Below are positions 1-64,000 of a stretch of 64,000 nt of DNA, piece after piece. The notes beneath the pieces were generated by a model. That model had not been told where the DNA came from and made no database searches. It worked only from the letters and a program-made list of their open reading frames with translations. The translations under genes were made by a program, and so were the position numbers. The stretch is from Bacteroidota bacterium. GTDB lineage: Bacteria; Bacteroidota; Bacteroidia; Bacteroidales; VadinHA17. The stretch is taken from NCBI GenBank assembly GCA_025350595.1, contig JANXXP010000202.1, positions 13,393 to 77,392 of the forward strand, read 5' to 3'. Every line of letters begins with the position of its first letter. The stretch's first letter is position 1.

Positions 1-1438
1 TACCCCCACGTGCGGTAAGGATACCTTCTGCAGCGCGCATTCCTTCAACATCTTCAGGGTTGGTCTCTTCACGGAGAAGAATAACTTTTTCACCTTTACG
101 GAACCATGCTACTGCATCTTCGGCATTAAATACAACTCTTCCAACTGCAGCACCAGGACCAGCAGGCAGACCTCTGACAACTGCACTGACTTTCTTTTCA
201 ACAGCAGGGTCGCAGATAGGGTGAAGAAGTTCGTCTAATTGAGCCGGGTCAACTCGCATAACAACAGTTTTCTCATCAATCACTTTATCGTGAAGCATAT
301 CCATTGCCATATTTACAGCAGCAGTACCTGTTCTTTTGCCAACCCTGCACTGTAACATATAGAGAGTACCTTCCTGAATTGTGAATTCAATATCAAGCAT
401 GTCGTGGAACGACTTCTCAAGTATATTGCGGATATCCCAAAGCTCTTTGTAAGTGCCTGGCATAGCTTCCTGCATACTGTGAAGATGTCTGTTCTGATCA
501 TTTTTTGTATCATCGTTAAGAGGACTTGGAGTGCGGATACCGGCAACAACGTCTTCTCCCTGAGCATTTACAAGCCATTCACCATAGAAAAGGTTCTCAC
601 CTGTTGCAGGGTTACGTGTGAATGCAACACCTGTAGCTGAGGTGTCACCCATGTTACCAAATACCATCGCTTGTACGTTAACAGCTGTTCCCCAATCATC
701 CGGAATGCCTTCAATACGACGATATGAAACAGCTTTCTTCCCATTCCAGCTTTTGAATACAGCTTTAATACTTCCTTCAAGCTGTTCTTTTGCATCATCA
801 GGGAAAGGTTTGCCAAGCGCCTTCAGAACTATTTTTTTGAAATCTTCAGCAAGTATTTTTAGCTCATCAGCAGAGATTTCTGTATCTGATTTATAACCTT
901 TTTGTTTCTTAAATTCATCAAGTTTCTCATCAAGCTGCTTACGGATTCCTTTTCCTTCGCCAAGATCAATGCCTTCAGCTTTCTCCATAACTACGTCAGC
1001 ATACATCATAATCAGACGACGATATGAATCCCATACAAAACGTGGGTTGTTGGTTTTCTTAAGAAAGCCGGGGATAGTTGCAGAGCAAAGACCTATGTTG
1101 AGAACTGTATCCATCATACCTGGCATAGAACTGCGGGCCCCTGAACGGCATGAAACAAGCAGTGCATTTCCTGCATCTCCATACTTCATGTTCATAGTCT
1201 CTTCAGTCTTTTTCATAGCAGCCCATACTTCGGGCATCAGATCGGCAGGAAGAGTACAATCGTTTTTATAGTACTCATTGCAGGCTTCTGTAGTAATCGT
1301 GAAACCGGCCGGAACAGGTAAACCCAACAGACACATTTCTGCAAGATTTGCACCTTTTCCTCCAAGGAGGTTCTTCATTTCGGTTTTACCTTCGGCTGTT
1401 TTCTTTCCAAAGGAGTAGACTCTTTTAACTTGTGACAT
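1..1438 (-). CDS. ppdK: Pyruvate, phosphate dikinase, N-terminal ~479 codons (gene continues past window start)
   Basis: Missing from the supplied ORF track because it is open at the window edge. My minus-strand translation from ATG (1438..1436) has no stop: MSQVKRVYSFGKKTAEGKTEMKNLLGGKGANLAEMCLLGLPVPAGFTITTEAC...GVAFTRNPATGENLFYGEWLVNAQGEDVVAGIRTP...FTIQEGTLYMLQCRVGKRTG...EETNPEDVEGMRAAEGILTARGG. These are PPDK / PEP-utilising-enzyme motifs. The short track ORFs at 313..1271 on both strands lie inside it. Confidence 0.9.
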   Translation of the reverse strand, partial: MSQVKRVYSFGKKTAEGKTEMKNLLGGKGANLAEMCLLGLPVPAGFTITTEACNEYYKNDCTLPADLMPEVWAAMKKTEETMNMKYGDAGNALLVSCRSGARSSMPGMMDTVLNIGLCSATIPGFLKKTNNPRFVWDSYRRLIMMYADVVMEKAEGIDLGEGKGIRKQLDEKLDEFKKQKGYKSDTEISADELKILAEDFKKIVLKALGKPFPDDAKEQLEGSIKAVFKSWNGKKAVSYRRIEGIPDDWGTAVNVQAMVFGNMGDTSATGVAFTRNPATGENLFYGEWLVNAQGEDVVAGIRTPSPLNDDTKNDQNRHLHSMQEAMPGTYKELWDIRNILEKSFHDMLDIEFTIQEGTLYMLQCRVGKRTGTAAVNMAMDMLHDKVIDEKTVVMRVDPAQLDELLHPICDPAVEKKVSAVVRGLPAGPGAAVGRVVFNAEDAVAWFRKGEKVILLREETNPEDVEGMRAAEGILTARGG

Positions 1439-1477
1439 AATTTTATTTTTTGAGAATTTATTAATTTATTGATTTTG

Positions 1478-1485
1478 CAAAATTA
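1478..1485 (-). promoter_or_regulatory. Candidate Bacteroidota -7 promoter box (TAATTTTG) for ppdK
   Basis: The minus strand reads TAATTTTG, matching TAnnTTTG, about 40 nt upstream of the ppdK ATG. Chance matches are possible in AT-rich DNA. Confidence 0.3.
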
Positions 1486-1550
1486 GGTGCAAAGTTAATA
1501 TTAAAAAATGAAATTCTGAAAAGAGGGGTGATGATAACTTATTGAATTTG

Positions 1551-1672
1551 CCCCCCAACCCACCTAAAGGGGGACTAAAACGCATATATACAGAAAATTA
1601 TAAGTATTATTTATGATGTAGAAGACAGCATAAATAATAGGTAATTAAAACCCCCTTTAGGGGGCAGGGGGC
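1551..1672. repeat. GC-run palindromic intergenic element, copy A
   Basis: Left arm is CCCCCCAACCCACCTAAAGGGGG (1551..1573). Right arm is CCCCCTTTAGGGGGCAGGGGGC (1651..1672). The arms are imperfect reverse complements flanking a ~77-nt AT-rich core. Each arm holds a C5/G5 mini-hairpin. A second copy with the same termini lies at 48118..48249. Confidence 0.75.
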
Positions 1673-1751
1673 AAAAAAAAGAATGTAAAGAAACATATGG
1701 GCAGGGGGCAAAAAAAAACACGGATGGAAAGAAACACAGGGGAACAGACGG
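1662..1751. repeat. ~37-nt tandem direct repeat (about 2.3 units) starting in the right arm of element A
   Basis: GGGCAGGGGGC+A8+GAATGTAAAGAAACATAT (1662..1698) repeats as GGGCAGGGGGC+A9+CACGGATGGAAAGAAACACAG (1699..1739). A partial third unit GGGGAACAGACGGG follows. Confidence 0.6.
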
Positions 1752-1786
1752 GTGAAAATTTAAACTAGTTCTGTTCTAAGTAATCC

Positions 1787-2686
1787 TTACGCCCTCGGAT
1801 GAAACATAATCAGGGTATCCCTCAGATAACTTCTGTCGATGTGGGTGTATATTTCAGTAGTTAAGATAGACTCATGTCCCAGCATTTCCTGTACCGCTCG
1901 CAGATCAGCGCCAGCCTCTATCATGTGTGTCGCAAAGGAGTGTCTGAAAGTATGAGGATGGATGTTTTTTCTTATACCGGCTTTTGCTGCAAGATCTTTT
2001 ATTATTGTGAATATCATTGCCCTCGTAAGTTTTGACCCCCTTCTGTTAAGAAAAAGTACGTTCTGATCGTGAATTACTGAAAGACAGTCTCTGTCCTTTT
2101 TATATATATCTATCTCCTTCAGGGCTTTACCGCTTACAGGAACAAGTCTTTGTTTATTACCTTTTCCGGTTACAATTACAAAACCTTCACCATAATGGAT
2201 ATCGGTCAGCCTTAGATTTACAAGTTCAGATACACGAAGCCCGCATCCGTAAAGCGTTTCTATGATTGCTTTATTCCTGTGCCCTTCCGGTTTACTCAGG
2301 TCAATTTCAGCAATCATGCTATCTATCTCAAGTACCGACAGAACTTCAGGAAGCTTGAGTCCGATTTTTGGGGATTCAATCAAAGAAGACGGATTCTCAT
2401 CAATTTCTCCATCGATTAACAGGAATTTATAAAAAGCCCTGATACCGGAAAGTACTCTCGACTGCGTTCTTGCATTATTGTTTTCAGCTCCGTACCATAA
2501 TATAAATCCTTTAAGATCGGAATATGTTACTTTAGTCGGAATATTGTCACTTCCCGATTCGGTGAAATATTTTTCCAGTTTTGAAACATCGGAAAGATAT
2601 GCTTCAACACTGTTCTCCGACAATGATTTCTCAAGTCTGAGATATGTTTCGAAATTTCTGAACGATTGCTTCCAGGTAAGACTCAT
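1787..2686 (-). CDS. xerD: Tyrosine site-specific recombinase XerD
   Basis: The C-terminal catalytic region HPHTFRHSFATHMIEAGADLRAVQEMLGHESILTTEIYTH contains the R..HxxR..Y residues. The N-terminal core-binding region reads FETYLRLEKSLSENSVEAYLSDV. I prefer the ATG at 2686 (MSLTWKQSF); the track ORF extends to 2707. Adjacency to aroQ is typical of the housekeeping xerD in this phylum. Confidence 0.85.
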   Translation of the reverse strand: MSLTWKQSFRNFETYLRLEKSLSENSVEAYLSDVSKLEKYFTESGSDNIPTKVTYSDLKGFILWYGAENNNARTQSRVLSGIRAFYKFLLIDGEIDENPSSLIESPKIGLKLPEVLSVLEIDSMIAEIDLSKPEGHRNKAIIETLYGCGLRVSELVNLRLTDIHYGEGFVIVTGKGNKQRLVPVSGKALKEIDIYKKDRDCLSVIHDQNVLFLNRRGSKLTRAMIFTIIKDLAAKAGIRKNIHPHTFRHSFATHMIEAGADLRAVQEMLGHESILTTEIYTHIDRSYLRDTLIMFHPRA

Positions 2687-2827
2687 TTCTCTAATTAATG
2701 AACACAAAGTAACACAAAGTATCTCTTGTTCATTCTGTTCATGTCCTTAAATATTTTTTGCCTATTTTTACAAATAATTATTTTGAAACATTTAATATTT
2801 TAAATTCCGGAATAAACTCATCATCAG

Positions 2828-3265
2828 ATGCAAATAAAAATTATCAATGGGCCGAATCTTAATCTGCTTGGCACCAGAGAGCCTGATAAATACGGGCACT
2901 CCTCATTTGAAGATTACTTTCTGATACTAAAATCCCGATTCCCTGATATTCGTTTTGAATATTTTCAATCGAATATTGAAGGTGAAATAATAAATGAAAT
3001 TCAGAAAGTCGGATTTACTTTTGAAGGAATAATTCTTAATGCTGCCGGGTATACACATACCTCAGTATCTATTACCGATGCAATTGCAGCAATAGTTACG
3101 CCAGTAGTTGAAGTTCACATTACAAATATTTCAGCACGTGAGGATTTCCGGCATACAAGTCTGATCGGCAGAAACTGTGCTGGAAGCGTATCGGGCTTTG
3201 GACTGGATAGTTACAGACTTGCTGTTGAAGCGCTTATTGCAATTGTAAATTCAAAGAATAAATAA
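2828..3265 (+). CDS. aroQ: 3-dehydroquinate dehydratase, type II
   Basis: 145 aa. MQIKIINGPNLNLLGTREPDKYG...NAAGYTHTSVSITDA...VEVHITNI matches the type II DHQase pattern. Confidence 0.92.
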   Translation: MQIKIINGPNLNLLGTREPDKYGHSSFEDYFLILKSRFPDIRFEYFQSNIEGEIINEIQKVGFTFEGIILNAAGYTHTSVSITDAIAAIVTPVVEVHITNISAREDFRHTSLIGRNCAGSVSGFGLDSYRLAVEALIAIVNSKNK

Positions 3266-3268
3266 TTT

Positions 3269-4699
3269 ATGGACAGAAAAAGAACAAAAATTGTAGCAAC
3301 TATTTCGGACAGAAACTGCGAAGCTGAATTTATTAAAGAACTTTATGAAGCTGGTATGGATGTGGTGAGGATTAACTCGGCCCATTTAAATATTGAAGGT
3401 GCACTAAAAATAATAAAAAATGTACGTGAGGTATCTGATAAAATTGCAATACTTATTGATACGAAGGGCCCTGAAATAAGAACTACTGTCTGTGATGAAC
3501 CAATTGTACTCAAAAAGGGCAGTGAGATCAGTATTATTGGAGATCCGACTAAGAAGAGCAGCAGTGAGGCAATTCATGTTAGTTATGAAACTTTTTCATC
3601 GGATATTCCTCTTGGGTCAGTTATTCTTATTGATGACGGGGAGATTGAACTAAGGGTTTTGAGAAAAAAGGGCACTGCTCTGGAATGCATTATTGATAAT
3701 GATGCTATTCTGGGATCAAGAAAAAGTGTTAACATCCCAAGTGTAAAAATAACCCTTCCTTCACTTACTGAAAAGGACAAAGCTTTTATTGAAATGGCAG
3801 TTAAGAATGACGTTGATTTTATTGCCCATTCATTTGTTCGATCAAGACAGGATGTGATGGATGTCCAGGCAGTTCTTAATTCTTTTAAAAGCAAGATCAA
3901 GATAATTGCAAAGATTGAAAACCAGGAAGGTGTTGATAATATAGATGATATCCTTGATAATGTATATGGAATCATGGTAGCAAGGGGAGATCTTGCAATA
4001 GAAATTCCTTACGAGAAAATTCCGGGTATCCAGAGAATGATAATAACGAAATGTATCATTAGTAGAAAACCGGTTATAGTTGCAACGCAGATGCTTCATT
4101 CAATGATAACTAACCCAAGGCCTACACGTGCTGAGGTTAGTGATATAGCAAATGCAATTTATACACAAACCGATGCAATTATGCTCAGCGGGGAAACTGC
4201 AAATGGAAAATATCCGGTTGAGGCAGTAAAAACAATGACAAAGGTAGCTCTTGAGGTTGAAAAGAATAAAGAAAAGTTCATGGATATTCCTTACCTGAAT
4301 GTTACTGGTGAAATATCGGCTTACCTGGCAAAAGTAGCTGTTAAAACTGCATTCAGAATCGGAGCCAGGGGAATTATTGCTGATACTACAGGAGGAAGAA
4401 CTATTCGTGACATGGCTTCATACAGAGGAATCAACCTGATTCTTGCACAATGTTACCTTGAAAGTACTATGCGCGAAATGGCTCTTTCTTATGGGGTATA
4501 TGCGAGTTTTCAGGAAAGAAGAAAATCGGTTGATGAGTTTTTGCACATTGCTTTAAAAAGCATGGTTAAAACACATAACCTTAAGAGCGATGATATAATT
4601 GTTGTGCTTGCCGGTAACTTTTCAGGAGGGTCAGGATTTTCATTTATAGAGGTAGGTTCGGTTCAATATCTGAAAGACCGTGTAAGCATAAAAGACTGA
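3269..4699 (+). CDS. pyk: Pyruvate kinase
   Basis: 476 aa. RKRTKIVATISDRN...MDVVRINSAHL...DTKGPEIRT...IMVARGDLAIEIP...ATQMLHSMI...SGETANGKYP. Confidence 0.93.
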   Translation: MDRKRTKIVATISDRNCEAEFIKELYEAGMDVVRINSAHLNIEGALKIIKNVREVSDKIAILIDTKGPEIRTTVCDEPIVLKKGSEISIIGDPTKKSSSEAIHVSYETFSSDIPLGSVILIDDGEIELRVLRKKGTALECIIDNDAILGSRKSVNIPSVKITLPSLTEKDKAFIEMAVKNDVDFIAHSFVRSRQDVMDVQAVLNSFKSKIKIIAKIENQEGVDNIDDILDNVYGIMVARGDLAIEIPYEKIPGIQRMIITKCIISRKPVIVATQMLHSMITNPRPTRAEVSDIANAIYTQTDAIMLSGETANGKYPVEAVKTMTKVALEVEKNKEKFMDIPYLNVTGEISAYLAKVAVKTAFRIGARGIIADTTGGRTIRDMASYRGINLILAQCYLESTMREMALSYGVYASFQERRKSVDEFLHIALKSMVKTHNLKSDDIIVVLAGNFSGGSGFSFIEVGSVQYLKDRVSIKD

Positions 4700-4720
4700 C
4701 CAAAAATTGGTCTGATTTTT
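4698..4720 (+). terminator. Weak intrinsic terminator after pyk
   Basis: GACCA-AAAAT-TGGTC hairpin (4698..4712) followed by TGATTTTT. The stem is only 5 bp. Confidence 0.3.
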
Positions 4721-4751
4721 GATGTTAATTTATGACCATTAACTGAGAAAA

Positions 4752-5231
4752 ATGTTCAGAATACTCTTTTTTTCAATATGGTTTTTATTTCATCCGGTAC
4801 ATGTCACAATGACGAGTATTGATTATGTTCCGGAAATGAAATCTTACAAAGTATTTATAAGAATGTATTTTGATGATTTTCTGCGCGATTGCCATCTCGA
4901 AGCAGGAGATATTCAAATTAAACAGTTTTCGGATAACAATTCTGCTTCCAGAGACGTTATGGAGAAGTATCTGAAAGAGAAAATTGTAATAAAAGTAAAT
5001 GAAGAACAGCTTTCTGGAAAATTGAAAGAAATGAATCTTGCTGATAATCAGATTAGTATGATTCTTGAGTATGGCGCAGGAAAACAACCTGAAACTATCA
5101 CTGTAAAAAACCTTATTATGATTGGTCTCTACAGCGATATGTCGAATATGCTGATCGTTAAGATAAATGATTTCGAAGAAGGATTAAAGCTCACCTCTGA
5201 TTTAACTGAACAGACTTTTAAAATAAAATAA
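4752..5231 (+). CDS. Small exported protein, DUF6702-like
   Basis: 159 aa with a signal-like N-terminus. HPVHVTMTSIDYVPEMKSYKVFIRMYFDDFLRD resembles the 'H.fyvS.t.i.y....k.l.i..r.F.DD' start of that family, recalled from memory. It lies 7 nt upstream of the T9SS cargo gene. Confidence 0.45.
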   Translation: MFRILFFSIWFLFHPVHVTMTSIDYVPEMKSYKVFIRMYFDDFLRDCHLEAGDIQIKQFSDNNSASRDVMEKYLKEKIVIKVNEEQLSGKLKEMNLADNQISMILEYGAGKQPETITVKNLIMIGLYSDMSNMLIVKINDFEEGLKLTSDLTEQTFKIK

Positions 5232-5238
5232 TTCAACC

Positions 5239-7866
5239 GTGAAAAATCTTATTGGAAGGAAACTTTTTTTACTGCTTTCGTTTTTATTTTGTTTTGTTAC
5301 GGTGAATGCAACCCACAATCGTGCCGGAGAAATTACTTATGTGCAGTTGTCTGATCTTAGTTATGAAATAACGATAACTACATTCACCTATACTTTAAGT
5401 TTTGCTGACCGACCCACCCTCGATGTGGAATGGGGTGATAACACAATATCCACAGCCCCTCGTATCAGCATGCTCACCCTTCCTAATTACTACAGGAGGA
5501 ATGTTTATAAAATCATTCATACCTATCCAGGTCCGGGAGTTTATAAAATTGTCGTACAGGATCCTAACCGTAACGCCAATGTAAAGAATATTCCTAATTC
5601 AGTGAATGTTATGTTTTCCATGTCGACTATACTTACTGTCAATCCGGCAATGGGACGTAACAGCACGCCTATTCTTCTCAATCCACCTTACGATAAAGCC
5701 GCTTATCACTATGTGTTTATTCATAATCCCGGTGCATTTGACCCGGATGGTGATAGTCTTTCATATAAGCTCACAGTATGTACACGTGATGATGGAAAAC
5801 CCATCGAAGGATATACGCTGCCTCCGGCAACACATTCAATAAGAGTTGATTCCATAAGCGGCGATCTAATATGGGACACTCCGGCTGACACAGGCGCTTT
5901 TAACGTAGCTATGGAGATACAGGAGTGGCGAAACGGTAAGAAAATAGGGTATGTAGAACGTGATATGCAGATCGATGTATATACCACTAACAATAAACCT
6001 CCTGTCAATGGCCCTCTGTCTGATTATTGTGTTGAGGCAGGCCAGGCTGTTAATTTCATTTTTTCAGCATCAGATATAAATAACGACCATTTAACTCTCA
6101 AATCTACTTCTGGTGTATTCCGGCTTGGTTCTTGTCCTGCTCAATTTACTAAAGTAGATTCAGTTGCTGGTCGGGCGTCTTCAAGATTCACCTGGGTGCC
6201 TTGTCACGACGCAGTAAGGAATCAACCATATGATGTGATTTTCAAATCAGAGGACGATAATCCCGATGTTAAACTCTCCGATATCAGTCATATGAAAATT
6301 AAAGTGCTTGGACCATCACCTAAAGTACTGAATGCAGTTCCGGAAGGCAAACTGATCAGATTATCGTGGGCAGATTATGGTACCAGCGTAATAGCCGGAT
6401 TTAGCATCTACAGAAGAGAAGGCGCCTCAACATTTAATCCCGATTCATGCACCGCAGGAATACCTTCATCTACAGGATTTAAAAAAGTAGGGTATATTGA
6501 TGGGAGCTCAAAAACTTCTTATCCCGATTCTGATAACGGACAAGGCCTTCAGTTCGGTAAAGAATATACATACAGGATAGTAGCTGTTTATCCAAACGGT
6601 ACTGAAAGTAAAGCCTCAAACGAAATTACATCTACATTAGTTTCCGGAGTACCTGTTGTAAGAAATGTTAGTGTCAGAAGCACCGATGCTGTTAATGGTG
6701 CTATATTTCTCTCATGGAAAAAACCATTGCGGCTCGATACAATACCAAATGTTCACGGACCATTTGAATACCTGATTTACAGAGCGAGCGGAGTAGGTGG
6801 AACAACTTATCAGCAAATAAAATCAATACCTACTATTAATCTTAATGATACCATTCTGACAGACACTCTTCTAAATACTCAATCATCAGGATATATTTAC
6901 AAAATTGAATTATGGAATAATGAATCGGGTAACAGATTTCTGGTTGGAGAACCCGGATATGCTTCATCTGTATTTCTGACTATTTCCCCTGGTGATAAAA
7001 AAGCACGATTTGTTATAAACAGGAATGTGCCATGGATTAATACCAGGTACGACTTCTTTAGGCTAAATGAAACAACAATGGTGTACGATTCAGTTGGCTC
7101 AACCAACCAGTTGACTTTTACCGACAATGGTTTGATGAATGGCAAGTCGTATTGCTATTTAGTACGCTCCATGGGTGGGTACAGCTCTGCAAATCTCCCC
7201 AAAAATCTTATTAACTTTTCAGAATCAGTATGTACTACTCCTGTTGATAATGAGCCGCCATGTCAGCCCCAGGTTAGTGTTATAAGCAAATGCGATAGCC
7301 TTTATAATAATATTTCCTGGGCAATTACCGATACAGCTTGTTTTAGTGATGTTGCAGGTTATAAAGTATATGCTAAAATGAGTTCTGCGGAAAGTCTTTC
7401 CTTAATTACGACTATTAATGATAAAAATATCTTCACATATAAGCATCATCCAGGAGAAACAATAGCAGGTTGTTATGCTGTTACAGCATTCGATATTCAT
7501 GGTAACGAGAGTCAGAATCCGGTTATGGTTTGCGTTGATTCCTGTAATTTTTATGAAATTCCTAATGTATTTACACCTAATGGAGATAATATTAATGATA
7601 AACTGGTAGCCAAAACATCAGGATTGGTCGAAAAGGTAGATTTCAGGATCTTTAACAGAGATGGTATGATGATTTTCAAAACAGAGGAACCCAGGATTGA
7701 ATGGGACGGTACATATAAGGGGAAAATAGTTTCTCCCGGAGTTTATTTTTATCAGTGCGATGTATACGAAAGGCGAATTTCAGGACTTGAATTATTCCAT
7801 ATCTCGGGTTTCGTTCATGTTATTACAACTGCAGATGCAAAGGTGAATAGTGTGAAGACAAAATGA
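5239..7866 (+). CDS. Large secreted protein with T9SS type-B (gliding-motility CHU_C) C-terminal sorting domain
   Basis: 875 aa with a GTG start and signal peptide (LLLSFLFCFVTVNA). The N-terminal THNRAGEITY module is followed by FN3/Ig-like repeats. The C-terminal ~90 aa read YEIPNVFTPNGDNINDKL...FRIFNRDGMMIF...WDGTYKGKIVSPGVYFYQ. Confidence 0.85.
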   Translation: MKNLIGRKLFLLLSFLFCFVTVNATHNRAGEITYVQLSDLSYEITITTFTYTLSFADRPTLDVEWGDNTISTAPRISMLTLPNYYRRNVYKIIHTYPGPGVYKIVVQDPNRNANVKNIPNSVNVMFSMSTILTVNPAMGRNSTPILLNPPYDKAAYHYVFIHNPGAFDPDGDSLSYKLTVCTRDDGKPIEGYTLPPATHSIRVDSISGDLIWDTPADTGAFNVAMEIQEWRNGKKIGYVERDMQIDVYTTNNKPPVNGPLSDYCVEAGQAVNFIFSASDINNDHLTLKSTSGVFRLGSCPAQFTKVDSVAGRASSRFTWVPCHDAVRNQPYDVIFKSEDDNPDVKLSDISHMKIKVLGPSPKVLNAVPEGKLIRLSWADYGTSVIAGFSIYRREGASTFNPDSCTAGIPSSTGFKKVGYIDGSSKTSYPDSDNGQGLQFGKEYTYRIVAVYPNGTESKASNEITSTLVSGVPVVRNVSVRSTDAVNGAIFLSWKKPLRLDTIPNVHGPFEYLIYRASGVGGTTYQQIKSIPTINLNDTILTDTLLNTQSSGYIYKIELWNNESGNRFLVGEPGYASSVFLTISPGDKKARFVINRNVPWINTRYDFFRLNETTMVYDSVGSTNQLTFTDNGLMNGKSYCYLVRSMGGYSSANLPKNLINFSESVCTTPVDNEPPCQPQVSVISKCDSLYNNISWAITDTACFSDVAGYKVYAKMSSAESLSLITTINDKNIFTYKHHPGETIAGCYAVTAFDIHGNESQNPVMVCVDSCNFYEIPNVFTPNGDNINDKLVAKTSGLVEKVDFRIFNRDGMMIFKTEEPRIEWDGTYKGKIVSPGVYFYQCDVYERRISGLELFHISGFVHVITTADAKVNSVKTK

Positions 7867-7884
7867 TTTTGTAGAACTTTTAAG

Positions 7885-9087
7885 ATGAAGAAAATATTAA
7901 CTCTGGTTTTGATTTTGGTTGTAACGGGAACTGTTTTCGGACAAAAAACAGTTTACTATATTCTCAAGGCAAGGGCATTAACTGAAGAAGGTAAACATGA
8001 TCTTGCAATTAGCTTGCTTGACAGAGCCATTTCTGAAACAAAGGAAAGCGGATATTTTACACAAAGAGCTGAAGCAAACATTCTTAATGGAAATTATTCA
8101 GCTGCCTTAAGCGATTATAACGAAGCCAATAAGTTAACTGCTTCCTCAGGGGAATACGGACTTGCAAGGATCTATTCCCTGAAAGGAGACGCAGGAACTG
8201 CTTTATATCATCTGGAATTAAATCTTAACTCTTCCTTCAGAAAAGGTGAACAAGAGATTATGCTTGACCCGGCATTCGGAGTTATTGAAAACAGGTCCGA
8301 ATGGCGACAGTTCTGGAAAAAGGAGTGGTACAGCAGCACTGAAAAAAGTCTTTCGGAAATAGAATATTATATCTCCGCTGGAAAAGCCGATGAATCAAAA
8401 GCTGTTTTGTCTGAATTGAAACAAAATAATCCGCTTAATGATGATATTCTTTATGCTGAAGCACTTATCAACCTCGCAGCAGGCAAGTACTCTGAAGTAA
8501 TTAAAGTGATCTCCGGGTTAACTCTCCAGTATCCGGGGAATGAAAAATACTTAGGTTTACTGGCAAAAGCACATACGGGTGCTTCAAATCAGGTAGCAGC
8601 GTCAGTAATTTATTCGCAGCTGATTGGTTCGGGAGTTCCTGATGCTGAATTGTATATTCTCAGAGCTGAATGTTACAGGAAAACCGGCGAAACAGTCAAA
8701 GCGCTCTCTGACATTGAAAAATATCTTGATTTATACCCGGAAAATAAAAACGCTCTCAGTCTGGCAGGTAAAGTTGAGTCTGCCTCAGGTGACAATTTAA
8801 AAGCTCTCGAATATTTTTCAACCAACCTTAAGCTGCATCCAAATGATCCTGAGTGCTATATTGACAGAGCAAATTCTTATTTTGTTTCAAAATCCTGGGA
8901 TCTTGCAATTAAAGATTACAGTATGTCGCTCGATCTTAAACCGTCAAACTCAGATACCTGGCTTAATAAGGGTATCGGATTGCTTAACTCCGGGAAAGTA
9001 GATGATGCCTGTCACGATTTCAGAAAATCCCTGAGCCTCGGAAATAAAAGGGCCTCCGATTTCATCAGTAATAATTGTATAAAATAA
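7885..9087 (+). CDS. Exported TPR-repeat protein
   Basis: 400 aa with signal peptide MKKILTLVLILVVTGTVFGQ. It has repeated A..Y..AL....P.n..a TPR-like units, for example ALEYFSTNLKLHPNDPECYIDRANSYF and AIKDYSMSLDLKPSNSDTWLNKG. Confidence 0.75.
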   Translation: MKKILTLVLILVVTGTVFGQKTVYYILKARALTEEGKHDLAISLLDRAISETKESGYFTQRAEANILNGNYSAALSDYNEANKLTASSGEYGLARIYSLKGDAGTALYHLELNLNSSFRKGEQEIMLDPAFGVIENRSEWRQFWKKEWYSSTEKSLSEIEYYISAGKADESKAVLSELKQNNPLNDDILYAEALINLAAGKYSEVIKVISGLTLQYPGNEKYLGLLAKAHTGASNQVAASVIYSQLIGSGVPDAELYILRAECYRKTGETVKALSDIEKYLDLYPENKNALSLAGKVESASGDNLKALEYFSTNLKLHPNDPECYIDRANSYFVSKSWDLAIKDYSMSLDLKPSNSDTWLNKGIGLLNSGKVDDACHDFRKSLSLGNKRASDFISNNCIK

Positions 9088-9107
9088 GAGGCAACAGCCT
9101 GTGGCCT

Positions 9108-11600
9108 TTATCTAATATGCTTCCTGATCCTGTCAAACAGATCATGAGGCTTAAAGGGTTTCAGAACATAATCATCAATATTCAGGTCCTCTATTTTGTC
9201 GTGACTTTCAGACATTATAGCTGCTGTGAGTGCAACAATTGGAATATTCTTTAACCTGGAGTTATCAGATTTCCTGATAATTCTGGTTGCCTCAATACCA
9301 TCCATAACAGGCATGTGCAAATCCATCAGTATCATATCAAAATCATCTGTATCAAGTTTGTCAAGAGCTATTTGTCCATTTTCTGCATGTGTGACAGTTA
9401 CACCCCAGCCAACCAGAAATTTGTTTGCGACAAAGAAGTTAATTTTATTGTCTTCAGCCACGAGAATCTTTTTACCTTCAAGTCCGGTATAATTTTCAGG
9501 TACTTCGACAGCTCTTTCCTGACTTGCTGTTTCTGATACACCAAAAGATAAGGCAAACCTGAAAGTTGACCCTTTTCCAGACTCACTTTCGACAGTAATT
9601 GTACCTCCCTGCAGCTCAATTAGTTTTTTACAGATAGCAAGGCCCATTCCAGTACCTCCATAGTGTCTGGTGGTATCAGCAGCTGCCTGGGTGAAGCTGT
9701 CAAAAATTGCTGAAAGTCTGTCTTTTTGAATTCCAATACCTGTGTCTGTTACTGTGAATTCTATTTTTGAGTGATTCGACACCCGGTTCAATTCTTTAAC
9801 AAGGACTGTAATACTACCTTCATTAGTGAATTTCATGGAATTAGAGAGGAGGTTGGAGAGGATCTGATTCAACCTGATCGGATCGCCAATAACTTCCTGA
9901 GGAAGGTTGCTTGATTTTTTGATATCGAATTTAAGTTGTTTCGCAATTGACCTGAATGAATAGGACCTCATTATCTCATCGAGAAAATCACTTAGATTAA
10001 ACTGGGTTTGTTCGAAAATAATTTTACCAGATTCTATCTTATTATAATCGAGAACATCATTTACCAGAGTGAGAAGATGATTTCCCGAAAACTTGAGTGT
10101 CTTGATAAAATCCATTTGATCATCTCGGGGAATGCCTTGTAAGAGAAGGTTGGTTATCCCAATCACCTCATTCAGTGGTGTTCTTATCTCGTGGCTCATA
10201 GTTGACATGAATAGCTGTTTCGACTGGGCTGCTTCTTCAGCTTTCTGGCGTGCAACTATGAGGTTATCAAGCATCATTCTTCGCTGTATGGCAATAGCAA
10301 TCTGATTTGCTATAAAATCAAGAACATAGAGATCTTCCTGAGAAAATTTGTTTTCATCCTTATAATCCTGCAGACACATCACACCAATTATGTCACTTTC
10401 AACTTTCAAAGGAACACCCATCCATACTTTACATGGAGTGCCAACAAGATCAATGTCACCGTTTTCCTCAAGAATTTTAAGATCATTTAGTTTAAGCAGT
10501 ACAGATTTGTTGTTATGGATTACCCATCCTGTAATCGTTTTTTGGATTGGAATTTTATTAAAATTGTCCTTCTCGTCAGCAAAGAAAGGAAAAGAAACAG
10601 TCTCACTTTCTTTATCATACAGAGCAATGAAAAAATTATTTGTATCCCAAATCTTACTTAATTCATGAACAATAGTCGGATAAATCTCTTTAATATCATA
10701 CTGTTTTAATGCCGCAGTTGATATGTTATAAAGAATCTCCTGTAGAAGCATATTCTTTCTTTCGAGAGTAATATCCCTATAAATACCAAGTTGGGCAATA
10801 ACTTCATTGTTCATTACTACTGTGGTGGCAACAAGCGAAACATGTATCCTGTTTCCGAATTTGTCTTTTCTTATTGTATGAATGGTATCTTTTCTGTTTA
10901 TTGACTCGAGACTATCTATTCTCATTGCCTCTTCTTTCAAATCCTCAGGCACCACCAGGTCATCAATCTGATTATTTATTGCTTCATCCTGAGTGTATCC
11001 GAACAGGCTTGAGAACTCTTTGTTCACAATTGTTATTTTTCCTGTATTGTCAGTAATAGCAATTGCTGCCGGAGTTGAATCGATCAGATATTCAAGAAAG
11101 GCTTTTTCTCTTTCAATCTGATTTTCAAATTCTTTTTGTTTACTTATATCTGTTATTACCCCCCTGTATCCGACGATTTTGTTATCATGAAATACTGCAA
11201 ACGAATGTGTTACTATCGGTACGTAAGTGCCATCCTTTTTACTAGCATAATATTCGTTGCTTGAGCTTTGTCCGGGGTATTTTAACTCTTTCAGATTGAT
11301 TATCATATTCTGAAAGTTCATCGGAAATAGTTCTGAAATATTCAGCCCCCTTGCAAGATCATTCCGTGAGTATCCAAAAAAGTTAAGTCCTCTCTGGTTC
11401 CCATATATAATTCTTCCTGTCAGATCAACCTCGTAGATCATTTCCTGGAGCATTTCTGCGAACTTCTCAAACTCATTTTCTATTTTATTGAGATAATCCG
11501 TGTCCTTTATACTGCTTGCCGATGAGCGCAGAGATTCGAGTTCCTTCTCCAGCTTTTTATTTATCTCTAACAACTCCCCGTATCGTTCTTTATAATCCAT
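9108..11600 (-). CDS. Hybrid sensor histidine kinase/response regulator (coiled coil, PAS x2, GAF, HisKA, HATPase, REC)
   Basis: 830 aa. The H-box is STMSHEIRTPLNEV. ATP-lid motifs are DTGIGI and GGTGMGLAICKKLIELQGG. The C-terminal receiver reads KILVAEDNKINF...MDLHMPVMDG...LTAA...KP. Confidence 0.88.
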   Translation of the reverse strand: MDYKERYGELLEINKKLEKELESLRSSASSIKDTDYLNKIENEFEKFAEMLQEMIYEVDLTGRIIYGNQRGLNFFGYSRNDLARGLNISELFPMNFQNMIINLKELKYPGQSSSNEYYASKKDGTYVPIVTHSFAVFHDNKIVGYRGVITDISKQKEFENQIEREKAFLEYLIDSTPAAIAITDNTGKITIVNKEFSSLFGYTQDEAINNQIDDLVVPEDLKEEAMRIDSLESINRKDTIHTIRKDKFGNRIHVSLVATTVVMNNEVIAQLGIYRDITLERKNMLLQEILYNISTAALKQYDIKEIYPTIVHELSKIWDTNNFFIALYDKESETVSFPFFADEKDNFNKIPIQKTITGWVIHNNKSVLLKLNDLKILEENGDIDLVGTPCKVWMGVPLKVESDIIGVMCLQDYKDENKFSQEDLYVLDFIANQIAIAIQRRMMLDNLIVARQKAEEAAQSKQLFMSTMSHEIRTPLNEVIGITNLLLQGIPRDDQMDFIKTLKFSGNHLLTLVNDVLDYNKIESGKIIFEQTQFNLSDFLDEIMRSYSFRSIAKQLKFDIKKSSNLPQEVIGDPIRLNQILSNLLSNSMKFTNEGSITVLVKELNRVSNHSKIEFTVTDTGIGIQKDRLSAIFDSFTQAAADTTRHYGGTGMGLAICKKLIELQGGTITVESESGKGSTFRFALSFGVSETASQERAVEVPENYTGLEGKKILVAEDNKINFFVANKFLVGWGVTVTHAENGQIALDKLDTDDFDMILMDLHMPVMDGIEATRIIRKSDNSRLKNIPIVALTAAIMSESHDKIEDLNIDDYVLKPFKPHDLFDRIRKHIR

Positions 11601-11686
11601 TTCTTCGGTCTTTAGAAATTCTTTTTAAAAATAGCAAATAATGGTTTATTCTGTTTTGGAATCAGATTATTTATATCTCTTCTAAA

Positions 11687-12340
11687 TTATTTTTTCAATT
11701 TATTTTTCTTCCACATGTAGAACTTGCAGAAGTCATTTAGTCCGCACTCTTCGCAGAGAGGAATTCTGGCCTTGCAGATATACCTTCCATGCAGAATAAG
11801 CCAGTGATGTGCCTGACGAATTATTTCAGGAGGAAAATTTTTGGTGAGCTGTAATTCAACACTCAAAGGAGTTCTGGCATTTTTTACTAGTCCGATTCTG
11901 TTCGATACTCTGAAAACATGAGTGTCAACAGCCATCACAGGTTTCTTAAATAATACAGATGCTACAACATTTGCTGTTTTTCTTCCTACACCAGGAAGTT
12001 TCTGCAATAACTCCGGCTCTGAAGGTAAGATTCCTCCAAATTCAGTCATGATCATTCTTGTCATACCTGACAAATGTCTGGCTTTATTATTCGGGTAGGT
12101 ACATGATCGGATATATTTGAAAATATCTTCAGGTTCAGCTTTTGACATTGCTTCAGCATTTGGATATTTCTTAAACAGGGCAGGAGTGATCATGTTGACT
12201 CTCTTATCCGTACATTGTGCCGATAGGATTGTGGCAACAATAAGTTCGTAAGGTTCATGATAAATCAGTTCAGTTTCAGCAGACGGCTGGTTTTTCATGA
12301 AATACTCTATGGTCCTCTTAAATCTTTCTTTAATGGTCAT
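11687..12340 (-). CDS. nth: Endonuclease III
   Basis: LSAQCTDKRVN, the HhH-GPD motif LPGVGRKTANVV...AVDTHVFRVSNRIG, and the Fe-S cluster loop CKARIPLCEECGLNDFC. I start it at MTIKERF (12340). The longer track ORF (to 12454) would overlap the ABC-F start and its promoter box. Confidence 0.88.
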   Translation of the reverse strand: MTIKERFKRTIEYFMKNQPSAETELIYHEPYELIVATILSAQCTDKRVNMITPALFKKYPNAEAMSKAEPEDIFKYIRSCTYPNNKARHLSGMTRMIMTEFGGILPSEPELLQKLPGVGRKTANVVASVLFKKPVMAVDTHVFRVSNRIGLVKNARTPLSVELQLTKNFPPEIIRQAHHWLILHGRYICKARIPLCEECGLNDFCKFYMWKKNKLKK

Positions 12341-12378
12341 AGGGCTTAAAATAATAGTGCTGGTAAGGTAACACTTTT

Positions 12379-12386
12379 TATCTTTG
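12379..12386 (+). promoter_or_regulatory. Candidate -7 box (TATCTTTG) for the ABC-F gene
   Basis: Matches TAnnTTTG 17 nt upstream of the ATG at 12404. Confidence 0.35.
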
Positions 12387-12403
12387 CACAATATTGAATA
12401 ATT

Positions 12404-14278
12404 ATGATAAGTTACCTGCAGGCTGATAACATAGCCAGAAGAATCGGAGATCATCTTCTTTTTGAAAATATTAGTCTTAATGTCAATAAGGATGACAAGG
12501 TTGCTCTGATTGCCGTAAATGGTGCCGGGAAATCATCAATGCTCGATATACTTGCCGGAATAGAAAATCCTGATCAGGGGTCTCTTAGTATCAAACGTGA
12601 TTTGCAGATAGCATATCTTCAGCAATCTCCTCATCTTATCGAATCCAACAAAATAATTGACGAACTGTTTTCTACTGACAGCGAGTTGGTAAAAACAATC
12701 AGAGAGTATGAAGAATGTATCCTTTCTGAAAACCACAATTCGCTCCATGAATTAATACAGCGGATGGATGATCTCAAAGCCTGGGATTATGAAGTGGCAG
12801 TAAAACAAATACTCTTTAAACTGAAACTTACCGATCTGAATGCTATTATTGGAACTCTGTCAGGAGGTCAGAAAAAAAGGGTTGCTCTTGCAAAAGTTCT
12901 GGTAGAGGATTCAGATCTGCTTATTCTTGATGAGCCTACCAACCACCTCGATCTTGATATGATTGAGTGGCTTGAAGAGTATCTTATTAAATCCAATAAA
13001 ACTCTTTTGATGGTCACCCACGACAGGTACTTTCTTGACAGGGTTTGCAATGTTATTCTGGAACTGTCTGATAATGAGATTTACAGGTATGAAGGTAATT
13101 ATGAGTATTTCCTGGAGAAGAAACAGAGCAGGGAAGTTTCAGCTAAGATGAATACTGAGAAGGCAAGAAACCTTCTTAAAACCGAACTTGAGTGGATGAG
13201 AAAAATGCCAAAGGCGCGTCGGCATAAAGCAAAATCGAGGGTTGAATCTTTTTATGATCTGAAAGAGAAAGCAGCTTACAGACCCGAAGATAAGAGTATT
13301 AATATAAACGTCAATATTTCAAGGATGGGCAGCAAGATCCTCGAAATAAAAAATGTAAGTAAATCATATGGTGATAAGGTTGTACTTAAGGACTTTACAT
13401 ACCTGTTCAACAGGTTCGAGAAAGCAGGACTAATCGGTCGGAATGGAACAGGTAAAACCACTTTGCTGAATATTATTACCGGATTGACCGAACCAGATAA
13501 AGGAATTGTTGAACGCGGAGAAACAATTGTATTTGGTTATTACAGGCAGCAGGGTATTGAATTTGACGACGATATGACTGTAATTGACGCAGTAAAAAAT
13601 ATTGCTGAAAGGGTTATGGTAAGCGATGGTACTGTTTTGTCTATCACTCAATTCATGAATTATTTTCTGTTTCCTCCCGAAAAGCAGTATACATTGATCA
13701 GAAAATTGTCGGGAGGTGAGAAAAGACGTTTGTACCTGCTTACCGTCCTGATGAAAAATCCTAATTTTCTGATTCTCGATGAGCCTACAAATGATCTCGA
13801 CATACTTACCCTGAATGTTCTTGAGGAGTATCTGGCCGGGTTCAAAGGTTGTGTTATAGTTGTTTCTCATGATAGATATTTTATGGATAAAGTTGTCGAT
13901 CATATCTTCGAATACAAAGGAGATGGAGTTATAAAGGACTTTCCCGGGAACTATACCCAGTTAAGGGATAAGCAGGAGGAGACTGAAAGGAAACTTGCTG
14001 CTGTTAAGGCATCAAAAGCATCACTTTCTGATCTGACTATCGAAACTCCGGTTAAAAAGGAAAAAAAGCCGGGGCTCACATTTAAAGAGAAAAAAGAATT
14101 TGAAGCACTTGGAATTGAAATACAAAACCTTGAATCAGAAAAAAACCTGATCGAAAATGAGATGGCTCTTGGTGCCATAAGTCCTGAGGAATTGTATTTA
14201 AGATCCATAAGGCATGGAGAAATAGTTAAAATGCTGGATGAGAAAGAGATGAGATGGCTGGAATTAAGCGAGAAATAA
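12404..14278 (+). CDS. ABC-F family ATPase (Uup/YbiT-like, no membrane domain)
   Basis: 624 aa. It has two Walker A motifs (GVNGAGKSS, GRNGTGKTT), two signature motifs (LSGGQKKR, LSGGEKRR), two Walker B motifs (LLILDEPTNHLD, FLILDEPTNDLD) and a Lys/Glu-rich coiled-coil C-terminus. Confidence 0.88.
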   Translation: MISYLQADNIARRIGDHLLFENISLNVNKDDKVALIAVNGAGKSSMLDILAGIENPDQGSLSIKRDLQIAYLQQSPHLIESNKIIDELFSTDSELVKTIREYEECILSENHNSLHELIQRMDDLKAWDYEVAVKQILFKLKLTDLNAIIGTLSGGQKKRVALAKVLVEDSDLLILDEPTNHLDLDMIEWLEEYLIKSNKTLLMVTHDRYFLDRVCNVILELSDNEIYRYEGNYEYFLEKKQSREVSAKMNTEKARNLLKTELEWMRKMPKARRHKAKSRVESFYDLKEKAAYRPEDKSININVNISRMGSKILEIKNVSKSYGDKVVLKDFTYLFNRFEKAGLIGRNGTGKTTLLNIITGLTEPDKGIVERGETIVFGYYRQQGIEFDDDMTVIDAVKNIAERVMVSDGTVLSITQFMNYFLFPPEKQYTLIRKLSGGEKRRLYLLTVLMKNPNFLILDEPTNDLDILTLNVLEEYLAGFKGCVIVVSHDRYFMDKVVDHIFEYKGDGVIKDFPGNYTQLRDKQEETERKLAAVKASKASLSDLTIETPVKKEKKPGLTFKEKKEFEALGIEIQNLESEKNLIENEMALGAISPEELYLRSIRHGEIVKMLDEKEMRWLELSEK

Positions 14279-14355
14279 ATTTAATGTGCATTTTACACAG
14301 AATTAAGATTGAATTGTCACGATTTTTTTAATTTTAACCTCAATAGTTTATTCAA

Positions 14356-15396
14356 TTGGAAAAAATAGTCATAAAAACTCCGGGGATTATATCCGAAATA
14401 CTTGTAGGAGAGAGCTGGGAATCTGTAACCTCAATGCTTCCTGAAAGAGGTGTGGTTATTATTACAGACGACAATGTACTTCGACTTTATGGTGACAAAT
14501 TTCCTAAGGTGCCTGTCATAGCTGTTTCCCATGGCGAAAGCAGCAAGAAACTGGGAGTGATTGAATACCTTGCTGAACAATTACTTTTACAAGGTGTCGA
14601 CAGGTCAGGTTTTATTCTTGCTGTAGGTGGAGGAGTCGTTTGTGATATAGCTGGTTTCCTTGCATCAATTTATATGAGAGGTATAAGATGCGGATATATC
14701 TCTACCAGTCTTTTGTCGCAGGTTGATGCGAGTACCGGAGGAAAGAACGGTGTTAACCTGGGTGATACAAAAAATATGCTTGGAGTTATTAGGCAGCCGG
14801 AGTTTGTGATATGCGATACCTCAATGTTAATTACCCTTTCTGACCAGGAGTACTTATCTGGCCTGGCCGAGTTAATAAAAACTGCTGTAATTGGCGATTA
14901 TGAGTTATTTGATCTTATTGAACAGAATTTCACAAAGATAATGGCCAGAGAAAAGGACCTTCTCACTGCTCTGATAGCCAGATCTGTTAAATTCAAAGCA
15001 TACGTGGTTACTGAGGATGAGCTGGAAACCGGATTGAGGAGGATTCTTAATTTCGGACATACATACGGACATGCAATTGAGATGCATATGTTCTTTAAAC
15101 ATGGCTTTGCTGTCGCATCCGGTATGGAAATTGCGACTGAATTTTCCTTTGAAAAAGGTTACATCAGTTCAGTTGAGAAGACCAGGATAATTAATCTGTT
15201 AAATAAATTTGGTCTTCTTAATTACCATAATATTCCAGATGATCAAATTGACAGGCTTATCCTTCATGATAAAAAGAAAACAGGCGCTGGTATCAACTTT
15301 ATCTTTACTGAGGGTATAGGAAAAGCAATGGATAAAAAAGTTACGGTCGGAGAGGTCACCGATTTTTATAAAAGATTCAGAAATAAAAAATTATAG
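14356..15396 (+). CDS. aroB: 3-dehydroquinate synthase
   Basis: 346 aa with a TTG start. ILAVGGGVVCDIAGFLASIYMRGI..., DASTGGKNGVN, LNFGHTYGHAIE. Confidence 0.85.
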   Translation: MEKIVIKTPGIISEILVGESWESVTSMLPERGVVIITDDNVLRLYGDKFPKVPVIAVSHGESSKKLGVIEYLAEQLLLQGVDRSGFILAVGGGVVCDIAGFLASIYMRGIRCGYISTSLLSQVDASTGGKNGVNLGDTKNMLGVIRQPEFVICDTSMLITLSDQEYLSGLAELIKTAVIGDYELFDLIEQNFTKIMAREKDLLTALIARSVKFKAYVVTEDELETGLRRILNFGHTYGHAIEMHMFFKHGFAVASGMEIATEFSFEKGYISSVEKTRIINLLNKFGLLNYHNIPDDQIDRLILHDKKKTGAGINFIFTEGIGKAMDKKVTVGEVTDFYKRFRNKKL

Positions 15397-15400
15397 AAAT

Positions 15401-16387
15401 ATGAATTCTTCAGGAGTTATTTTCAGAGTTTCGTTATTTGGTGAATCACATGGTGTAGCGATCGGTGTTGTAATTGACGGGTGTCCTCCGGGTATAACTG
15501 TTGAACCTGATGATTTTCTGCCTGATCTGCAAAGAAGGCAGAGCGGGAGCAGGGGAACCACTAAACGCAGGGAAGCTGATCTGCCTGAAATACTTAGCGG
15601 AGTATTCAACGGCGTAACAACCGGAGCTCCTGTTACTTTAATAACCAGAAACAGCGATAAAATATCATCAGATTATGATGAGTTCAGGAATGTTCCCAGA
15701 CCCGGTCATGCTGATTTTGTTTCTCAGAAAAAGTATTCTGGTTTTTCAGATATGCGGGGAAGCGGACATTTTTCCGGAAGGATTACCTGGGGCCTGGTAG
15801 CAGCTGGAGTAATCGCAAAAAAGATTTCCGGATCATCAGAAATTATTGCAAAGCTGATTTCTGCAGGAGGCTCAGAAAATATTGAAGAAGCCCTTACCAA
15901 AGCTATTGAAGCTAATGATACTATCGGAGGAATTATTGAATGTAAAGTAAAAAATCCTCCTCTTGCTATTGGGGAACCCTTCTTCTACTCTTTCGAATCT
16001 GCCGTTAGTCATCTGATTTTTTCAATACCTGCGATTAAGGGAATTGAATTTGGAGCCGGATTTAAAGCTGCTTCAATGCGTGGATCACAGCATAATGATC
16101 CTTTTATTGACATTAAAGGAAAAACCGCTACAAATAATGCTGGTGGGATAAATGGCGGAATTACCAATGGAAACGAAATTATTTTCAGAGTCGTTGTCAA
16201 ACCAACATCATCAACAGGCGTTGATCAGAATACCTTTAGTTTCAGAGATGGTGAGATGACTACATTAAAAGTAAAGGGGCGTCATGATACTTGCATAGCT
16301 TTAAGAATGCCGGTAATTGTGGAAGCTGCTACCGCTATCGCAATGGCCGATCTGATTCTGATTGACAGAGGTATACATAACCGTTGA
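15401..16387 (+). CDS. aroC: Chorismate synthase
   Basis: 328 aa. FRVSLFGESHGVAIGVVIDGCPPG, RPGHADF, GRHDTC. Confidence 0.88.
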   Translation: MNSSGVIFRVSLFGESHGVAIGVVIDGCPPGITVEPDDFLPDLQRRQSGSRGTTKRREADLPEILSGVFNGVTTGAPVTLITRNSDKISSDYDEFRNVPRPGHADFVSQKKYSGFSDMRGSGHFSGRITWGLVAAGVIAKKISGSSEIIAKLISAGGSENIEEALTKAIEANDTIGGIIECKVKNPPLAIGEPFFYSFESAVSHLIFSIPAIKGIEFGAGFKAASMRGSQHNDPFIDIKGKTATNNAGGINGGITNGNEIIFRVVVKPTSSTGVDQNTFSFRDGEMTTLKVKGRHDTCIALRMPVIVEAATAIAMADLILIDRGIHNR

Positions 16388-16388
16388 T

Positions 16389-17735
16389 TCATCCCTGCTC
16401 CATGTACCCTGCACCCTGTGCCTTTAAAATCAGAACTTTTAATGTTGCCGGCGTTATCTTATACCTGTCATCAATCCTATCCCCGATAACCCATACTATC
16501 TCTCCGGCCGATTCAAGAATACGAATTTTTTCCTTATCAATTTTTGAATATTTTTCATCGACAAAGTAGTCGCTAAGCTTCTTCTTTTGCCTCATTCCAA
16601 AAGGATAAAAGTAATCTCCTGATCTCCACTTCCTTATAACTAGTGGATAGCGAATTTTATCAGAGTCTATACATGCTGAATCATGCCCGGATAAGATCTT
16701 AAATTTCCCGGTTCTTTCAATTTCGTCAGCTGAGAGTATTCCGGGAATATCTCTCAATTCTTTAATACTTCTAATGTTTAGATATGATTCATTTTCATCA
16801 CCGACACCTGATACAATTATTTCTTTCCTGTTTTTTATTATCCTGTATTCTGGTGTTATAATATGACTTCCTGTTTTGCCTTCAATAATCATAATAAGGT
16901 CATTCAACTGGTAATTGGTTATTCCGAAAGGTTTAAACAATTCAAATATTATAGTAGAATTATCCAGATATTCCTTAAGTTTTTCGGAGTTAAAAATTAC
17001 AAGACCTTCTCTTTCTGAGGTTACCTTTTTCCTTAACTCTGAGATATATTCATTGACAATCTCGCTTATTCCAGTGAATCTTTCAGCGGAATCATTCAGT
17101 GTTGTTTCAATTGCCGGGTTGATCTCTTTCAAAAGGGGAATTACCTTATGTCTGATTTTGTTTCTTGTATATTTTGTATCTGCGTTCGATCTGTCTTCAC
17201 GAAAAATAATCTTATGTCTATTACAGTACTCAACAATATCACTTCGTGTTGCAAAAAGCAACGGACGGATAATATTGTTTGTGAATGGCTTCATTCCTGT
17301 TAACCCTGCTATACCTGTTCCCCTTGTAAGGTTAATCAGCAGGGTTTCAATATTATCGTTAAGGTTATGCGCCACTGCCAGTAGATTATACCCATTCTCT
17401 TTCATGATTTCTTCGAACCATTTATATCTTAGTTCTCTTGCAGCCATCTGGATAGATACTCCTTGCTCACTTGCAAATACTGCCGTTTTGAATTTTATTG
17501 TATGAAAAGGAATATTGTGTTTCATTGCAAATTCATGAACCAGTTCCTCGTCTTTATCAGACTCTCCGGCTCTCAATGAAAAATTGCAATGGGCAATTCC
17601 TGTCTTGTTTTCAAATTGCAGAAACAACTGCGACATTACCATAGAATCAATTCCTCCACTCACAGCCAGCAATATTCTGTCGGCAGGTTTTATCAGGTTC
17701 TTCTCGGCAATATACTTTTTAAACTTATTGAGCAT
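16389..17735 (-). CDS. tilS: tRNA(Ile)-lysidine synthetase
   Basis: The PP-loop LLAVSGGIDSMV sits near the N-terminus and the length fits TilS. I start it at MLNKFKKY (17735), because a terminator hairpin and a -7 box lie inside the longer track ORF (to 17795). Confidence 0.85.
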   Translation of the reverse strand: MLNKFKKYIAEKNLIKPADRILLAVSGGIDSMVMSQLFLQFENKTGIAHCNFSLRAGESDKDEELVHEFAMKHNIPFHTIKFKTAVFASEQGVSIQMAARELRYKWFEEIMKENGYNLLAVAHNLNDNIETLLINLTRGTGIAGLTGMKPFTNNIIRPLLFATRSDIVEYCNRHKIIFREDRSNADTKYTRNKIRHKVIPLLKEINPAIETTLNDSAERFTGISEIVNEYISELRKKVTSEREGLVIFNSEKLKEYLDNSTIIFELFKPFGITNYQLNDLIMIIEGKTGSHIITPEYRIIKNRKEIIVSGVGDENESYLNIRSIKELRDIPGILSADEIERTGKFKILSGHDSACIDSDKIRYPLVIRKWRSGDYFYPFGMRQKKKLSDYFVDEKYSKIDKEKIRILESAGEIVWVIGDRIDDRYKITPATLKVLILKAQGAGYMEQG

Positions 17736-17753
17736 ATCTATGGCATTGAAATG

Positions 17754-17761
17754 CAAAAATA
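17754..17761 (-). promoter_or_regulatory. Candidate -7 box (TATTTTTG) for tilS
   Basis: The minus strand reads TATTTTTG 18 nt upstream of the ATG at 17735. Confidence 0.35.
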
Positions 17762-17792
17762 GAAAAAGGTATCCTTGTTGGGGATACCTTTT
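17755..17792 (-). terminator. Intrinsic terminator of the peroxiredoxin gene
   Basis: The minus strand reads AAAAGGTATCC-CCAACAA-GGATACCTTTT, an 11-bp stem at 17764..17774 / 17782..17792. It is followed by TCTATTTTT and lies 19 nt after the stop. Confidence 0.6.
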
Positions 17793-17810
17793 CAATAAAA
17801 TGTGTAAAAA

Positions 17811-18443
17811 CTATTTCTTTGCAAGGTATTTTGATACACCTTCCTGTGTCGCTTTCATCCCCTTGTCTCCTTTATGCCAGTCTGCCGGACATACTTCCCC
17901 ATTCTCTTCAAAAAACTGAAGCGCATCAACCATTCTGAGGGTTTCGGAAACACTTCTTCCCAGAGGCATATCATTAACCGTCTGATGTCGTACAGTTCCG
18001 GTTTTATCGATCAGGAATAAACCTCTGTAAGCCATAGGTGATCCGTTAAATGTAACTTCTCCTGTTTCTGAGTAATCATAATTACCGGCGAGTACATCAT
18101 AATTTTCTGAAATCGTTTTTGAGAGATCAGAGACAAGTGGGTACTTAACACCCTTTATTCCACCCTGATTTAATTCAGTCTGCAGCCATTTCCAATGTGA
18201 AAAATGTGAATCAACTGAACAAGCTACCACTGCAACATTTCTTTCCTCGAATTCTTTCATCTTTTCCTGAAAAGCCACCAGCTCGGTAGGGCAGACAAAA
18301 GTAAAGTCAGCCGGATAGAAAAAGAAAACAACAAATTTTTTTCCAAGGTATTGCTCAAGAGAGAATCCTTCTACGATTTCACCGCCATTTATTACTGCAG
18401 GTGCAGAAAATACCGGTGCTTTTTTTCCAACTAATACAGCCAT
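17811..18443 (-). CDS. Typical 2-Cys peroxiredoxin (AhpC/Prx1 family)
   Basis: 210 aa. The peroxidatic motif is FFFYPADFTFVCPTE and the resolving Cys lies in GEVCPADW. Confidence 0.9.
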   Translation of the reverse strand: MAVLVGKKAPVFSAPAVINGGEIVEGFSLEQYLGKKFVVFFFYPADFTFVCPTELVAFQEKMKEFEERNVAVVACSVDSHFSHWKWLQTELNQGGIKGVKYPLVSDLSKTISENYDVLAGNYDYSETGEVTFNGSPMAYRGLFLIDKTGTVRHQTVNDMPLGRSVSETLRMVDALQFFEENGEVCPADWHKGDKGMKATQEGVSKYLAKK

Positions 18444-18476
18444 TTTTATGAATTTTAATTAAAACTATTGTTAATA

Positions 18477-18484
18477 CAAATTTA
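18477..18484 (-). promoter_or_regulatory. Candidate -7 box (TAAATTTG) for the peroxiredoxin gene
   Basis: Minus-strand TAAATTTG lies 33 nt upstream of the ATG at 18443. Confidence 0.35.
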
Positions 18485-18499
18485 TTATTGTTTTGTTCA

Positions 18500-20446
18500 C
18501 TACCTAAATGGAATTACTGAAGGGGGACCGCTATCAAAATTATTTGGTCTGAGAACCTGTTCTCCTGAAATTGTGAGATTATTGATCTTAGAATAGATCG
18601 GAGGATTGGGAAAGAAGCCAAGCCTTATCTGAAAGGTATTAAAAACCAGATTGTCATTCCTTATCCTTATTCCAAGTCCAATACCAGCAAGGTCTATTCC
18701 GTTTCCATGCGCTTCATTTGTTTCAAAAAGCCAGGATAAATCAGTAAATCCGAAAAAAGCAAATCTGAACCCATATATATTGGCAGGACTGAACAAAACA
18801 GATTCAAGACTCACAATTAATCTCTGTTTGCCATATACTGAATCATTTTTAAAGCCCGAAAATCCGTTGTCACTGACGAATCGAAGGGATTCATCTTTAT
18901 TTCTTTCTAACCCACTCGTAAAATCAAAATTAATAAAGTTGCGTATCCTGTTATTTCCAAGAGATACCAGGTTAGAAAAGTATTTCATATTTAAAGAAAA
19001 AATACCTTGCATTGGTAAGTTTCCGTATAGATAAGTTGCCAATCCTGATGAGAAATAGAAATATCCTAGAGTTTTATTTGATTTTCCAAAAGAATATTCC
19101 GTACCCATGTAAGTCCTTTTCATGTATTTATTAAATTCATTGTACTCACTTCCGTAAGTAACTCTTAATAATCCGCCATAAGGAATATCTTCAGTCCTTC
19201 CATAGGAGTAAATCAGATTTGTCTTGTAGTATTTCTGGACTGAATAAGCAAAAGACCCCAGATACATTCTGTAGTTTGCCAGGTTAAAATACGAATCAGG
19301 TTGAATATTAGGGCGGTCGAATACATTGTTTCTTAAATAACGACCTCCAATAATAATCCTTGTAACTGATTCTTTATCAATAAGAAAAGATCTTGATAGC
19401 CAGTAATCATGAGCGTTGTATTTCAGTGGCTCGGGTACAGCCAGTGTTCCAAGATTGGCCAGAGTTTTAATATGCTTAATTGATATTCCTCCGGCGTATT
19501 TTGTACTTGAACTGACCAGTTTTCTACTCAGATCAATTCCATAAGTTTGATTTTCAAGACCGCTTAAATAATATACATTCACGTTAATAAATGACTTAAT
19601 TAAGTTATTAATTGTATAATGAACTCCCATACCCGGTGAGTCTGAAGAGGTAGCATCATAGGGCATCTCAAAACCCAATTCATGTCCTAATCCTATTATA
19701 TTCTTTTCAAAAAGTGATACTGAGCCCTTTTTCAAACCTTTTAATGTGTATGATCCTCCCAGAGAATAAACATCCTTTGTAAGAACCTGAATATCCGCTT
19801 CATTATCTGAAAGCGGAACTATATTAATCCTCGCATCATCAATAAACGGGAGTTGTCTTAAAATCCTTTCGTTATCACTAAGTAGCAATGGTGAAATTGT
19901 ATCACCTTCATGAAAAAGTAAATTATTCCTTATTATCCTTTCATTAGTATTGAGGTGAGTTTTATTAAAAATATAATCTGCTCTGGTGGCCCCGTTAAAT
20001 GACGGGTTGTTAATGTTTGTTCCGAAAACATTTAGTCTTTCTACATTAATATTTCTTATCCTGATTCCTTTGTATTTTACATTATTAGCATCACTTGTCC
20101 CTATAATCTGTTTTTTAACAGTTGTGTCATGAGCAATAATAACAAAATCGTATAACTTTTTTGTAAAACGGTTTTTGGAAGCTTTTACTTTAAGGGAATC
20201 GAAAAAAATAAGGTTTTTATCCTCTTGAAATATTTTAGGAGCTATCAGACCCGACGATAAATTCTTATGCTCAGAGTTTCCGTATATTGAAATACTGTTG
20301 TGGAAATGAATAAAATATACAGGTAAATTTCTTAAAGTGTCCCTTTCAGAGTTTTTTTGAGGATATACGCTACAACAATAAAACAGAAGTACCGTAAATA
20401 ATTTAGGCTTTAACGAACTTATGTATTTTGTTTGTATTGTAAACAT
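18500..20446 (-). CDS. Putative Omp85/BamA-like outer-membrane protein
   Basis: 648 aa with a signal-like N-terminus (LFTVLLFYCCSVYPQ). It has a POTRA-like segment (FIDDARINIVPLSDNEADIQVLTKDVYSLGG) followed by a long Gly/Tyr/Asn/Phe-rich region with an alternating beta-strand pattern. The family assignment is tentative. Confidence 0.45.
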   Translation of the reverse strand: MFTIQTKYISSLKPKLFTVLLFYCCSVYPQKNSERDTLRNLPVYFIHFHNSISIYGNSEHKNLSSGLIAPKIFQEDKNLIFFDSLKVKASKNRFTKKLYDFVIIAHDTTVKKQIIGTSDANNVKYKGIRIRNINVERLNVFGTNINNPSFNGATRADYIFNKTHLNTNERIIRNNLLFHEGDTISPLLLSDNERILRQLPFIDDARINIVPLSDNEADIQVLTKDVYSLGGSYTLKGLKKGSVSLFEKNIIGLGHELGFEMPYDATSSDSPGMGVHYTINNLIKSFINVNVYYLSGLENQTYGIDLSRKLVSSSTKYAGGISIKHIKTLANLGTLAVPEPLKYNAHDYWLSRSFLIDKESVTRIIIGGRYLRNNVFDRPNIQPDSYFNLANYRMYLGSFAYSVQKYYKTNLIYSYGRTEDIPYGGLLRVTYGSEYNEFNKYMKRTYMGTEYSFGKSNKTLGYFYFSSGLATYLYGNLPMQGIFSLNMKYFSNLVSLGNNRIRNFINFDFTSGLERNKDESLRFVSDNGFSGFKNDSVYGKQRLIVSLESVLFSPANIYGFRFAFFGFTDLSWLFETNEAHGNGIDLAGIGLGIRIRNDNLVFNTFQIRLGFFPNPPIYSKINNLTISGEQVLRPNNFDSGPPSVIPFR

Positions 20447-21156
20447 CAGGTTTTCTGAGGATTACTGATAAGGACGTCGTCTGAATTAAACTGAAATCCA
20501 AGTCTTTTACCCGTGATAACCCTTGAATGCTGGATTTTTGCTTCAGCCTGACCAACTGTTGCAATTTTTACAGTATCGTATGGAGGCACCAGTAGATCAA
20601 ATTCAAGGGCATATTGAATAGCAGAGGAAATAATGAGCTGTAATGACTGGCTGCTTATCTCTTCGCTGCCGTAGTTTGTAAACAACATCCCCATTTGTCT
20701 CTTTCCTTCAACGAAATATTGTTTCTCATGGTTAATAAAGATCCTGGCAATCAGATATCCCAGATCATCCAGTCTGGAGTATTTGAATGAGTCGGCGAGA
20801 TAATTGTAAATATTTATAACTCCGGAGTAGGCATTGTATTTATTCTTCTGGATGTATGCAGTTTTCCATGCCGGATGCTCCCTGTCGAACTGAAAGATAT
20901 TGGAATGCATACTGAAGAGTAAAATATCTCCGGCAACCTTAATCTGCGCATCAAAATTACTTCTGTCGGTGTATTCAAGCCGAATTCGGGAATCTGTACC
21001 TACCAGACTTGTATTTACCTCTTTTGATAAACTTTTGAGTACATCCTTAATTGCACAGAATGCTTCAAGAGTGTTATCGAAAACTTTCTGTTTAAGAACC
21101 GATTTCTCCTTTAGAGTAGTTATTATCTGGAGTTTCTTTTCAATCTGATCTGACAT
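20446..21156 (-). CDS. Hypothetical cytoplasmic protein, translationally coupled to the downstream OMP
   Basis: 236 aa. I recognise no signal peptide or motif. Its TGA overlaps the ATG of the next gene by 1 nt (TGATG at 20446). Confidence 0.5.
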   Translation of the reverse strand: MSDQIEKKLQIITTLKEKSVLKQKVFDNTLEAFCAIKDVLKSLSKEVNTSLVGTDSRIRLEYTDRSNFDAQIKVAGDILLFSMHSNIFQFDREHPAWKTAYIQKNKYNAYSGVINIYNYLADSFKYSRLDDLGYLIARIFINHEKQYFVEGKRQMGMLFTNYGSEEISSQSLQLIISSAIQYALEFDLLVPPYDTVKIATVGQAEAKIQHSRVITGKRLGFQFNSDDVLISNPQKT

Positions 21157-21204
21157 GATAAGAGATGTATTAAGATAAGATATTGACTTCTAAAATAATA
21201 AATT

Positions 21205-22680
21205 TTAATAGGATCTGGCAAACAGAACTCTTCTTTTTGAGGGTTTTCCGGAATAGATGCATACTCCATCCTCTTCAGGAGTGTCAAAGGGAATGCATCT
21301 TATTGTAGCTTTTGTCTCATCTTTTATTTTCTCCTCGGTCTCAACTGTCCCATCCCAATGAGCCATAATAAAGCCGCCCTGATTATCAAGTACTTTCACA
21401 AATTCATCCCATTTGTCAACATAAAAAGTATTCTCCTTTCTGAAAATAAGCGCTTTATTGTAAATATTAGCCTGAATATCATCAAGAAGCTTTGGAATAT
21501 GTTCCTTAATAACATCCAGCGATATTGTTTCTTTGGTCAGAGTATCACGTCGTGCAACTTCAATAGTGTTATTTTCAATATCTCTCGGTCCTATTGCAAG
21601 CCTTACTGGTACGCCTTTCAACTCGTATTCTGCAAATTTCCAGCCGGGTTTATTGGTATCCCTATCGTCGTACTTTACAGATACACCTAATGCTTCCAAT
21701 TCTGATTTGATTTTTTTTGCAGTCTGAGAAATGGTTACAAGTTGCTCATCATTTTTGTAGATTGGAATTATTACAACCTGAATTGGCGCCAGCTTAGGAG
21801 GAAGTACCAGTCCATTGTTATCTGCATGAGCCATAATTATTGCTCCCATAAGCCTTGTAGATGTGCCCCACGATGTTGCCCATACATATTCAAGCTTGCC
21901 TGTTTTGTCGGTAAACTGAACGTCAAATGCTTTAGCAAAGTTTTGTCCGAGGAAATGGCTTGTTCCGGCTTGTAGTGCTTTGCCATCCTGCATAAGAGCT
22001 TCTATGGCATAAGTGTCTAAAGCTCCTGCAAAACGCTCATTTTCACTTTTAGACCCTATAATAACAGGAACAGCCATTGAGTTTTCTGCAAAACCTGCAT
22101 AAACATTTATCATCCTTTCAGCTTCTTCAACTGCTTCTTCACGGGTAGCATGAGCAGTATGACCTTCCTGCCATAGAAATTCAGTTGTCCTTAAGAATAA
22201 CCTGGTGCGCATTTCCCATCGTACTACATTTGCCCACTGGTTTATCAGAATTGGCAGATCTCTGTACGATTTAATCCAGTTCTTGTATGAATGCCAGATA
22301 ATGGTTTCTGAAGTAGGACGTATAATTAGTTCCTCTTCCAATTTAGCTGTCGGATCAACAACAATACCTTTTCCATTCTCGTCTTTTTTAAGACGGTAAT
22401 GTGTAACGACAGCACATTCTTTGGCAAAACCCTCAACATGTGCAGCCTCTTTACTGAAGAAAGATTTTGGTATGAATAAGGGAAAATATGCATTTACATG
22501 TCCAGTAGCTTTGAATAGTCTATCGAGTTCAGCCTGTATTTTTTCCCAGATAGCATAACCATAAGGTTTAATCACCATACATCCTCTCACTGCTGAGTTT
22601 TCAGCCAGATCAGCCTTGATTACCAGATCGTTATACCACTGTGAGTAATTCTCATCCTTGTTAGTTAAAAACTTCGCCAT
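21205..22680 (-). CDS. proS: Prolyl-tRNA synthetase (archaeal/eukaryote-like class II form)
   Basis: 491 aa. [14 protein letters not shown]...[11 protein letters not shown]...FRDE-like class II motifs, and the C-terminus ...VLFARSY typical of this ProRS type. Confidence 0.9.
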
Positions 22681-22782
22681 TTTTTTTGGTATGGTATTTG
22701 TTTAATTAATTTTTAAGAAATAGATTGCGTAAAAATAAATAAAAAGTTCAGTAATTATTCAAAAAAGAAAGAGAGGTTCATC

Positions 22783-23778
22783 ATGAGAGCAAATTACTAC
22801 ATCGGAATTCTATCAGTACTTATGCTTGCAGGTTCTACCGTAAATGCTCAGACAGCTGATATGAGAGGATACAGAAATGATGATGCCAGAATAGTAAATA
22901 ATTATTATTACAATGATTATGATTATTTCTATACTTCACGCATAAACAGATTTCACAGGTCGTATTCAACATTTAATTATTATGCCCCTCTTTTTACTGA
23001 TTCGTACTGGTACAATTACAGACCTTTTTCATGGGGATTAAGCATATATGGAGGTGGTGGTTCAGGCTTAGGATTTTCATATAACTATCCGGTTTACAAC
23101 TATGATTATGGTTATTACGGCGGATATGATCCTTATTTCAATAATTCATTTTATTATGGATACAGCCCTTTTTATTACAACAACTGGTACTCACCTTTGA
23201 TAATAAATATTGGAAACGGAAACAGGTGGCACAATAATTATTATGGAAGGGGTGGATATAATCGTAGTTATTATGACTACGGACATGGTTTCAAAAATTA
23301 TAATAACAATTACAGTAATTCTTCAGAAAGATATTCATCCAGAAGCTATCCGTCACCTGGAAGATCAAATAGCGTTACCGAATCATCTTCCCGCAACATA
23401 TCGAGAAGGGATGGCTCTTCAAATTTCTCTTCACGAAATGAAGTTTCCCGCAATAATTCATCAGATTATATGAACAGAAACATTAATCAGGGTAAAAACA
23501 GGAGAAACACAGATCAGAATGTCAACAGAAGTCAGCGTAGTCTTGATTCAAGGAATGCTGAAAGCAGAGTGAATAACAGTGCTCAAACCGGAAGAGCTGA
23601 ACAGTCGTCAGCATCCGTCAGCAGAAGGTCATCAGTATCTTCAGGTTCTGTTCAATCAAGGTCATATAGTGCTCCTGCCCGAAGCTCTTCATCACGGAGT
23701 GAATCAAAATCATCATCTTCACGCTCATCTACCTCACGTTCTTCCTCTTCAAACGGCAAATCATCAGGGCGAAGATGA
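22783..23778 (+). CDS. Exported low-complexity protein: Tyr/Asn/Gly/Phe-rich block plus Ser/Arg/Asn-rich tail
   Basis: 331 aa with signal peptide ILSVLMLAGSTVNAQ. Tracts include NNYYYNDYDYFY and YNYPVYNYDYGYYGGYDPYFNNSFYYGYSPFYYNNWY. The tail reads ...SRSYSAPARSSSSRSESKSSSSRSSTSRSSSSNGKSSGRR*. A purine-rich GAGAGG lies upstream of the ATG and a terminator hairpin downstream. The single long open frame in low-complexity DNA, with a signal peptide, supports a real gene. Confidence 0.7.
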   Translation: MRANYYIGILSVLMLAGSTVNAQTADMRGYRNDDARIVNNYYYNDYDYFYTSRINRFHRSYSTFNYYAPLFTDSYWYNYRPFSWGLSIYGGGGSGLGFSYNYPVYNYDYGYYGGYDPYFNNSFYYGYSPFYYNNWYSPLIINIGNGNRWHNNYYGRGGYNRSYYDYGHGFKNYNNNYSNSSERYSSRSYPSPGRSNSVTESSSRNISRRDGSSNFSSRNEVSRNNSSDYMNRNINQGKNRRNTDQNVNRSQRSLDSRNAESRVNNSAQTGRAEQSSASVSRRSSVSSGSVQSRSYSAPARSSSSRSESKSSSSRSSTSRSSSSNGKSSGRR

Positions 23779-23780
23779 TA

Positions 23781-23804
23781 AAGGGCCTCTTATGAGGCTT
23801 TTTT
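23781..23804 (+). terminator. Intrinsic terminator after the first low-complexity gene
   Basis: GGGCCTC-TTAT-GAGGCTT followed by TTTTAT, starting 3 nt after the stop. Confidence 0.55.
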
Positions 23805-23920
23805 ATTTCTGTTAACCATTAAAAGATGTTAAAATTACAGAATAAAAAAAAGTAAGTTGATAAATTTGTTTCTTTGGTATAATATTTGCAAGTGAATAGT
23901 AAACATAGGAGGACATAAAA

Positions 23921-25495
23921 ATGAAATCATTATCGTACATATCAATCCTGGTACTTCTGGCCCTCAGCTCCTGTACATCAAGTCTTTATACAGGGGCTGA
24001 ATATGATGACCTCTACTATTTATCTTCAGATAAACCGGTTGTTTCGGCAAAAACATCTGTTAATCAGCAGATTGCATCGAATCCGGCGAAGGCAGGTGAA
24101 TATTATGATAATATTTATTCAGCAGACACACTAATTTCCAGTCAGCTTCCCGACAGTGTTGATTATAGCGACATTATTGATACTGATAATATAGCCAATA
24201 ATAACGGAAGTGGTTATGAGTATGCAGATAACTACTCATACACAGGTCGTTTAAGAAGATTTTATGGTAATTATTTTGACCCTTACTGGAGAGATCCTTT
24301 ATATTCTGATTTTGGTTACAATTCATTTGGATATGGTTATAACAACCTCGGTTATGGCGGATATCCTTATTATGACGGATTTTACAGTCCATACAGTTAT
24401 GGATATGGCATGGGTGGGTACTATGGTATGGGTTATGGAATGGGTTATGGAATGGGTTACGGAATGGGTTATGGTATGGGTGGTTACTATGGTGGCTTTG
24501 GAGGCTATTATGGTGGTTTTGGTTACTCTCCATTCTACGGTTATGGCTATGGAGGCGGATTTGGTGGTGAAGGTCTTCACTCTATAGCTTATGGAAGAAG
24601 AGAAAGGGCCAGCACACTTTCCTCTAACTGGAACAGAAATATTTCTCCTTCTCCATCCGCATCTGCCAGAAGAGATTCTTATTCATCATCTGGTGTAAAT
24701 TCAGGCCTTAACAGAAGAGCAGCTTCAGGCACTCTGCCGGTAGCTTCTGATCAGAGGAGAACTGTTGCTTCAACTGCCAATGGAAGACAGGCGCAAAACA
24801 CCACGTTAAATAAAAATACTCAGGATCCTGGTAAGAATGCAAATGTTCGTAGCAACACATCTACAGTGAGAACTGCTCCAAATGCAAGACCTCAATATAA
24901 CGAGGCTAACAGAAGTTACACTCCAAGCTATAATAGTCCACGGATGAGTACCAGACCTGTTTACAATAACAGCAGATCGTCCGAGGTAGTTAATCCAAAC
25001 ATGAGCAGGAACAGTAATGCTGTTAATAACAACAGGTCATCAGAGACAGTTAATCCTGGTTACAACAGGAACAGCAGTAATGTAAATAACAACAGGGTAA
25101 ATAGTAATCAGGGTTCTGTAAGGACACCTTCTAATCAGGGATATTATCAGAATTCCTCCAATAATCAGAATTATTCTAATACTCAAAGAAGTAATTCTTC
25201 AGCCAGTCCTTCTCCCAGAAGATCTGAATCATATTTTAATAATCAGAGTAATTCGTCCAGAAGTTCTGGAAGCTATTCAGTTCCAAGCAGAAGCAGCGTT
25301 GAAAGAAGCTCCTCAAATTCTTCCGGTTCTGGTTATACCAATTCATCTTCCGGCAGCAGCAGATCTTCTTCATCTTATAGCGGCGGATCAACAGGCGGCG
25401 GATCGTATTCTTCAGGATCTTCATCAGGTTCCTCTTCCAGTGGTTCTTCATCAAGTTCTTCTGGTTCTTCATCCGGCGGATCAGGAAGGAGATAA
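23921..25495 (+). CDS. Low-complexity lipoprotein: Gly/Tyr/Met/Phe block plus long Ser/Asn/Arg/Pro tail
   Basis: 524 aa with lipobox LLALSSC and AGGAGG 9 nt upstream of the ATG. The block reads GYGMGGYYGMGYGMGYGMGYGMGYGMGGYYGGFGGYYGGFGY. The tail carries 20-aa N/S/R repeats and ends ...SSSGSSSGGSGRR*. Confidence 0.7.
   Translation: MKSLSYISILVLLALSSCTSSLYTGAEYDDLYYLSSDKPVVSAKTSVNQQIASNPAKAGEYYDNIYSADTLISSQLPDSVDYSDIIDTDNIANNNGSGYEYADNYSYTGRLRRFYGNYFDPYWRDPLYSDFGYNSFGYGYNNLGYGGYPYYDGFYSPYSYGYGMGGYYGMGYGMGYGMGYGMGYGMGGYYGGFGGYYGGFGYSPFYGYGYGGGFGGEGLHSIAYGRRERASTLSSNWNRNISPSPSASARRDSYSSSGVNSGLNRRAASGTLPVASDQRRTVASTANGRQAQNTTLNKNTQDPGKNANVRSNTSTVRTAPNARPQYNEANRSYTPSYNSPRMSTRPVYNNSRSSEVVNPNMSRNSNAVNNNRSSETVNPGYNRNSSNVNNNRVNSNQGSVRTPSNQGYYQNSSNNQNYSNTQRSNSSASPSPRRSESYFNNQSNSSRSSGSYSVPSRSSVERSSSNSSGSGYTNSSSGSSRSSSSYSGGSTGGGSYSSGSSSGSSSSGSSSSSSGSSSGGSGRR
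24431..24478 (+). repeat. 12-bp tandem repeat x4 (GGTTATGGAATG, encodes GYGM) inside a wider Gly/Tyr tract (about 24398..24570)
   Basis: The units are ggttatggaatg, ggttatggaatg, ggttacggaatg and ggttatggtatg, read directly and in frame. Confidence 0.9.
24961..25140 (+). repeat. 60-bp tandem repeat (2 clear units plus 1 degenerate), encoding a 20-aa N/S/R unit
   Basis: Units ttacaataacagcagatcgtccgaggtagttaatccaaacatgagcaggaacagtaatgc and tgttaataacaacaggtcatcagagacagttaatcctggttacaacaggaacagcagtaa, then a diverged third. The protein reads NNSRSSEVVNPNMSRNSNAV / NNNRSSETVNPGYNRNSSNV / NNNRVNSNQGSV... Confidence 0.8.
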
Positions 25496-25667
25496 TTTTA
25501 AACAATAAAATTCTTATAATAAAGTTCATTCTAAATAAAAGAGTGCAGGGATAGTCTTACTAAAAAAAAATGTCATGAACCGAGCATGTTTAACTAAAAA
25601 TACAAACTTGCATGAACAAAATCAACATGCGAGCTCAATCCGATCTACTAAAAATATTATTATACGG

Positions 25668-27152
25668 ATGAAAAGAATTACATTAATAGTAATAGCATCA
25701 TTTTCAATCCTTTCCGGAGTTATAGCCCAGAACGTTGACGATGCTTTGAGGTATTCTCAGATATTCTATGGTGGTACAGCCCGATTTATGTCGATGGGTG
25801 GAGCATTCACTGCTCTTGGAGGAGATATTTCATCACTGAGCCAAAACCCGGCCGGACTTGGAGTTTTCAGGTCATCGGAAATAACACTTACTCCGCAGTT
25901 ATTTCACGTTAATACAGCGGCTTCATTTAATGGGGTTAACTCAGATTTTCTTTACAATTTTAACCTGAACCAGATTGGAATAGTAAGCAATATTGTTAAA
26001 AACGATAATGAAACCGGACTTATTACACTTAATGTCGGGTATTCTTTCAATAAAACAAATAATCTGAATCAAAGTATCATAATTCAGGGAACCGGCACAA
26101 GCTCAATGGCAGATTACTGGGCGGCGCAAAGCAATGGGATATTAAAAGACAACCTTACCGATGCACAGGGTATGGCGTATGATGCCTGGATAATTGATCC
26201 TACATCCGGGTCAGGCGGACTCACATATGGCACAGTATATTCAAATTATGGCGACAACCCACCTTCAGTATATGGGCAGAACGTGCGACGCATTATTACA
26301 ACTGAAGGTTATACAGGGGAACATGCAATATCTATAGGTGGGAACTATTCAAACAAGATTTTTTTCGGAGCTACTCTTGGTATAGATAAAATCAATTATA
26401 CAAATCATTTCGAACATCTCGAATCGACCGATGCGGTTCTTCTTTCTGAATTTAAAAATTTTACCTACACCGAAAATTATGAAAATAAGGGAACCGGCTA
26501 TACTTTTAAAATGGGTGTAATACTGAAGCCTATTGAATCTTTGCGTATTGGTCTTGCATTCCACTCACCAACATATTACCATATTGATGAAACATTTTAC
26601 GAGAACTTAAACTCAAATTTCACCAATGGCGGTCATCATGAATATTCAATTGACCCGGCAAGATATAATTACGCACTTATGACACCTTTCAGAGCATTGG
26701 CTGGAGTTGCGGTTCAGATTCAGAAGTTTGCGCTGCTGAGCGCTGATTACGAATTTGTCGATTATGGCACAGCAAAATTCAGCCAGACAGGTGATAATTA
26801 TGATTATAGTGCGAAAAATCTGAACATTAAAAATAGTCTTCAGTCAACCGGCAATATTCGTCTGGGCGGAGAATTCAGAATAAACAAATTATACCTTAGA
26901 ACTGGTTATGGTTATTACGGAAAAGCTTTCAAACCGGGTGAAGACAATGCGAATATGAATTATAATTCTATTTCGTTCGGTGCAGGCTTCAGAGAGCAAG
27001 CTTTGTCACTCGACTTCGGTTTCACCACATATAAGTCATCGCAGTTAAGTTATTTGTATCCTTTGCCTGATGGTATGGACCCCGCTGTTGCTAATTTAAG
27101 CACTGTAAAAAACATGTTTACACTTACTTTAGGCTATAAGTTCGGGTACTAG
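25668..27152 (+). CDS. FadL/PorV-like outer-membrane beta-barrel protein
   Basis: Signal peptide MKRITLIVIASFSILSGVIAQ. The N-terminal plug-like motif is DALRYSQIFYGGTARFMSMGGAFTALGGDISSLSQNPAGLG. Alternating beta-strand sequence runs throughout, and the C-terminal beta-signal is FTLTLGYKFGY. I start at the ATG at 25668 rather than the track's 25575, because the extension lacks a signal peptide. Confidence 0.6.
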   Translation: MKRITLIVIASFSILSGVIAQNVDDALRYSQIFYGGTARFMSMGGAFTALGGDISSLSQNPAGLGVFRSSEITLTPQLFHVNTAASFNGVNSDFLYNFNLNQIGIVSNIVKNDNETGLITLNVGYSFNKTNNLNQSIIIQGTGTSSMADYWAAQSNGILKDNLTDAQGMAYDAWIIDPTSGSGGLTYGTVYSNYGDNPPSVYGQNVRRIITTEGYTGEHAISIGGNYSNKIFFGATLGIDKINYTNHFEHLESTDAVLLSEFKNFTYTENYENKGTGYTFKMGVILKPIESLRIGLAFHSPTYYHIDETFYENLNSNFTNGGHHEYSIDPARYNYALMTPFRALAGVAVQIQKFALLSADYEFVDYGTAKFSQTGDNYDYSAKNLNIKNSLQSTGNIRLGGEFRINKLYLRTGYGYYGKAFKPGEDNANMNYNSISFGAGFREQALSLDFGFTTYKSSQLSYLYPLPDGMDPAVANLSTVKNMFTLTLGYKFGY

Positions 27153-27189
27153 AAGTGCAGAGCACATGGCATTGGACAAAAACTTTTGC

Positions 27190-27795
27190 CTAAAGGAAAT
27201 GACCTGCCTCAGGTCCCAGATTGAAAAGGAGATCAACAATACTGAGGCTTGGAACAAAACCATTACCAGGACTAAAGACCTGGTAATATTTTTTATGGAT
27301 AAAATGAGACTTAACCTTTGGTGAGATTGTATAGCGGAAATCATTTTCTTCATTTCCAACAGGTTCAAAATCAGAAGTAGAAGATATTGGTGTTTTGATT
27401 TTTAACATTTTTAGAATGGACTCGGTTAGCTCCATGTTCAGATCAAAAAGAAATTCGTGATTTTTTGAAATTATCTTTTCAATATTCTCAAAATAGAATT
27501 CAAAATATGGTGATGCATTGTACGATGCAGTCATTGCCCTAAGATGAACCTGTTGCCATCGTTTGGAATAATCTATTCGGATATCATTAATTGATGTCTT
27601 GTGCAGACTGCCTAGATAGACTGGCACGGACAATGATTGAGGTCCATGCGCTGAAAGAATATAGCACCGGTTCCTGTAAGTCTGTTTCACATAATTTTCC
27701 TGCTTCTCAATGCAAACTTCATCTGCACGAGAAATAACATAATAATATTCAATTGGTGGTAAGTATGCTGTGGAAACAAGAATTTTCCCTGTCAT
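27190..27795 (-). CDS. WbqC-family protein
   Basis: LPPIEYYYVISRADEVCIEKQENYVKQTYRNRCYILSAHGPQSLSVPV matches the WbqC-like signature (..P..eY......e.y.KQtyrNRc.i...nG...LsvP). The start is either ATG 27795 or GTG 27810; the GTG overlaps the larB stop. Confidence 0.7.
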   Translation of the reverse strand: MTGKILVSTAYLPPIEYYYVISRADEVCIEKQENYVKQTYRNRCYILSAHGPQSLSVPVYLGSLHKTSINDIRIDYSKRWQQVHLRAMTASYNASPYFEFYFENIEKIISKNHEFLFDLNMELTESILKMLKIKTPISSTSDFEPVGNEENDFRYTISPKVKSHFIHKKYYQVFSPGNGFVPSLSIVDLLFNLGPEAGHFL

Positions 27796-27806
27796 TGCAA
27801 AAAGTG

Positions 27807-28556
27807 TCACTCCATCCTGTTTATCATACTCGCAGAAAAACCAGCTCCGAATCCGTTATCAATATTAACAACTGTAACCCCTGTGGAACAACTTGTAAGC
27901 ATTGCTAGAAGAGCTGAAATACCTCCGAAACTTGCTCCGTAACCTACGCTGGTTGGAACCGCAATGACTGGCTTGTCAACAAGTCCACCAACAACACTGG
28001 CAAGGGCTCCTTCCATACCGGCTATAACAACGACTACTCTGCAACTCCTTATATCGGGAAGTTTATCCACCAGCCTGTGAATCCCGGCAACCCCGGCATC
28101 ATAAATTCTTAAAACGTTATTTCCAAGAAGTTCTGCGGTTACAGCTGCTTCTTCTGCAACAGGCATATCAGAAGTACCTGCAGTTATTATTGCAATCCTG
28201 CTTTCAGGAGCTTTTGGTTTTTTCTTTTGAACAGAAATTATCCTTGCCATTGGGTAATAAACAGCTTCAGATATAATACTCTTTACTGCATCAAACATCT
28301 CCTGGTTTGCCCGGGTCCCGATAACATTATTCTCCCTTTCCGACATTACCCTTACAATTTCTTTAACCTGTTCAATAGATTTTCCTGCACAGTATATAAT
28401 TTCCGGGTAACCGGTACGCATTTCTCTGTGATGGTCGATTCTTGCAAAACCAAGGTCGGTATACGGGAAATTTTTAAGTATATCAAGTGCTTTTTCGACG
28501 CTAGTTTCGCCGGTTTTCACATCTTTCAGGAGTTTTTCAACTTCTTTTACATTCAT
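27807..28556 (-). CDS. larB: Nickel-pincer cofactor biosynthesis protein LarB (NaAD carboxylase/hydrolase, PurE-like)
   Basis: 249 aa. The N-terminal part reads FPYTDLGFARIDHHREMRTGYPEIIYCAGKS. The PurE-like half reads IAIITAGTSDMPVAEEAAVTAELLG...AGMEGALASVVGGL. Confidence 0.85.
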   Translation of the reverse strand: MNVKEVEKLLKDVKTGETSVEKALDILKNFPYTDLGFARIDHHREMRTGYPEIIYCAGKSIEQVKEIVRVMSERENNVIGTRANQEMFDAVKSIISEAVYYPMARIISVQKKKPKAPESRIAIITAGTSDMPVAEEAAVTAELLGNNVLRIYDAGVAGIHRLVDKLPDIRSCRVVVVIAGMEGALASVVGGLVDKPVIAVPTSVGYGASFGGISALLAMLTSCSTGVTVVNIDNGFGAGFSASMINRME

Positions 28557-28568
28557 GATTCTTATGTC

Positions 28569-29735
28569 TTAAACCAATTTTGCCATAATATTGTTATATA
28601 CCTCCTTTACCGGAATTCCTTTTTCAATTGCTATTCTTTTGCATTCGTCATATTCCGGTTTGCATGTGACCTCTTCCCCTTTATAATATGATCTTTTAAC
28701 AGAGACTTCACCATAAATAGTATTCAGAGTTTCAAATTTCCTTACAAGAGTGTCCTTTCTGAAAGGGAAAGTTCTTACTCCAAGTGATGTCGATTCAGTA
28801 AATATGATGGTCTTTACTGTTTCAGCCAGTTCTTTCTCGCAGATTATATTAATAACAATACCAGGTCTGCTTTTTTTCATAATAATATTTGAAAGAAAAA
28901 CATCCGATACCCCTGCCTTAGAGAGTCTTTCGGATATATATTCAAAAAACTCAGGATTCATATCATCAATGTTACACTGGAGCAGAAGCGCATCGTGCCC
29001 CGACTCTGATTCAGATATTGCTTCACCTAGAAATACTCTTAGCAGATTCGGAACATCAGGATGCTCTTTCTGTCCGATGCCATATGCAGTTTTTTCAATT
29101 TTAATAGGATAATCGGAGTTGAAATTTGTTCCGAGAGTGGCTAATATTGCTGCTCCAGTTGGTGTTGTTGCTTCGAAGTCAACACCTCCTTTTTTTACAG
29201 GTATTCCTTTAATTATTTCTGCAGTCGCGGGTGCCGGAACAGGAAGTTTCCCATGATCGCACATAACAAAACCACTCCCCAGTTCAACGGTCGATACATG
29301 TACCCTTTCAATATTTAAGGAATTAAAACAGATTGCTGCGCCCACAATATCAATAATGGAGTCAACCGCACCTACTTCATGAAAATGCACATGATCTATA
29401 GAAGTCCCATGTACCAAAGCTTCAGCTGTTGCAATCTTCATAAATATTTCAAGGCTCAGTTGTTTTGTTTTGATATCCAGAGACGAATCATTTACAATCT
29501 TTTCAATATCCGAAAGGTGCCGGTGTGTATGTTCATGTCTTGTCTGCTTAACAGTAACTTTAGTTCCTGTTATTCCATGTCTCTGTTCCTTCTGTACTAT
29601 AAGTTCCCATCCCGCAAGGTTGAGTTTATTTAGTTCATTGATAAGGTATGTTTTGTCTACACCAAGGTCGATCATTGCACCAAGATTCATATCTCCGCTA
29701 ATACCTGAAAAACAATCGTAGCTTAAAATTTTCAT
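28569..29735 (-). CDS. larC: Nickel insertion protein LarC (DUF111)
   Basis: 388 aa. MKILSYDCFSGISGDMNLGAMIDLGV is the typical LarC/DUF111 start. It has a His-rich stretch RHEHTHRH and a conserved HFHEVGAVDSIIDIVG. Confidence 0.85.
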   Translation of the reverse strand: MKILSYDCFSGISGDMNLGAMIDLGVDKTYLINELNKLNLAGWELIVQKEQRHGITGTKVTVKQTRHEHTHRHLSDIEKIVNDSSLDIKTKQLSLEIFMKIATAEALVHGTSIDHVHFHEVGAVDSIIDIVGAAICFNSLNIERVHVSTVELGSGFVMCDHGKLPVPAPATAEIIKGIPVKKGGVDFEATTPTGAAILATLGTNFNSDYPIKIEKTAYGIGQKEHPDVPNLLRVFLGEAISESESGHDALLLQCNIDDMNPEFFEYISERLSKAGVSDVFLSNIIMKKSRPGIVINIICEKELAETVKTIIFTESTSLGVRTFPFRKDTLVRKFETLNTIYGEVSVKRSYYKGEEVTCKPEYDECKRIAIEKGIPVKEVYNNIMAKLV

Positions 29736-29928
29736 ACTCTTTTGATGATGAGATTGTACTTATTTAAAAACAACTAAAAATTGAGAATGTTAATATAAGT
29801 CTTAAATACTTGTGTTCATAAATTTAAAGTTGCTAATATACTATTTACAATCTTTACAGAATAATAAAAAAAAATCGTATTTTCGGCAATTATCCATTAT
29901 TTAATAGAAATTAACAGTAATTGGGATT

Positions 29929-30849
29929 ATGAGAAGAAGAGATTTCTTTAAAACATCAATGGGAGCTGGCCTGGCTGCAGGAGCGGCTTTGAGTCTGGGT
30001 GGATATGACAAACTTTGGGCGTCCGCGCCTCTGGCAGCCAAATACGATATGGTTGCGGTAATGGGTGGTAATCCTGATGCAATGTTCGACCTTGGGATAC
30101 AGGAACTTGGAGGTATGGGCGCTTTTGTCCAGAAAGGCCAGAAAGTACTTATAAAGCCCAATATAGGGTGGGACAGAGATCCTGAGATAGCTGCAAATAC
30201 AAATCCGCTTCTCGTTAAAAGGATTATTGAACACTGTTTCAGAGCAGGTGCAAAAGAGGTCTATGTATTTGACCACACTTGCGATAACTGGGTAAATTGT
30301 TATAAAAATTCAGGAATAGAGAAGGCAGCGAAATTGGCCGGAGCAAAAATTGTTCCTGGAAACTCTGAAAGCTACTACCATCAGATTCATATCCCGGGAG
30401 GGATAAAGCTTCAAAGTGCAAAGGTTCATCAGCTTTTACTTGAGACAGATGTTTTTATAAATGTACCAGTTCTTAAAGATCATAACTCCACCAGAATGAC
30501 CTGTTGTATGAAAAACTCAATGGGTTTGGTATGGGACAGGGGATACTGGCATTCAAATGATCTTAATCAGTGTATTGCCGATTTTGCGCTTTATGAGAAG
30601 AAACCCGCACTGAATGTTATAGATTGTTATAATGTAATGGTTAAACAAGGCCCGCAAGGTGTTTCAAAAGCAGATATTGTTTCTATGAAAACACAGATTC
30701 TTACTTCCGACTGGGTAGCAGGTGATGCAGCGGCTGCAAAAATGCTGGGACTGGCGGTTGAAAAGGTTGAATATATTCCAATTGCACATAAAATGGGACT
30801 CGGAAATATGAATCTGGATTCTCTGAATATTAAAAGAATTAAAATGTAA
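29929..30849 (+). CDS. Tat-exported DUF362-domain protein (possible LarA-like fold)
   Basis: 306 aa with the twin-arginine leader MRRRDFFKTSMGAGLAAGAALSLG...WASAP. The DUF362-type core reads KVLIKPNIGWDRDP...EVYVFDHTCD...VFINVPVLKDHNSTRMTCCMKNSMG. Confidence 0.7.
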   Translation: MRRRDFFKTSMGAGLAAGAALSLGGYDKLWASAPLAAKYDMVAVMGGNPDAMFDLGIQELGGMGAFVQKGQKVLIKPNIGWDRDPEIAANTNPLLVKRIIEHCFRAGAKEVYVFDHTCDNWVNCYKNSGIEKAAKLAGAKIVPGNSESYYHQIHIPGGIKLQSAKVHQLLLETDVFINVPVLKDHNSTRMTCCMKNSMGLVWDRGYWHSNDLNQCIADFALYEKKPALNVIDCYNVMVKQGPQGVSKADIVSMKTQILTSDWVAGDAAAAKMLGLAVEKVEYIPIAHKMGLGNMNLDSLNIKRIKM

Positions 30850-30855
30850 TTTCTG

Positions 30856-32421
30856 ATGAGGTCACATTTACTTAGAAGTTTCCGAATCCTTTTTTCAACT
30901 CTTATTTTTATATGTTTCGTCCTTGTATTTGCTGATTTCAAATCGTTTATCCCGACTAAATACACAAACTTCCTTCTTTTTTTACAATTCGTTCCATCAG
31001 CTATTAAATTTTACAATCTTCAATCGATTGCTGTATGCGGTTTTCTGATAGTTTTATTACTTACCCTGGTAACCGGACGCACTTATTGTTCATTTTTATG
31101 TCCGCTTGGAATTGGGCAGGATTTAAACAGCAGGATAGGAGGACGGATAAAAAAGAAATTCAGAAGGTATGGATTTAAAAGACCATTTACAGTTTTAAGA
31201 TATTCCCTTCTTGCTGTAACACTTATTGTTACATTAATTTGGGGTATCTATATGATAACCCTTCTTGATCCTTATAGCATTTTTGGCAGGTTCATGACCT
31301 TTTTTGCAAAGCCGGCAATTATCTATCTGAATAACCTTCTGTCAGGACTTTTAGGTAAATTTGATATATTCACACTTAGTAATATACCTTTTAAGGGATT
31401 TCCTTTAATCGTATATTCGATTCCTGCTGTTTTCTTTCTTCTGGTAGGAGGTCTTTCGCTGACAAAAGGTCGTTTATATTGCAATATGATCTGTCCGGTG
31501 GGTACTCTGCTTGGTCTTCTCTCGAAAATTTCTCTTTTCAGATTAAAAATTAATGAAACGGCATGTACCAGATGCGGAAGATGCTCTCTAAGATGCAAAT
31601 CATCATGCATCGACTTCCTGAAATACGATATTGATGTTACCAGGTGTGTTGACTGTTTCAATTGTATCAACTCATGTCAGGATAATGCAGTTTCATATGG
31701 TTTTGTGAATTTTAAAAAGAAAGAACCTGTCCGGGAAACGGATGAGAGTAAACGGAAAATAATTATTGGTTCTTTACTGCTCCTTTTGGGAGTTTCCAGG
31801 GTTGGAAACGGACAGGATAAGCCTGCCCCAAAACCAAAGAAAGATTCAACAGTCAAAGAAACTAAAACATTTCCGGTTTGTCCTCCGGGGGGTATAGGTA
31901 TTGAAAGTTTTATTAAGAATTGTACTGCTTGTTCACAATGCATAAACGCCTGCCCGAATAGTGTTCTGCAACCTGCTTTTAAAGAATATGGCATTGCAGG
32001 TATTATGCAGCCGGTTATGAATTATCACAAAAGTTTTTGTACATATAATTGCACAATCTGCACAGAGATATGCCCTACAAATGCGCTCCACCCACTGGTT
32101 TTGGAAGCTAAAAAGCTTACACAGATCGGGAAAGCAAAGTTTATAAAAGACAATTGTATAGTAAAAACTGAAAAAACAGCCTGTGGTGCATGTTCAGAAG
32201 CATGTCCAACTAAAGCAGTCCACATGATTCCTTACGAAGGAAACCTTGTTATTCCTGAGGTAACTGAAGATATCTGTATAGGATGCGGACATTGCGAATT
32301 TGCCTGCCCGACAGTTCCCTACAAAGCAATATATGTTGATGGCAACCCGGTTCATACAGCAGCTAAAAAACCTGTAGAGGTGCAATCTGACATAAAAACT
32401 CCTGTCGAATTTCCATTTTAA
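30856..32421 (+). CDS. Membrane-bound polyferredoxin (NapH/NosR-like CxxxCP membrane domain plus three di-cluster ferredoxin modules)
   Basis: 521 aa with about 5-6 TM helices. Membrane-domain motifs are CSFLCPLG and CNMICPVG. Cys-cluster motifs are CTRCGRCSLRC, CVDCFNCINSC, CTACSQCINACP, CTYNCTICTEICP, CGACSEACP and CIGCGHCEFACP. An additional TM helix (IIIGSLLLLLGV) follows the first module. The gene starts 6 nt after the DUF362 gene. Confidence 0.75.
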   Translation: MRSHLLRSFRILFSTLIFICFVLVFADFKSFIPTKYTNFLLFLQFVPSAIKFYNLQSIAVCGFLIVLLLTLVTGRTYCSFLCPLGIGQDLNSRIGGRIKKKFRRYGFKRPFTVLRYSLLAVTLIVTLIWGIYMITLLDPYSIFGRFMTFFAKPAIIYLNNLLSGLLGKFDIFTLSNIPFKGFPLIVYSIPAVFFLLVGGLSLTKGRLYCNMICPVGTLLGLLSKISLFRLKINETACTRCGRCSLRCKSSCIDFLKYDIDVTRCVDCFNCINSCQDNAVSYGFVNFKKKEPVRETDESKRKIIIGSLLLLLGVSRVGNGQDKPAPKPKKDSTVKETKTFPVCPPGGIGIESFIKNCTACSQCINACPNSVLQPAFKEYGIAGIMQPVMNYHKSFCTYNCTICTEICPTNALHPLVLEAKKLTQIGKAKFIKDNCIVKTEKTACGACSEACPTKAVHMIPYEGNLVIPEVTEDICIGCGHCEFACPTVPYKAIYVDGNPVHTAAKKPVEVQSDIKTPVEFPF

Positions 32422-32502
32422 CCTTGCTTTTTTCTTAAAAGTCATTTTCAGAAAAAATCCTGAAAACATGATAATTATCGCCACCTGATTCTGACGATTC
32501 GG

Positions 32503-32510
32503 TAAATTTG
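32503..32510 (+). promoter_or_regulatory. Candidate -7 box (TAAATTTG) for the epimerase operon
   Basis: Matches TAnnTTTG 20 nt upstream of the ATG at 32531. Confidence 0.35.
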
Positions 32511-32530
32511 TTACATTAAATTATTTATCT

Positions 32531-32941
32531 ATGACTCCATCACACATTGAGCATATTGGCATAGCTGTAACTAACCTTGAAACAGCAATCAATTTCTATG
32601 AAAAGGTATTGGGACTGAAATGCTACCATATAGAGGAGGTGGCCGAACAGAAGGTACGGACTGCATTCTTCATGGTAGGACAAACCAAGATCGAATTGCT
32701 TGAATCAACAGATCCTGAAGGACCAATCGGAAAATATATAGCGAAAAAAGGTGAAGGCATACATCATATCGCTTTTGCGGTTGAAAAAATTGAAGATCAA
32801 TTAGCTCATGCTGAAAAGCTTGGAGTCAAGCTGATTGACAGCACTCCACGAAAAGGTGCTGAAGGTCTGGATATTGCTTTTCTTCATCCTAAATCAACAA
32901 ACGGGGTTCTTATTGAGCTTTGTGAAAATAAGAAAGGTTAA
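32531..32941 (+). CDS. mce: Methylmalonyl-CoA epimerase (VOC/glyoxalase fold)
   Basis: 136 aa. IEHIGIAVTNLETAINFYEKVLG...KIELLESTDPEGPIGKYIAKKGEGIHHIAFAV...GVLIELCE. Confidence 0.85.
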   Translation: MTPSHIEHIGIAVTNLETAINFYEKVLGLKCYHIEEVAEQKVRTAFFMVGQTKIELLESTDPEGPIGKYIAKKGEGIHHIAFAVEKIEDQLAHAEKLGVKLIDSTPRKGAEGLDIAFLHPKSTNGVLIELCENKKG

Positions 32942-32958
32942 TTCTGATAAGATAAAAA

Positions 32959-33624
32959 ATGAAGAGTCAGGAAAAAGTTAAACAGCTAATTGAACTACGC
33001 GAAAAAGCCCGCTTGGGCGGAGGCGAAAAGAGGATTGAAGATCAGCATTCAAAAGGTAAAATGACTGCGAGGGAAAGGATAGCCATTCTTTTGGATGAAG
33101 GTAGTTTTGAAGAACTTGATATGTTTGTTACTCACCGTACGGAAGACTTTGGCCTGGGTGATAAAAAAATTCTTTCAGATGGCGTTGTAACCGGTCATGG
33201 TACAATTGATGGGAGGGTGGTGTATGTCTTTGCACAGGACTTTACCATCTTTGGTGGATCACTCTCAGAGACATTTGCTCTTAAAATTTGTAAGGTGATG
33301 GATCAGGCCATGAAGGTGGGTGCACCTGTTATAGGGATCAACGATAGTGGAGGTGCCCGCATTCAGGAAGGTGTGAGAAGTCTGGCAGGTTATGCAGAGA
33401 TTTTTGAACGAAATATCCTTGCATCAGGCGTAATTCCTCAGATATCTGCAATATTTGGTCCTTGTGCAGGTGGAGCAGTTTATTCCCCTGCTCTTACCGA
33501 CTTCATAGTGATGAGCGAAAAAAGCAGTTATATGTTTGTAACTGGTCCGAAGGTTACCAAAACTGTTACAGGTGAAGATATATCAACGGAAAATCTTATG
33601 ATGTTGAGATTCATCGCGAAGTAA
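32959..33624 (+). pseudogene. Methylmalonyl-CoA decarboxylase / propionyl-CoA carboxyltransferase subunit, N-terminal ~40 percent only (truncated)
   Basis: 221 codons. [24 protein letters not shown]...[30 protein letters not shown]...[13 protein letters not shown]...[26 protein letters not shown]...[18 protein letters not shown], then out-of-context MMLRFIAK*. Intact members of this family are roughly 510-520 aa, and the second carboxyltransferase half is absent. Confidence 0.8.
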
Positions 33625-33916
33625 AACAGGTTAAAACGCCGGTATAGTAAGATCTCCTGTTAAAGAAGTTTTGAAGGATATTGAGAGAAAGACAGGCGGA
33701 GCTAAGACTGAAATAAAGTCACCACTGCCCGGAGTAATAGTTAAGATATTTGTTAGCAAGGGTGAAGAGGTAAAGAAGAACCAGAAACTATTTAGTCTTG
33801 AAGCAATGAAGATGGAAAATGAGATCAAGGCCGAGAGAGATGGTATTATTGAAAGTATTAAAGCTATCGCAGGTCAATCTGTTCTTCAGGAAGAAGTTGT
33901 AATGGAAATGAATTGA
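33576..33916 (+). pseudogene. Biotin carboxyl carrier subunit remnant (N-terminus lost, internal frameshift)
   Basis: Frame 3 reads (R)[22 protein letters not shown] (33576..33647). The sequence continues in another frame as GIVRSPVKEVLKDIERKTGGAKTEIKSPLPGVIVKIFVSKGEEVKKNQKLFSLEAMKMENEIKAERDGIIESIKA... to 33916, carrying the EAMKM biotinyl-lysine motif. A 1-nt frameshift lies near 33641..33647. The only start-capable codon is a TTG at 33671. Confidence 0.75.
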
Positions 33917-33992
33917 TCCATATTGCTGACTGGATATGTTCATGTTTGAAAAAATCAGTAGGTTTGTATAGCATAACCAACCATAGGGGATA

Positions 33993-35228
33993 ATGAAAAA
34001 ATCAATAGCCATTGCTGGTAATTCAGGATCAAAGATAAGATCCGACTGTGAAATTACATTGGAATTAAAAAATGGTGGAGGAATAATTATTGATTTGAAT
34101 TCAAAGGTAAAAGTTCTGTATGGTGAATCTATAAAAGAACTTACTGTTGAAATTCTTAAATTTTATGGGATCAAAAATGCAAATGTTAAGATCACCGATA
34201 CTGGAGCTCTGCCTTTCGTTATAGCTGCCAGGCTTGAGTGTGCTGTTAAACAATTAATTAATACTGATCTTGAATACCTTCCTGAATTTATAAGCGAAAA
34301 TGCTTATTCCACTACGCGGGACCGGTTTCGCTTTTCGAGGTTATACTTACCAGGCAACACACCTGGACTAATGATCAATGCAGGTTTGCATTCTGCCGAT
34401 GGAATTATTCTAGATCTTGAGGATTCTGTTGCACCTGAAAAAAAGGACGAAGCAAGAATCCTTGTCCGGAATGCTTTACGACAGATTAATTTCCTTGGTG
34501 CTGAAAGAATGGTCAGAATAAACCAGGGGGAGAAAGGGTTGGAGGATCTTCATTTTATCATTGCTCATAATGTAAATCTTATCCTCATTCCAAAGTGCGA
34601 AAGCACTGACTACGTAAAACGAGTCGATCAGGAAATTACCAAAATTAAATCTACTCTCAAGCTTAACCTCAACAACACCTTCCTGATGCCAATCATAGAA
34701 AGCGCTCTTGGAATTGAAAATGCGTTTGATATTGCCAGAGCGTCTGAAAATATTGTCGGCATGGCTATAGGGCTCGAGGACTATACCGCGGACCTCGGAG
34801 TTCAAAGAACCAAAGAAGGCAGGGAATCTTTATACGCGAGAACAAGACTGGTTAATGCATCAAAGGCAGCAGGTATACAACCAATAGATTCTGTGTTCTC
34901 TGATGTTGGTGATATGGAGGCACTTAAGCAAAATGTTGTTATTTCAAAGGCGCTTGGATTTGAAGGTATGGGTTGTATCCATCCAAGGCAGATTCCTGTA
35001 ATACGTCAGGGATTTTCACCAGATGAAGCTGAAATTGAAAAGTCTAAAAAAATTGTACTCGCTTATACAGATGCAAAAAATAAAGGCCTGGGAGTTGTAG
35101 CCCTCGGATCAAAAATGATCGATCCTCCTGTAGTTGCAAGGGCTCAGAAAACAATTGATCTGGCTATTCGCATGAGGTTCATTTCATCTGACTGGATTGA
35201 CCATATTCCAACAGAAGAGAAACTGTAG
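33993..35228 (+). CDS. Citrate lyase acyl-carrier (CitD) fused to citrate lyase beta subunit / citryl-CoA lyase (CitE)
   Basis: 411 aa. Residues 1-~95 (AIAGNSGSKIRSDCEITLEL...ITDTGALPFVIAARLECAVKQL) resemble CitD. The remainder (SRLYLPGNTPGLMINAGLHSADGIILDLEDSVAPEKKDEAR...IESALGIENAFDIA...GLEDYTADLG) is HpcH/CitE-like. Confidence 0.75.
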   Translation: MKKSIAIAGNSGSKIRSDCEITLELKNGGGIIIDLNSKVKVLYGESIKELTVEILKFYGIKNANVKITDTGALPFVIAARLECAVKQLINTDLEYLPEFISENAYSTTRDRFRFSRLYLPGNTPGLMINAGLHSADGIILDLEDSVAPEKKDEARILVRNALRQINFLGAERMVRINQGEKGLEDLHFIIAHNVNLILIPKCESTDYVKRVDQEITKIKSTLKLNLNNTFLMPIIESALGIENAFDIARASENIVGMAIGLEDYTADLGVQRTKEGRESLYARTRLVNASKAAGIQPIDSVFSDVGDMEALKQNVVISKALGFEGMGCIHPRQIPVIRQGFSPDEAEIEKSKKIVLAYTDAKNKGLGVVALGSKMIDPPVVARAQKTIDLAIRMRFISSDWIDHIPTEEKL

Positions 35229-35241
35229 TAAATTATTCAAA

Positions 35242-36798
35242 ATGGCTATCAAAATCGTAAAAAATGCAGCCGGACGGTCTGTGCCACTTGAGATAAACGG
35301 ACAGAAGGTGATTCCTTTCCAGGGTGTTGGAAAACACAGGCCGGAAGGGAGAAAATATTCCCCTCCGATACCCACATGTTCCGATTATCCTGATGATGGT
35401 AATAAAGTTGTCGGGTCGCTCGAAGAAGCACTTCGTAAATGCGGTATTAGAGATGGGATGACTATTTCCACACACCATCATCTCAGGGATGGTGATCTGG
35501 TGAGTAATAAGATTTTCGAAATTGCTTCAGAAATGGGAATAAAGGATCTGGTATGGTTCCCATCTGCTTCATTTCCCTGCAATGATCCTATAATCAAGTA
35601 TCTGGACGATGGCACTATAAACAGAATAGAGGGCAGCATGAATGGACCTCTCGGACGGTATGTTTCTGATGGAAAAATGAAGGGAACTGCAGTCCTCCGG
35701 TCACATGGCGGACGCGTTCAGGCAATACAGGATGGTGAGGTCAAAATTGATATTGCTGTTCTTGCAGCGCCAACAGCCGATTCGTATGGAAATGCTAAAG
35801 GAACAGGTGGAAAATCGGCATGTGGGGTAATAGGATATGCAAAAGCCGATTCAATGTATGCAACAAAAGTGATTGTGGTAACTGACAATCTTATTGATCT
35901 TCCATGCTTCCCAATGGAAATTGAAGGAAATTATGTTGATTATGTTGTAGTTGTTGATAAGATTGGAATACCAGAAAAGATAGTGTCGGGTACAACACAA
36001 ATAACAAAAAGCCCCGACAGACTTTTAATTGCAGATTTAACTGCTGCATTTCTTGAGAAGTCGGGTATTCTGAAAGATGGCGTGACAATGCAGGCCGGAG
36101 CAGGAGGTACTTCGCTGGCAATTGCTGTTTTTGTGGATGAGATACTTAAGAAAAAGGGATGGAAATCAAAATTCGGTTTCGGTGGGAGTACAAAATATAT
36201 GGTTAAAATGCTTGAGGAGGGGCAGATGGGTTTTATCCTTGATGCTCAGGCATTTGATCTGGATGCAGTCAAGTCAGTTGAGAATAACCCGAATCATATT
36301 CCTTTTCCGGTATTCAATGCCTATAACTATCATTCAAAAGGAAACCTTACCAGCATGATGGATATTATGATTCTTGGGGCTACAGAAGTTGATTTAAATT
36401 TCAATGGCAATGTGGTTACCCATTCTGATGGTTATCTTTTACATGGCATTGGCGGGTGGCAGAATTGTCTACATGCACGGAATGTAATTTTGCCTATCCC
36501 TCTGTTCCGCGACAGGATTCCTGTGATTGTTGATGAAGTTACAACACTTTGCGGTCCGGGAGAGCTTATTGATGTAATTATCACTGAAAGAGGTATTGCC
36601 ATAAATCCTCTCAGGACGGATCTTATTGACAGTGTAAAAGGAAGTGGTCTTCCAATAAAAACACTTAAAGAGCTTAAGGATGAAGCTGAAAAGATTTGTG
36701 GCAAGCCTCAGAAACCTCTTTTTGATGAGGAAATAGTTGCTGCAATAAAATGGGTTGACGGAACTGTAATTGATGTAGTAAGAAAAATAAAACAATAA
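35242..36798 (+). CDS. citF: Citrate lyase alpha subunit (citrate CoA-transferase)
   Basis: [26 protein letters not shown]... with CitF-like length. I start at [15 protein letters not shown] (35242), just after the citDE stop; the track ORF starts at 35197. Confidence 0.8.
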
Positions 36799-36809
36799 AA
36801 ATCTTAGTC

Positions 36810-36971
36810 ATGGATAAATACAGATGTGTTATTTGTGGATATATTTATGATCCTGAAGAAGGTGATCCTTCCGATGGTATAAAAGCAGGTACTGAATTTG
36901 CCGACCTTCCTTTAGATTATATCTGCCCGGTATGCGGTGCAGGAAAAGATGAGTTTCTCAAATACGAATAA
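36810..36971 (+). CDS. Rubredoxin (53 aa; below the ORF-track size cut-off)
   Basis: My translation is [53 protein letters not shown]. It has the two CxxCG knuckles and the conserved YxYDP..GD and F.DLP..W/Y.CP.CG pattern. It starts 11 nt after citF. Confidence 0.85.
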
Positions 36972-36977
36972 ATAGTT

Positions 36978-38438
36978 CTACTTAACCGGCATGTTAGTGA
37001 CTACATCAAGAAGCAGGTCCCAGAACATCTGAACTGTTTTGATTTCAATCTTCTCTTCAGGAGTATGAGCTCCTCTGATTGTTGGACCAAAAGATATCAT
37101 GTCGATATTTTTAATCTTCTCATATATCAAACCGCACTCAAGACCAGCATGTATTGCCCGTACCATAGGTTCTTTGCCAAATAACTCAAGGTAAGATTTT
37201 CGGGTAATTCTCAGAATCTCCGATTTAAGATTTGGTTTCCATCCGGGATAACCATCTGAATGCACTACTTTAGCACCTGCAAGGTTCAGGCACGACTCAA
37301 CCATATCACAGGCATCGTATTTTGATGATTCAACAGAACTCCTCTGGGTTGTAATTATCCTTATTGTATTATTATCACTGAATTTTGCAGAAGCAAGGTT
37401 GGTAGATGTTTCCACAAGGTCATCCATATCCTGCGACCATGCCATAACGCCATGAGGACAGCAGTTCAATGCGTTTAGAAATTTTTCCTGATTCTTTTTA
37501 TCCATTGTGAACGATGGAAGACCAACTTCTTTCCATGATACCTTAAGATCCTTCTCCAATTCTCCATATTCTTCAATCAGAGTGGAATAAAAATTATCAA
37601 TCCATCTTTTTACTGTATCGCCTGTTGAGGTATTAAGTACAATTGTTGCAAAAGCTTCTCTTGGAATTGCATTTCTTAAATTACCACCGTCAAAATTGGC
37701 AACTGAAATATCAAAATGATTTGAAATATTCCTGAGAATCCTGGTCATAATCTTTACCGCATTTCCATAACCTTTATGAATTTCGTCTCCTGAATGACCT
37801 CCATGAAGACCAATGACTGAAATCTCCAGTGCTAAAGAATTATTTTTTACAGTAAGTGTTTCATAGTTCATTGTTCCAACAGTATCCATTCCTCCGGCAC
37901 ACCCTATGAAAAGTATCCCTTCATCTTCAGAATCGAGGTTTAAAAGCGTTCTGCCTGTAAAAAAGTCAGGCATGAGATTTATTGCTCCGGTCATGCCTGT
38001 TTCTTCATCGACAGTGAACAGGCATTCAATTTTACCTGCCTGTAGAGTTTTGTCGGTGAGAATGGCCATCTGGGCTGCAACGCCAATGCCATCATCGGCA
38101 CCCAGAGTAGTTCCTTTTGCGCTGACCCATGCTTCGTTTACAACAGGAATTATAGGGTCCGTAAACCAGTTATGAGGATAATCTGCATTTTTCTCGCCAA
38201 CCATATCCATGTGACTCTGAAGAACAACTGTTTTTCTGTTTTCCATTCCTGGAAAAGCAGGTTTTAAAATCAGAATATTGCCTGCTTCGTCTTGTTTATA
38301 TTCCAGATTATTTTTCTTTGCGAATTCAACCAGGTATTGTCGTATCTTATCCTCATTCTTCGACAGACGGGGTATATTGCATATTTCTTCAAAATACTTC
38401 CAGATGGGTTCCGGAGTTAACTTTCTAAAATCACTCAT
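36978..38438 (-). CDS. pepD: Aminoacyl-histidine dipeptidase (peptidase M20C, PepD)
   Basis: 486 aa. LTPEPIWKYFEEICNIPRLSKNEDKIRQYL...LQSHMDMV...GADDGIGVA...DEETGMTGA... Confidence 0.85.
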   Translation of the reverse strand: MSDFRKLTPEPIWKYFEEICNIPRLSKNEDKIRQYLVEFAKKNNLEYKQDEAGNILILKPAFPGMENRKTVVLQSHMDMVGEKNADYPHNWFTDPIIPVVNEAWVSAKGTTLGADDGIGVAAQMAILTDKTLQAGKIECLFTVDEETGMTGAINLMPDFFTGRTLLNLDSEDEGILFIGCAGGMDTVGTMNYETLTVKNNSLALEISVIGLHGGHSGDEIHKGYGNAVKIMTRILRNISNHFDISVANFDGGNLRNAIPREAFATIVLNTSTGDTVKRWIDNFYSTLIEEYGELEKDLKVSWKEVGLPSFTMDKKNQEKFLNALNCCPHGVMAWSQDMDDLVETSTNLASAKFSDNNTIRIITTQRSSVESSKYDACDMVESCLNLAGAKVVHSDGYPGWKPNLKSEILRITRKSYLELFGKEPMVRAIHAGLECGLIYEKIKNIDMISFGPTIRGAHTPEEKIEIKTVQMFWDLLLDVVTNMPVK

Positions 38439-38467
38439 GAGTAGTAAAATATTATCAAAACAGTGCG

Positions 38468-38475
38468 CAAATTTA
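38468..38475 (-). promoter_or_regulatory. Candidate -7 box (TAAATTTG) for pepD
   Basis: Minus-strand TAAATTTG lies 29 nt upstream of the ATG at 38438. Confidence 0.35.
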
Positions 38476-38530
38476 ATCTTTTATTTTCATCTTTGAGGAT
38501 AGGTTTATCTGAAATTTAAGCTTTTTTAAC

Positions 38531-39727
38531 ATGACGAAACGTACAATTGTTACATTACCTGGGGATGGCATTGGAGACGTAGTTTTACAGGAAGCTATCC
38601 GGGTTCTGGATTCAGCTGGATTTGAAGCCAGCTATGTACATGGGGATATAGGTTGGGAATACTGGTGTAAAGAAGGTAATCCATTGCCTCAAAGAACTAT
38701 TGATCTGATTGATAAACATAAAATAGCTCTTTTTGGAGCAATAACTTCAAAACCCAATGATGAGGCAAAAGCGGAACTTAGCTCAGAATTGAGAGGGAAG
38801 GGATTTATTTATTCAAGTCCTATTGTCGGGTTAAGGCAGCATTTTAATCTAGACATCTGCGTTCGTCCCTGTAAATCTTATAAGGGTAATCCGCTTAACT
38901 TTGTAAGAAGAGGAAAAGGAAATACAATCGATGAACCGCTTGTTGATGTGGTTATATTTCGTCAGAATACAGAATGTTTATATTCAGGAGTAGAATGGAC
39001 TAATCCTCCGGCACAGGTGTACCAGGCATTTATGACACATCCGAAATTCGCCGAAAACTTCGGAAAGGTGCCAGTTGAAGAACTTTCTATCTCAACAAGA
39101 ATATTTACAAAAAAAGCGACCACAAGGATATTACTTGCGGCATTTGAGCATGCAAGAAAATATAAGTATAAGTCGGTTACTGTCTGTGAAAAGCCAAATG
39201 TCATAAGGGAAACCTCGGGATTAATGTGGAAACTTGCCAGGGCGATTCAGCAGAACTCATTTCCGGAGATTAAACTTCTTAATACAAATATCGACGCACA
39301 GATGATGTGGCTAACGAAAAACCCGGAAGAGTATGGTGTAATTGTAGCCGGGAACATGTTCGGAGACATAGCATCTGACGCTTTTGCAGGTCTTATAGGA
39401 GGATTGGGATTTGCCTGTAGTGCTCAATTCTCATCCGATAATATTGCCGTCTTTGAACCAACTCATGGATCTGCTCCAAAATATGCCGGTTACGAAGTTT
39501 CAATTGTAAATCCAATAGCAATGATAGAGTCAGCTTGCATGATGCTAGATTATATTGGAGAGAAGTTAATATCATCTAAAATCCGAAAGGCTATAGCCGA
39601 TGTGATAGAAGAAGGTAAAGTTCGGACTTATGATATGATGAAGATGGCAGGCAGACCTGAGGTTCTTAAGAATGGAGCAGCTTCAACGTCTCAGATGACT
39701 GATGCAATAATTGCTAAATTGAAGTAA
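38531..39727 (+). CDS. Isocitrate/isopropylmalate dehydrogenase-family oxidoreductase
   Basis: 398 aa. IVTLPGDGIGDVVLQEA..., LFGAITSKP, NLDICVRPC, ...NMFGDIASDAFAGLIGGLG...EPTHGSAPKYAG. Substrate is not assignable from sequence alone. Confidence 0.75.
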   Translation: MTKRTIVTLPGDGIGDVVLQEAIRVLDSAGFEASYVHGDIGWEYWCKEGNPLPQRTIDLIDKHKIALFGAITSKPNDEAKAELSSELRGKGFIYSSPIVGLRQHFNLDICVRPCKSYKGNPLNFVRRGKGNTIDEPLVDVVIFRQNTECLYSGVEWTNPPAQVYQAFMTHPKFAENFGKVPVEELSISTRIFTKKATTRILLAAFEHARKYKYKSVTVCEKPNVIRETSGLMWKLARAIQQNSFPEIKLLNTNIDAQMMWLTKNPEEYGVIVAGNMFGDIASDAFAGLIGGLGFACSAQFSSDNIAVFEPTHGSAPKYAGYEVSIVNPIAMIESACMMLDYIGEKLISSKIRKAIADVIEEGKVRTYDMMKMAGRPEVLKNGAASTSQMTDAIIAKLK

Positions 39728-39735
39728 TATAATTC

Positions 39736-40293
39736 TTGAAAATGACAGAACAGGTTAAGAAATTATGGCCGGAACTTGAGTGGATAAAGGATAAAGCACT
39801 CAGGGATAAAACAGCGAAAACCTGGGAATTGGCGCTTGAAAGGTCAGTATTGACTGCTGCCGATCTTGAAATTATTCCATTTACCCTCCTTTGCGGACCC
39901 GATCTTAAGGTGAGTTTCATGGCTCATAAAAGATGTGTTGTTCATATTGCTAAGGCTAGTGGTGAAAAAATGAATGAGTTTTTTAGTATCGATCTTCCGG
40001 TTAATATGGACGTACTTATATCCGGAGCGATACTTGCAGATGTTGGTAAGTTACTTGAATATGAGCTTGATAAAGATGGTAAAGCCCTTCAGGGAAAATA
40101 TGGCCAATATCTCAGACATCCTTTTTCAGGAGTGTCGCTGGCCGAAGAGTGCGGTGTTCCTCCGGAAGTTTGTCATATAATTGCGGCACATGCACATGAA
40201 GGTGACCTGGTAAAAAGAACAACTGAGGCTTATATTGTTCATCATGCCGACTTTATGACCTTTCTCCCTTTTAAAAGCAGATTGATTGTTTAG
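39736..40293 (+). CDS. HD-superfamily-like protein (putative)
   Basis: 185 aa. HKRCVVHIAKA...GAILADVGK...AAHAHEGD resembles an HD-domain layout, but the canonical HD dyad reads AD. It lies 8 nt after the dehydrogenase gene. Confidence 0.4.
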   Translation: MKMTEQVKKLWPELEWIKDKALRDKTAKTWELALERSVLTAADLEIIPFTLLCGPDLKVSFMAHKRCVVHIAKASGEKMNEFFSIDLPVNMDVLISGAILADVGKLLEYELDKDGKALQGKYGQYLRHPFSGVSLAEECGVPPEVCHIIAAHAHEGDLVKRTTEAYIVHHADFMTFLPFKSRLIV

Positions 40294-42203
40294 CCCAGTT
40301 TCATCTTTTCTACTTCTTCGATATTCCTTTCGTTAGTAACTGCTTTCGCATCAATGGTATACAGGTAATCTATAAGATACTGGTACTTGTCCATTATTTT
40401 CCCCCTTACAATTTTCATTGTTGAGTTCATCAGGCCATTATCTTCAGTGAAACTTTCCTCGAGTATTCCAATAGCTACAGGAAGCCATCTTTGCGGAAAC
40501 ATATTTCCAAACTTACCATTGGTCCGATATTCATTTACTTCACTCTCAATAAGGTTGATAACTGATCTTTTCCCTTCATCAGAATCAGCTGTGAGATTCT
40601 TTTCTTCAAGATAGAGTTTTAGAGTATGCTGATTCGGCACAATAAGTACAACTGTATAGGGTTTCTGATTATTGTAGAGCATGCACTGATCAATATATTT
40701 CGATTGTTCTGATATGGCTTCTTCAATGCCTTCAGGACTAAATTTTTCACCATCATCAGCAATAAGAAGGCTTTTAAAACGACCAAGCACATAGAGATAA
40801 CCATCTTCTGACATATAGCCCATATCGCCCGTATATAACCATCCGTCTTTTATTGCCTCTTTGGTAGCAGTTTCATTTTTCCAGTATCCATGCATCACAT
40901 TTCCACCCCGGATAACTATTTCACCTTTCTGTCCCTGGGGCAATACATTTCCATCGTCATCACAGATTTTAAGATCCATATTATTTACAAGCACTCCGGA
41001 AGATCCCAGTTTGTGTCTGCTTGCATTATTAGATGAGATAACCGGTGATGCTTCGCTCAAACCATAGCCCTGATACATTGGAATTCCCATAGCGTAAAAA
41101 AATCTTTGTAATTCAATATCAAGCAATGCACCTCCGCCGATGAACATATCCAGTTCTCCTCCGTAAGCTTCGCGTATTTTGCTGAAGAGTATTTTATCAT
41201 ACAGGTCAAGAAGCGGTTTTTTAAGTTTTTGTAATCCTCTTCCCTTATTCCAGCCTTCTTTATTATAGGAGTAGGAGATTTTAAGTGCATGATTAAAAAG
41301 CATTTCAGTGAAACTCCCTTTCTCTTTTATACCTTTTTCAATATTTTTTCTGAAATTTTTAGCTATTGCCGGTACACTCATCAGGAGATTGGGTTTTATC
41401 TCTTTAAGACACGATGGAAGGTTTCTTAGGGTTTCCATAGGTGTTTTTCCTGTTTTCACTGAAGCAATACTTGCTCCTTTTCCCATGAAAGCAAAAATTC
41501 CGCAAGTATGTCCGAAAGAGTGATCCCAGGGAAGAATTATAAGAGTTTTGTAAAAAGAAGGGATGTCCATGAGGCTATATGACTGATAAGCATTGGTGAC
41601 ATAGTTCCCATGAGTAAGTATTATTCCTTTTGGATCAGCTGTTGTTCCTGATGTATAGCAGATATTCGCAAAATCGTCAGGAGTGATGCTCTTGTATAAT
41701 TCTTCAAAAGCCGCCATATTTTCTGCGACGTCGAGCCATTCTCTTCCAATCTTTCTCACCTCATTAAAATGAATCTCGTTGGCTGCATATTCCTCCTGTG
41801 TGTCGAAATGGATTATTTTCTCTATTGAAGTACACTCTCCTATAATTTCCTTTAATTTTTGAGCCTGAATTGAAGATACCAGGATCATTCTTGCCCCTGA
41901 ATGATTAATTCTGAATTTTATTTCTTCGGGATTGAGTTTTACCGATAATGGAACATTCATTGCGCCTGAATACAATATTCCCAATTCACCTATCACCCAG
42001 CTATTCCTTCCTTCAGATATCAGACTTAACCTGTCTCCTTTTTTTATCCCAAGCTTAATAAGACCTGCTGCAAATTCATAAACCTGCTTACGTGTTTCAC
42101 CATAGGTAGTACCTTCATACTTATCGTTTGGTTTCTCCCATAGGTAAACATTACTGCTGTACTTTTCAACACTTTCTTCGAAGAATTGTATTAAGGATTT
42201 CAT
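40290..42203 (-). CDS. Long-chain acyl-CoA synthetase (AMP-forming)
   Basis: The AMP-binding motif is ICYTSGTTADPKGIILTHGN, followed by GYGLSEASP and YTGDMGYMSEDGYLYVLGR. I start at MKSLIQFFEE (42203); the track alternative is 42227. Confidence 0.82.
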   Translation of the reverse strand: MKSLIQFFEESVEKYSSNVYLWEKPNDKYEGTTYGETRKQVYEFAAGLIKLGIKKGDRLSLISEGRNSWVIGELGILYSGAMNVPLSVKLNPEEIKFRINHSGARMILVSSIQAQKLKEIIGECTSIEKIIHFDTQEEYAANEIHFNEVRKIGREWLDVAENMAAFEELYKSITPDDFANICYTSGTTADPKGIILTHGNYVTNAYQSYSLMDIPSFYKTLIILPWDHSFGHTCGIFAFMGKGASIASVKTGKTPMETLRNLPSCLKEIKPNLLMSVPAIAKNFRKNIEKGIKEKGSFTEMLFNHALKISYSYNKEGWNKGRGLQKLKKPLLDLYDKILFSKIREAYGGELDMFIGGGALLDIELQRFFYAMGIPMYQGYGLSEASPVISSNNASRHKLGSSGVLVNNMDLKICDDDGNVLPQGQKGEIVIRGGNVMHGYWKNETATKEAIKDGWLYTGDMGYMSEDGYLYVLGRFKSLLIADDGEKFSPEGIEEAISEQSKYIDQCMLYNNQKPYTVVLIVPNQHTLKLYLEEKNLTADSDEGKRSVINLIESEVNEYRTNGKFGNMFPQRWLPVAIGILEESFTEDNGLMNSTMKIVRGKIMDKYQYLIDYLYTIDAKAVTNERNIEEVEKMKLG

Positions 42204-42384
42204 CTGGCAAGGTTTTAATATTTTCAATTATTTTGACCTGTCGAATATACGAAATCCGTAGTATATAGCCATTCCTCATATATATTAATATCATTTGGTT
42301 TGATTTTCAATATTTTGTATCTTTGATCATTATCATTGAAAAGTAAATGCCAAATGATTCTTAAATAATTTTAAATATTTTATT

Positions 42385-42834
42385 ATGAGACATTTATCTG
42401 CAATCGGGTTAATAGTGATTCTTCTTCTCCCATCTTGTAAATTCTTCAATAGCAAAGAAAAAGCTGCTAAGGCTTTGAAAGAATTGCACGCCAGACAAGA
42501 CAGCTTAAGGGTTGTCGATTCGATCAAAACTGTTCAGGCACAACTTTTAGCGCTTGAGAATGCAAAAATCGAAGATGCCAGGAAAGCTGCTGAGGAGAAA
42601 CTGAAAAACAAATATAATTTAATTGTCGGCAGCTTCTTAACACCTGAATATGCGAAGGCACTTGCCGGGGAATATCAGAAAAAAGGTTATAATCCATCGA
42701 TAATAAACATGGAAGGAAGCAAGTTTCAACTTGTTTCGGCTGAAGCACATCCCTCCTTAAAGGAAGCTTTTGCCCGCATGAGGGAATTTCAGAATACCTT
42801 TGAAAAAGATACCTGGATTTATATTGTTAAGTGA
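42385..42834 (+). CDS. SPOR-domain lipoprotein
   Basis: 149 aa with lipobox LLLPSC and a coiled-coil linker. The C-terminal region YNLIVGSFLTPEYAKALAGEYQKKGYNPSII...FQLVSAEAHPSLKEAFARMREF is SPOR-like. Confidence 0.7.
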   Translation: MRHLSAIGLIVILLLPSCKFFNSKEKAAKALKELHARQDSLRVVDSIKTVQAQLLALENAKIEDARKAAEEKLKNKYNLIVGSFLTPEYAKALAGEYQKKGYNPSIINMEGSKFQLVSAEAHPSLKEAFARMREFQNTFEKDTWIYIVK

Positions 42835-42893
42835 TTTATTAAAGCGAATAAATAATCTTTGCTTAAGGTAAATATTTATCCAGGTACTGTTTT

Positions 42894-44159
42894 TTATTTC
42901 CTGAATATTGTTTCTTTTCTATCCGGACCAACAGAGACCATTGTGATCGGTACGCCAGTCTCGGTTTCAATAAATTTTATGTATTTTTTCAGAGCTTCAG
43001 GTAAATCATTATAGTCTTTTAATGCTGAAATATTTTCCTCCCATCCCGGCAAATCTGTATAAACAGGTTCTATTGCAGAGTCATTATTGAATGGTATCTC
43101 AAGGCACTCTTTCCCATCTACTTTATAGGAAGTGCATATTTTTATAATTTTGAATCCCGACATTACGTCAGCTTTCGTCATAAATAACTGTGTAATACCA
43201 TTTATCATAATAGAATATTTCAATGCCGGCAGATCGAGCCAGCCGCAGCGCCTGGGCCTCCCGGTTGTAGATCCGAACTCATGTCCGATATTACGTAAAT
43301 CGTTACCCGTTTCATCATTCAATTCTGTCGGAAAAGGTCCGCTACCTACCCTTGTGCAGTAAGCTTTGAAAATTCCAAATATTTCACCGATCATTTTTGG
43401 TGAGATACCCAGTCCGGTACATGCTCCTGCGCTGATGGTATTTGAGGATGTAACAAAAGGATATGAACCGAAATCAACATCAAGCATTGTACCCTGTGCA
43501 CCTTCTGCAAGGATTTTCTTATCTTTTCCGGCTAGTTCATTTACGAGATATTCTGTATTGATTATCCGGAAGTTTTTCAACATTTCAACCCCTTCGAACC
43601 ATTCCTTTTCATATTCTTTCAGATCGAATTTGAAATCATAACATTTCAGAATTGTCAGATGTCTGTTAAGATGCTCTTTATATAAATCCATGAAATCATC
43701 CCGGGATATATCGCCTACTCTCAAGCCGTTACGACTTGTTTTGTCGGTGTAAGCCGGACCTATACCTTTAAGAGTTGAGCCTATTTTTGACTTGCCCTTT
43801 GAAGCTTCATAGGCAGCATCAAGAATCCTGTGGCTTGGCAGGATAAGGTTTGCCTTTGTTGATATAATCAGTCGTTTTGTGAGTTCACTTACCGGAGGAC
43901 CCAGCTCTTCGATCTCTTTTTTAAAAACAGCGGGATCAATAACAACTCCATTTCCAATGAGATTTAATTTATCAGGGTGGAAAATTCCGGAAGGAATAAG
44001 ATGAAGTACATGTTTAACATTATTAAACTCAAGAGAGTGACCTGCATTTGGTCCGCCCTGAAATCGTGCAATAACATCATAAACAGGACTTAGTGCATCA
44101 ACAATTTTTCCCTTTCCTTCGTCTCCCCACTGCAGACCTAACAGTATGTCAATGTTCAT
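42894..44159 (-). CDS. purA: Adenylosuccinate synthetase
   Basis: 421 aa. LGLQWGDEGKGKIVD, GPNAGH, GIGPAYTDK, TTGRPRRCGWLD. Confidence 0.93.
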   Translation of the reverse strand: MNIDILLGLQWGDEGKGKIVDALSPVYDVIARFQGGPNAGHSLEFNNVKHVLHLIPSGIFHPDKLNLIGNGVVIDPAVFKKEIEELGPPVSELTKRLIISTKANLILPSHRILDAAYEASKGKSKIGSTLKGIGPAYTDKTSRNGLRVGDISRDDFMDLYKEHLNRHLTILKCYDFKFDLKEYEKEWFEGVEMLKNFRIINTEYLVNELAGKDKKILAEGAQGTMLDVDFGSYPFVTSSNTISAGACTGLGISPKMIGEIFGIFKAYCTRVGSGPFPTELNDETGNDLRNIGHEFGSTTGRPRRCGWLDLPALKYSIMINGITQLFMTKADVMSGFKIIKICTSYKVDGKECLEIPFNNDSAIEPVYTDLPGWEENISALKDYNDLPEALKKYIKFIETETGVPITMVSVGPDRKETIFRK

Positions 44160-44271
44160 ATTAGATAATTATCAGCTATAAAAAATTTACGCAGTAAGGT
44201 AAGAAATATTTTGAATTTCCACCAAAAAAATAACTCTGAAAATGGCAGGATTATACTGCAGAATGTCGACT

Positions 44272-45183
44272 TTAAATTTTTATAAACCAGCTGAGCATTG
44301 GCATTGGAACAGGAGTCAATTTACCATCAATTGAAATGCCTGCAAAGCCGAACTGAAAGGCTCTGTTTGGTCTGTTTGATACCCTGATACCCGGAACAAT
44401 TATAGCAAAACTTCCGCTCTTGGTGTAGATAAAAGAATCCCCGACAAAGGAAACTTTATTGGTAATTCTGAAAAGACATCCAACAGAAAATAATGGAGCG
44501 CTTGAGGATTGTCGGCCAGTTGAATTCCCATACATATCCTTGTTTCCACTGCCTGATATCATTGCATAGCCGGCTGTGATATTAAAATTGTTCCTGGAAT
44601 TACCAAAAGTGACAACCCCATACGGCAGTGCTCCATATGAACCCCAGTCCGCCCAGCTTAAAGTGCCTGCCAGGAGGCCAAGACCGAAGTGCAGATTTTC
44701 ATTTGCACTGAAAGTTGTTTTAGCTGTGATAACTATTGGTACTGCTAACCATGTTGACATGGCGCCCAAAGTTAAACCATCTGAAACACCATATTGAATT
44801 TCCGGTCCCCACCATGTAAAGAGGGCATAAGAATCACCTTTCTTCATTCTTAATCCGTTTGTTGTCAGGAAATATCTTGTAGCGAACATATTATGTCCAA
44901 TTACAGTTCCCGACTTTAAATCACTTGCTGTAAGTTCGCGGATAGATTTTATCTCGTGTTTTGGAATATATAGCCTGCCTATTTCTTTTGTTTCCAGTAA
45001 AACTTCTCTTTCGTCCTGACTAATAATCAGACCATAATATTCAGTGCCATCGTTTTTAGTAATTACGTATGTCTTTACAGTCTGAGGGTTTACTTTTAAA
45101 GTATCCTGAGCATTTATAATCAGACAGTAGCTTACCATGAAAAGTATAAGAATGGTCGATTTTAATTTCCCGGGATATTTCAT
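44272..45183 (-). CDS. Hypothetical exported/outer-membrane protein
   Basis: 303 aa with signal peptide (ILILFMVSYCLIINAQ). A Gly/aromatic-rich, beta-strand-like C-terminal two-thirds ends ...MLSWFIKI. I recognise no family. Confidence 0.5.
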   Translation of the reverse strand: MKYPGKLKSTILILFMVSYCLIINAQDTLKVNPQTVKTYVITKNDGTEYYGLIISQDEREVLLETKEIGRLYIPKHEIKSIRELTASDLKSGTVIGHNMFATRYFLTTNGLRMKKGDSYALFTWWGPEIQYGVSDGLTLGAMSTWLAVPIVITAKTTFSANENLHFGLGLLAGTLSWADWGSYGALPYGVVTFGNSRNNFNITAGYAMISGSGNKDMYGNSTGRQSSSAPLFSVGCLFRITNKVSFVGDSFIYTKSGSFAIIVPGIRVSNRPNRAFQFGFAGISIDGKLTPVPMPMLSWFIKI

Positions 45184-45238
45184 TTTATAGGTTTTAAAAA
45201 TGAATAAATGAACTTATCAGCAACAGTGAACCTGAAAA

Positions 45239-45685
45239 TTATTTTTCTGAGTCTTTTAAATTTCCGTAGATGTAAAGCGAATGATAGATAGGAGTGAAAT
45301 TGTGCAACTCGCCTGCAGTATTTATTATTTCATGAATCCTGGGGTCGCAGAACTCAATTACTTTGCCTGTTTCAATATCAATTAGATGATCGTGTTGTCC
45401 GCACTGGTATGCTCTTTCAAACTGAGCAATATTTTTTCCGAACTGATGCTTAATTACCAGATTACAGCTGAGCAATAACTCTATTGTGTTATATAAAGTA
45501 GCTCTGCTTACACGGTAGTTTTTATTCTTCATGAATATATACAGCGACTCAATATCAAAATGACCTGTACGGGAATATATCTCGTCGAGTATTGCAAATC
45601 TTTCAGGCGTCTTTCTGTGACCTTTCTTCTCAAGAAATTCAGTGAAGATCTTCTTAACTGTTAGTTTGGTATCGTCACTAATCAT
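45239..45685 (-). CDS. fur: Fur-family transcriptional regulator
   Basis: 148 aa. The winged-helix part reads [18 protein letters not shown]...HFDIESLY...[13 protein letters not shown]. The metal-site region reads [23 protein letters not shown]. Confidence 0.8.
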
Positions 45686-45709
45686 ATTTGGTCTAATTTA
45701 ATATAATAA

Positions 45710-45717
45710 CAAAAGTA
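45710..45717 (-). promoter_or_regulatory. Candidate -7 box (TACTTTTG) for fur
   Basis: Minus-strand TACTTTTG lies 24 nt upstream of the ATG at 45685. Confidence 0.35.
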
Positions 45718-45760
45718 GCATTTTTGACGGATTTAGAAGGGATGCAGTAATATTAAATTT

Positions 45761-48004
45761 CTAACGAAAATCTTCGACCCTTCTAACATTTTCAATACCA
45801 TTGATATTTGAAATTTTCAGAATAAGATTGTTAAGGTCCTTTGTATGATGAACATATAAATCTATTTCCCCTTCAAATATTCCATTCTGAACAGATATAT
45901 TAATGTGGGTCATATTTACTTTAAGTTCTGAAGAGATAATATTCGTTATATCGTTTACGAGTCCGATCCTGTCGATCCCTGTCATGCTTATCCTTGCAAG
46001 GAAGGAAACAAGTTTATGGATTGCCCATTTAACTGCAATGATCCGGTTCCCTTCATTTGACATTATTCTGATTGCAACAGGACATTTAGGTTTATGTATT
46101 ATAATAGCACCTTCCGGTGAATGGTATCCCGTGACCTCATCACCGGGAATAGGGTTACAGCATTTTGCGATTTCGTAAGACTGTTCTGCATTATCAACAT
46201 TTTCTCTAAGTAGAAATGGAACACTGTTATCAATCTTATCCTTATTTAGTTCAGTATCTTTTTTTTCTTTTTTTGACCCAATCAGTTTTAGCTCCCAGTA
46301 TTTAATGACATTTTTTGGCGGTGTTTTATTTACTATTTTTTTCAGATTATTGAGGTTTATCGTGCCAAGTCCGATACCGGAATAAAGTTCATCTTTATTT
46401 AATACTTCAAATGAAGAAAGAAGATTCTTAAGAATTTCTGCATTTGAAGTAAGACCAAGTTCTTTTAATTTAAAATCAAGAATTTCCATCCCTTTCTGAA
46501 TGCTGTCTTTCGATTCATTTTTTAGTGCATTTTTAATCGCTTCCTTGGCTTTTGAGGTCCTGACAAACGACAGCCATTCTTTTTCAGGTTTCGCTATTTT
46601 GGAAGTTATTATTTCCACCTGGTCGCCACTCATTAGGATTGAGTTAATGGGATTTAGCTTATAATTTATTTTTGCACCAATGGCAATATTTCCAACCTCA
46701 GTATGTATTTCATATGCAAAATCAAGAGCAGATGCCCCTTTTGGCAGGCTGACCAGAGTTCCTTTAGGTGTAAAAACCATTATCTCAGAAGAGAAAAGGT
46801 TCATTTTGAACTCATCCAGAAACTCTATAGGATCTTCATGAGGATTCTCAAGCATCAGTCGGATTTTTTTAATCCATTTGTCGAGTTCACTTTCAGGCGC
46901 TTCATCTCCTTTATATTTCCAGTGAGCAGCATAACCCTTTTCTGCTATTTCATCCATGCGTTTACTTCTGATCTGAATCTCAACCCACTTACCTTCGGGC
47001 CCCATAACAGTAAGATGCAATGCCTCGTAACCATTTGGTTTAGGACGACTTACCCAGTCTCTAAGCCTGTCAGGCTTTGGTAAATATGAATCAGTTATAA
47101 TTGAGTAAATATTCCAGCATTGTGTTTTTTCAGGAATACCGGGTACAGGTTCAAATACTATCCTTACAGCCAGAACATCATAAACTTCTTCAAAAGGAAC
47201 ATTTTTTGCCTGCATCTTTTTCCAGATAGAAAATATAGATTTAGGTCTTCCGCTGATGTCGAATTTTAACCCTGCCAGAGTAAGTTTTTCAATTATAGGG
47301 AGAGAGAATTTATTTATCAGAGAGATATACTTTTTCTCACTGTGTTTTAACTTGGCTGCTATTTCCTCATAGATTTGAGGTTGCCGGAATTTAAAACTAA
47401 GATCTTCTAATTCGCTCTTAATTGCATATAATCCAAGCCTGTGAGCAAGAGGAGCATAAAGGAAAATTGTTTCACCGGCAACTTTCATCTTTTTATGCTC
47501 GGGCATCGAATCGAGAGTTCTCATGTTATGCAGACGGTCTGCAATTTTGATGAGAATTACTCTCAGATCATCAGAAAGGGTGAGCAACATCTTTCTGAAG
47601 TTTTCTGCCTGAAGTGAAGATGAATTTTCTTTATTGTAGGTACCTGATATTTTTGTAAGTCCGTCAATCAGTGAAGCTATCTTTGGATCAAAATCCCTCT
47701 CAACATCTTCAAGTGTATAATCAGTGTCCTCTACAACATCATGTAAAAGGGCAACTGCGATAGACTTTGCACCAAGACCAATCTCCTGATTTACTATTTT
47801 AGCAACAGAAATTGGATGAATAATATATGGTTCGCCTGATTTCCTCCTCATGTTCCAGTGAGCTTCATTGGCAATTTTAAATGCCTTGTCAATTATCTCC
47901 CTGTCTCCTGGTTTATTACACCTCAGTAGGTTATTTACAAGAGTATCATATTCAGATTGAATACGGTTTTTGTCTTCTTCATCAAAAATATCCTTGTTCC
48001 CCAT
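45761..48004 (-). CDS. spoT: Bifunctional (p)ppGpp synthetase/hydrolase (RelA/SpoT homologue)
   Basis: HD hydrolase motif (PYIIHPISVA...LLHDVVEDT), synthetase domain (RPKSIFSIWKKM...YEALHLTV...EIQIRSKRMD), TGS domain (VFTPKG..VSLPKGASALDFAY) and C-terminal ACT. I start at the ATG at 48004 (MGNKDIFDEED), because a -7 box overlaps the track's TTG start at 48034. Confidence 0.9.
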   Translation of the reverse strand: MGNKDIFDEEDKNRIQSEYDTLVNNLLRCNKPGDREIIDKAFKIANEAHWNMRRKSGEPYIIHPISVAKIVNQEIGLGAKSIAVALLHDVVEDTDYTLEDVERDFDPKIASLIDGLTKISGTYNKENSSSLQAENFRKMLLTLSDDLRVILIKIADRLHNMRTLDSMPEHKKMKVAGETIFLYAPLAHRLGLYAIKSELEDLSFKFRQPQIYEEIAAKLKHSEKKYISLINKFSLPIIEKLTLAGLKFDISGRPKSIFSIWKKMQAKNVPFEEVYDVLAVRIVFEPVPGIPEKTQCWNIYSIITDSYLPKPDRLRDWVSRPKPNGYEALHLTVMGPEGKWVEIQIRSKRMDEIAEKGYAAHWKYKGDEAPESELDKWIKKIRLMLENPHEDPIEFLDEFKMNLFSSEIMVFTPKGTLVSLPKGASALDFAYEIHTEVGNIAIGAKINYKLNPINSILMSGDQVEIITSKIAKPEKEWLSFVRTSKAKEAIKNALKNESKDSIQKGMEILDFKLKELGLTSNAEILKNLLSSFEVLNKDELYSGIGLGTINLNNLKKIVNKTPPKNVIKYWELKLIGSKKEKKDTELNKDKIDNSVPFLLRENVDNAEQSYEIAKCCNPIPGDEVTGYHSPEGAIIIHKPKCPVAIRIMSNEGNRIIAVKWAIHKLVSFLARISMTGIDRIGLVNDITNIISSELKVNMTHINISVQNGIFEGEIDLYVHHTKDLNNLILKISNINGIENVRRVEDFR

Positions 48005-48038
48005 AAATTTTCTCAGCAACTCATTTTTGTGCAAGATA

Positions 48039-48046
48039 CAAAGATA
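48039..48046 (-). promoter_or_regulatory. Candidate -7 box (TATCTTTG) for relA/spoT
   Basis: Minus-strand TATCTTTG lies 35 nt upstream of the ATG at 48004. Confidence 0.35.
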
Positions 48047-48117
48047 ACCTTTCCACAGTAAAGTTGGTGTAGAAAATGGGAAGGAACAGCTGTAAATTTA
48101 TATTTACTTGTAATTTG

Positions 48118-48249
48118 TCCCCAACCCCCCTAAAGGGGGGCTAATACTCTATATATATGATATTTACTTCCTCAGAGGATAACGGTGCAATGCTCCGTTG
48201 CGGTGAAAGAATTATAATCCCCTTTAGGTGGCAGGGGGTAAAAAAAAAG
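48118..48249. repeat. GC-run palindromic intergenic element, copy B
   Basis: Left arm is TCCCCAACCCCCCTAAAGGGGGG (48118..48140). Right arm is CCCCTTTAGGTGGCAGGGGG (48219..48238) followed by A9. The flanks AATTTG...(A)8-9G are shared with copy A (1551..1680). The core is different and carries its own hairpin AACGG-tgcaatgct-CCGTT. Confidence 0.75.
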
Positions 48250-48291
48250 TAAAAGATGAATTCTATTTATTTGTAATTAAGGAACATACAA

Positions 48292-49767
48292 TTAGTTTTT
48301 AATAAGTGTAACTGTTCCGGTTTTTGTTAAAGTCTTTCCTGAGGGGGTAGTAACTTTCAGAAACCATAAACAAACACCCTGTGGCTGAGGGGTACCTTTT
48401 TGAGAACCGTCCCATCTTGCCTGGTAATCAGAAGTCTCAAACAGAATACTTCCCTTTAAGTCGCTGATAATCAGGTGATAATTAACTGGGGTAAAGGAGA
48501 GTACCGGACGGAAATAATCATTTATGAGGTCATTATTGGGAGTGAAAGTATTGGGAACGGTAATGATCTCAGTAGGAACTGTACAAACTGTGGAGGAACG
48601 GCTTTGTCCTGTAATGCCATGAGGGTTAGATGCTTCTATTGCATTTATATAGAAACAAACATCACTTCCGCTTACTTCATACATAAGATCTTTGTACCCT
48701 AATCTCAGAGTTGTATCTGAAGGCAGAAGTGTCATCTTTTCTTCAAATCCTTTTCCTGTATTAATCCATAAATGATAAGCTGAAATAATACCATTCCAAT
48801 CTTTATATCCATTCCAGGAAAGGTTTAAATCGTTATCCTTCCTTTCTAATGATAAAACGATGTTTGAAGCGGAATTTGAAAATGTAACAGGCTTATTGCA
48901 GTTATTTATTGCTGAAAGCCGGTACAGGTATACAGAGTCGACTTTTGCCTTATTATCGGTAAATACAATTGAACCATTGACAGATATTATTTGTGCAATT
49001 TGCCTGAATGTATCCGGTAAACCATTTTTTCTTTCAAGCTTAAAATGAGTAATTTCCGAAAACGGATCAACAGTAAAGGAGAGCGAAATATTCTTGTCTG
49101 AAGTAATTGTTGCAAAGTCAGCATTGATCCAGACAGGTGGTCGCTGCATTTTTGTTGAGAGACAAGCTTTATTTGAGGTGGAATAGGTACCATCTTCAAG
49201 GTTCGCCCTTACAACGTAGCAAATATTTGCATTTGTTGTAAAGTCATTAAATGTATAAGCTGTCACATCCTTACTTAGGATAGTTGATTCAGTATAGGTG
49301 CCTCCATTTAAGGATACCAATACAGAATAGTTTAGAACTGCTGATGGAACAGAAGTATAGCTATTCCATGATACAGTAATCTTATTTTCACAGGTGTCAA
49401 TAACTGCCTTTGCAAATATAGTATTGATGACATTTGAAAAGGTACTGATACAAGGAGGTATTCGCATAGCTGTGACAACGTACGAAACACTTGAATACCG
49501 GGAAGCTGTGTTTGAAATTGTATATCTGATTGCTGCAGGATTCCACAAAGTGTCAATGGGGATACCATCGCCATTTGTGTATGAATAGACAATATAGGCT
49601 GCAATATCTACTGAGGGACTTGAAGTCCAGTTTAAATCTGTCTTACCTGTTTCTGGTTGTACTGAAACGTTTTTCAGAACAGGTGGAATAGGATGAGGGC
49701 AATTCTGAGAATACACGCTGTTATACCAAAAACAAGATAAAACAGAAATAACAAACCATTTTTTCAT
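48292..49767 (-). CDS. Secreted FN3/Ig-like repeat protein with T9SS type-B C-terminal sorting domain
   Basis: 491 aa with a signal peptide (FVISVLSCFWYNSVYSQ). The C-terminal region reads VPNTFTPNNDLINDYFRPV...ISDLKGSILFET...ARWDGSQKGTPQPQGVCLWFLKV. Confidence 0.8.
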   Translation of the reverse strand: MKKWFVISVLSCFWYNSVYSQNCPHPIPPVLKNVSVQPETGKTDLNWTSSPSVDIAAYIVYSYTNGDGIPIDTLWNPAAIRYTISNTASRYSSVSYVVTAMRIPPCISTFSNVINTIFAKAVIDTCENKITVSWNSYTSVPSAVLNYSVLVSLNGGTYTESTILSKDVTAYTFNDFTTNANICYVVRANLEDGTYSTSNKACLSTKMQRPPVWINADFATITSDKNISLSFTVDPFSEITHFKLERKNGLPDTFRQIAQIISVNGSIVFTDNKAKVDSVYLYRLSAINNCNKPVTFSNSASNIVLSLERKDNDLNLSWNGYKDWNGIISAYHLWINTGKGFEEKMTLLPSDTTLRLGYKDLMYEVSGSDVCFYINAIEASNPHGITGQSRSSTVCTVPTEIITVPNTFTPNNDLINDYFRPVLSFTPVNYHLIISDLKGSILFETSDYQARWDGSQKGTPQPQGVCLWFLKVTTPSGKTLTKTGTVTLIKN

Positions 49768-51044
49768 TTTGCACCTACTGTGACCTGATAAAGTTCGTCA
49801 ATATTGTAATATGTTTTTGCAAGTTCAATTATTTCGTCTGGTTCTATAGTTCTAATTTTCTCAACAAGATTGTAGTAATAACTATTATCAAGTCCAAATT
49901 CCCATGCTGATTTAAAACTTTCAGCAAGTGCAAATGGCCCATCGAACATTCTTAACATTTCACCAGACATAAAATTTCGCACAACAGCTAACTCTTCTTT
50001 CTCCAGCGGAACACTCTGAAGAAGACGGATCTCCTTATGAATTTCATCGATAGCTGAATAAAGGTTTTTCTTACCTACTTCTGTTGAAATAGTTTTATAT
50101 CCGCTAAGATCAAGGGAAGATACTGAAGAGCCAATTCCATAGGTATAGCCTTTTTCTTCACGTATATTTTTCATGAGCCTTGAACCGAAATATCCTCCCA
50201 GAACTGAATCGAGGATCTTTAGACCAGGGTAGTCAGGGTGACGTTTGTTAATAGTAGAGGAACCTATACGTATAGCTGACTGAACAGTACCCGCTTTATT
50301 AATATGTATTTTTTTCTTTCTTTCACCTTTAATAACATTCTCCGAATCTTCAATATAAATATTCTTTGAAGAAAGATCACCAAAATATTCATTAAGCAGG
50401 CTTGTTGTCCTTTCATGAATTTTTCCTGTCACAATAATTGCCATTTTATCAGGAGTATAATACTTGCCGTGAAAATCTTCAAGTAGTACCTGACTCATCC
50501 CGGTAAAATCGTGTTCAGTCACCTGATGCCCATATGGATGGTTTTTTCCGAAAACAGATTCAAAAAACTGATCGATTGCAATATTCTGAACTTTTTCTCT
50601 GTTCACATGAAACCATCTTAGCCTTTTTTTCATAAGTGAGTTAAGTTCTGTTTCAGGAAATGTCGGGCGGAACAATATTTCACGGCTTAGTTCCAGAACT
50701 TTTTCAATGTGTTTATTCAGGAAAAACAGGACAATTCCTGCCCGGTCCTTTTCAGCAGACATATTTAGAAATGCCCCGTGATAATCGAGTACTCTGTTTA
50801 GCTCTTCAGAACTGTAATTCTGTGAACCTTCTGAAAGCATTCTGTTTGTTGTGGATGCCAGTAGAGGAAGATCTTCATTTACCTGTCCTGCCTTGAAAGA
50901 GAACTCAAGCCGCATTATATCTTCTGTTCCTGCTTCAATCAGATATACCGGAACACCATTACTCAACATAAATGATTTTGCTTCAGGAATGACTATCTTA
51001 TCAGCTGGGAAAACCGGAGGCTGTATTCTTTGCAGACTATTCAT
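49764..51044 (-). CDS. M16-family peptidase, non-catalytic-type subunit
   Basis: 426 aa. It has the M16 fold pattern but lacks the HxxEH zinc motif. Its start shares 1 nt with the stop of the catalytic subunit, and its stop overlaps the T9SS cargo start by 4 nt. Confidence 0.75.
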   Translation of the reverse strand: MNSLQRIQPPVFPADKIVIPEAKSFMLSNGVPVYLIEAGTEDIMRLEFSFKAGQVNEDLPLLASTTNRMLSEGSQNYSSEELNRVLDYHGAFLNMSAEKDRAGIVLFFLNKHIEKVLELSREILFRPTFPETELNSLMKKRLRWFHVNREKVQNIAIDQFFESVFGKNHPYGHQVTEHDFTGMSQVLLEDFHGKYYTPDKMAIIVTGKIHERTTSLLNEYFGDLSSKNIYIEDSENVIKGERKKKIHINKAGTVQSAIRIGSSTINKRHPDYPGLKILDSVLGGYFGSRLMKNIREEKGYTYGIGSSVSSLDLSGYKTISTEVGKKNLYSAIDEIHKEIRLLQSVPLEKEELAVVRNFMSGEMLRMFDGPFALAESFKSAWEFGLDNSYYYNLVEKIRTIEPDEIIELAKTYYNIDELYQVTVGAK

Positions 51045-52291
51045 TATTTCTCTTTTCTGGTTGATTTGTAATAAATTGTGCTACAGTTTGAAGGGACAAA
51101 ATACCTCCTCGTTGCTTCAAGCATCATCTCAGGTGTTACCTTTCTGTATGAATCAACCTCCTGGTTAATTAATCCCGCATTTCCAAGAAGTTCGCAGAAG
51201 GATAGATTCATAGCTTTGTTTAATATACTTGTGTTAGAAAAGACAGATGAAGATTCAAATTTATTTTTAACTTTTTCCATTTCATCACTTATCCTGTCTC
51301 CGTTTAACAGGCTTGCAATTACATCATTAACAGCCTCTTCAGCATGTTGCATATCAACGCCTTTCATTAACTTACCATGAATGGTTATAAGTCCTGGATC
51401 AATATCTGAACTAATATATGCGTTAATTTCGCTGAATAACTTCTTCTCCCTTACCAGTTTTGTATGCAATCTACCGGATTCCCCTCCGGCCAAAAGGTCT
51501 GTTATCAGATCAAGAGTAAAAAAATCTGTATCGTTTCTTGTACCAACGTGCCAAACCTTAAAAAGTGCATTTGAGGGTACATCCTTTTCAATAATCAGAA
51601 TTCTTTCTTCAGTCTGTAACGGCTCGACCGGCAAGTTTCTCAACTTAACATTTCTCATTTCTATTGGACCGAACCATTTTTGTGTTAAGTTGAAAGCAAG
51701 ATCATAAGTTATATTTCCCGCAAGTGTGATAATTGCATTATTTGGTGCATAATGTGCGAAGAAGAACTTTTTAATCTGTTCAAGTTCAGTATTCTTAATG
51801 TGCGACATATCCATTCCAATTGTAGGCCAGCGGTATGGATGTACCTTATAAGCAAGTGGCCGGAGTTTTAGCATCGCATCACCATAAGGCTGATTCAAAT
51901 AACGTTGGTTGAATTCTTCTATTACTACATTTTTTTGTGTATCGAGATTCTTTTGAGAAAAATCAAGTTCCAGCATCCTGTCTGATTCGAGCCAGAAACC
52001 GGTTTCAATATTTTGTGACGGGATAGTAAGATAGTAATTGGTAATATCATTATTTGTAAATGCATTATTCTCTCCTCCAACAAGTTGCAGTGGTGTATCA
52101 TAATCCGGTATGTTCTTTGAACCTCCAAACATCAAATGTTCAAATAGGTGAGCAAGACCTGTCATGTCCGGATCCTCGTCTCTTGATCCAACATCGTACA
52201 AGACATTCATAGCTACAAGAGGAGTAGATGTATCCTCATGCACCAGAACCCTTAGCCCGTTGTCAAGAGAGAATTTTTTATAATCTATCAT
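51044..52291 (-). CDS. M16-family zinc peptidase (pitrilysin-like), catalytic subunit
   Basis: 415 aa. The inverted zinc motif is GLAHLFEHLMFGGS (HxxEH), with a downstream ENNAFT (Glu ligand region). Confidence 0.82.
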   Translation of the reverse strand: MIDYKKFSLDNGLRVLVHEDTSTPLVAMNVLYDVGSRDEDPDMTGLAHLFEHLMFGGSKNIPDYDTPLQLVGGENNAFTNNDITNYYLTIPSQNIETGFWLESDRMLELDFSQKNLDTQKNVVIEEFNQRYLNQPYGDAMLKLRPLAYKVHPYRWPTIGMDMSHIKNTELEQIKKFFFAHYAPNNAIITLAGNITYDLAFNLTQKWFGPIEMRNVKLRNLPVEPLQTEERILIIEKDVPSNALFKVWHVGTRNDTDFFTLDLITDLLAGGESGRLHTKLVREKKLFSEINAYISSDIDPGLITIHGKLMKGVDMQHAEEAVNDVIASLLNGDRISDEMEKVKNKFESSSVFSNTSILNKAMNLSFCELLGNAGLINQEVDSYRKVTPEMMLEATRRYFVPSNCSTIYYKSTRKEK

Positions 52292-52330
52292 TTAATATAT
52301 TATCTACCAATTGTTAATCTTTTCTGTTGA

Positions 52331-52338
52331 CAAACTTA
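52331..52338 (-). promoter_or_regulatory. Candidate -7 box (TAAGTTTG) for the M16 operon
   Basis: Minus-strand TAAGTTTG lies 39 nt upstream of the ATG at 52291. Confidence 0.35.
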
Positions 52339-52370
52339 ATTAAAAAACAATGAAGGATTAGTATTGTTTT

Positions 52371-52378
52371 TATATTTG
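52371..52378 (+). promoter_or_regulatory. Candidate -7 box (TATATTTG) for the ClC gene
   Basis: Matches TAnnTTTG only 7 nt before the ATG at 52386. This would imply a near-leaderless mRNA, so it is tentative. Confidence 0.25.
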
Positions 52379-52385
52379 CATAATT

Positions 52386-54161
52386 ATGTTCAGAAATCAC
52401 TCTTTCAGAAAATTTTTTCATTCCAGTTTAGTCGAGGTTGATCAGGTTAAGTTAGTGTATTTTCTAAGTCTGGTAGTAGGATTGCTTAGCGCCCTTGCTG
52501 CCGCATTACTTAAAAATGCGATTCATCTTACCCATAAGATACTTACTCAGGGGATAAATGGTTCCGCGGGTAATTATCTCTATTTGCTATATCCATTAAT
52601 AGGGATGTTCCTGACATTATTGTTCGTAAAATATATTGTAAAAGATAAAATAGGGCATGGCATAAGCAGAATTCTTTTTGCAATCTCTAAAAGGAAAAGT
52701 TTTTTAAAAGCACATAACACCTGGACGTCAATTGTTGCAAGCACACTTACTATTGGTTTTGGAGGATCTGTTGGTGCTGAAGCCCCGATTGTACTTACTG
52801 GATCGTCTATTGGTTCCACTCTGGGAAGACTTTTTAAACTTAATTATAAAAATATAACACTGCTTATCGGTTGCGGGGCAGCCGGAGCTGTTTCCGGAAT
52901 TTTTAAAGCACCAATTGCAGGTATAGTCTTCACTCTTGAGATTCTTATGCTCGATCTTACCATATCATCTATCGTACCGCTTTTAATCTCTTCCGTAACT
53001 GCCGCAACGGTTGCTTATTTTTTGATGGGAGATACAGTCTTATTTACATTTAATGTCGTTGAAGCTTTTAATATATCAAATATACCCTGGTATATACTGC
53101 TTGGTATTGTTTCAGGAATGATCTCCCTTTACTTTTCCAAAATGACACTTTTTCTTGAGGGAAGTTATGAAAAAATCAAAAATATTTACTTGCGGCTTAT
53201 TCTTGGAGGGATAGTACTTGGCGGACTTATCTATTTGTTTCCTCCTTTTTTTGGGGAAGGATATGATACTATAATGTCACTGCTACTGGGAAATTCAGAT
53301 ATGGTTTTAAATAATTCTGTATTCCCGAGTTTTTCTGACAATTATATGGTTATGATCCTGTTCATGCTGGGTCTGGTTTTGCTGAAAGTTGTAGCAAGCA
53401 GTTCCACAAACGGAGCAGGAGGCGTAGGAGGGATATTCGCTCCTACATTATTCCTGGGTGGTATAAATGGATTTTTTGTTGCCAGTCTTTTAAAAAGGTT
53501 TGTGAGTGTCGATCTTCCTGATAACAGGTTTGTACTGGTTGGAATGGCAGGCATGATGGCAGGTGTTATGCACGCTCCACTGACAGCTATCTTCCTGATT
53601 GCAGAAATTACGGGTGGTTATAATTTACTTATCCCACTAATCATTACCTCAACAGTTGCGTATATTACAACCAGAAGTTTTGAAAAACATTCAATATATC
53701 ATGTTCAGCTTGCTGAACGTGGGGAGCTGATTACACATGATAAGGATAAAGCAGTAATGACCAGGATGAACTGGAAGAAGGAGATAGAAACTGATTTGAA
53801 TAAAGTAAAACCAACGTCTACTCTTGGTGACCTGGTTAGTATTATAGCAAAATCGAAAAGAAATCTGTTCCCTGTTGTTGATGAATATAATATTCTGGAA
53901 GGGGTTGTATCTCTTGATGATGTTAGGGAAATAATGTTTCAGCAGGAATTATATGAAACAACCATCATGAGAGATGTTATGACAATTCCTCCATCATACA
54001 TTGATATGAAGGAAAGTATTGAAACAGTGATGGAAACGTTTAGAAAAACTGGTGCATGGAATCTGCCCGTACTTAATAATGGCTATTACGTAGGTTTCAT
54101 TTCCAAATCCAGGATATTTTCAACTTACCGTGAACTACTTATCGAGTTTTCAGATGAATAG
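52386..54161 (+). CDS. ClC-family chloride channel/antiporter with C-terminal CBS pair
   Basis: 591 aa and multi-TM. GFGGSVGAEAPIV (GxEGP-type selectivity segment), GIFKAPIAG, GGIFAPTLFLG. The C-terminal ~140 aa has two CBS-like repeats (LFPVVDEYNILEGVVSLDDV; NLPVLNNGYYVGFISKSRI). Confidence 0.85.
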   Translation: MFRNHSFRKFFHSSLVEVDQVKLVYFLSLVVGLLSALAAALLKNAIHLTHKILTQGINGSAGNYLYLLYPLIGMFLTLLFVKYIVKDKIGHGISRILFAISKRKSFLKAHNTWTSIVASTLTIGFGGSVGAEAPIVLTGSSIGSTLGRLFKLNYKNITLLIGCGAAGAVSGIFKAPIAGIVFTLEILMLDLTISSIVPLLISSVTAATVAYFLMGDTVLFTFNVVEAFNISNIPWYILLGIVSGMISLYFSKMTLFLEGSYEKIKNIYLRLILGGIVLGGLIYLFPPFFGEGYDTIMSLLLGNSDMVLNNSVFPSFSDNYMVMILFMLGLVLLKVVASSSTNGAGGVGGIFAPTLFLGGINGFFVASLLKRFVSVDLPDNRFVLVGMAGMMAGVMHAPLTAIFLIAEITGGYNLLIPLIITSTVAYITTRSFEKHSIYHVQLAERGELITHDKDKAVMTRMNWKKEIETDLNKVKPTSTLGDLVSIIAKSKRNLFPVVDEYNILEGVVSLDDVREIMFQQELYETTIMRDVMTIPPSYIDMKESIETVMETFRKTGAWNLPVLNNGYYVGFISKSRIFSTYRELLIEFSDE

Positions 54162-54182
54162 AAATCTTTTAAATTATATAAA

Positions 54183-55463
54183 ATGAAAAGAGATATTGTA
54201 ATTTTTGACCTTATTGAAAAGGAACGTCAGCGTCAGATAAATGGCATTGAGTTAATAGCTTCAGAAAATTTTGTAAGCCCTCAGGTCCTTGAAGCAATGG
54301 GTTCGGTTATGACAAATAAATATGCTGAAGGTTATCCCGGTAACCGATACTATGGTGGATGTGAAATAGTTGACCAGTCTGAACAGATCGCTATTGACAG
54401 GCTGAAGCAGTTATTTAACGCCGAATATGCAAACGTTCAACCCCATTCTGGCGCCCAGGCGAATATGTCGGTTTTCATGACTGTGCTTAAGGCAGGTGAT
54501 ACTTTCATGGGATTAAATCTGGCTCACGGAGGACATCTGTCACATGGATCTCCAGTTAACTCTTCAGGTTTGTTTTACAAGCCGGTTGCCTATAGTGTAA
54601 AAGAGGAAACAGGGCTTGTTGATTATGACATGATGGAAGATATTGCCCTGAAGGAAAAGCCAAAAATGATAATAGGAGGAGCTTCTGCATATTCAAGGGA
54701 ATGGGATTATGAAAGGATGAGAAAGATCGCGGATATGATAGGTGCAATTTTTATGGTTGATATGGCACATCCGGCTGGTTTAATTGCTGCAGGACTCTTG
54801 AAAAACCCGTTGAAATATGCTCATATTGTAACCTCAACTACACACAAAACACTTCGGGGCCCAAGAGGCGGTATAATACTTATGGGCAAGGATTTTGTGA
54901 ATCCATGGGGTATTAAGACATCAAAAGGGGAAGTCAGAATGATGTCATCTCTATTGAATTCTGCTGTTTTTCCAGGTATTCAGGGTGGGCCATTGGAGCA
55001 TGTAATTGCCTCAAAAGCAGTATCTTTCGGTGAAGCTCTCGATCCGGCATTTGGAGAATATCAGCTGAGGGTAAAAAAGAATGCAGTAGTAATGGCAAAA
55101 GCTTTTATGAATAAAGGTTACAAGGTTATTTCTGATGGAACCGATAACCACCTTATGTTAATCGATCTCAGAACTAAATTTCCTGAAATTTCCGGGAAGA
55201 AGGTCGAAAATACTCTTGTTCGCTCACATATTACCGTAAACAAAAATATGGTCCCTTTTGACAGCCGCTCCCCATTTCTTACCTCAGGGTTAAGAGTTGG
55301 CACTCCGGCTGTTACAACCCGTGGACTTAACGAAGAACACATGGGAGTGATTGTTGATCTTATCGATGAAGTAATTTCAAATATTGAAAATGAAGCTGTT
55401 ATCGCAAGAGTAGGAGAGAAAGTTGTTCAAATGATGAAGAATTTTCCCCTCTTCTCAATGTAA
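54183..55463 (+). CDS. glyA: Serine hydroxymethyltransferase
   Basis: 426 aa. [25 protein letters not shown], and the PLP-lysine motif [15 protein letters not shown]. Confidence 0.94.
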
Positions 55464-55471
55464 TTATCAGG

Positions 55472-55524
55472 TAAGACAAAAGACAAGCACTTTCACTTCG
55501 CTTCGACTTTTGTCTTTTGTCTTA
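55472..55524 (+). terminator. Long perfect hairpin after glyA (probable terminator)
   Basis: TAAGACAAAAGACAA (55472..55486) pairs perfectly with TTGTCTTTTGTCTTA (55510..55524), a 15-bp stem with a 23-nt loop. The following sequence AATTTCAAACTTTT is only moderately T-rich. Confidence 0.5.
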
Positions 55525-55579
55525 ATTTCAAACTTTTCCATTTTTACATTTGCCTATCTGAATTATTGAATATTTATTC

Positions 55580-55587
55580 TAACTTTG
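55580..55587 (+). promoter_or_regulatory. Candidate -7 box (TAACTTTG) for the response-regulator gene
   Basis: Matches TAnnTTTG 27 nt upstream of the ATG at 55615. Confidence 0.35.
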
Positions 55588-55614
55588 TAAGAGGCTTAAT
55601 AAAATATTCTATAG

Positions 55615-56004
55615 ATGAGTGTCCAGAAACTTATATTTATTGTTGATGACGATCCTTTTATCAACATGTTGGTTGTTAAACGGTTTACATCTGAAGGTTA
55701 CCGGCTAGAGGCATTTGCTTATGGAGAAGATTGTTTAAAAGCTTTAGATCACTCACCAGATCTTATTATTCTCGACTATTTCTTTGTTAATGGAGGCAAA
55801 GAGGTAATGAATGGAATGGAAGTTTTTGACAGGATAAAGGAAGTAATGCCTGATGTACCAGTTATTATGCTTTCAGGCCAGGAAAGGGGAGAAATAGTTC
55901 TTGAACTTGCCAGAAAAGGGATCGATGATTATATCATCAAAGACAATAATCTGATTGATAACCTGCATGTTGCAATAAAGGAATTATTTGATAAAAGCAA
56001 TTAA
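55615..56004 (+). CDS. Stand-alone response-regulator receiver domain (CheY-like)
   Basis: 129 aa. IFIVDDDPF... DLIILDYFF (phospho-acceptor Asp) ...MLSGQ...DDYIIK. No output domain. Confidence 0.8.
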   Translation: MSVQKLIFIVDDDPFINMLVVKRFTSEGYRLEAFAYGEDCLKALDHSPDLIILDYFFVNGGKEVMNGMEVFDRIKEVMPDVPVIMLSGQERGEIVLELARKGIDDYIIKDNNLIDNLHVAIKELFDKSN

Positions 56005-56088
56005 ATCCTTGTGTAGTGGATGGTCGAGGCCGTTCACTTCACAATTCAACCTTTCCCAACAATATTCAACCCATTAACCCAATAAAAT

Positions 56089-56979
56089 TTATTTTAATTT
56101 AAAATTATAGGTTATTGTTCCTTTTTGTACTTCCGGGGCATCTTGTTTTACTTCGAAAGTGGCTTTCAAAGCAGCTTCTTTAGCAACTTTTAGCAAATTT
56201 TCGTCCAGGGTGGTAGATCCACTTTTACCGGGAGTAGCATTGATTACTTTGCCTGATCTGTCTACAATTACCTCTACTACTACTATTCCATCTTGCTGGA
56301 GCTCGTACTTTGGAAGAGGAATTGACTGGACCTTACGTCCCTCAAGATAATAGGAATACCCTTTATCACCGGTACCTCCTCCTGGTCCATAATTTTTCGA
56401 ATTAATTGAACCATTAGGAACACCCTGATTGCCTGTGCCTCCGGCAATGCCTTCACTAGTTGAATTAGTACCTGCATTCTTTGAATTTGCAAGGGCATTT
56501 TTGGTCCGGTTAATAATATCTGACTGACGCTGCTCTTCTGCTGCAATTCTTTTCCTTTCTATCTCTGCCTGTGCTTTAACTATTCTTTCTGCTTCACGTT
56601 GATCTCTGAGTTTTTGGTCAGCTTCCTTTTTCTCGAGTTTTTTTCTTTCAGCATCAGGATCAACTTTTTTAACCTCAGGAGCCTCTTCAGTATTTTGAGT
56701 AAGTAGCGGGTCTTCAGCTGCTTTTACAGCTGCAGCGGATGGAGGAGGAGCAGTGCTCGCTTCCTGAACAGCGGGAGGAGATGGTTCAATCATTCCAAAA
56801 CCGGTTTCGTCAGTTCCGAAATTTACCAAAATTCCTTCTTCTGATTTAGGTTGTTCTACCGAGAAACTAACAAGAACAAGTAAAGCAAACAATATCAAAT
56901 GTATTGCTGCAGTTCCGGCTATTCCTTTAATTTTTTCGGAAGGAAATTTGCGGATATCGTTATTTTGGTGAGGTTGCAA
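56089..56979 (-). CDS. tonB: TonB-family energy transducer
   Basis: 296 aa with a TTG start. N-terminal anchor GTAAIHLILFALLVLVSF, then a charged Lys/Glu/Ala/Arg linker. The C-terminal TonB domain reads GIVVVEVIVDRSGKVINATPGKSGSTTLDENLLKVAKEAALKATF. Confidence 0.75.
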   Translation of the reverse strand: MQPHQNNDIRKFPSEKIKGIAGTAAIHLILFALLVLVSFSVEQPKSEEGILVNFGTDETGFGMIEPSPPAVQEASTAPPPSAAAVKAAEDPLLTQNTEEAPEVKKVDPDAERKKLEKKEADQKLRDQREAERIVKAQAEIERKRIAAEEQRQSDIINRTKNALANSKNAGTNSTSEGIAGGTGNQGVPNGSINSKNYGPGGGTGDKGYSYYLEGRKVQSIPLPKYELQQDGIVVVEVIVDRSGKVINATPGKSGSTTLDENLLKVAKEAALKATFEVKQDAPEVQKGTITYNFKLK

Positions 56980-57352
56980 TTATCAGTTTATAATTATTTC
57001 TTTGAGCAATATCTGAAATTTTTACGACATTTTCAAATGGGACAATTTTGTCGGCATGAAGCGCTATATAAGTTTCAGGTTTGGCTCCGAGTTTTTGTTT
57101 CAAAACAGATTCAATTTGTTCGAAAGCAACTGGTTGTTGTTCAATAAAATAGTTCAAATCGCTGTTTATTGAAACAGTTGTTTGCGGCTTTGCAGATGTT
57201 TGAGAATTCCCTTTCGGAAGAAGGAGCTTAATTGCAGAGGGATGAACCAATGTTGATGTTAACATAAAGAAAATTAGTGAATTGAAAACAACATCTGTCA
57301 TTACAACCGAACTGAAATTGATACTTATATTATTTCTTTGAGATAGTGCCAT
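56960..57352 (-). CDS. exbD: ExbD/TolR-family biopolymer transport protein
   Basis: 130 aa. It has a single TM with the conserved acidic residue (MTDVVFNSLIFFMLTSTL), followed by VSINSDLNYFIEQQPV...YIALHADKIVPFENVVKISDIA. Confidence 0.75.
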   Translation of the reverse strand: MALSQRNNISINFSSVVMTDVVFNSLIFFMLTSTLVHPSAIKLLLPKGNSQTSAKPQTTVSINSDLNYFIEQQPVAFEQIESVLKQKLGAKPETYIALHADKIVPFENVVKISDIAQRNNYKLIIATSPK

Positions 57353-57504
57353 CTTACCGTACAGTTTTTACCTGAATGTTAATTAGTTTTACAATGCAAT
57401 ATTATCTGGATATCAGTTTATTTAAAGTGCGAAGGTATTAATAAACGCAATTATACCTGTTTCTATTATACCGGGTTAGTAACAATGGTAAACGATTTAT
57501 TAAC

Positions 57505-60500
57505 TTATTCTTTCTTTACGACCGGTACTTCTTCTTTTTTCATGTCAGGTTTGACTTTTTTCCTGAAGAAATCAGAAAACTTAATGAAATCCTGTTTAAA
57601 GAATATTCCTATTCCCTGAGTATATGGTTCAGTCCTTCCTGTATAAGGATTGTTGTACCTGTTAAAGACCTTAAATCTTATTTTCTCAGTTATCTTATAT
57701 TCAATATCAAAATCACCGGTTATTGGAGTGTTGCTGGTTGTGTTCCCAGTCCCTCTTACATCCAGATTACTATTAATTGAAACCTTATCATCCAGTATTT
57801 GTGTGGATAGATTAACCTGTACTTCCTGCGGATCAATAGAACTGTAACCTGGCCGGTAATTAAATCCGATATCGAAATCTCTGCTGATCTGGGATAGCCA
57901 GTTGCTTAGCTGATTGGAGAGCATTTCAGTTGTGGTAACTGCCATAGCTGATGTTCCGGCAGCAGTAGCAGTTGAAGGGCCGGTTGATCCATGAGAGGCA
58001 CCAGCATAAAAGCTATTCGCCACAAGAAGATATGCAAATTGCCGGCTAAGTTCTTCTTCAGTCGATATTGCATTTCGAAGTTGGGTTCTCGTCCTTTCGT
58101 CGGCAGTTGGAAGATAGATATTGAATTCAACAATAGGGTTAAAAAGCTTTCCGGTAAGGTTCAACTGACATTCAACCGGAATCCTGTCTTTATAATCCGG
58201 ATCCTGAAGGATATCAAAAAGGGAGGCTTTCAATTTATATATGGCTTTGATATCAATCTCCGCATTATTAAGATCTCCATTAAACATTATTTTCCCCCCG
58301 TTTTCCACGCGGAATGATTTATTAAGGAAATTACCAAGAGTAAATAGATAGTCACCATCCTCAATTATATAATCACCCGACATTTTAAAATCACCTTTTT
58401 GATTAAGGTTGATATTCAGCTGACCATATCCACGACCTTTCATTACATCACCTAATTTTGAATCGAAAATAATCTGTACTTCCGCATCAGGTGTGACTTC
58501 AAGATCGAAGTTTAAATCCATTCCTGTTTGATTGGGTGAAGAAGGTTCCGGTGATGGTCTTATCCCATCTATACCCGGTAGTAATTTTTTTCTGGAACTA
58601 CTGTCAATAAAAGTGATAAAAGACGATTCTGAAACTGACAAGCCGTTATTTAAAGGGATGAAAAACTTTGTGTTTTTTCCTGTTTTTGCTGATATATCGA
58701 AAGCAAGAGAATTTGGTCCGCTTTTAATAGTTGTAACTCCTGATGCGTAAGCTGTTCCGTAAAATAATGGATTGTCCTTGGCTTTGGTATTGAGTACCAG
58801 GCATTCTTTTGATTTCATATTGATAGTGAGATCAGTACCATATTCAAGAAAATTCTTATGATAAACTGCACCTGAAAGCATTGCACTGTTCCCTTTTTCA
58901 TCAATAAGTTTAACATTATTGAATTTTATTCCGCTATTGTCAAATCTGATGGTGTCAGTCAGTCTGTATTTTGTCTGTAAATAATCAATCTTCAATGATG
59001 CATTTTCGGTCAGAATTGCTCCATTGAGTACAATATTGTCGGGTCCGGCATGAAACTTCACCTTCCCTGAAGCAGTTCCACTAATATCGGAAGCAAATGT
59101 TTTAAGCAAAGGGTTTAAAAAAAGCAATGGCAATTTTGTTGTATTTGCAATGAGGTCAATTTCTGAGGTTGCAGGATCATAAATTCCATCTATGTCAAGC
59201 ATTTTCGCACCATTCAGGTTATTTGTCGCATTGAGTTTTGCTACTTTCTTTGATATGTCCCAATTTGAATTAATTGAAATATTACCAAACTCGGTTCCCA
59301 GGATAGAAAAATTATTTACAATAATATTACTCTCCAGTAACGGATTTTTGTAAACATTTGTTATCAATATTTTCCCATTCAGACGGCCTTTGATATTTAG
59401 CTGAATTGCAGTGCTGTCATTATTATTGACCAGGTAATTCAATGGTGCAATATCAATTCCCTTAAATTCCAGATGCAAGGTATCAGAAGGATTGTTCGAC
59501 ACAGAACCATCAATCAGGTAGAATCTGTCTTTGCTGCTTATATATAGTCTGCTTACATTAATTGCGTTTGAATCCGCAACTATTGTTGAGTGACTAATCT
59601 TCCATAGGGTGTTCCTTGAATATAGTTCAGAAGAATCGATATCAACTTTCAGAATTGCATTTCCTTTCCCAATTCCAGAGGTGTTTTCTGTTATCGACCC
59701 CCTGGCAATTATGTTTCCCTGATTAAGAATTTTTTCTTTATTATCCCAATTTACAGTTAAAATGAAATTATCAGGTTTTGTTTTTAATCTGATTGAGAAA
59801 CCCTTTTGTTCAGATTGTCCTAGAATACTAAGGGATGAAGTATTAATTCCTGCTGATAGTTCAGACCCTGTAATATTTGCGTCAAACCGGAAATCTTTTA
59901 TAGTTAAATTATTTATTGTAAGCAACTTTGAATAACTGTTTATCCTGATCGAACTGTCGGGGGTAACTGAACCATTAATATTACTTTTATCAGCCAGTAA
60001 TAATCCTGTTCTGAAAAATTCATTTATTTTATCTGTATTCTTAAAATTTATATTGAAAGTGAAATTATTTTTTTTCAGTTCCTCACGTTGCTTATTTGGC
60101 TTAAATTGTGAAGGCATGAGAGTTGAAAGTCTCGATTTGATTAAAGCTCCTAAAGCTGCAAAATTATAGTAACCTTTTATATCTGCATCAATAAAATCTG
60201 TGCGCAGACTTAAAACAGGTTTGTTGTTTTCAGAATGGGTCTTTATTGAAAAGTCATAAAGATCGAGGTTTTTATTATACTTTGTAAAAGTGGAGTTAAG
60301 AAGTCTTATTTCACCATCGAGGTTATCGATACTGTTCCCCTTAAAATTTGAAGTCAGAAGTATCGTCAGAGATGATGTAGTATCGAGCATGTCAAAATTT
60401 AGTTTATAGAGATTGGCATCAGAAATGTTTAAAGTGAAATCAAATTCCGGAAGTTTATTTTTAAAGTTCAGTGACCCCAGAAGATCCAGTTTAATGTTTT

Positions 60501-61953
60501 TGTCTAGTATATTTATACTTCCATCCCAGGTCTTTTCTGTAAAAGATCCATTTAGAGATACATTCCGGTAGTTGTATTTATTTATCTCAATACTGTCAAT
60601 AGTACCAGTCAGATTCCCTTCAAATTTTTTAAATGAGTAAGCGTAACCGTCAATATTGGTTTTCATACTTAATTTCCCCAGAAGAGCTGTATTGTCAGAC
60701 AGTACTCCCAGATCAATATTATTTCCTGTAAGAAGTCCTTTTATTCTGTATTTTTTTGATGGTTCCGGTCTTAGGGAGATGTCAGTACTCAAACTACCCA
60801 GGCTGGTTCTGAATTTACCATAGGTAACAAAATCAGTTAAAAACCCCGTGAAGCTGCCATCGAAGGATATATTTCCAAGTTTGTAAAGAACATCGGGAAC
60901 AATGATTAATCCGGTTTTCGGCAAAACTATCTTCTCCAGATCCTTTGCGTTTGTTTTCAGGCTATTAACTCCGATATATAAATAAGTATTTTCTATTTCA
61001 GGTAAACCCGATAAATCAAAATCACATTTTAAATAAGTATAGTCTCTGTAAGTAAATTCTATATTACGTCCTCTTAATTCCGAAATTGTACCGTATATCC
61101 TGCCAGACAAAAAAACTGATTCATTCAGGCTGTCAATTCCAGGAACAAAGTACTTGAGATCTAATGTATTAATCAGAGATTTATCAAGCTGGATATTGAG
61201 TTTTACCTTTTCTGTAAACTTATCATATGATCCTGTTGAATCGGGATATATACCAAGTTTTGGAATATTTAATATACTGCTGTCACAGGTTAAAAACAGT
61301 GACTTGAAAAGGATGCTTCCTTTAGATAAACTTACAGAAGTGCTCAATCTTTTCACTAAAAGTCCACAGGCTTCTTTTAATCCCAGGTTGTAGACATTAA
61401 ACGATGTTGTATCATTCAAGATTTTAAAATCTTCTATAATACCACTTATCCCGCTAAGGTTGATATTGTTAAAATCAAGTTTATTATTACTTACCGGGCC
61501 GTTATGGTCAATAAGCGAAAATCGCGCATCACTTATATCAATCTGATCTATTGATAATTGACTTCCGGCTTTGGTTGTTGTATCATTAGGATTTTTTAAC
61601 TTATTCAGGTACCAGGTCAGGTTCATCATTCCTGTGGAGTCCGTTATGAACTTGACAACTGGCTTTATTAAAGTTACTCTTCCCAGTCTGAAAGACATAT
61701 TTCTTAAATCGAGTCTTTTAATACCTGTTGTAACTCCCGGAGAATAAAGCAGTGTGTCATTATTTTGATCTTTGATTAAAAGATCGCTGATTATCAGATT
61801 GTTGAAAAATTTATACTTGATTTTCCCGACAGATATAGTTGAATTAAAGTTTTGTGAGAGTTGATTTGTGATCCTCCTTATGACAAAAGTCTGAACTTCT
61901 GATATCTGTAAGGCCAGATAAAAGACAGTTGGGAGCATTATTACCACTCCCAA
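57505..61953 (-). CDS. tamB: Translocation and assembly module protein TamB (AsmA-like, DUF490 C-terminus)
   Basis: 1482 aa with an N-terminal signal anchor and a very long Asn/Ser/Ile-rich beta-rich body. The DUF490-like C-terminus reads ...LNLTGKLFNPIVEFNIYLP...QFAYLLV...INSNLDV...FDIEYKITEKIRFKVFNR. The track start is a TTG at 61953. The frame is open up to 61998, and an ATT at 61986 would give a much better signal anchor (see findings). Confidence 0.8.
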   Translation of the reverse strand: MGVVIMLPTVFYLALQISEVQTFVIRRITNQLSQNFNSTISVGKIKYKFFNNLIISDLLIKDQNNDTLLYSPGVTTGIKRLDLRNMSFRLGRVTLIKPVVKFITDSTGMMNLTWYLNKLKNPNDTTTKAGSQLSIDQIDISDARFSLIDHNGPVSNNKLDFNNINLSGISGIIEDFKILNDTTSFNVYNLGLKEACGLLVKRLSTSVSLSKGSILFKSLFLTCDSSILNIPKLGIYPDSTGSYDKFTEKVKLNIQLDKSLINTLDLKYFVPGIDSLNESVFLSGRIYGTISELRGRNIEFTYRDYTYLKCDFDLSGLPEIENTYLYIGVNSLKTNAKDLEKIVLPKTGLIIVPDVLYKLGNISFDGSFTGFLTDFVTYGKFRTSLGSLSTDISLRPEPSKKYRIKGLLTGNNIDLGVLSDNTALLGKLSMKTNIDGYAYSFKKFEGNLTGTIDSIEINKYNYRNVSLNGSFTEKTWDGSINILDKNIKLDLLGSLNFKNKLPEFDFTLNISDANLYKLNFDMLDTTSSLTILLTSNFKGNSIDNLDGEIRLLNSTFTKYNKNLDLYDFSIKTHSENNKPVLSLRTDFIDADIKGYYNFAALGALIKSRLSTLMPSQFKPNKQREELKKNNFTFNINFKNTDKINEFFRTGLLLADKSNINGSVTPDSSIRINSYSKLLTINNLTIKDFRFDANITGSELSAGINTSSLSILGQSEQKGFSIRLKTKPDNFILTVNWDNKEKILNQGNIIARGSITENTSGIGKGNAILKVDIDSSELYSRNTLWKISHSTIVADSNAINVSRLYISSKDRFYLIDGSVSNNPSDTLHLEFKGIDIAPLNYLVNNNDSTAIQLNIKGRLNGKILITNVYKNPLLESNIIVNNFSILGTEFGNISINSNWDISKKVAKLNATNNLNGAKMLDIDGIYDPATSEIDLIANTTKLPLLFLNPLLKTFASDISGTASGKVKFHAGPDNIVLNGAILTENASLKIDYLQTKYRLTDTIRFDNSGIKFNNVKLIDEKGNSAMLSGAVYHKNFLEYGTDLTINMKSKECLVLNTKAKDNPLFYGTAYASGVTTIKSGPNSLAFDISAKTGKNTKFFIPLNNGLSVSESSFITFIDSSSRKKLLPGIDGIRPSPEPSSPNQTGMDLNFDLEVTPDAEVQIIFDSKLGDVMKGRGYGQLNINLNQKGDFKMSGDYIIEDGDYLFTLGNFLNKSFRVENGGKIMFNGDLNNAEIDIKAIYKLKASLFDILQDPDYKDRIPVECQLNLTGKLFNPIVEFNIYLPTADERTRTQLRNAISTEEELSRQFAYLLVANSFYAGASHGSTGPSTATAAGTSAMAVTTTEMLSNQLSNWLSQISRDFDIGFNYRPGYSSIDPQEVQVNLSTQILDDKVSINSNLDVRGTGNTTSNTPITGDFDIEYKITEKIRFKVFNRYNNPYTGRTEPYTQGIGIFFKQDFIKFSDFFRKKVKPDMKKEEVPVVKKE

Positions 61954-62060
61954 AAATATAATAATATACTTAAGTGATTTTTTAATATTTTTGAGCTTTG
62001 AAAATGGTTAAAAAATCAAGAATCAAAATAACCTAAAATATACCGAAAAACAAAGTATCG

Positions 62061-63074
62061 ATGTCAGTTACAATCTTAGCCATAGAATCGTCGTGTGATG
62101 ATACTTCCGTTGCAGTAATAAGAGACGGATATGTTCTGTCGAATCTTATCGCAAATCAGGATATTCACATGTCGTATGGAGGTGTTGTACCTGAACTCGC
62201 CTCAAGGGCACACCAGGCAAATATCGTGCCTGTAACGCATCAGGCAATAAAAAACGCCGGAATAAAAGTTGAAGAGATCAATGCTGTTGCATTTACACGA
62301 GGTCCTGGTCTTCTTGGATCGCTATTGGTTGGGACATCTTTTGCAAAAGGTTTTGCTCTTGCTCTCGATATACCTCTTATTGAAGTAAATCATCTTCAGG
62401 CTCATGTTATGGCTCACTTCATTCTTGATAAGGATAAGGAAAACAGAATTCCTTCATTTCCGTTTTTATGTCTGCTTGTTTCCGGAGGGCATACAAGGAT
62501 CATTGTTATGAAAAGTCATCTTGAGATGGAAGTTATCGGAAATACAATTGATGATGCAGCTGGAGAAGCTTTTGATAAGTGCGGTAAAGTGATGGGGTTC
62601 CCTTATCCTGCCGGACCGCTGATCGATAAACTTGCGAAAGAGGGCAATAAAAATGCATACACTTTTGCCAGGCCTTCAGTAAAAGGACTTGATTTCAGTT
62701 TTAGCGGCTTAAAAACAAGTTTTCTCTATTTTCTAAGGGACAGAATTAAGGAAGATCCCGATTTCATTGAAAAACATAAAGCCGATCTGTGTGCTTCTCT
62801 GCAGCATGTGATTGTAAGTATCCTTATAGGAAAACTTACAAAAGCTTCATTGCAGACCGGGATCTCTGAAATAGGAATTGCAGGTGGTGTTTCAGCAAAT
62901 TCAGGATTAAGGAACGGAATGAAAGATGAAGCTGAGAAAAGAAACTGGAACCTTTTTATCCCTGAATTTAAATATACTACAGATAACGCGGCCATGATAG
63001 GTATCACGGGTTATTATAAGTATCTCAGAGGAGAATTTTCAGGTCAGGATGTCACTCCTTTGGCCAGGTTGTAG
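62061..63074 (+). CDS. tsaD: tRNA N6-adenosine threonylcarbamoyltransferase
   Basis: 337 aa. ILAIESSCDDTSVAV, HMSYGGVVPELASRAH, LVSGGHT, GVSAN. Confidence 0.92.
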   Translation: MSVTILAIESSCDDTSVAVIRDGYVLSNLIANQDIHMSYGGVVPELASRAHQANIVPVTHQAIKNAGIKVEEINAVAFTRGPGLLGSLLVGTSFAKGFALALDIPLIEVNHLQAHVMAHFILDKDKENRIPSFPFLCLLVSGGHTRIIVMKSHLEMEVIGNTIDDAAGEAFDKCGKVMGFPYPAGPLIDKLAKEGNKNAYTFARPSVKGLDFSFSGLKTSFLYFLRDRIKEDPDFIEKHKADLCASLQHVIVSILIGKLTKASLQTGISEIGIAGGVSANSGLRNGMKDEAEKRNWNLFIPEFKYTTDNAAMIGITGYYKYLRGEFSGQDVTPLARL

Positions 63075-63095
63075 TGATGAGCGAAAAATGAATAA

Positions 63096-63124
63096 AAACA
63101 ATAAAAATATTTACATTATTGTTT
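63096..63124 (+). terminator. Weak AT-rich hairpin after tsaD
   Basis: AAACAATAA (63096..63104) pairs with TTATTGTTT (63116..63124), with an 11-nt loop. The stem is all A/T apart from one G-C pair, and there is no separate U-tract. Confidence 0.25.
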
Positions 63125-63166
63125 ACACTGATATAAATTAATTAAATTCGGGACAAATTATTTTAG

Positions 63167-63541
63167 ATGAAGGAGCTGAGAATTGCACCGACAAAGACAT
63201 CGCCGGAAATTATTTTAAATCCTGATGGGATTGTTAAAATCAGGGGACGTTCAATACATGAGAACGTGACTGATTTTTTTACTCCTGTTGAGGATTGGAT
63301 ATCCGGATATATTCTTGTGCCGGCTGAAGTTACCTGCGTGGATCTTAATCTTGAATATTTTAACAGTGCCAGCGCCAAAGTGCTAATTCATCTGTTACAA
63401 AAAATTACTTATGTTTCATTGAAGCATAAGAAATTCATTATCAACTGGTATTATGAAGATGGTGATGAGGATATTTATGAACGAGGAGAGTACTTTGCTT
63501 CAGTTCTGGATGTTCCTTTCCATTTTATAAAACTCAACTGA
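63167..63541 (+). CDS. DUF1987 / SiaC-like protein
   Basis: 124 aa. LRIAPTKTSPEIILNPDGIVKIRGRSIHENVTDFFTPVEDWI...LNLEYFNSASAKVLIHLL resembles the DUF1987 (SiaC) pattern, recalled from memory. Confidence 0.55.
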   Translation: MKELRIAPTKTSPEIILNPDGIVKIRGRSIHENVTDFFTPVEDWISGYILVPAEVTCVDLNLEYFNSASAKVLIHLLQKITYVSLKHKKFIINWYYEDGDEDIYERGEYFASVLDVPFHFIKLN

Positions 63542-63563
63542 TTACCTGCAGAGTGACGCAGAG

Positions 63564-64000
63564 TTAATCCTTATGGGTCTCTGATTTCTTTCTATTCTTC
63601 CTTGACGTCTCCAGGTAAGCCCTGAAAAAGATAAAAGTAACTGCGAAGAAAATCAAACCAACTAACAGAAGCCCAAGGAAAGCAACAATTGAAGGTTTAT
63701 CATCACCTGGATAAGGGTTTTTGAGCCTGTAAGTATAACCAGATATCGTATAAACAATTATCATAATAGAAGTAATAAAACAGATGACGAGTGTTGTTCC
63801 GTCAAATATTCTGGTGGTTTTGTAGAACTTTGTATTTTTGAAAGAAGAATATGATGTCCGGGCATAAGCCTTTGCTCGTTTGTGTGATCTGTCCTGCCGG
63901 TATTTCCGCCAATCCTCCATTGCTTGTTTATAAGCCTGATCGTCAGTATTTAGTGTATCATGATTTGTAATAAGGAAATCGTATGCCTCAGTTACTCCAA
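63564..64000 (-). CDS. Membrane protein, 5' end outside the window (upstream part may be the end of a J-domain)
   Basis: The track ORF (63564..63920) starts at an internal Met. The same frame stays open to the window end and reads GVTEAYDFLITNHDTLNTDDQAYKQAMEDWRKYRQ... It is followed by two TM helices (LVICFITSIMIIVYTI, IVAFLGLLLVGLIFFAVTFIFF). Confidence 0.55.
   Translation of the reverse strand, partial: GVTEAYDFLITNHDTLNTDDQAYKQAMEDWRKYRQDRSHKRAKAYARTSYSSFKNTKFYKTTRIFDGTTLVICFITSIMIIVYTISGYTYRLKNPYPGDDKPSIVAFLGLLLVGLIFFAVTFIFFRAYLETSRKNRKKSETHKD

What the first reader, a model, noticed from the sequence alone, without database searches (positions are those of the whole stretch)
22783..27152. 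Tandem pair of exported, almost entirely low-complexity proteins (aromatic-Gly/Asn block plus Ser/Arg/Asn tail, both ending GRR) next to a FadL/PorV-like OM barrel
Two same-strand neighbours share an unusual two-part architecture. ORF1 has a signal peptide, then Tyr/Asn/Gly/Phe tracts (YNYPVYNYDYGYYGGYDPYFNNSFYYGYSPFYYNNWY), then a Ser/Arg/Asn tail ending SSSSNGKSSGRR. ORF2 has a lipobox (LLALSSC), a GYGMGYGM.../GGYYGGFGGYYGGFGY block, and a tail of about 300 aa rich in Ser/Asn/Arg/Pro ending SSGGSGRR. Both are preceded by Shine-Dalgarno-like purine runs (GAGAGG, AGGAGG), which are uncommon in Bacteroidota. The next gene on the strand is a FadL/PorV-like beta-barrel. Aromatic-glycine tracts of this kind are hallmarks of gel-, amyloid- or condensate-forming domains such as FUS-type LCDs, silks and cuticle proteins. 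Ser/Arg-rich tails resemble polyanion- or mineral-binding sequences of the silaffin, phosvitin or protamine type. I know of no characterised bacterial envelope system with this layout. It could form a surface or periplasmic matrix, an adhesive, or an eDNA- or mineral-binding layer. Caveat: ORF1 has its own terminator and gaps of 142 and 172 nt separate the genes, so they are neighbours and not a proven operon.
Basis: partly seen in the sequence, partly recalled or inferred. Interest (0 to 1): 0.7.

Follow-up and report, generated by a model that had tools for sequence, protein, structure and literature searches.

The report
Disordered lipoprotein pair beside FadL-type barrel
Two real, conserved genes encode envelope proteins predicted to have no folded structure, and one of them almost always sits just upstream of a FadL-type outer-membrane barrel gene across the Bacteroidota, forming a widespread module of unknown function.

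Summary
ORF1 (22783-23778) and ORF2 (23921-25495) are genuine genes, not spurious frames in repetitive DNA. ORF2 has over 170 homologues and ORF1 about 100.

They are distant paralogues. Both share a Tyr/Arg/Trp/Pro core motif, an aromatic/Gly/Asn block and a cationic Ser/Arg/Asn tail that usually ends in RR. AlphaFold2 with deep alignments predicts both to be fully disordered beyond the signal peptide (mean pLDDT 42.5 and 47.2).

ORF2 belongs to a large Bacteroidota family of at least 1382 clusters at 50% identity. Most members are lipoproteins, and none carries the canonical surface-export signal. A DD[VIL][YF] motif sits at a fixed 10-12 residues from the lipid-anchor Cys.

An ORF3-type FadL/Toluene_X barrel gene follows directly in every related Bacteroidales genome locus examined where downstream DNA is present. 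It also follows in 47 of 56 more distant metagenomic loci, and proS usually lies divergently upstream. ORF1 is a clade-specific, anchorless duplicate.

Flavobacterium johnsoniae has the same gene order (Fjoh_4939/4940/4941). Both proteins are detected there and rise when TamL is depleted. I could not check the Fjoh_4940 sequence.

Most likely this is a housekeeping outer-membrane module with a periplasm-facing disordered accessory lipoprotein. Function is still unknown.

The parts
22770..22777 (+). Shine-Dalgarno-like AGAGAGGT, 5 nt upstream of the ORF1 start codon
   Evidence: Sequence. A GGAGGT-type element of 5 nt or more is conserved in 45 of 51 ORF1 orthologues, against 0 of 70 for proS.
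22783..23778 (+). ORF1: a secreted 331-aa protein with a type I signal peptide and no lipid anchor. It is predicted disordered and is a paralogue of ORF2.
   Evidence: (99 homologues). AF2 gives mean pLDDT 47.2 with no secondary structure beyond the signal peptide.
22783..22848 (+). ORF1 signal peptide (aa 1-22, cleavage after ...TVNA, before Q)
   Evidence: Sequence. The hydrophobic stretch and the A-Q junction are conserved in alignment A2. AF2 predicts a helix at aa 5-18.
22891..23061 (+). ORF1 conserved core (aa 37-93): VNNYY..DYxY(S/T)SRINRFHRSY..F.YY.P.FTD.YWY.Y.P.SWG.SIYGG
   Evidence: Invariant or nearly invariant columns in A2 and A6. The core is shared with the ORF2 family and with distant subfamilies (A3, A7).
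23080..23337 (+). ORF1 aromatic/Asn/Gly block (aa 100-185; 27% Tyr, 20% Asn, 13% Gly)
23338..23775 (+). ORF1 cationic Ser/Arg/Asn tail (aa 186-331, net charge +18) ending SSGRR
   Evidence: The C-terminal (S)SGRR ending is conserved in A2.
23780..23803 (+). Intrinsic-terminator-like hairpin with a T run after ORF1
23907..23913 (+). Shine-Dalgarno-like AGGAGGA, 7 nt upstream of the ORF2 start codon
   Evidence: Orthologues mostly carry a conserved AATAGGGGGAAT purine run at this position.
23921..25495 (+). ORF2: a 524-aa lipoprotein predicted fully disordered. It belongs to a phylum-wide Bacteroidota family.
   Evidence: (171 homologues), and (1382 clusters at 50% identity with E<=1e-3). AF2 gives mean pLDDT 42.5.
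23963..23974 (+). Lipobox L-S-S-C (aa 15-18). Cys18 is invariant.
   Evidence: Invariant C18 in A1 and A5. There are no acidic residues in the six positions after the Cys, so no canonical surface-export signal; this holds for 0 of 204 family lipoproteins.
23987..24040 (+). Anchor-proximal motif YTGAEYDDLYY..SD.PV. The DD[VIL][YF] part lies at a fixed 10-12 residues from the lipid-anchor Cys.
   Evidence: D29, D30 and Y32 are invariant, and Y28 nearly so. The offset is 10-12 residues in 189 of 195 family members.
24101..24139 (+). Motif YYDNIY(A/S)ADTL(V/I)S. It contains invariant D-T and near-invariant L, which matches the Bacteroidota O-glycosylation sequon D(S/T)(A/I/L/V/M/T).
   Evidence: The sequon definition comes from my own knowledge, and glycosylation was not tested.
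24233..24304 (+). Shortened ORF2 version of the family core: YSYTGRLRRFYGNYFDPYWRDPLY
   Evidence: F114 is invariant; Y118, P121, W123 and P126 are invariant or nearly so. It aligns with the ORF1 core in A3.
24326..24586 (+). Gly/Tyr block (aa 136-222; 41% Gly, 28% Tyr). It includes GYGM x5 and is variable in length between homologues.
   Evidence: Eleven of the 15 [GS]Y[GS] motifs fall in this block.
24887..24976 (+). Conserved island in the tail: RP.YN..NR.YTPSY..PRMSTRP.YNNSR (aa 323-352)
   Evidence: Eleven invariant columns in A5 and twelve in A1. Related YTPSYSKPRTS motifs occur in distant subfamilies.
24587..25492 (+). Cationic Ser/Asn/Arg tail (aa 223-524, net charge +25). It ends in a poly-Ser/Gly stretch and GRR.
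   Evidence: Of 80 new full-length family representatives, 34 end in exactly RR and most end in a basic residue.
25668..27152 (+). ORF3: a 494-aa FadL/Toluene_X-family outer-membrane barrel. It has a signal peptide, an N-terminal ..GGAF.ALGGD....QNPAG hatch-like motif and a C-terminal aromatic ...GYKFGY signal.
   Evidence: Pfam PF03349 at 1.3e-9, above the cut-off. The profile hits TbuX (3bry) at 3e-4. The start is fixed by 76 orthologues. Orthologues follow the lipoprotein gene in distant lineages.

Best explanation
This is a conserved Bacteroidota outer-membrane module. It consists of a FadL-family barrel (ORF3) and a cognate outer-membrane lipoprotein (ORF2) that is intrinsically disordered along its whole mature length. 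In this clade there is also a soluble, anchorless periplasmic paralogue (ORF1).

Shown by the data:
- The genes are real.
- ORF1 and ORF2 are paralogues.
- The family is phylum-wide.
- The lipoprotein gene and the barrel gene are adjacent across deep divergence, with short gaps between them.
- The lipoproteins lack the canonical surface-export signal.
- ORF1 and ORF2 are predicted disordered but carry conserved linear motifs.

Inferred:
- ORF2 sits in the inner leaflet of the outer membrane and faces the periplasm.
- Its anchor-proximal motifs dock on the barrel. These are the DD[VIL]YY motif at a fixed 10-12 residues from the lipid anchor, and the Tyr/Arg/Trp/Pro core. The arrangement would resemble the way the FadL-like BamG holds the N-terminus of the lipoprotein BamH.
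- The Tyr/Gly block and the long cationic Ser/Arg tail make multivalent weak contacts with each other, with ORF1, and with anionic envelope material such as peptidoglycan or inner-leaflet lipids.
- The module therefore serves envelope or outer-membrane lipid homeostasis, not adhesion. This fits the rise of the likely F. johnsoniae counterparts when the outer-membrane biogenesis factor TamL is depleted.
For: Real, conserved genes:
- ORF2 has 171 homologues and ORF1 has 99, with conserved motifs at 40-60% identity.

Paralogy:
- ORF1 and ORF2 share a core motif, shown in alignment A3.
- P0212-type lipoproteins combine the ORF2 N-terminal and tail motifs with the ORF1-type core.

Family size:
- 1382 clusters at E<=1e-3 and 635 at E<=1e-10.
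- 54 of 80 new full-length members have a lipobox.

Linkage to the barrel:
- The barrel follows ORF2 in every locus where downstream DNA is available, among 82 loci (79 from the species-representative genome scan plus 3 look-up loci, two pairs being duplicate fetches).
- Three divergent subfamilies with different flanking genes also carry an ORF3 orthologue downstream, at phmmer 1e-51 to 1e-92.
- 47 of 56 metagenomic loci with enough downstream DNA have the barrel there.
- The gap between the two genes has a median of 81 nt in related genomes and 37 nt in distant ones.

Topology and structure:
- 0 of 204 family lipoproteins have a canonical surface-export signal, and the DD motif lies at +10 to +12 in 189 of 195.
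- AF2 predicts disorder for both proteins.

Barrel identity:
- Pfam Toluene_X above the cut-off and a profile hit to TbuX.

Literature:
- F. johnsoniae has proS (Fjoh_4939), an SPII 'periplasm-facing lipoprotein, function unknown' (Fjoh_4940) and a FadL/TodX outer-membrane protein (Fjoh_4941).
- Fjoh_4940 rises 2.6-fold and Fjoh_4941 rises 5.6-fold on TamL depletion. The authors suggest a functional link (PMC12045153).
- FadL-like barrels that bind the N-terminus of a cognate lipoprotein are established in Bacteroidota BAM as BamG-BamH, and the BamG2/BamH2 genes are adjacent (PMC12578637 and PMC12611786).
Against: - No direct evidence shows that ORF2 contacts ORF3. I could not model a complex and did no co-evolution analysis.
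- I could not check Fjoh_4940 by sequence, and a peptide-matching test for Fjoh_4941 was inconclusive. The proteomic support therefore rests on gene order and annotation alone.
- About 16% of the distant loci lack the barrel downstream, so the lipoprotein can exist without an adjacent barrel gene.
- In this window ORF1 has its own terminator, and the ORF2-ORF3 gap of 172 nt is longer than usual.
- Periplasmic orientation is inferred only from the absence of a canonical export signal. Barrel-assisted surface exposure is not excluded.
- FadL-type barrels are plugged by their own N-terminal hatch, which leaves little obvious room for a partner inside.
Confidence: 0.45

Rival explanations
1. Envelope spacer or tether. 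The disordered lipoprotein, together with soluble ORF1, acts mainly as an entropic bristle or electrostatic tie between the outer membrane and the peptidoglycan. It would play an Lpp-, OmpA- or Pal-like role in a phylum that lacks Lpp. The barrel would be only a neighbour or an anchor point, with no link to transport.
For: - The mature chains are long, lipid-anchored and fully disordered.
- The tails are strongly cationic (+18 and +25) and prefer Arg over Lys, 36 Arg against 4-6 Lys.
- No surface-export signal is present.
- The distribution is phylum-wide and looks housekeeping.
- The likely F. johnsoniae counterpart rises under outer-membrane stress.
Against: - No peptidoglycan-binding domain or motif is detected.
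- The C-terminus is Arg, not the Lys that Lpp uses for covalent attachment.
- Strong conservation of adjacency to the barrel and a fixed-offset anchor-proximal motif would not be needed for a simple spacer.
Confidence: 0.2
2. Biogenesis accessory pair. ORF3 and ORF2 would be a BamG/BamH-like or TamL-associated unit that assists outer-membrane protein or lipid assembly, and not a transporter module.
For: - FadL-like BamG with its lipoprotein BamH is part of Bacteroidota BAM, and the paralogous BamG2/BamH2 genes are adjacent.
- Bacteroidota BamA has a disordered Tyr/Gly/Asn-rich loop of similar composition.
- An Omp85/BamA-like gene (18500-20446) is syntenic in this clade.
- The likely F. johnsoniae counterparts respond to TamL depletion.
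Against: - The ORF3 family profile finds no BamG or PorV chain in the PDB at E<=10; it finds only TbuX and a Pseudomonas FadL homologue.
- F. johnsoniae BamG is Fjoh_1412, a different gene from Fjoh_4941. Fjoh_4941 is classed as an OMP in the BAM-depletion proteomics and differs significantly between BamG-depleted and non-depleted samples, which fits a client rather than a subunit.
- BamH is a folded surface lipoprotein with an export signal, unlike ORF2.
- The Omp85-like neighbour is absent from distant loci.
Confidence: 0.1
3. ORF1 and ORF2 would be exported through or alongside the barrel to build a surface gel, amyloid, adhesive, or eDNA- or mineral-binding layer, by analogy with curli or Fap.
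For: - The aromatic/Gly/Asn tracts and the Ser/Arg tails resemble amyloid-, condensate- and polyanion-binding sequences.
- ORF1 is a soluble secreted paralogue with its own strong SD-like site.
- An envelope low-complexity protein, CsgF, is reported to phase-separate at the cell surface (PMC10133297).
Against: - The ancestral form is a lipoprotein without a surface-export signal, in 0 of 204 cases.
- There are no imperfect repeats and no beta-solenoid prediction.
- No CTD or other secretion signal is detected.
- FadL-type barrels are narrow and plugged.
- The family is phylum-wide and lies next to proS, not in variable surface or biofilm loci.
- The likely F. johnsoniae counterpart was found in membrane fractions and classed as periplasm-facing, and it was not found in outer-membrane vesicles.
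Confidence: 0.08
4. Neighbours only. The adjacency of proS, the lipoprotein gene and the barrel gene would be inherited gene order with no functional coupling.
For: - The whole block from the Omp85-like gene to the AIRC gene is syntenic in this clade, including clearly unrelated genes.
- proS is also conserved next door without any obvious functional reason.
- Nine of 56 distant loci lack the barrel.
- ORF1 has its own terminator.
Against: - The pair persists where the other flanking genes differ.
- The genes are on the same strand with gaps of 11-100 nt in most lineages.
- The likely F. johnsoniae counterparts rise together.
Confidence: 0.1

Closest known systems
BamG-BamH (and the paralogous BamG2-BamH2) of the Bacteroidota BAM complex
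   Same: A FadL-family 14-stranded barrel is paired with a cognate lipoprotein whose lipidated N-terminal region is held by the barrel. The paralogous genes are adjacent in B. thetaiotaomicron, and the pair is confined to or typical of Bacteroidota.
   Different: BamH is a folded surface lipoprotein with an acidic export signal. ORF2 is fully disordered and has no such signal. The ORF3 profile does not detect BamG chains. F. johnsoniae BamG (Fjoh_1412) is a different gene from the FadL homologue next to proS (Fjoh_4941).
FadL/TodX/TbuX hydrophobic-compound channels
   Same: ORF3 matches Pfam Toluene_X above the cut-off, and its family profile hits TbuX. It has an N-terminal NPA-containing hatch-like segment and a C-terminal aromatic signal.
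   Different: Canonical FadL proteins work alone. No disordered partner lipoprotein is known for them. The substrate here is unknown. At 494 aa, ORF3 is longer than FadL or TbuX (about 420-450 aa).
Fjoh_4940/Fjoh_4941 of Flavobacterium johnsoniae (noted in the TamL study)
   Same: The gene order is the same: proS, then an SPII lipoprotein with no assigned domain, then a FadL/TodX outer-membrane protein of 55 kDa. The lipoprotein is classed as periplasm-facing, both proteins are detected by mass spectrometry, and both rise on TamL depletion.
   Different: Orthology with ORF2 and ORF3 is inferred from gene order and annotation only. I could not obtain the sequences, and the peptide test was inconclusive. 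No function has been assigned there either.
FUS-type prion-like low-complexity domains, and the CsgF condensate of the curli system
   Same: ORF2 has a high density of [G/S]Y[G/S] motifs (15) together with Arg-rich regions, the Tyr-Arg 'sticker' composition known from FUS-type domains (the FUS rules are from my own knowledge). CsgF is an envelope protein with a low-complexity region reported to phase-separate.
   Different: There is no homology. The proteins here are lipid-anchored or periplasmic and lack RNA-binding or curli context. Phase separation is untested.
Disordered periplasmic linkers of envelope proteins (LpoB, Pal, RcsF, TonB/TolA, BamP linker)
   Same: These are flexible segments that span or probe the periplasm from a membrane anchor. 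The BamP linker even threads into a barrel. The other examples come from my own knowledge.
   Different: Those are linkers attached to folded functional domains. Here the whole mature protein (300-700 aa) is disordered, and only short linear motifs are conserved.

Membership tests
FadL/Toluene_X (OMPP1/FadL/TodX) outer-membrane barrels - ORF3 | Match to Pfam PF03349 above the gathering score | tested here: met
   37.6 bits against a cut-off of 29.7, E=1.3e-9. The family profile hits the TbuX structure 3bry at 3e-4.
FadL/Toluene_X (OMPP1/FadL/TodX) outer-membrane barrels - ORF3 | Signal peptide, N-terminal hatch segment with an NPA motif, and a C-terminal aromatic beta-signal | tested here: met
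   MKRITLIVIASFSILSGVIA followed by Q, QNPAG at aa 59-63, and a C-terminus ending ...GYKFGY. N60, P61 and A62 are invariant in 38 orthologues.
FadL/Toluene_X (OMPP1/FadL/TodX) outer-membrane barrels - ORF3 | 14-stranded barrel with a lateral opening | not testable with these tools
Both prediction jobs were then used on ORF1 and ORF2.
PorV/PorQ (T9SS shuttle) - ORF3 | NCBIfam NF033709 at or above its cut-off of 90 bits | tested here: not met
   22 bits, E=1e-4, covering only the C-terminal 70 residues. No PorV chain is found in the PDB with the family profile.
BamG (FadL-like BAM subunit) - ORF3 | Sequence relationship to the solved BamG chains of B. thetaiotaomicron, P. gingivalis and F. johnsoniae | tested here: not met
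   No hit at E<=10 with the single sequence or with the 38-sequence profile. This assumes the 2026 PDB copy holds 9HJ3, 9HJM and the F. johnsoniae BAM entries, which I did not verify directly.
BamG (FadL-like BAM subunit) - ORF3 | Conserved N-terminal extension of about 10-12 residues relative to FadL | tested here: inconclusive
   My hand alignment of the mature N-termini puts ORF3 about 4 residues longer than E. coli FadL. I used the FadL sequence from memory and had no structure.
Bacterial lipoprotein - ORF2 | Type II signal peptide with a lipobox and invariant Cys | tested here: met
   L-S-S-C at aa 15-18, with C18 invariant in 66 homologues. 54 of 80 distant family members also carry a lipobox.
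Bacteroidota surface-exposed lipoprotein - ORF2 | Lipoprotein export signal, defined as two or more acidic residues within six residues after the Cys (the rule used in PMC12578637) | tested here: not met
   The six residues after the Cys in ORF2 are TSSLYT. 0 of 204 family lipoproteins meet the rule.
Functional amyloid subunits (curli CsgA/B, Fap FapB/C) - ORF1 and ORF2 | Imperfect sequence repeats that form a beta-solenoid, and a dedicated CsgG- or FapF-type channel with accessory genes | tested here: not met
   No Pfam or NCBIfam hit. The only repeat is a short GYGM x5. AF2 predicts no strands. The neighbouring barrel is of FadL type.
T9SS cargo - ORF1 and ORF2 | C-terminal sorting domain (type A or type B CTD) | tested here: not met
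   No CTD family hit in Pfam or NCBIfam. The C-termini are disordered poly-Ser/Arg.
Prion-like / FUS-type low-complexity domain - ORF2 aa 136-222 | Composition dominated by G/S/Y/N/Q with dense [G/S]Y[G/S] motifs, predicted disorder, and demonstrated phase separation or fibril formation | tested here: inconclusive
   The composition and motif criteria are met: 41% Gly, 28% Tyr, and 11 motifs in 87 residues. Disorder is predicted. Material behaviour cannot be tested here.

The most novel reading that the evidence does not exclude
A phylum-wide family of wholly disordered, lipid-anchored envelope proteins forms a Tyr-Arg-driven condensate or gel on the periplasmic face of the outer membrane. In some clades a soluble paralogue joins it. 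The phase would be nucleated at a FadL-type lateral-gate barrel. It would act as a selective layer that hands hydrophobic cargo or lipids between the outer membrane and the rest of the envelope, or that buffers outer-membrane mechanics. This would be a bacterial envelope counterpart of FG-nucleoporin or FUS-like phases.
Probability: 0.12. Interest if true: 0.9.

Novelty: new variant of a known kind. Interest (0 to 1): 0.62.

Why it matters
Pairs of a barrel and a lipoprotein are the organising principle of the Bacteroidota outer membrane. SusCD and BamGH are examples.

This pair would be a widespread and so far unstudied example in which the lipoprotein has no fold at all. That is unusual for bacterial envelope proteins.

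The family is conserved across the phylum. If the F. johnsoniae counterparts are true orthologues, it is also expressed in a genetically tractable organism and responds to TamL depletion. That would make it directly testable and could reveal a new component of outer-membrane lipid or envelope homeostasis in gut, oral and environmental Bacteroidota.

It would also give a clean bacterial system for asking what conserved Tyr/Arg-rich disordered proteins do outside the cytoplasm.

Tried and rejected
- Masked BLASTP of ORF1 against ORF2 found nothing. The paralogy emerged only from family alignments.
- Pfam and NCBIfam gave no hits for ORF1 or ORF2. PDB sequence searches with the core profile also gave none.
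- The PDB search with ORF3 alone returned only chance hits. The PDB search with the Omp85-like neighbour was uninformative.
I therefore have no barrel model and ran no fold search. Fold searches with the low-confidence ORF1 and ORF2 models would be meaningless and were not run.
It worked with the core-only alignment A7.
- The profile search with A3 through the word-indexed database returned mostly fragments.
- Cluster look-ups gave no organism names or informative annotations. One entry was labelled 'YgcG', which is a low-complexity artefact.
- Matching the published Fjoh_4941 peptides to barrel ORFs scored near background, so orthology to F. johnsoniae is still unverified.
- Rfam found nothing in 22400-27400.
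- Sigma-70 promoter matches were no more frequent than in shuffled sequence. This scan does not model Bacteroidota promoters.
- I rejected the spurious-ORF, T9SS cargo, curli/Fap-type amyloid, PorV and BamG readings. The membership tests give the reasons.

Full report
**Observation**

ORF1 (22783-23778, 331 aa) starts with a type I signal peptide that ends in VNA, followed by Q. ORF2 (23921-25495, 524 aa) has the lipobox LSSC at aa 15-18.

ORF3 is listed from 25575, but 76 orthologues start at the MKRITLIV codon at 25668.

Composition is extreme. ORF1 is S21/N13/Y13/R11/G8 (%) and ORF2 is S22/G13/N11/Y11/R7 (%). The Tyr/Gly/Asn blocks are followed by cationic tails with net charges of +18 and +25, and these tails end in GRR.

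The terminator-like hairpin after ORF1 (23780-23803) is found. The purine runs upstream of both starts are present. DNA-level tandem repeats are minor, the largest being GYGM x5. Rfam finds nothing in the region.

**Are the genes real?**

Yes. ORF2 has 171 homologues at E<=1e-3, nearly all 420-520 aa. ORF1 has 99.

Alignments of 17-88 sequences at 35-65% identity show invariant or nearly invariant non-repetitive islands. In ORF2 these are:
- the lipobox Cys;
- YTGAEYDDLYY..SD.PV;
- YYDNIYAADTLVS;
- Y(S/T)GRLRRFYGNYFDPYWRDPFY;
- YGRRER;
- RPEYN..NRTYTPSYSNPRMSTRPSYNNSR;
- YSVPSRRS;
- the terminal SSGRR.

In ORF1 the conserved island is VVNNYY.DYDYYYSSRINRFHRSYAAFDYYSPVFTD.YWY.Y.P.SWG.SIYGG.

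**ORF1 and ORF2 are paralogues**

Masked BLASTP sees no similarity. However, both families share the core ..Y.(S/G)R(I/L).RF(H/Y)..Y...P.(F/Y/W).D.(Y)W..P (alignment A3).

Bridging sequences exist. The P0212-P0219 lipoproteins carry the ORF2-type anchor-proximal YDDVYY motif and the YTPSYSKPRTS tail motif, together with the full ORF1-type core.

**Family size and shape**

A profile of the N-terminal and core region finds 1382 clusters (50% identity) at E<=1e-3 and 635 at E<=1e-10 in 1.84 billion representatives.

Of 80 new full-length members, 54 have a lipobox. Thirty-four end in exactly RR, and most of the rest end in a basic residue. All are rich in S, Y, G, N, R or P.

Subfamilies include 500-720-aa forms. 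There is also a form of about 340 aa in Bacteroidales MAG and metagenome assemblies, in which a His run replaces the Gly/Tyr block and the protein ends GGSIRR. Every source name is 'hypothetical protein', apart from a spurious 'YgcG' label.

No Pfam, NCBIfam or PDB sequence match exists.

**Structure**

AlphaFold2 was run with a 66-sequence alignment for ORF2 and an 88-sequence alignment for ORF1. Mean pLDDT was 42.5 and 47.2. No secondary structure was predicted apart from the signal-peptide helix.

These are intrinsically disordered proteins that carry conserved short linear motifs. They are not featureless low-complexity sequence.

**Linkage to the barrel**

ORF3 matches Pfam Toluene_X (FadL/TodX) above the gathering score. 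Its family profile hits the TbuX structure at 3e-4.

The genome scan returned 79 loci from species-representative genomes, all uncultured Bacteroidales or Bacteroidia MAGs, with one labelled Chloroflexota that is probably a binning error. With three loci fetched earlier by protein look-up, two pairs of which duplicate each other, 82 loci were analysed. The ORF2 homologue is followed by the ORF3 homologue in every locus where downstream DNA is available.

That clade also conserves the whole block from the Omp85-like gene through p236, proS, (ORF1), ORF2 and ORF3 to WbqC and AIRC. Local synteny alone would therefore prove little.

The decisive point is that three divergent subfamilies with different flanking genes still carry an ORF3 orthologue immediately downstream. 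The phmmer scores are 1e-51 to 1e-92.

A metagenome scan with the core motif returned 80 further loci. Of the 56 with enough downstream DNA, 47 have the barrel downstream and most have proS divergently upstream. The gap between the lipoprotein gene and the barrel gene has a median of 81 nt in the related genomes and 37 nt (minimum 11) in the distant set. This is operon-like spacing, and the 172 nt in this window is an outlier.

Nine distant loci lack the barrel. In four termite-gut-type loci (L112, L119, L166, L167) a different lipoprotein of about 480 aa follows instead, and in a fifth (L100) a 407-aa signal-peptide protein follows.

ORF1 is present in 58 and absent from 21 of the 79 related loci where the upstream region is visible. 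The distant loci show a single family gene between proS and the barrel. ORF1 is therefore a clade-specific duplicate that lost the lipid anchor.

**Topology**

None of 204 family lipoproteins has two or more acidic residues in the six positions after the Cys. That is the surface-export rule used for Bacteroidota (PMC12578637).

A DD[VIL][YF] motif lies 10-12 residues from the Cys in 189 of 195 members. A motif held at a fixed distance from a lipid anchor is what one expects for docking onto a membrane-embedded partner.

**Literature**

The gene pair appears once, in passing. In F. johnsoniae, Fjoh_4939 is proline-tRNA ligase. Fjoh_4940 is an SPII 'periplasm-facing lipoprotein, function unknown' with no assigned domain. 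Fjoh_4941 is a FadL/TodX outer-membrane protein of 55.0 kDa.

On TamL depletion Fjoh_4941 rises 5.6-fold and Fjoh_4940 rises 2.6-fold in membranes. The authors suggest a functional link (PMC12045153 and its preprint). Fjoh_4941 is also quantified as an outer-membrane protein in the BAM-depletion proteomics.

I could not obtain the sequences, and a peptide-matching test was inconclusive. Orthology is therefore inferred from gene order, size and annotation. I rate it as likely but not shown.

Two 2025 papers show that the Bacteroidota BAM complex contains a FadL-like barrel, BamG. BamG grips the lipidated N-terminus of the surface lipoprotein BamH. The paralogous BamG2/BamH2 genes are adjacent. 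BamA has a disordered Tyr/Gly/Asn-rich loop of unknown function.

ORF3 is not BamG by sequence, since no BamG chain is found with the profile. F. johnsoniae BamG is Fjoh_1412, which is a different gene.

**Interpretation**

The best-supported reading is a housekeeping outer-membrane module. A FadL-family barrel is paired with a periplasm-facing, lipid-anchored, wholly disordered accessory protein. In this clade a soluble paralogue is present as well.

Docking of the anchor-proximal motifs on the barrel is inferred. So are multivalent contacts of the Tyr/Gly block and the Arg-rich tail with each other or with anionic envelope material. A role in envelope or lipid homeostasis is suggested only by the TamL-depletion response of the likely F. 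johnsoniae counterparts.

They are weighed in their own entries. The exported-matrix reading is the least compatible with four observations: the lipid anchor, the missing export signal, the absence of repeats or beta-structure, and the housekeeping distribution.

**Novelty**

Pairs of a barrel and a lipoprotein are a known kind of system in Bacteroidota, and FadL barrels are well known. A conserved partner that is entirely disordered and has prion-like Tyr/Gly and Arg-rich composition has not been described in anything I could search. I file it as a new variant of a known kind, with function unknown and directly testable in F. johnsoniae.

Noticed in passing
window 22760-22782, and the orthologous positions in L001-L082: The leader of ORF1 is conserved at the DNA level: AAAAAAGAAAGGGAGGTTC, then 3 nt, then ATG. 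A GGAGGT-type match to the anti-Shine-Dalgarno complement occurs in 45 of 51 ORF1 orthologues, against 0 of 70 for proS and 1 of 78 for ORF3. ORF2 orthologues carry a conserved AATAGGGGGAAT run instead. Strong SD sites are rare in Bacteroidota, which hints at special translational control.
   Followed up: partly
window 18500-20446 (-) and 20446-21156 (-): A 648-aa Omp85/BamA-like protein has only a weak NCBIfam BamA match (1.2e-8) and no Pfam hit. Its N-terminus reads ...LLFYCCSVYPQ, which could be a lipobox and might make it TamL-like. A 236-aa protein with no family hit lies next to it. Both are syntenic with proS in all related Bacteroidales loci but absent from distant ones.
   Followed up: partly
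window 24101-24139 (ORF2 aa 61-73): The invariant D-T and near-invariant L within YYDNIYAADTLVS match the Bacteroidota general O-glycosylation sequon D(S/T)(A/I/L/V/M/T). ORF2 also has DSV at aa 78. Periplasmic O-glycosylation of a FadL-like protein (BamG) is reported in F. johnsoniae.
   Followed up: no
window 25496-25667, compared with L004-L082: The spacer between ORF2 and ORF3 is remarkably constant (77-85 nt) in most related genomes. It is 172 nt here and 168-220 nt in five others, which suggests either an insertion or a conserved intergenic element.
   Followed up: no
L112, L119, L166, L167 (termite-gut-type metagenome contigs), and L100, L138, L142, L149: In these lineages the disordered lipoprotein gene is not followed by the FadL-type barrel. 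In four of them (L112, L119, L166, L167) a different lipoprotein of about 480-495 aa follows (N-terminus ...SCKK....L.FS...V.FDTVFT..GS.T..FTV.N.S), and in L100 a 407-aa signal-peptide protein follows.
   Followed up: partly
P0310-P0329; loci L085, L086, L102-L110: A subfamily of about 340 aa from Bacteroidales MAG and metagenome assemblies has a run of 8-10 His (HHHHHHHH) in place of the Gly/Tyr block. It has a Lys/Asn-rich tail ending GGSRGGSRSGGSIRR and is still followed by the barrel. One cluster has 112 member sequences.
   Followed up: partly
window 27190-29735 (-): Downstream on the opposite strand lie a WbqC-like gene, an AIRC-domain gene (LarB-like) and a Ni_insertion-domain gene (LarC-like). 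Related loci also carry a QueC/LarE-like gene. Together these look like a nickel-pincer cofactor (Lar) cluster, followed by DUF362 and multi-ferredoxin genes.
   Followed up: no
L073 (JBLNAO010000259.1): One contig with the full Bacteroidales-type block (Omp85-like gene, p236, proS, ORF2, ORF3, WbqC, AIRC) is deposited under a 'Chloroflexota bacterium' MAG. This is probably a binning error.
   Followed up: no
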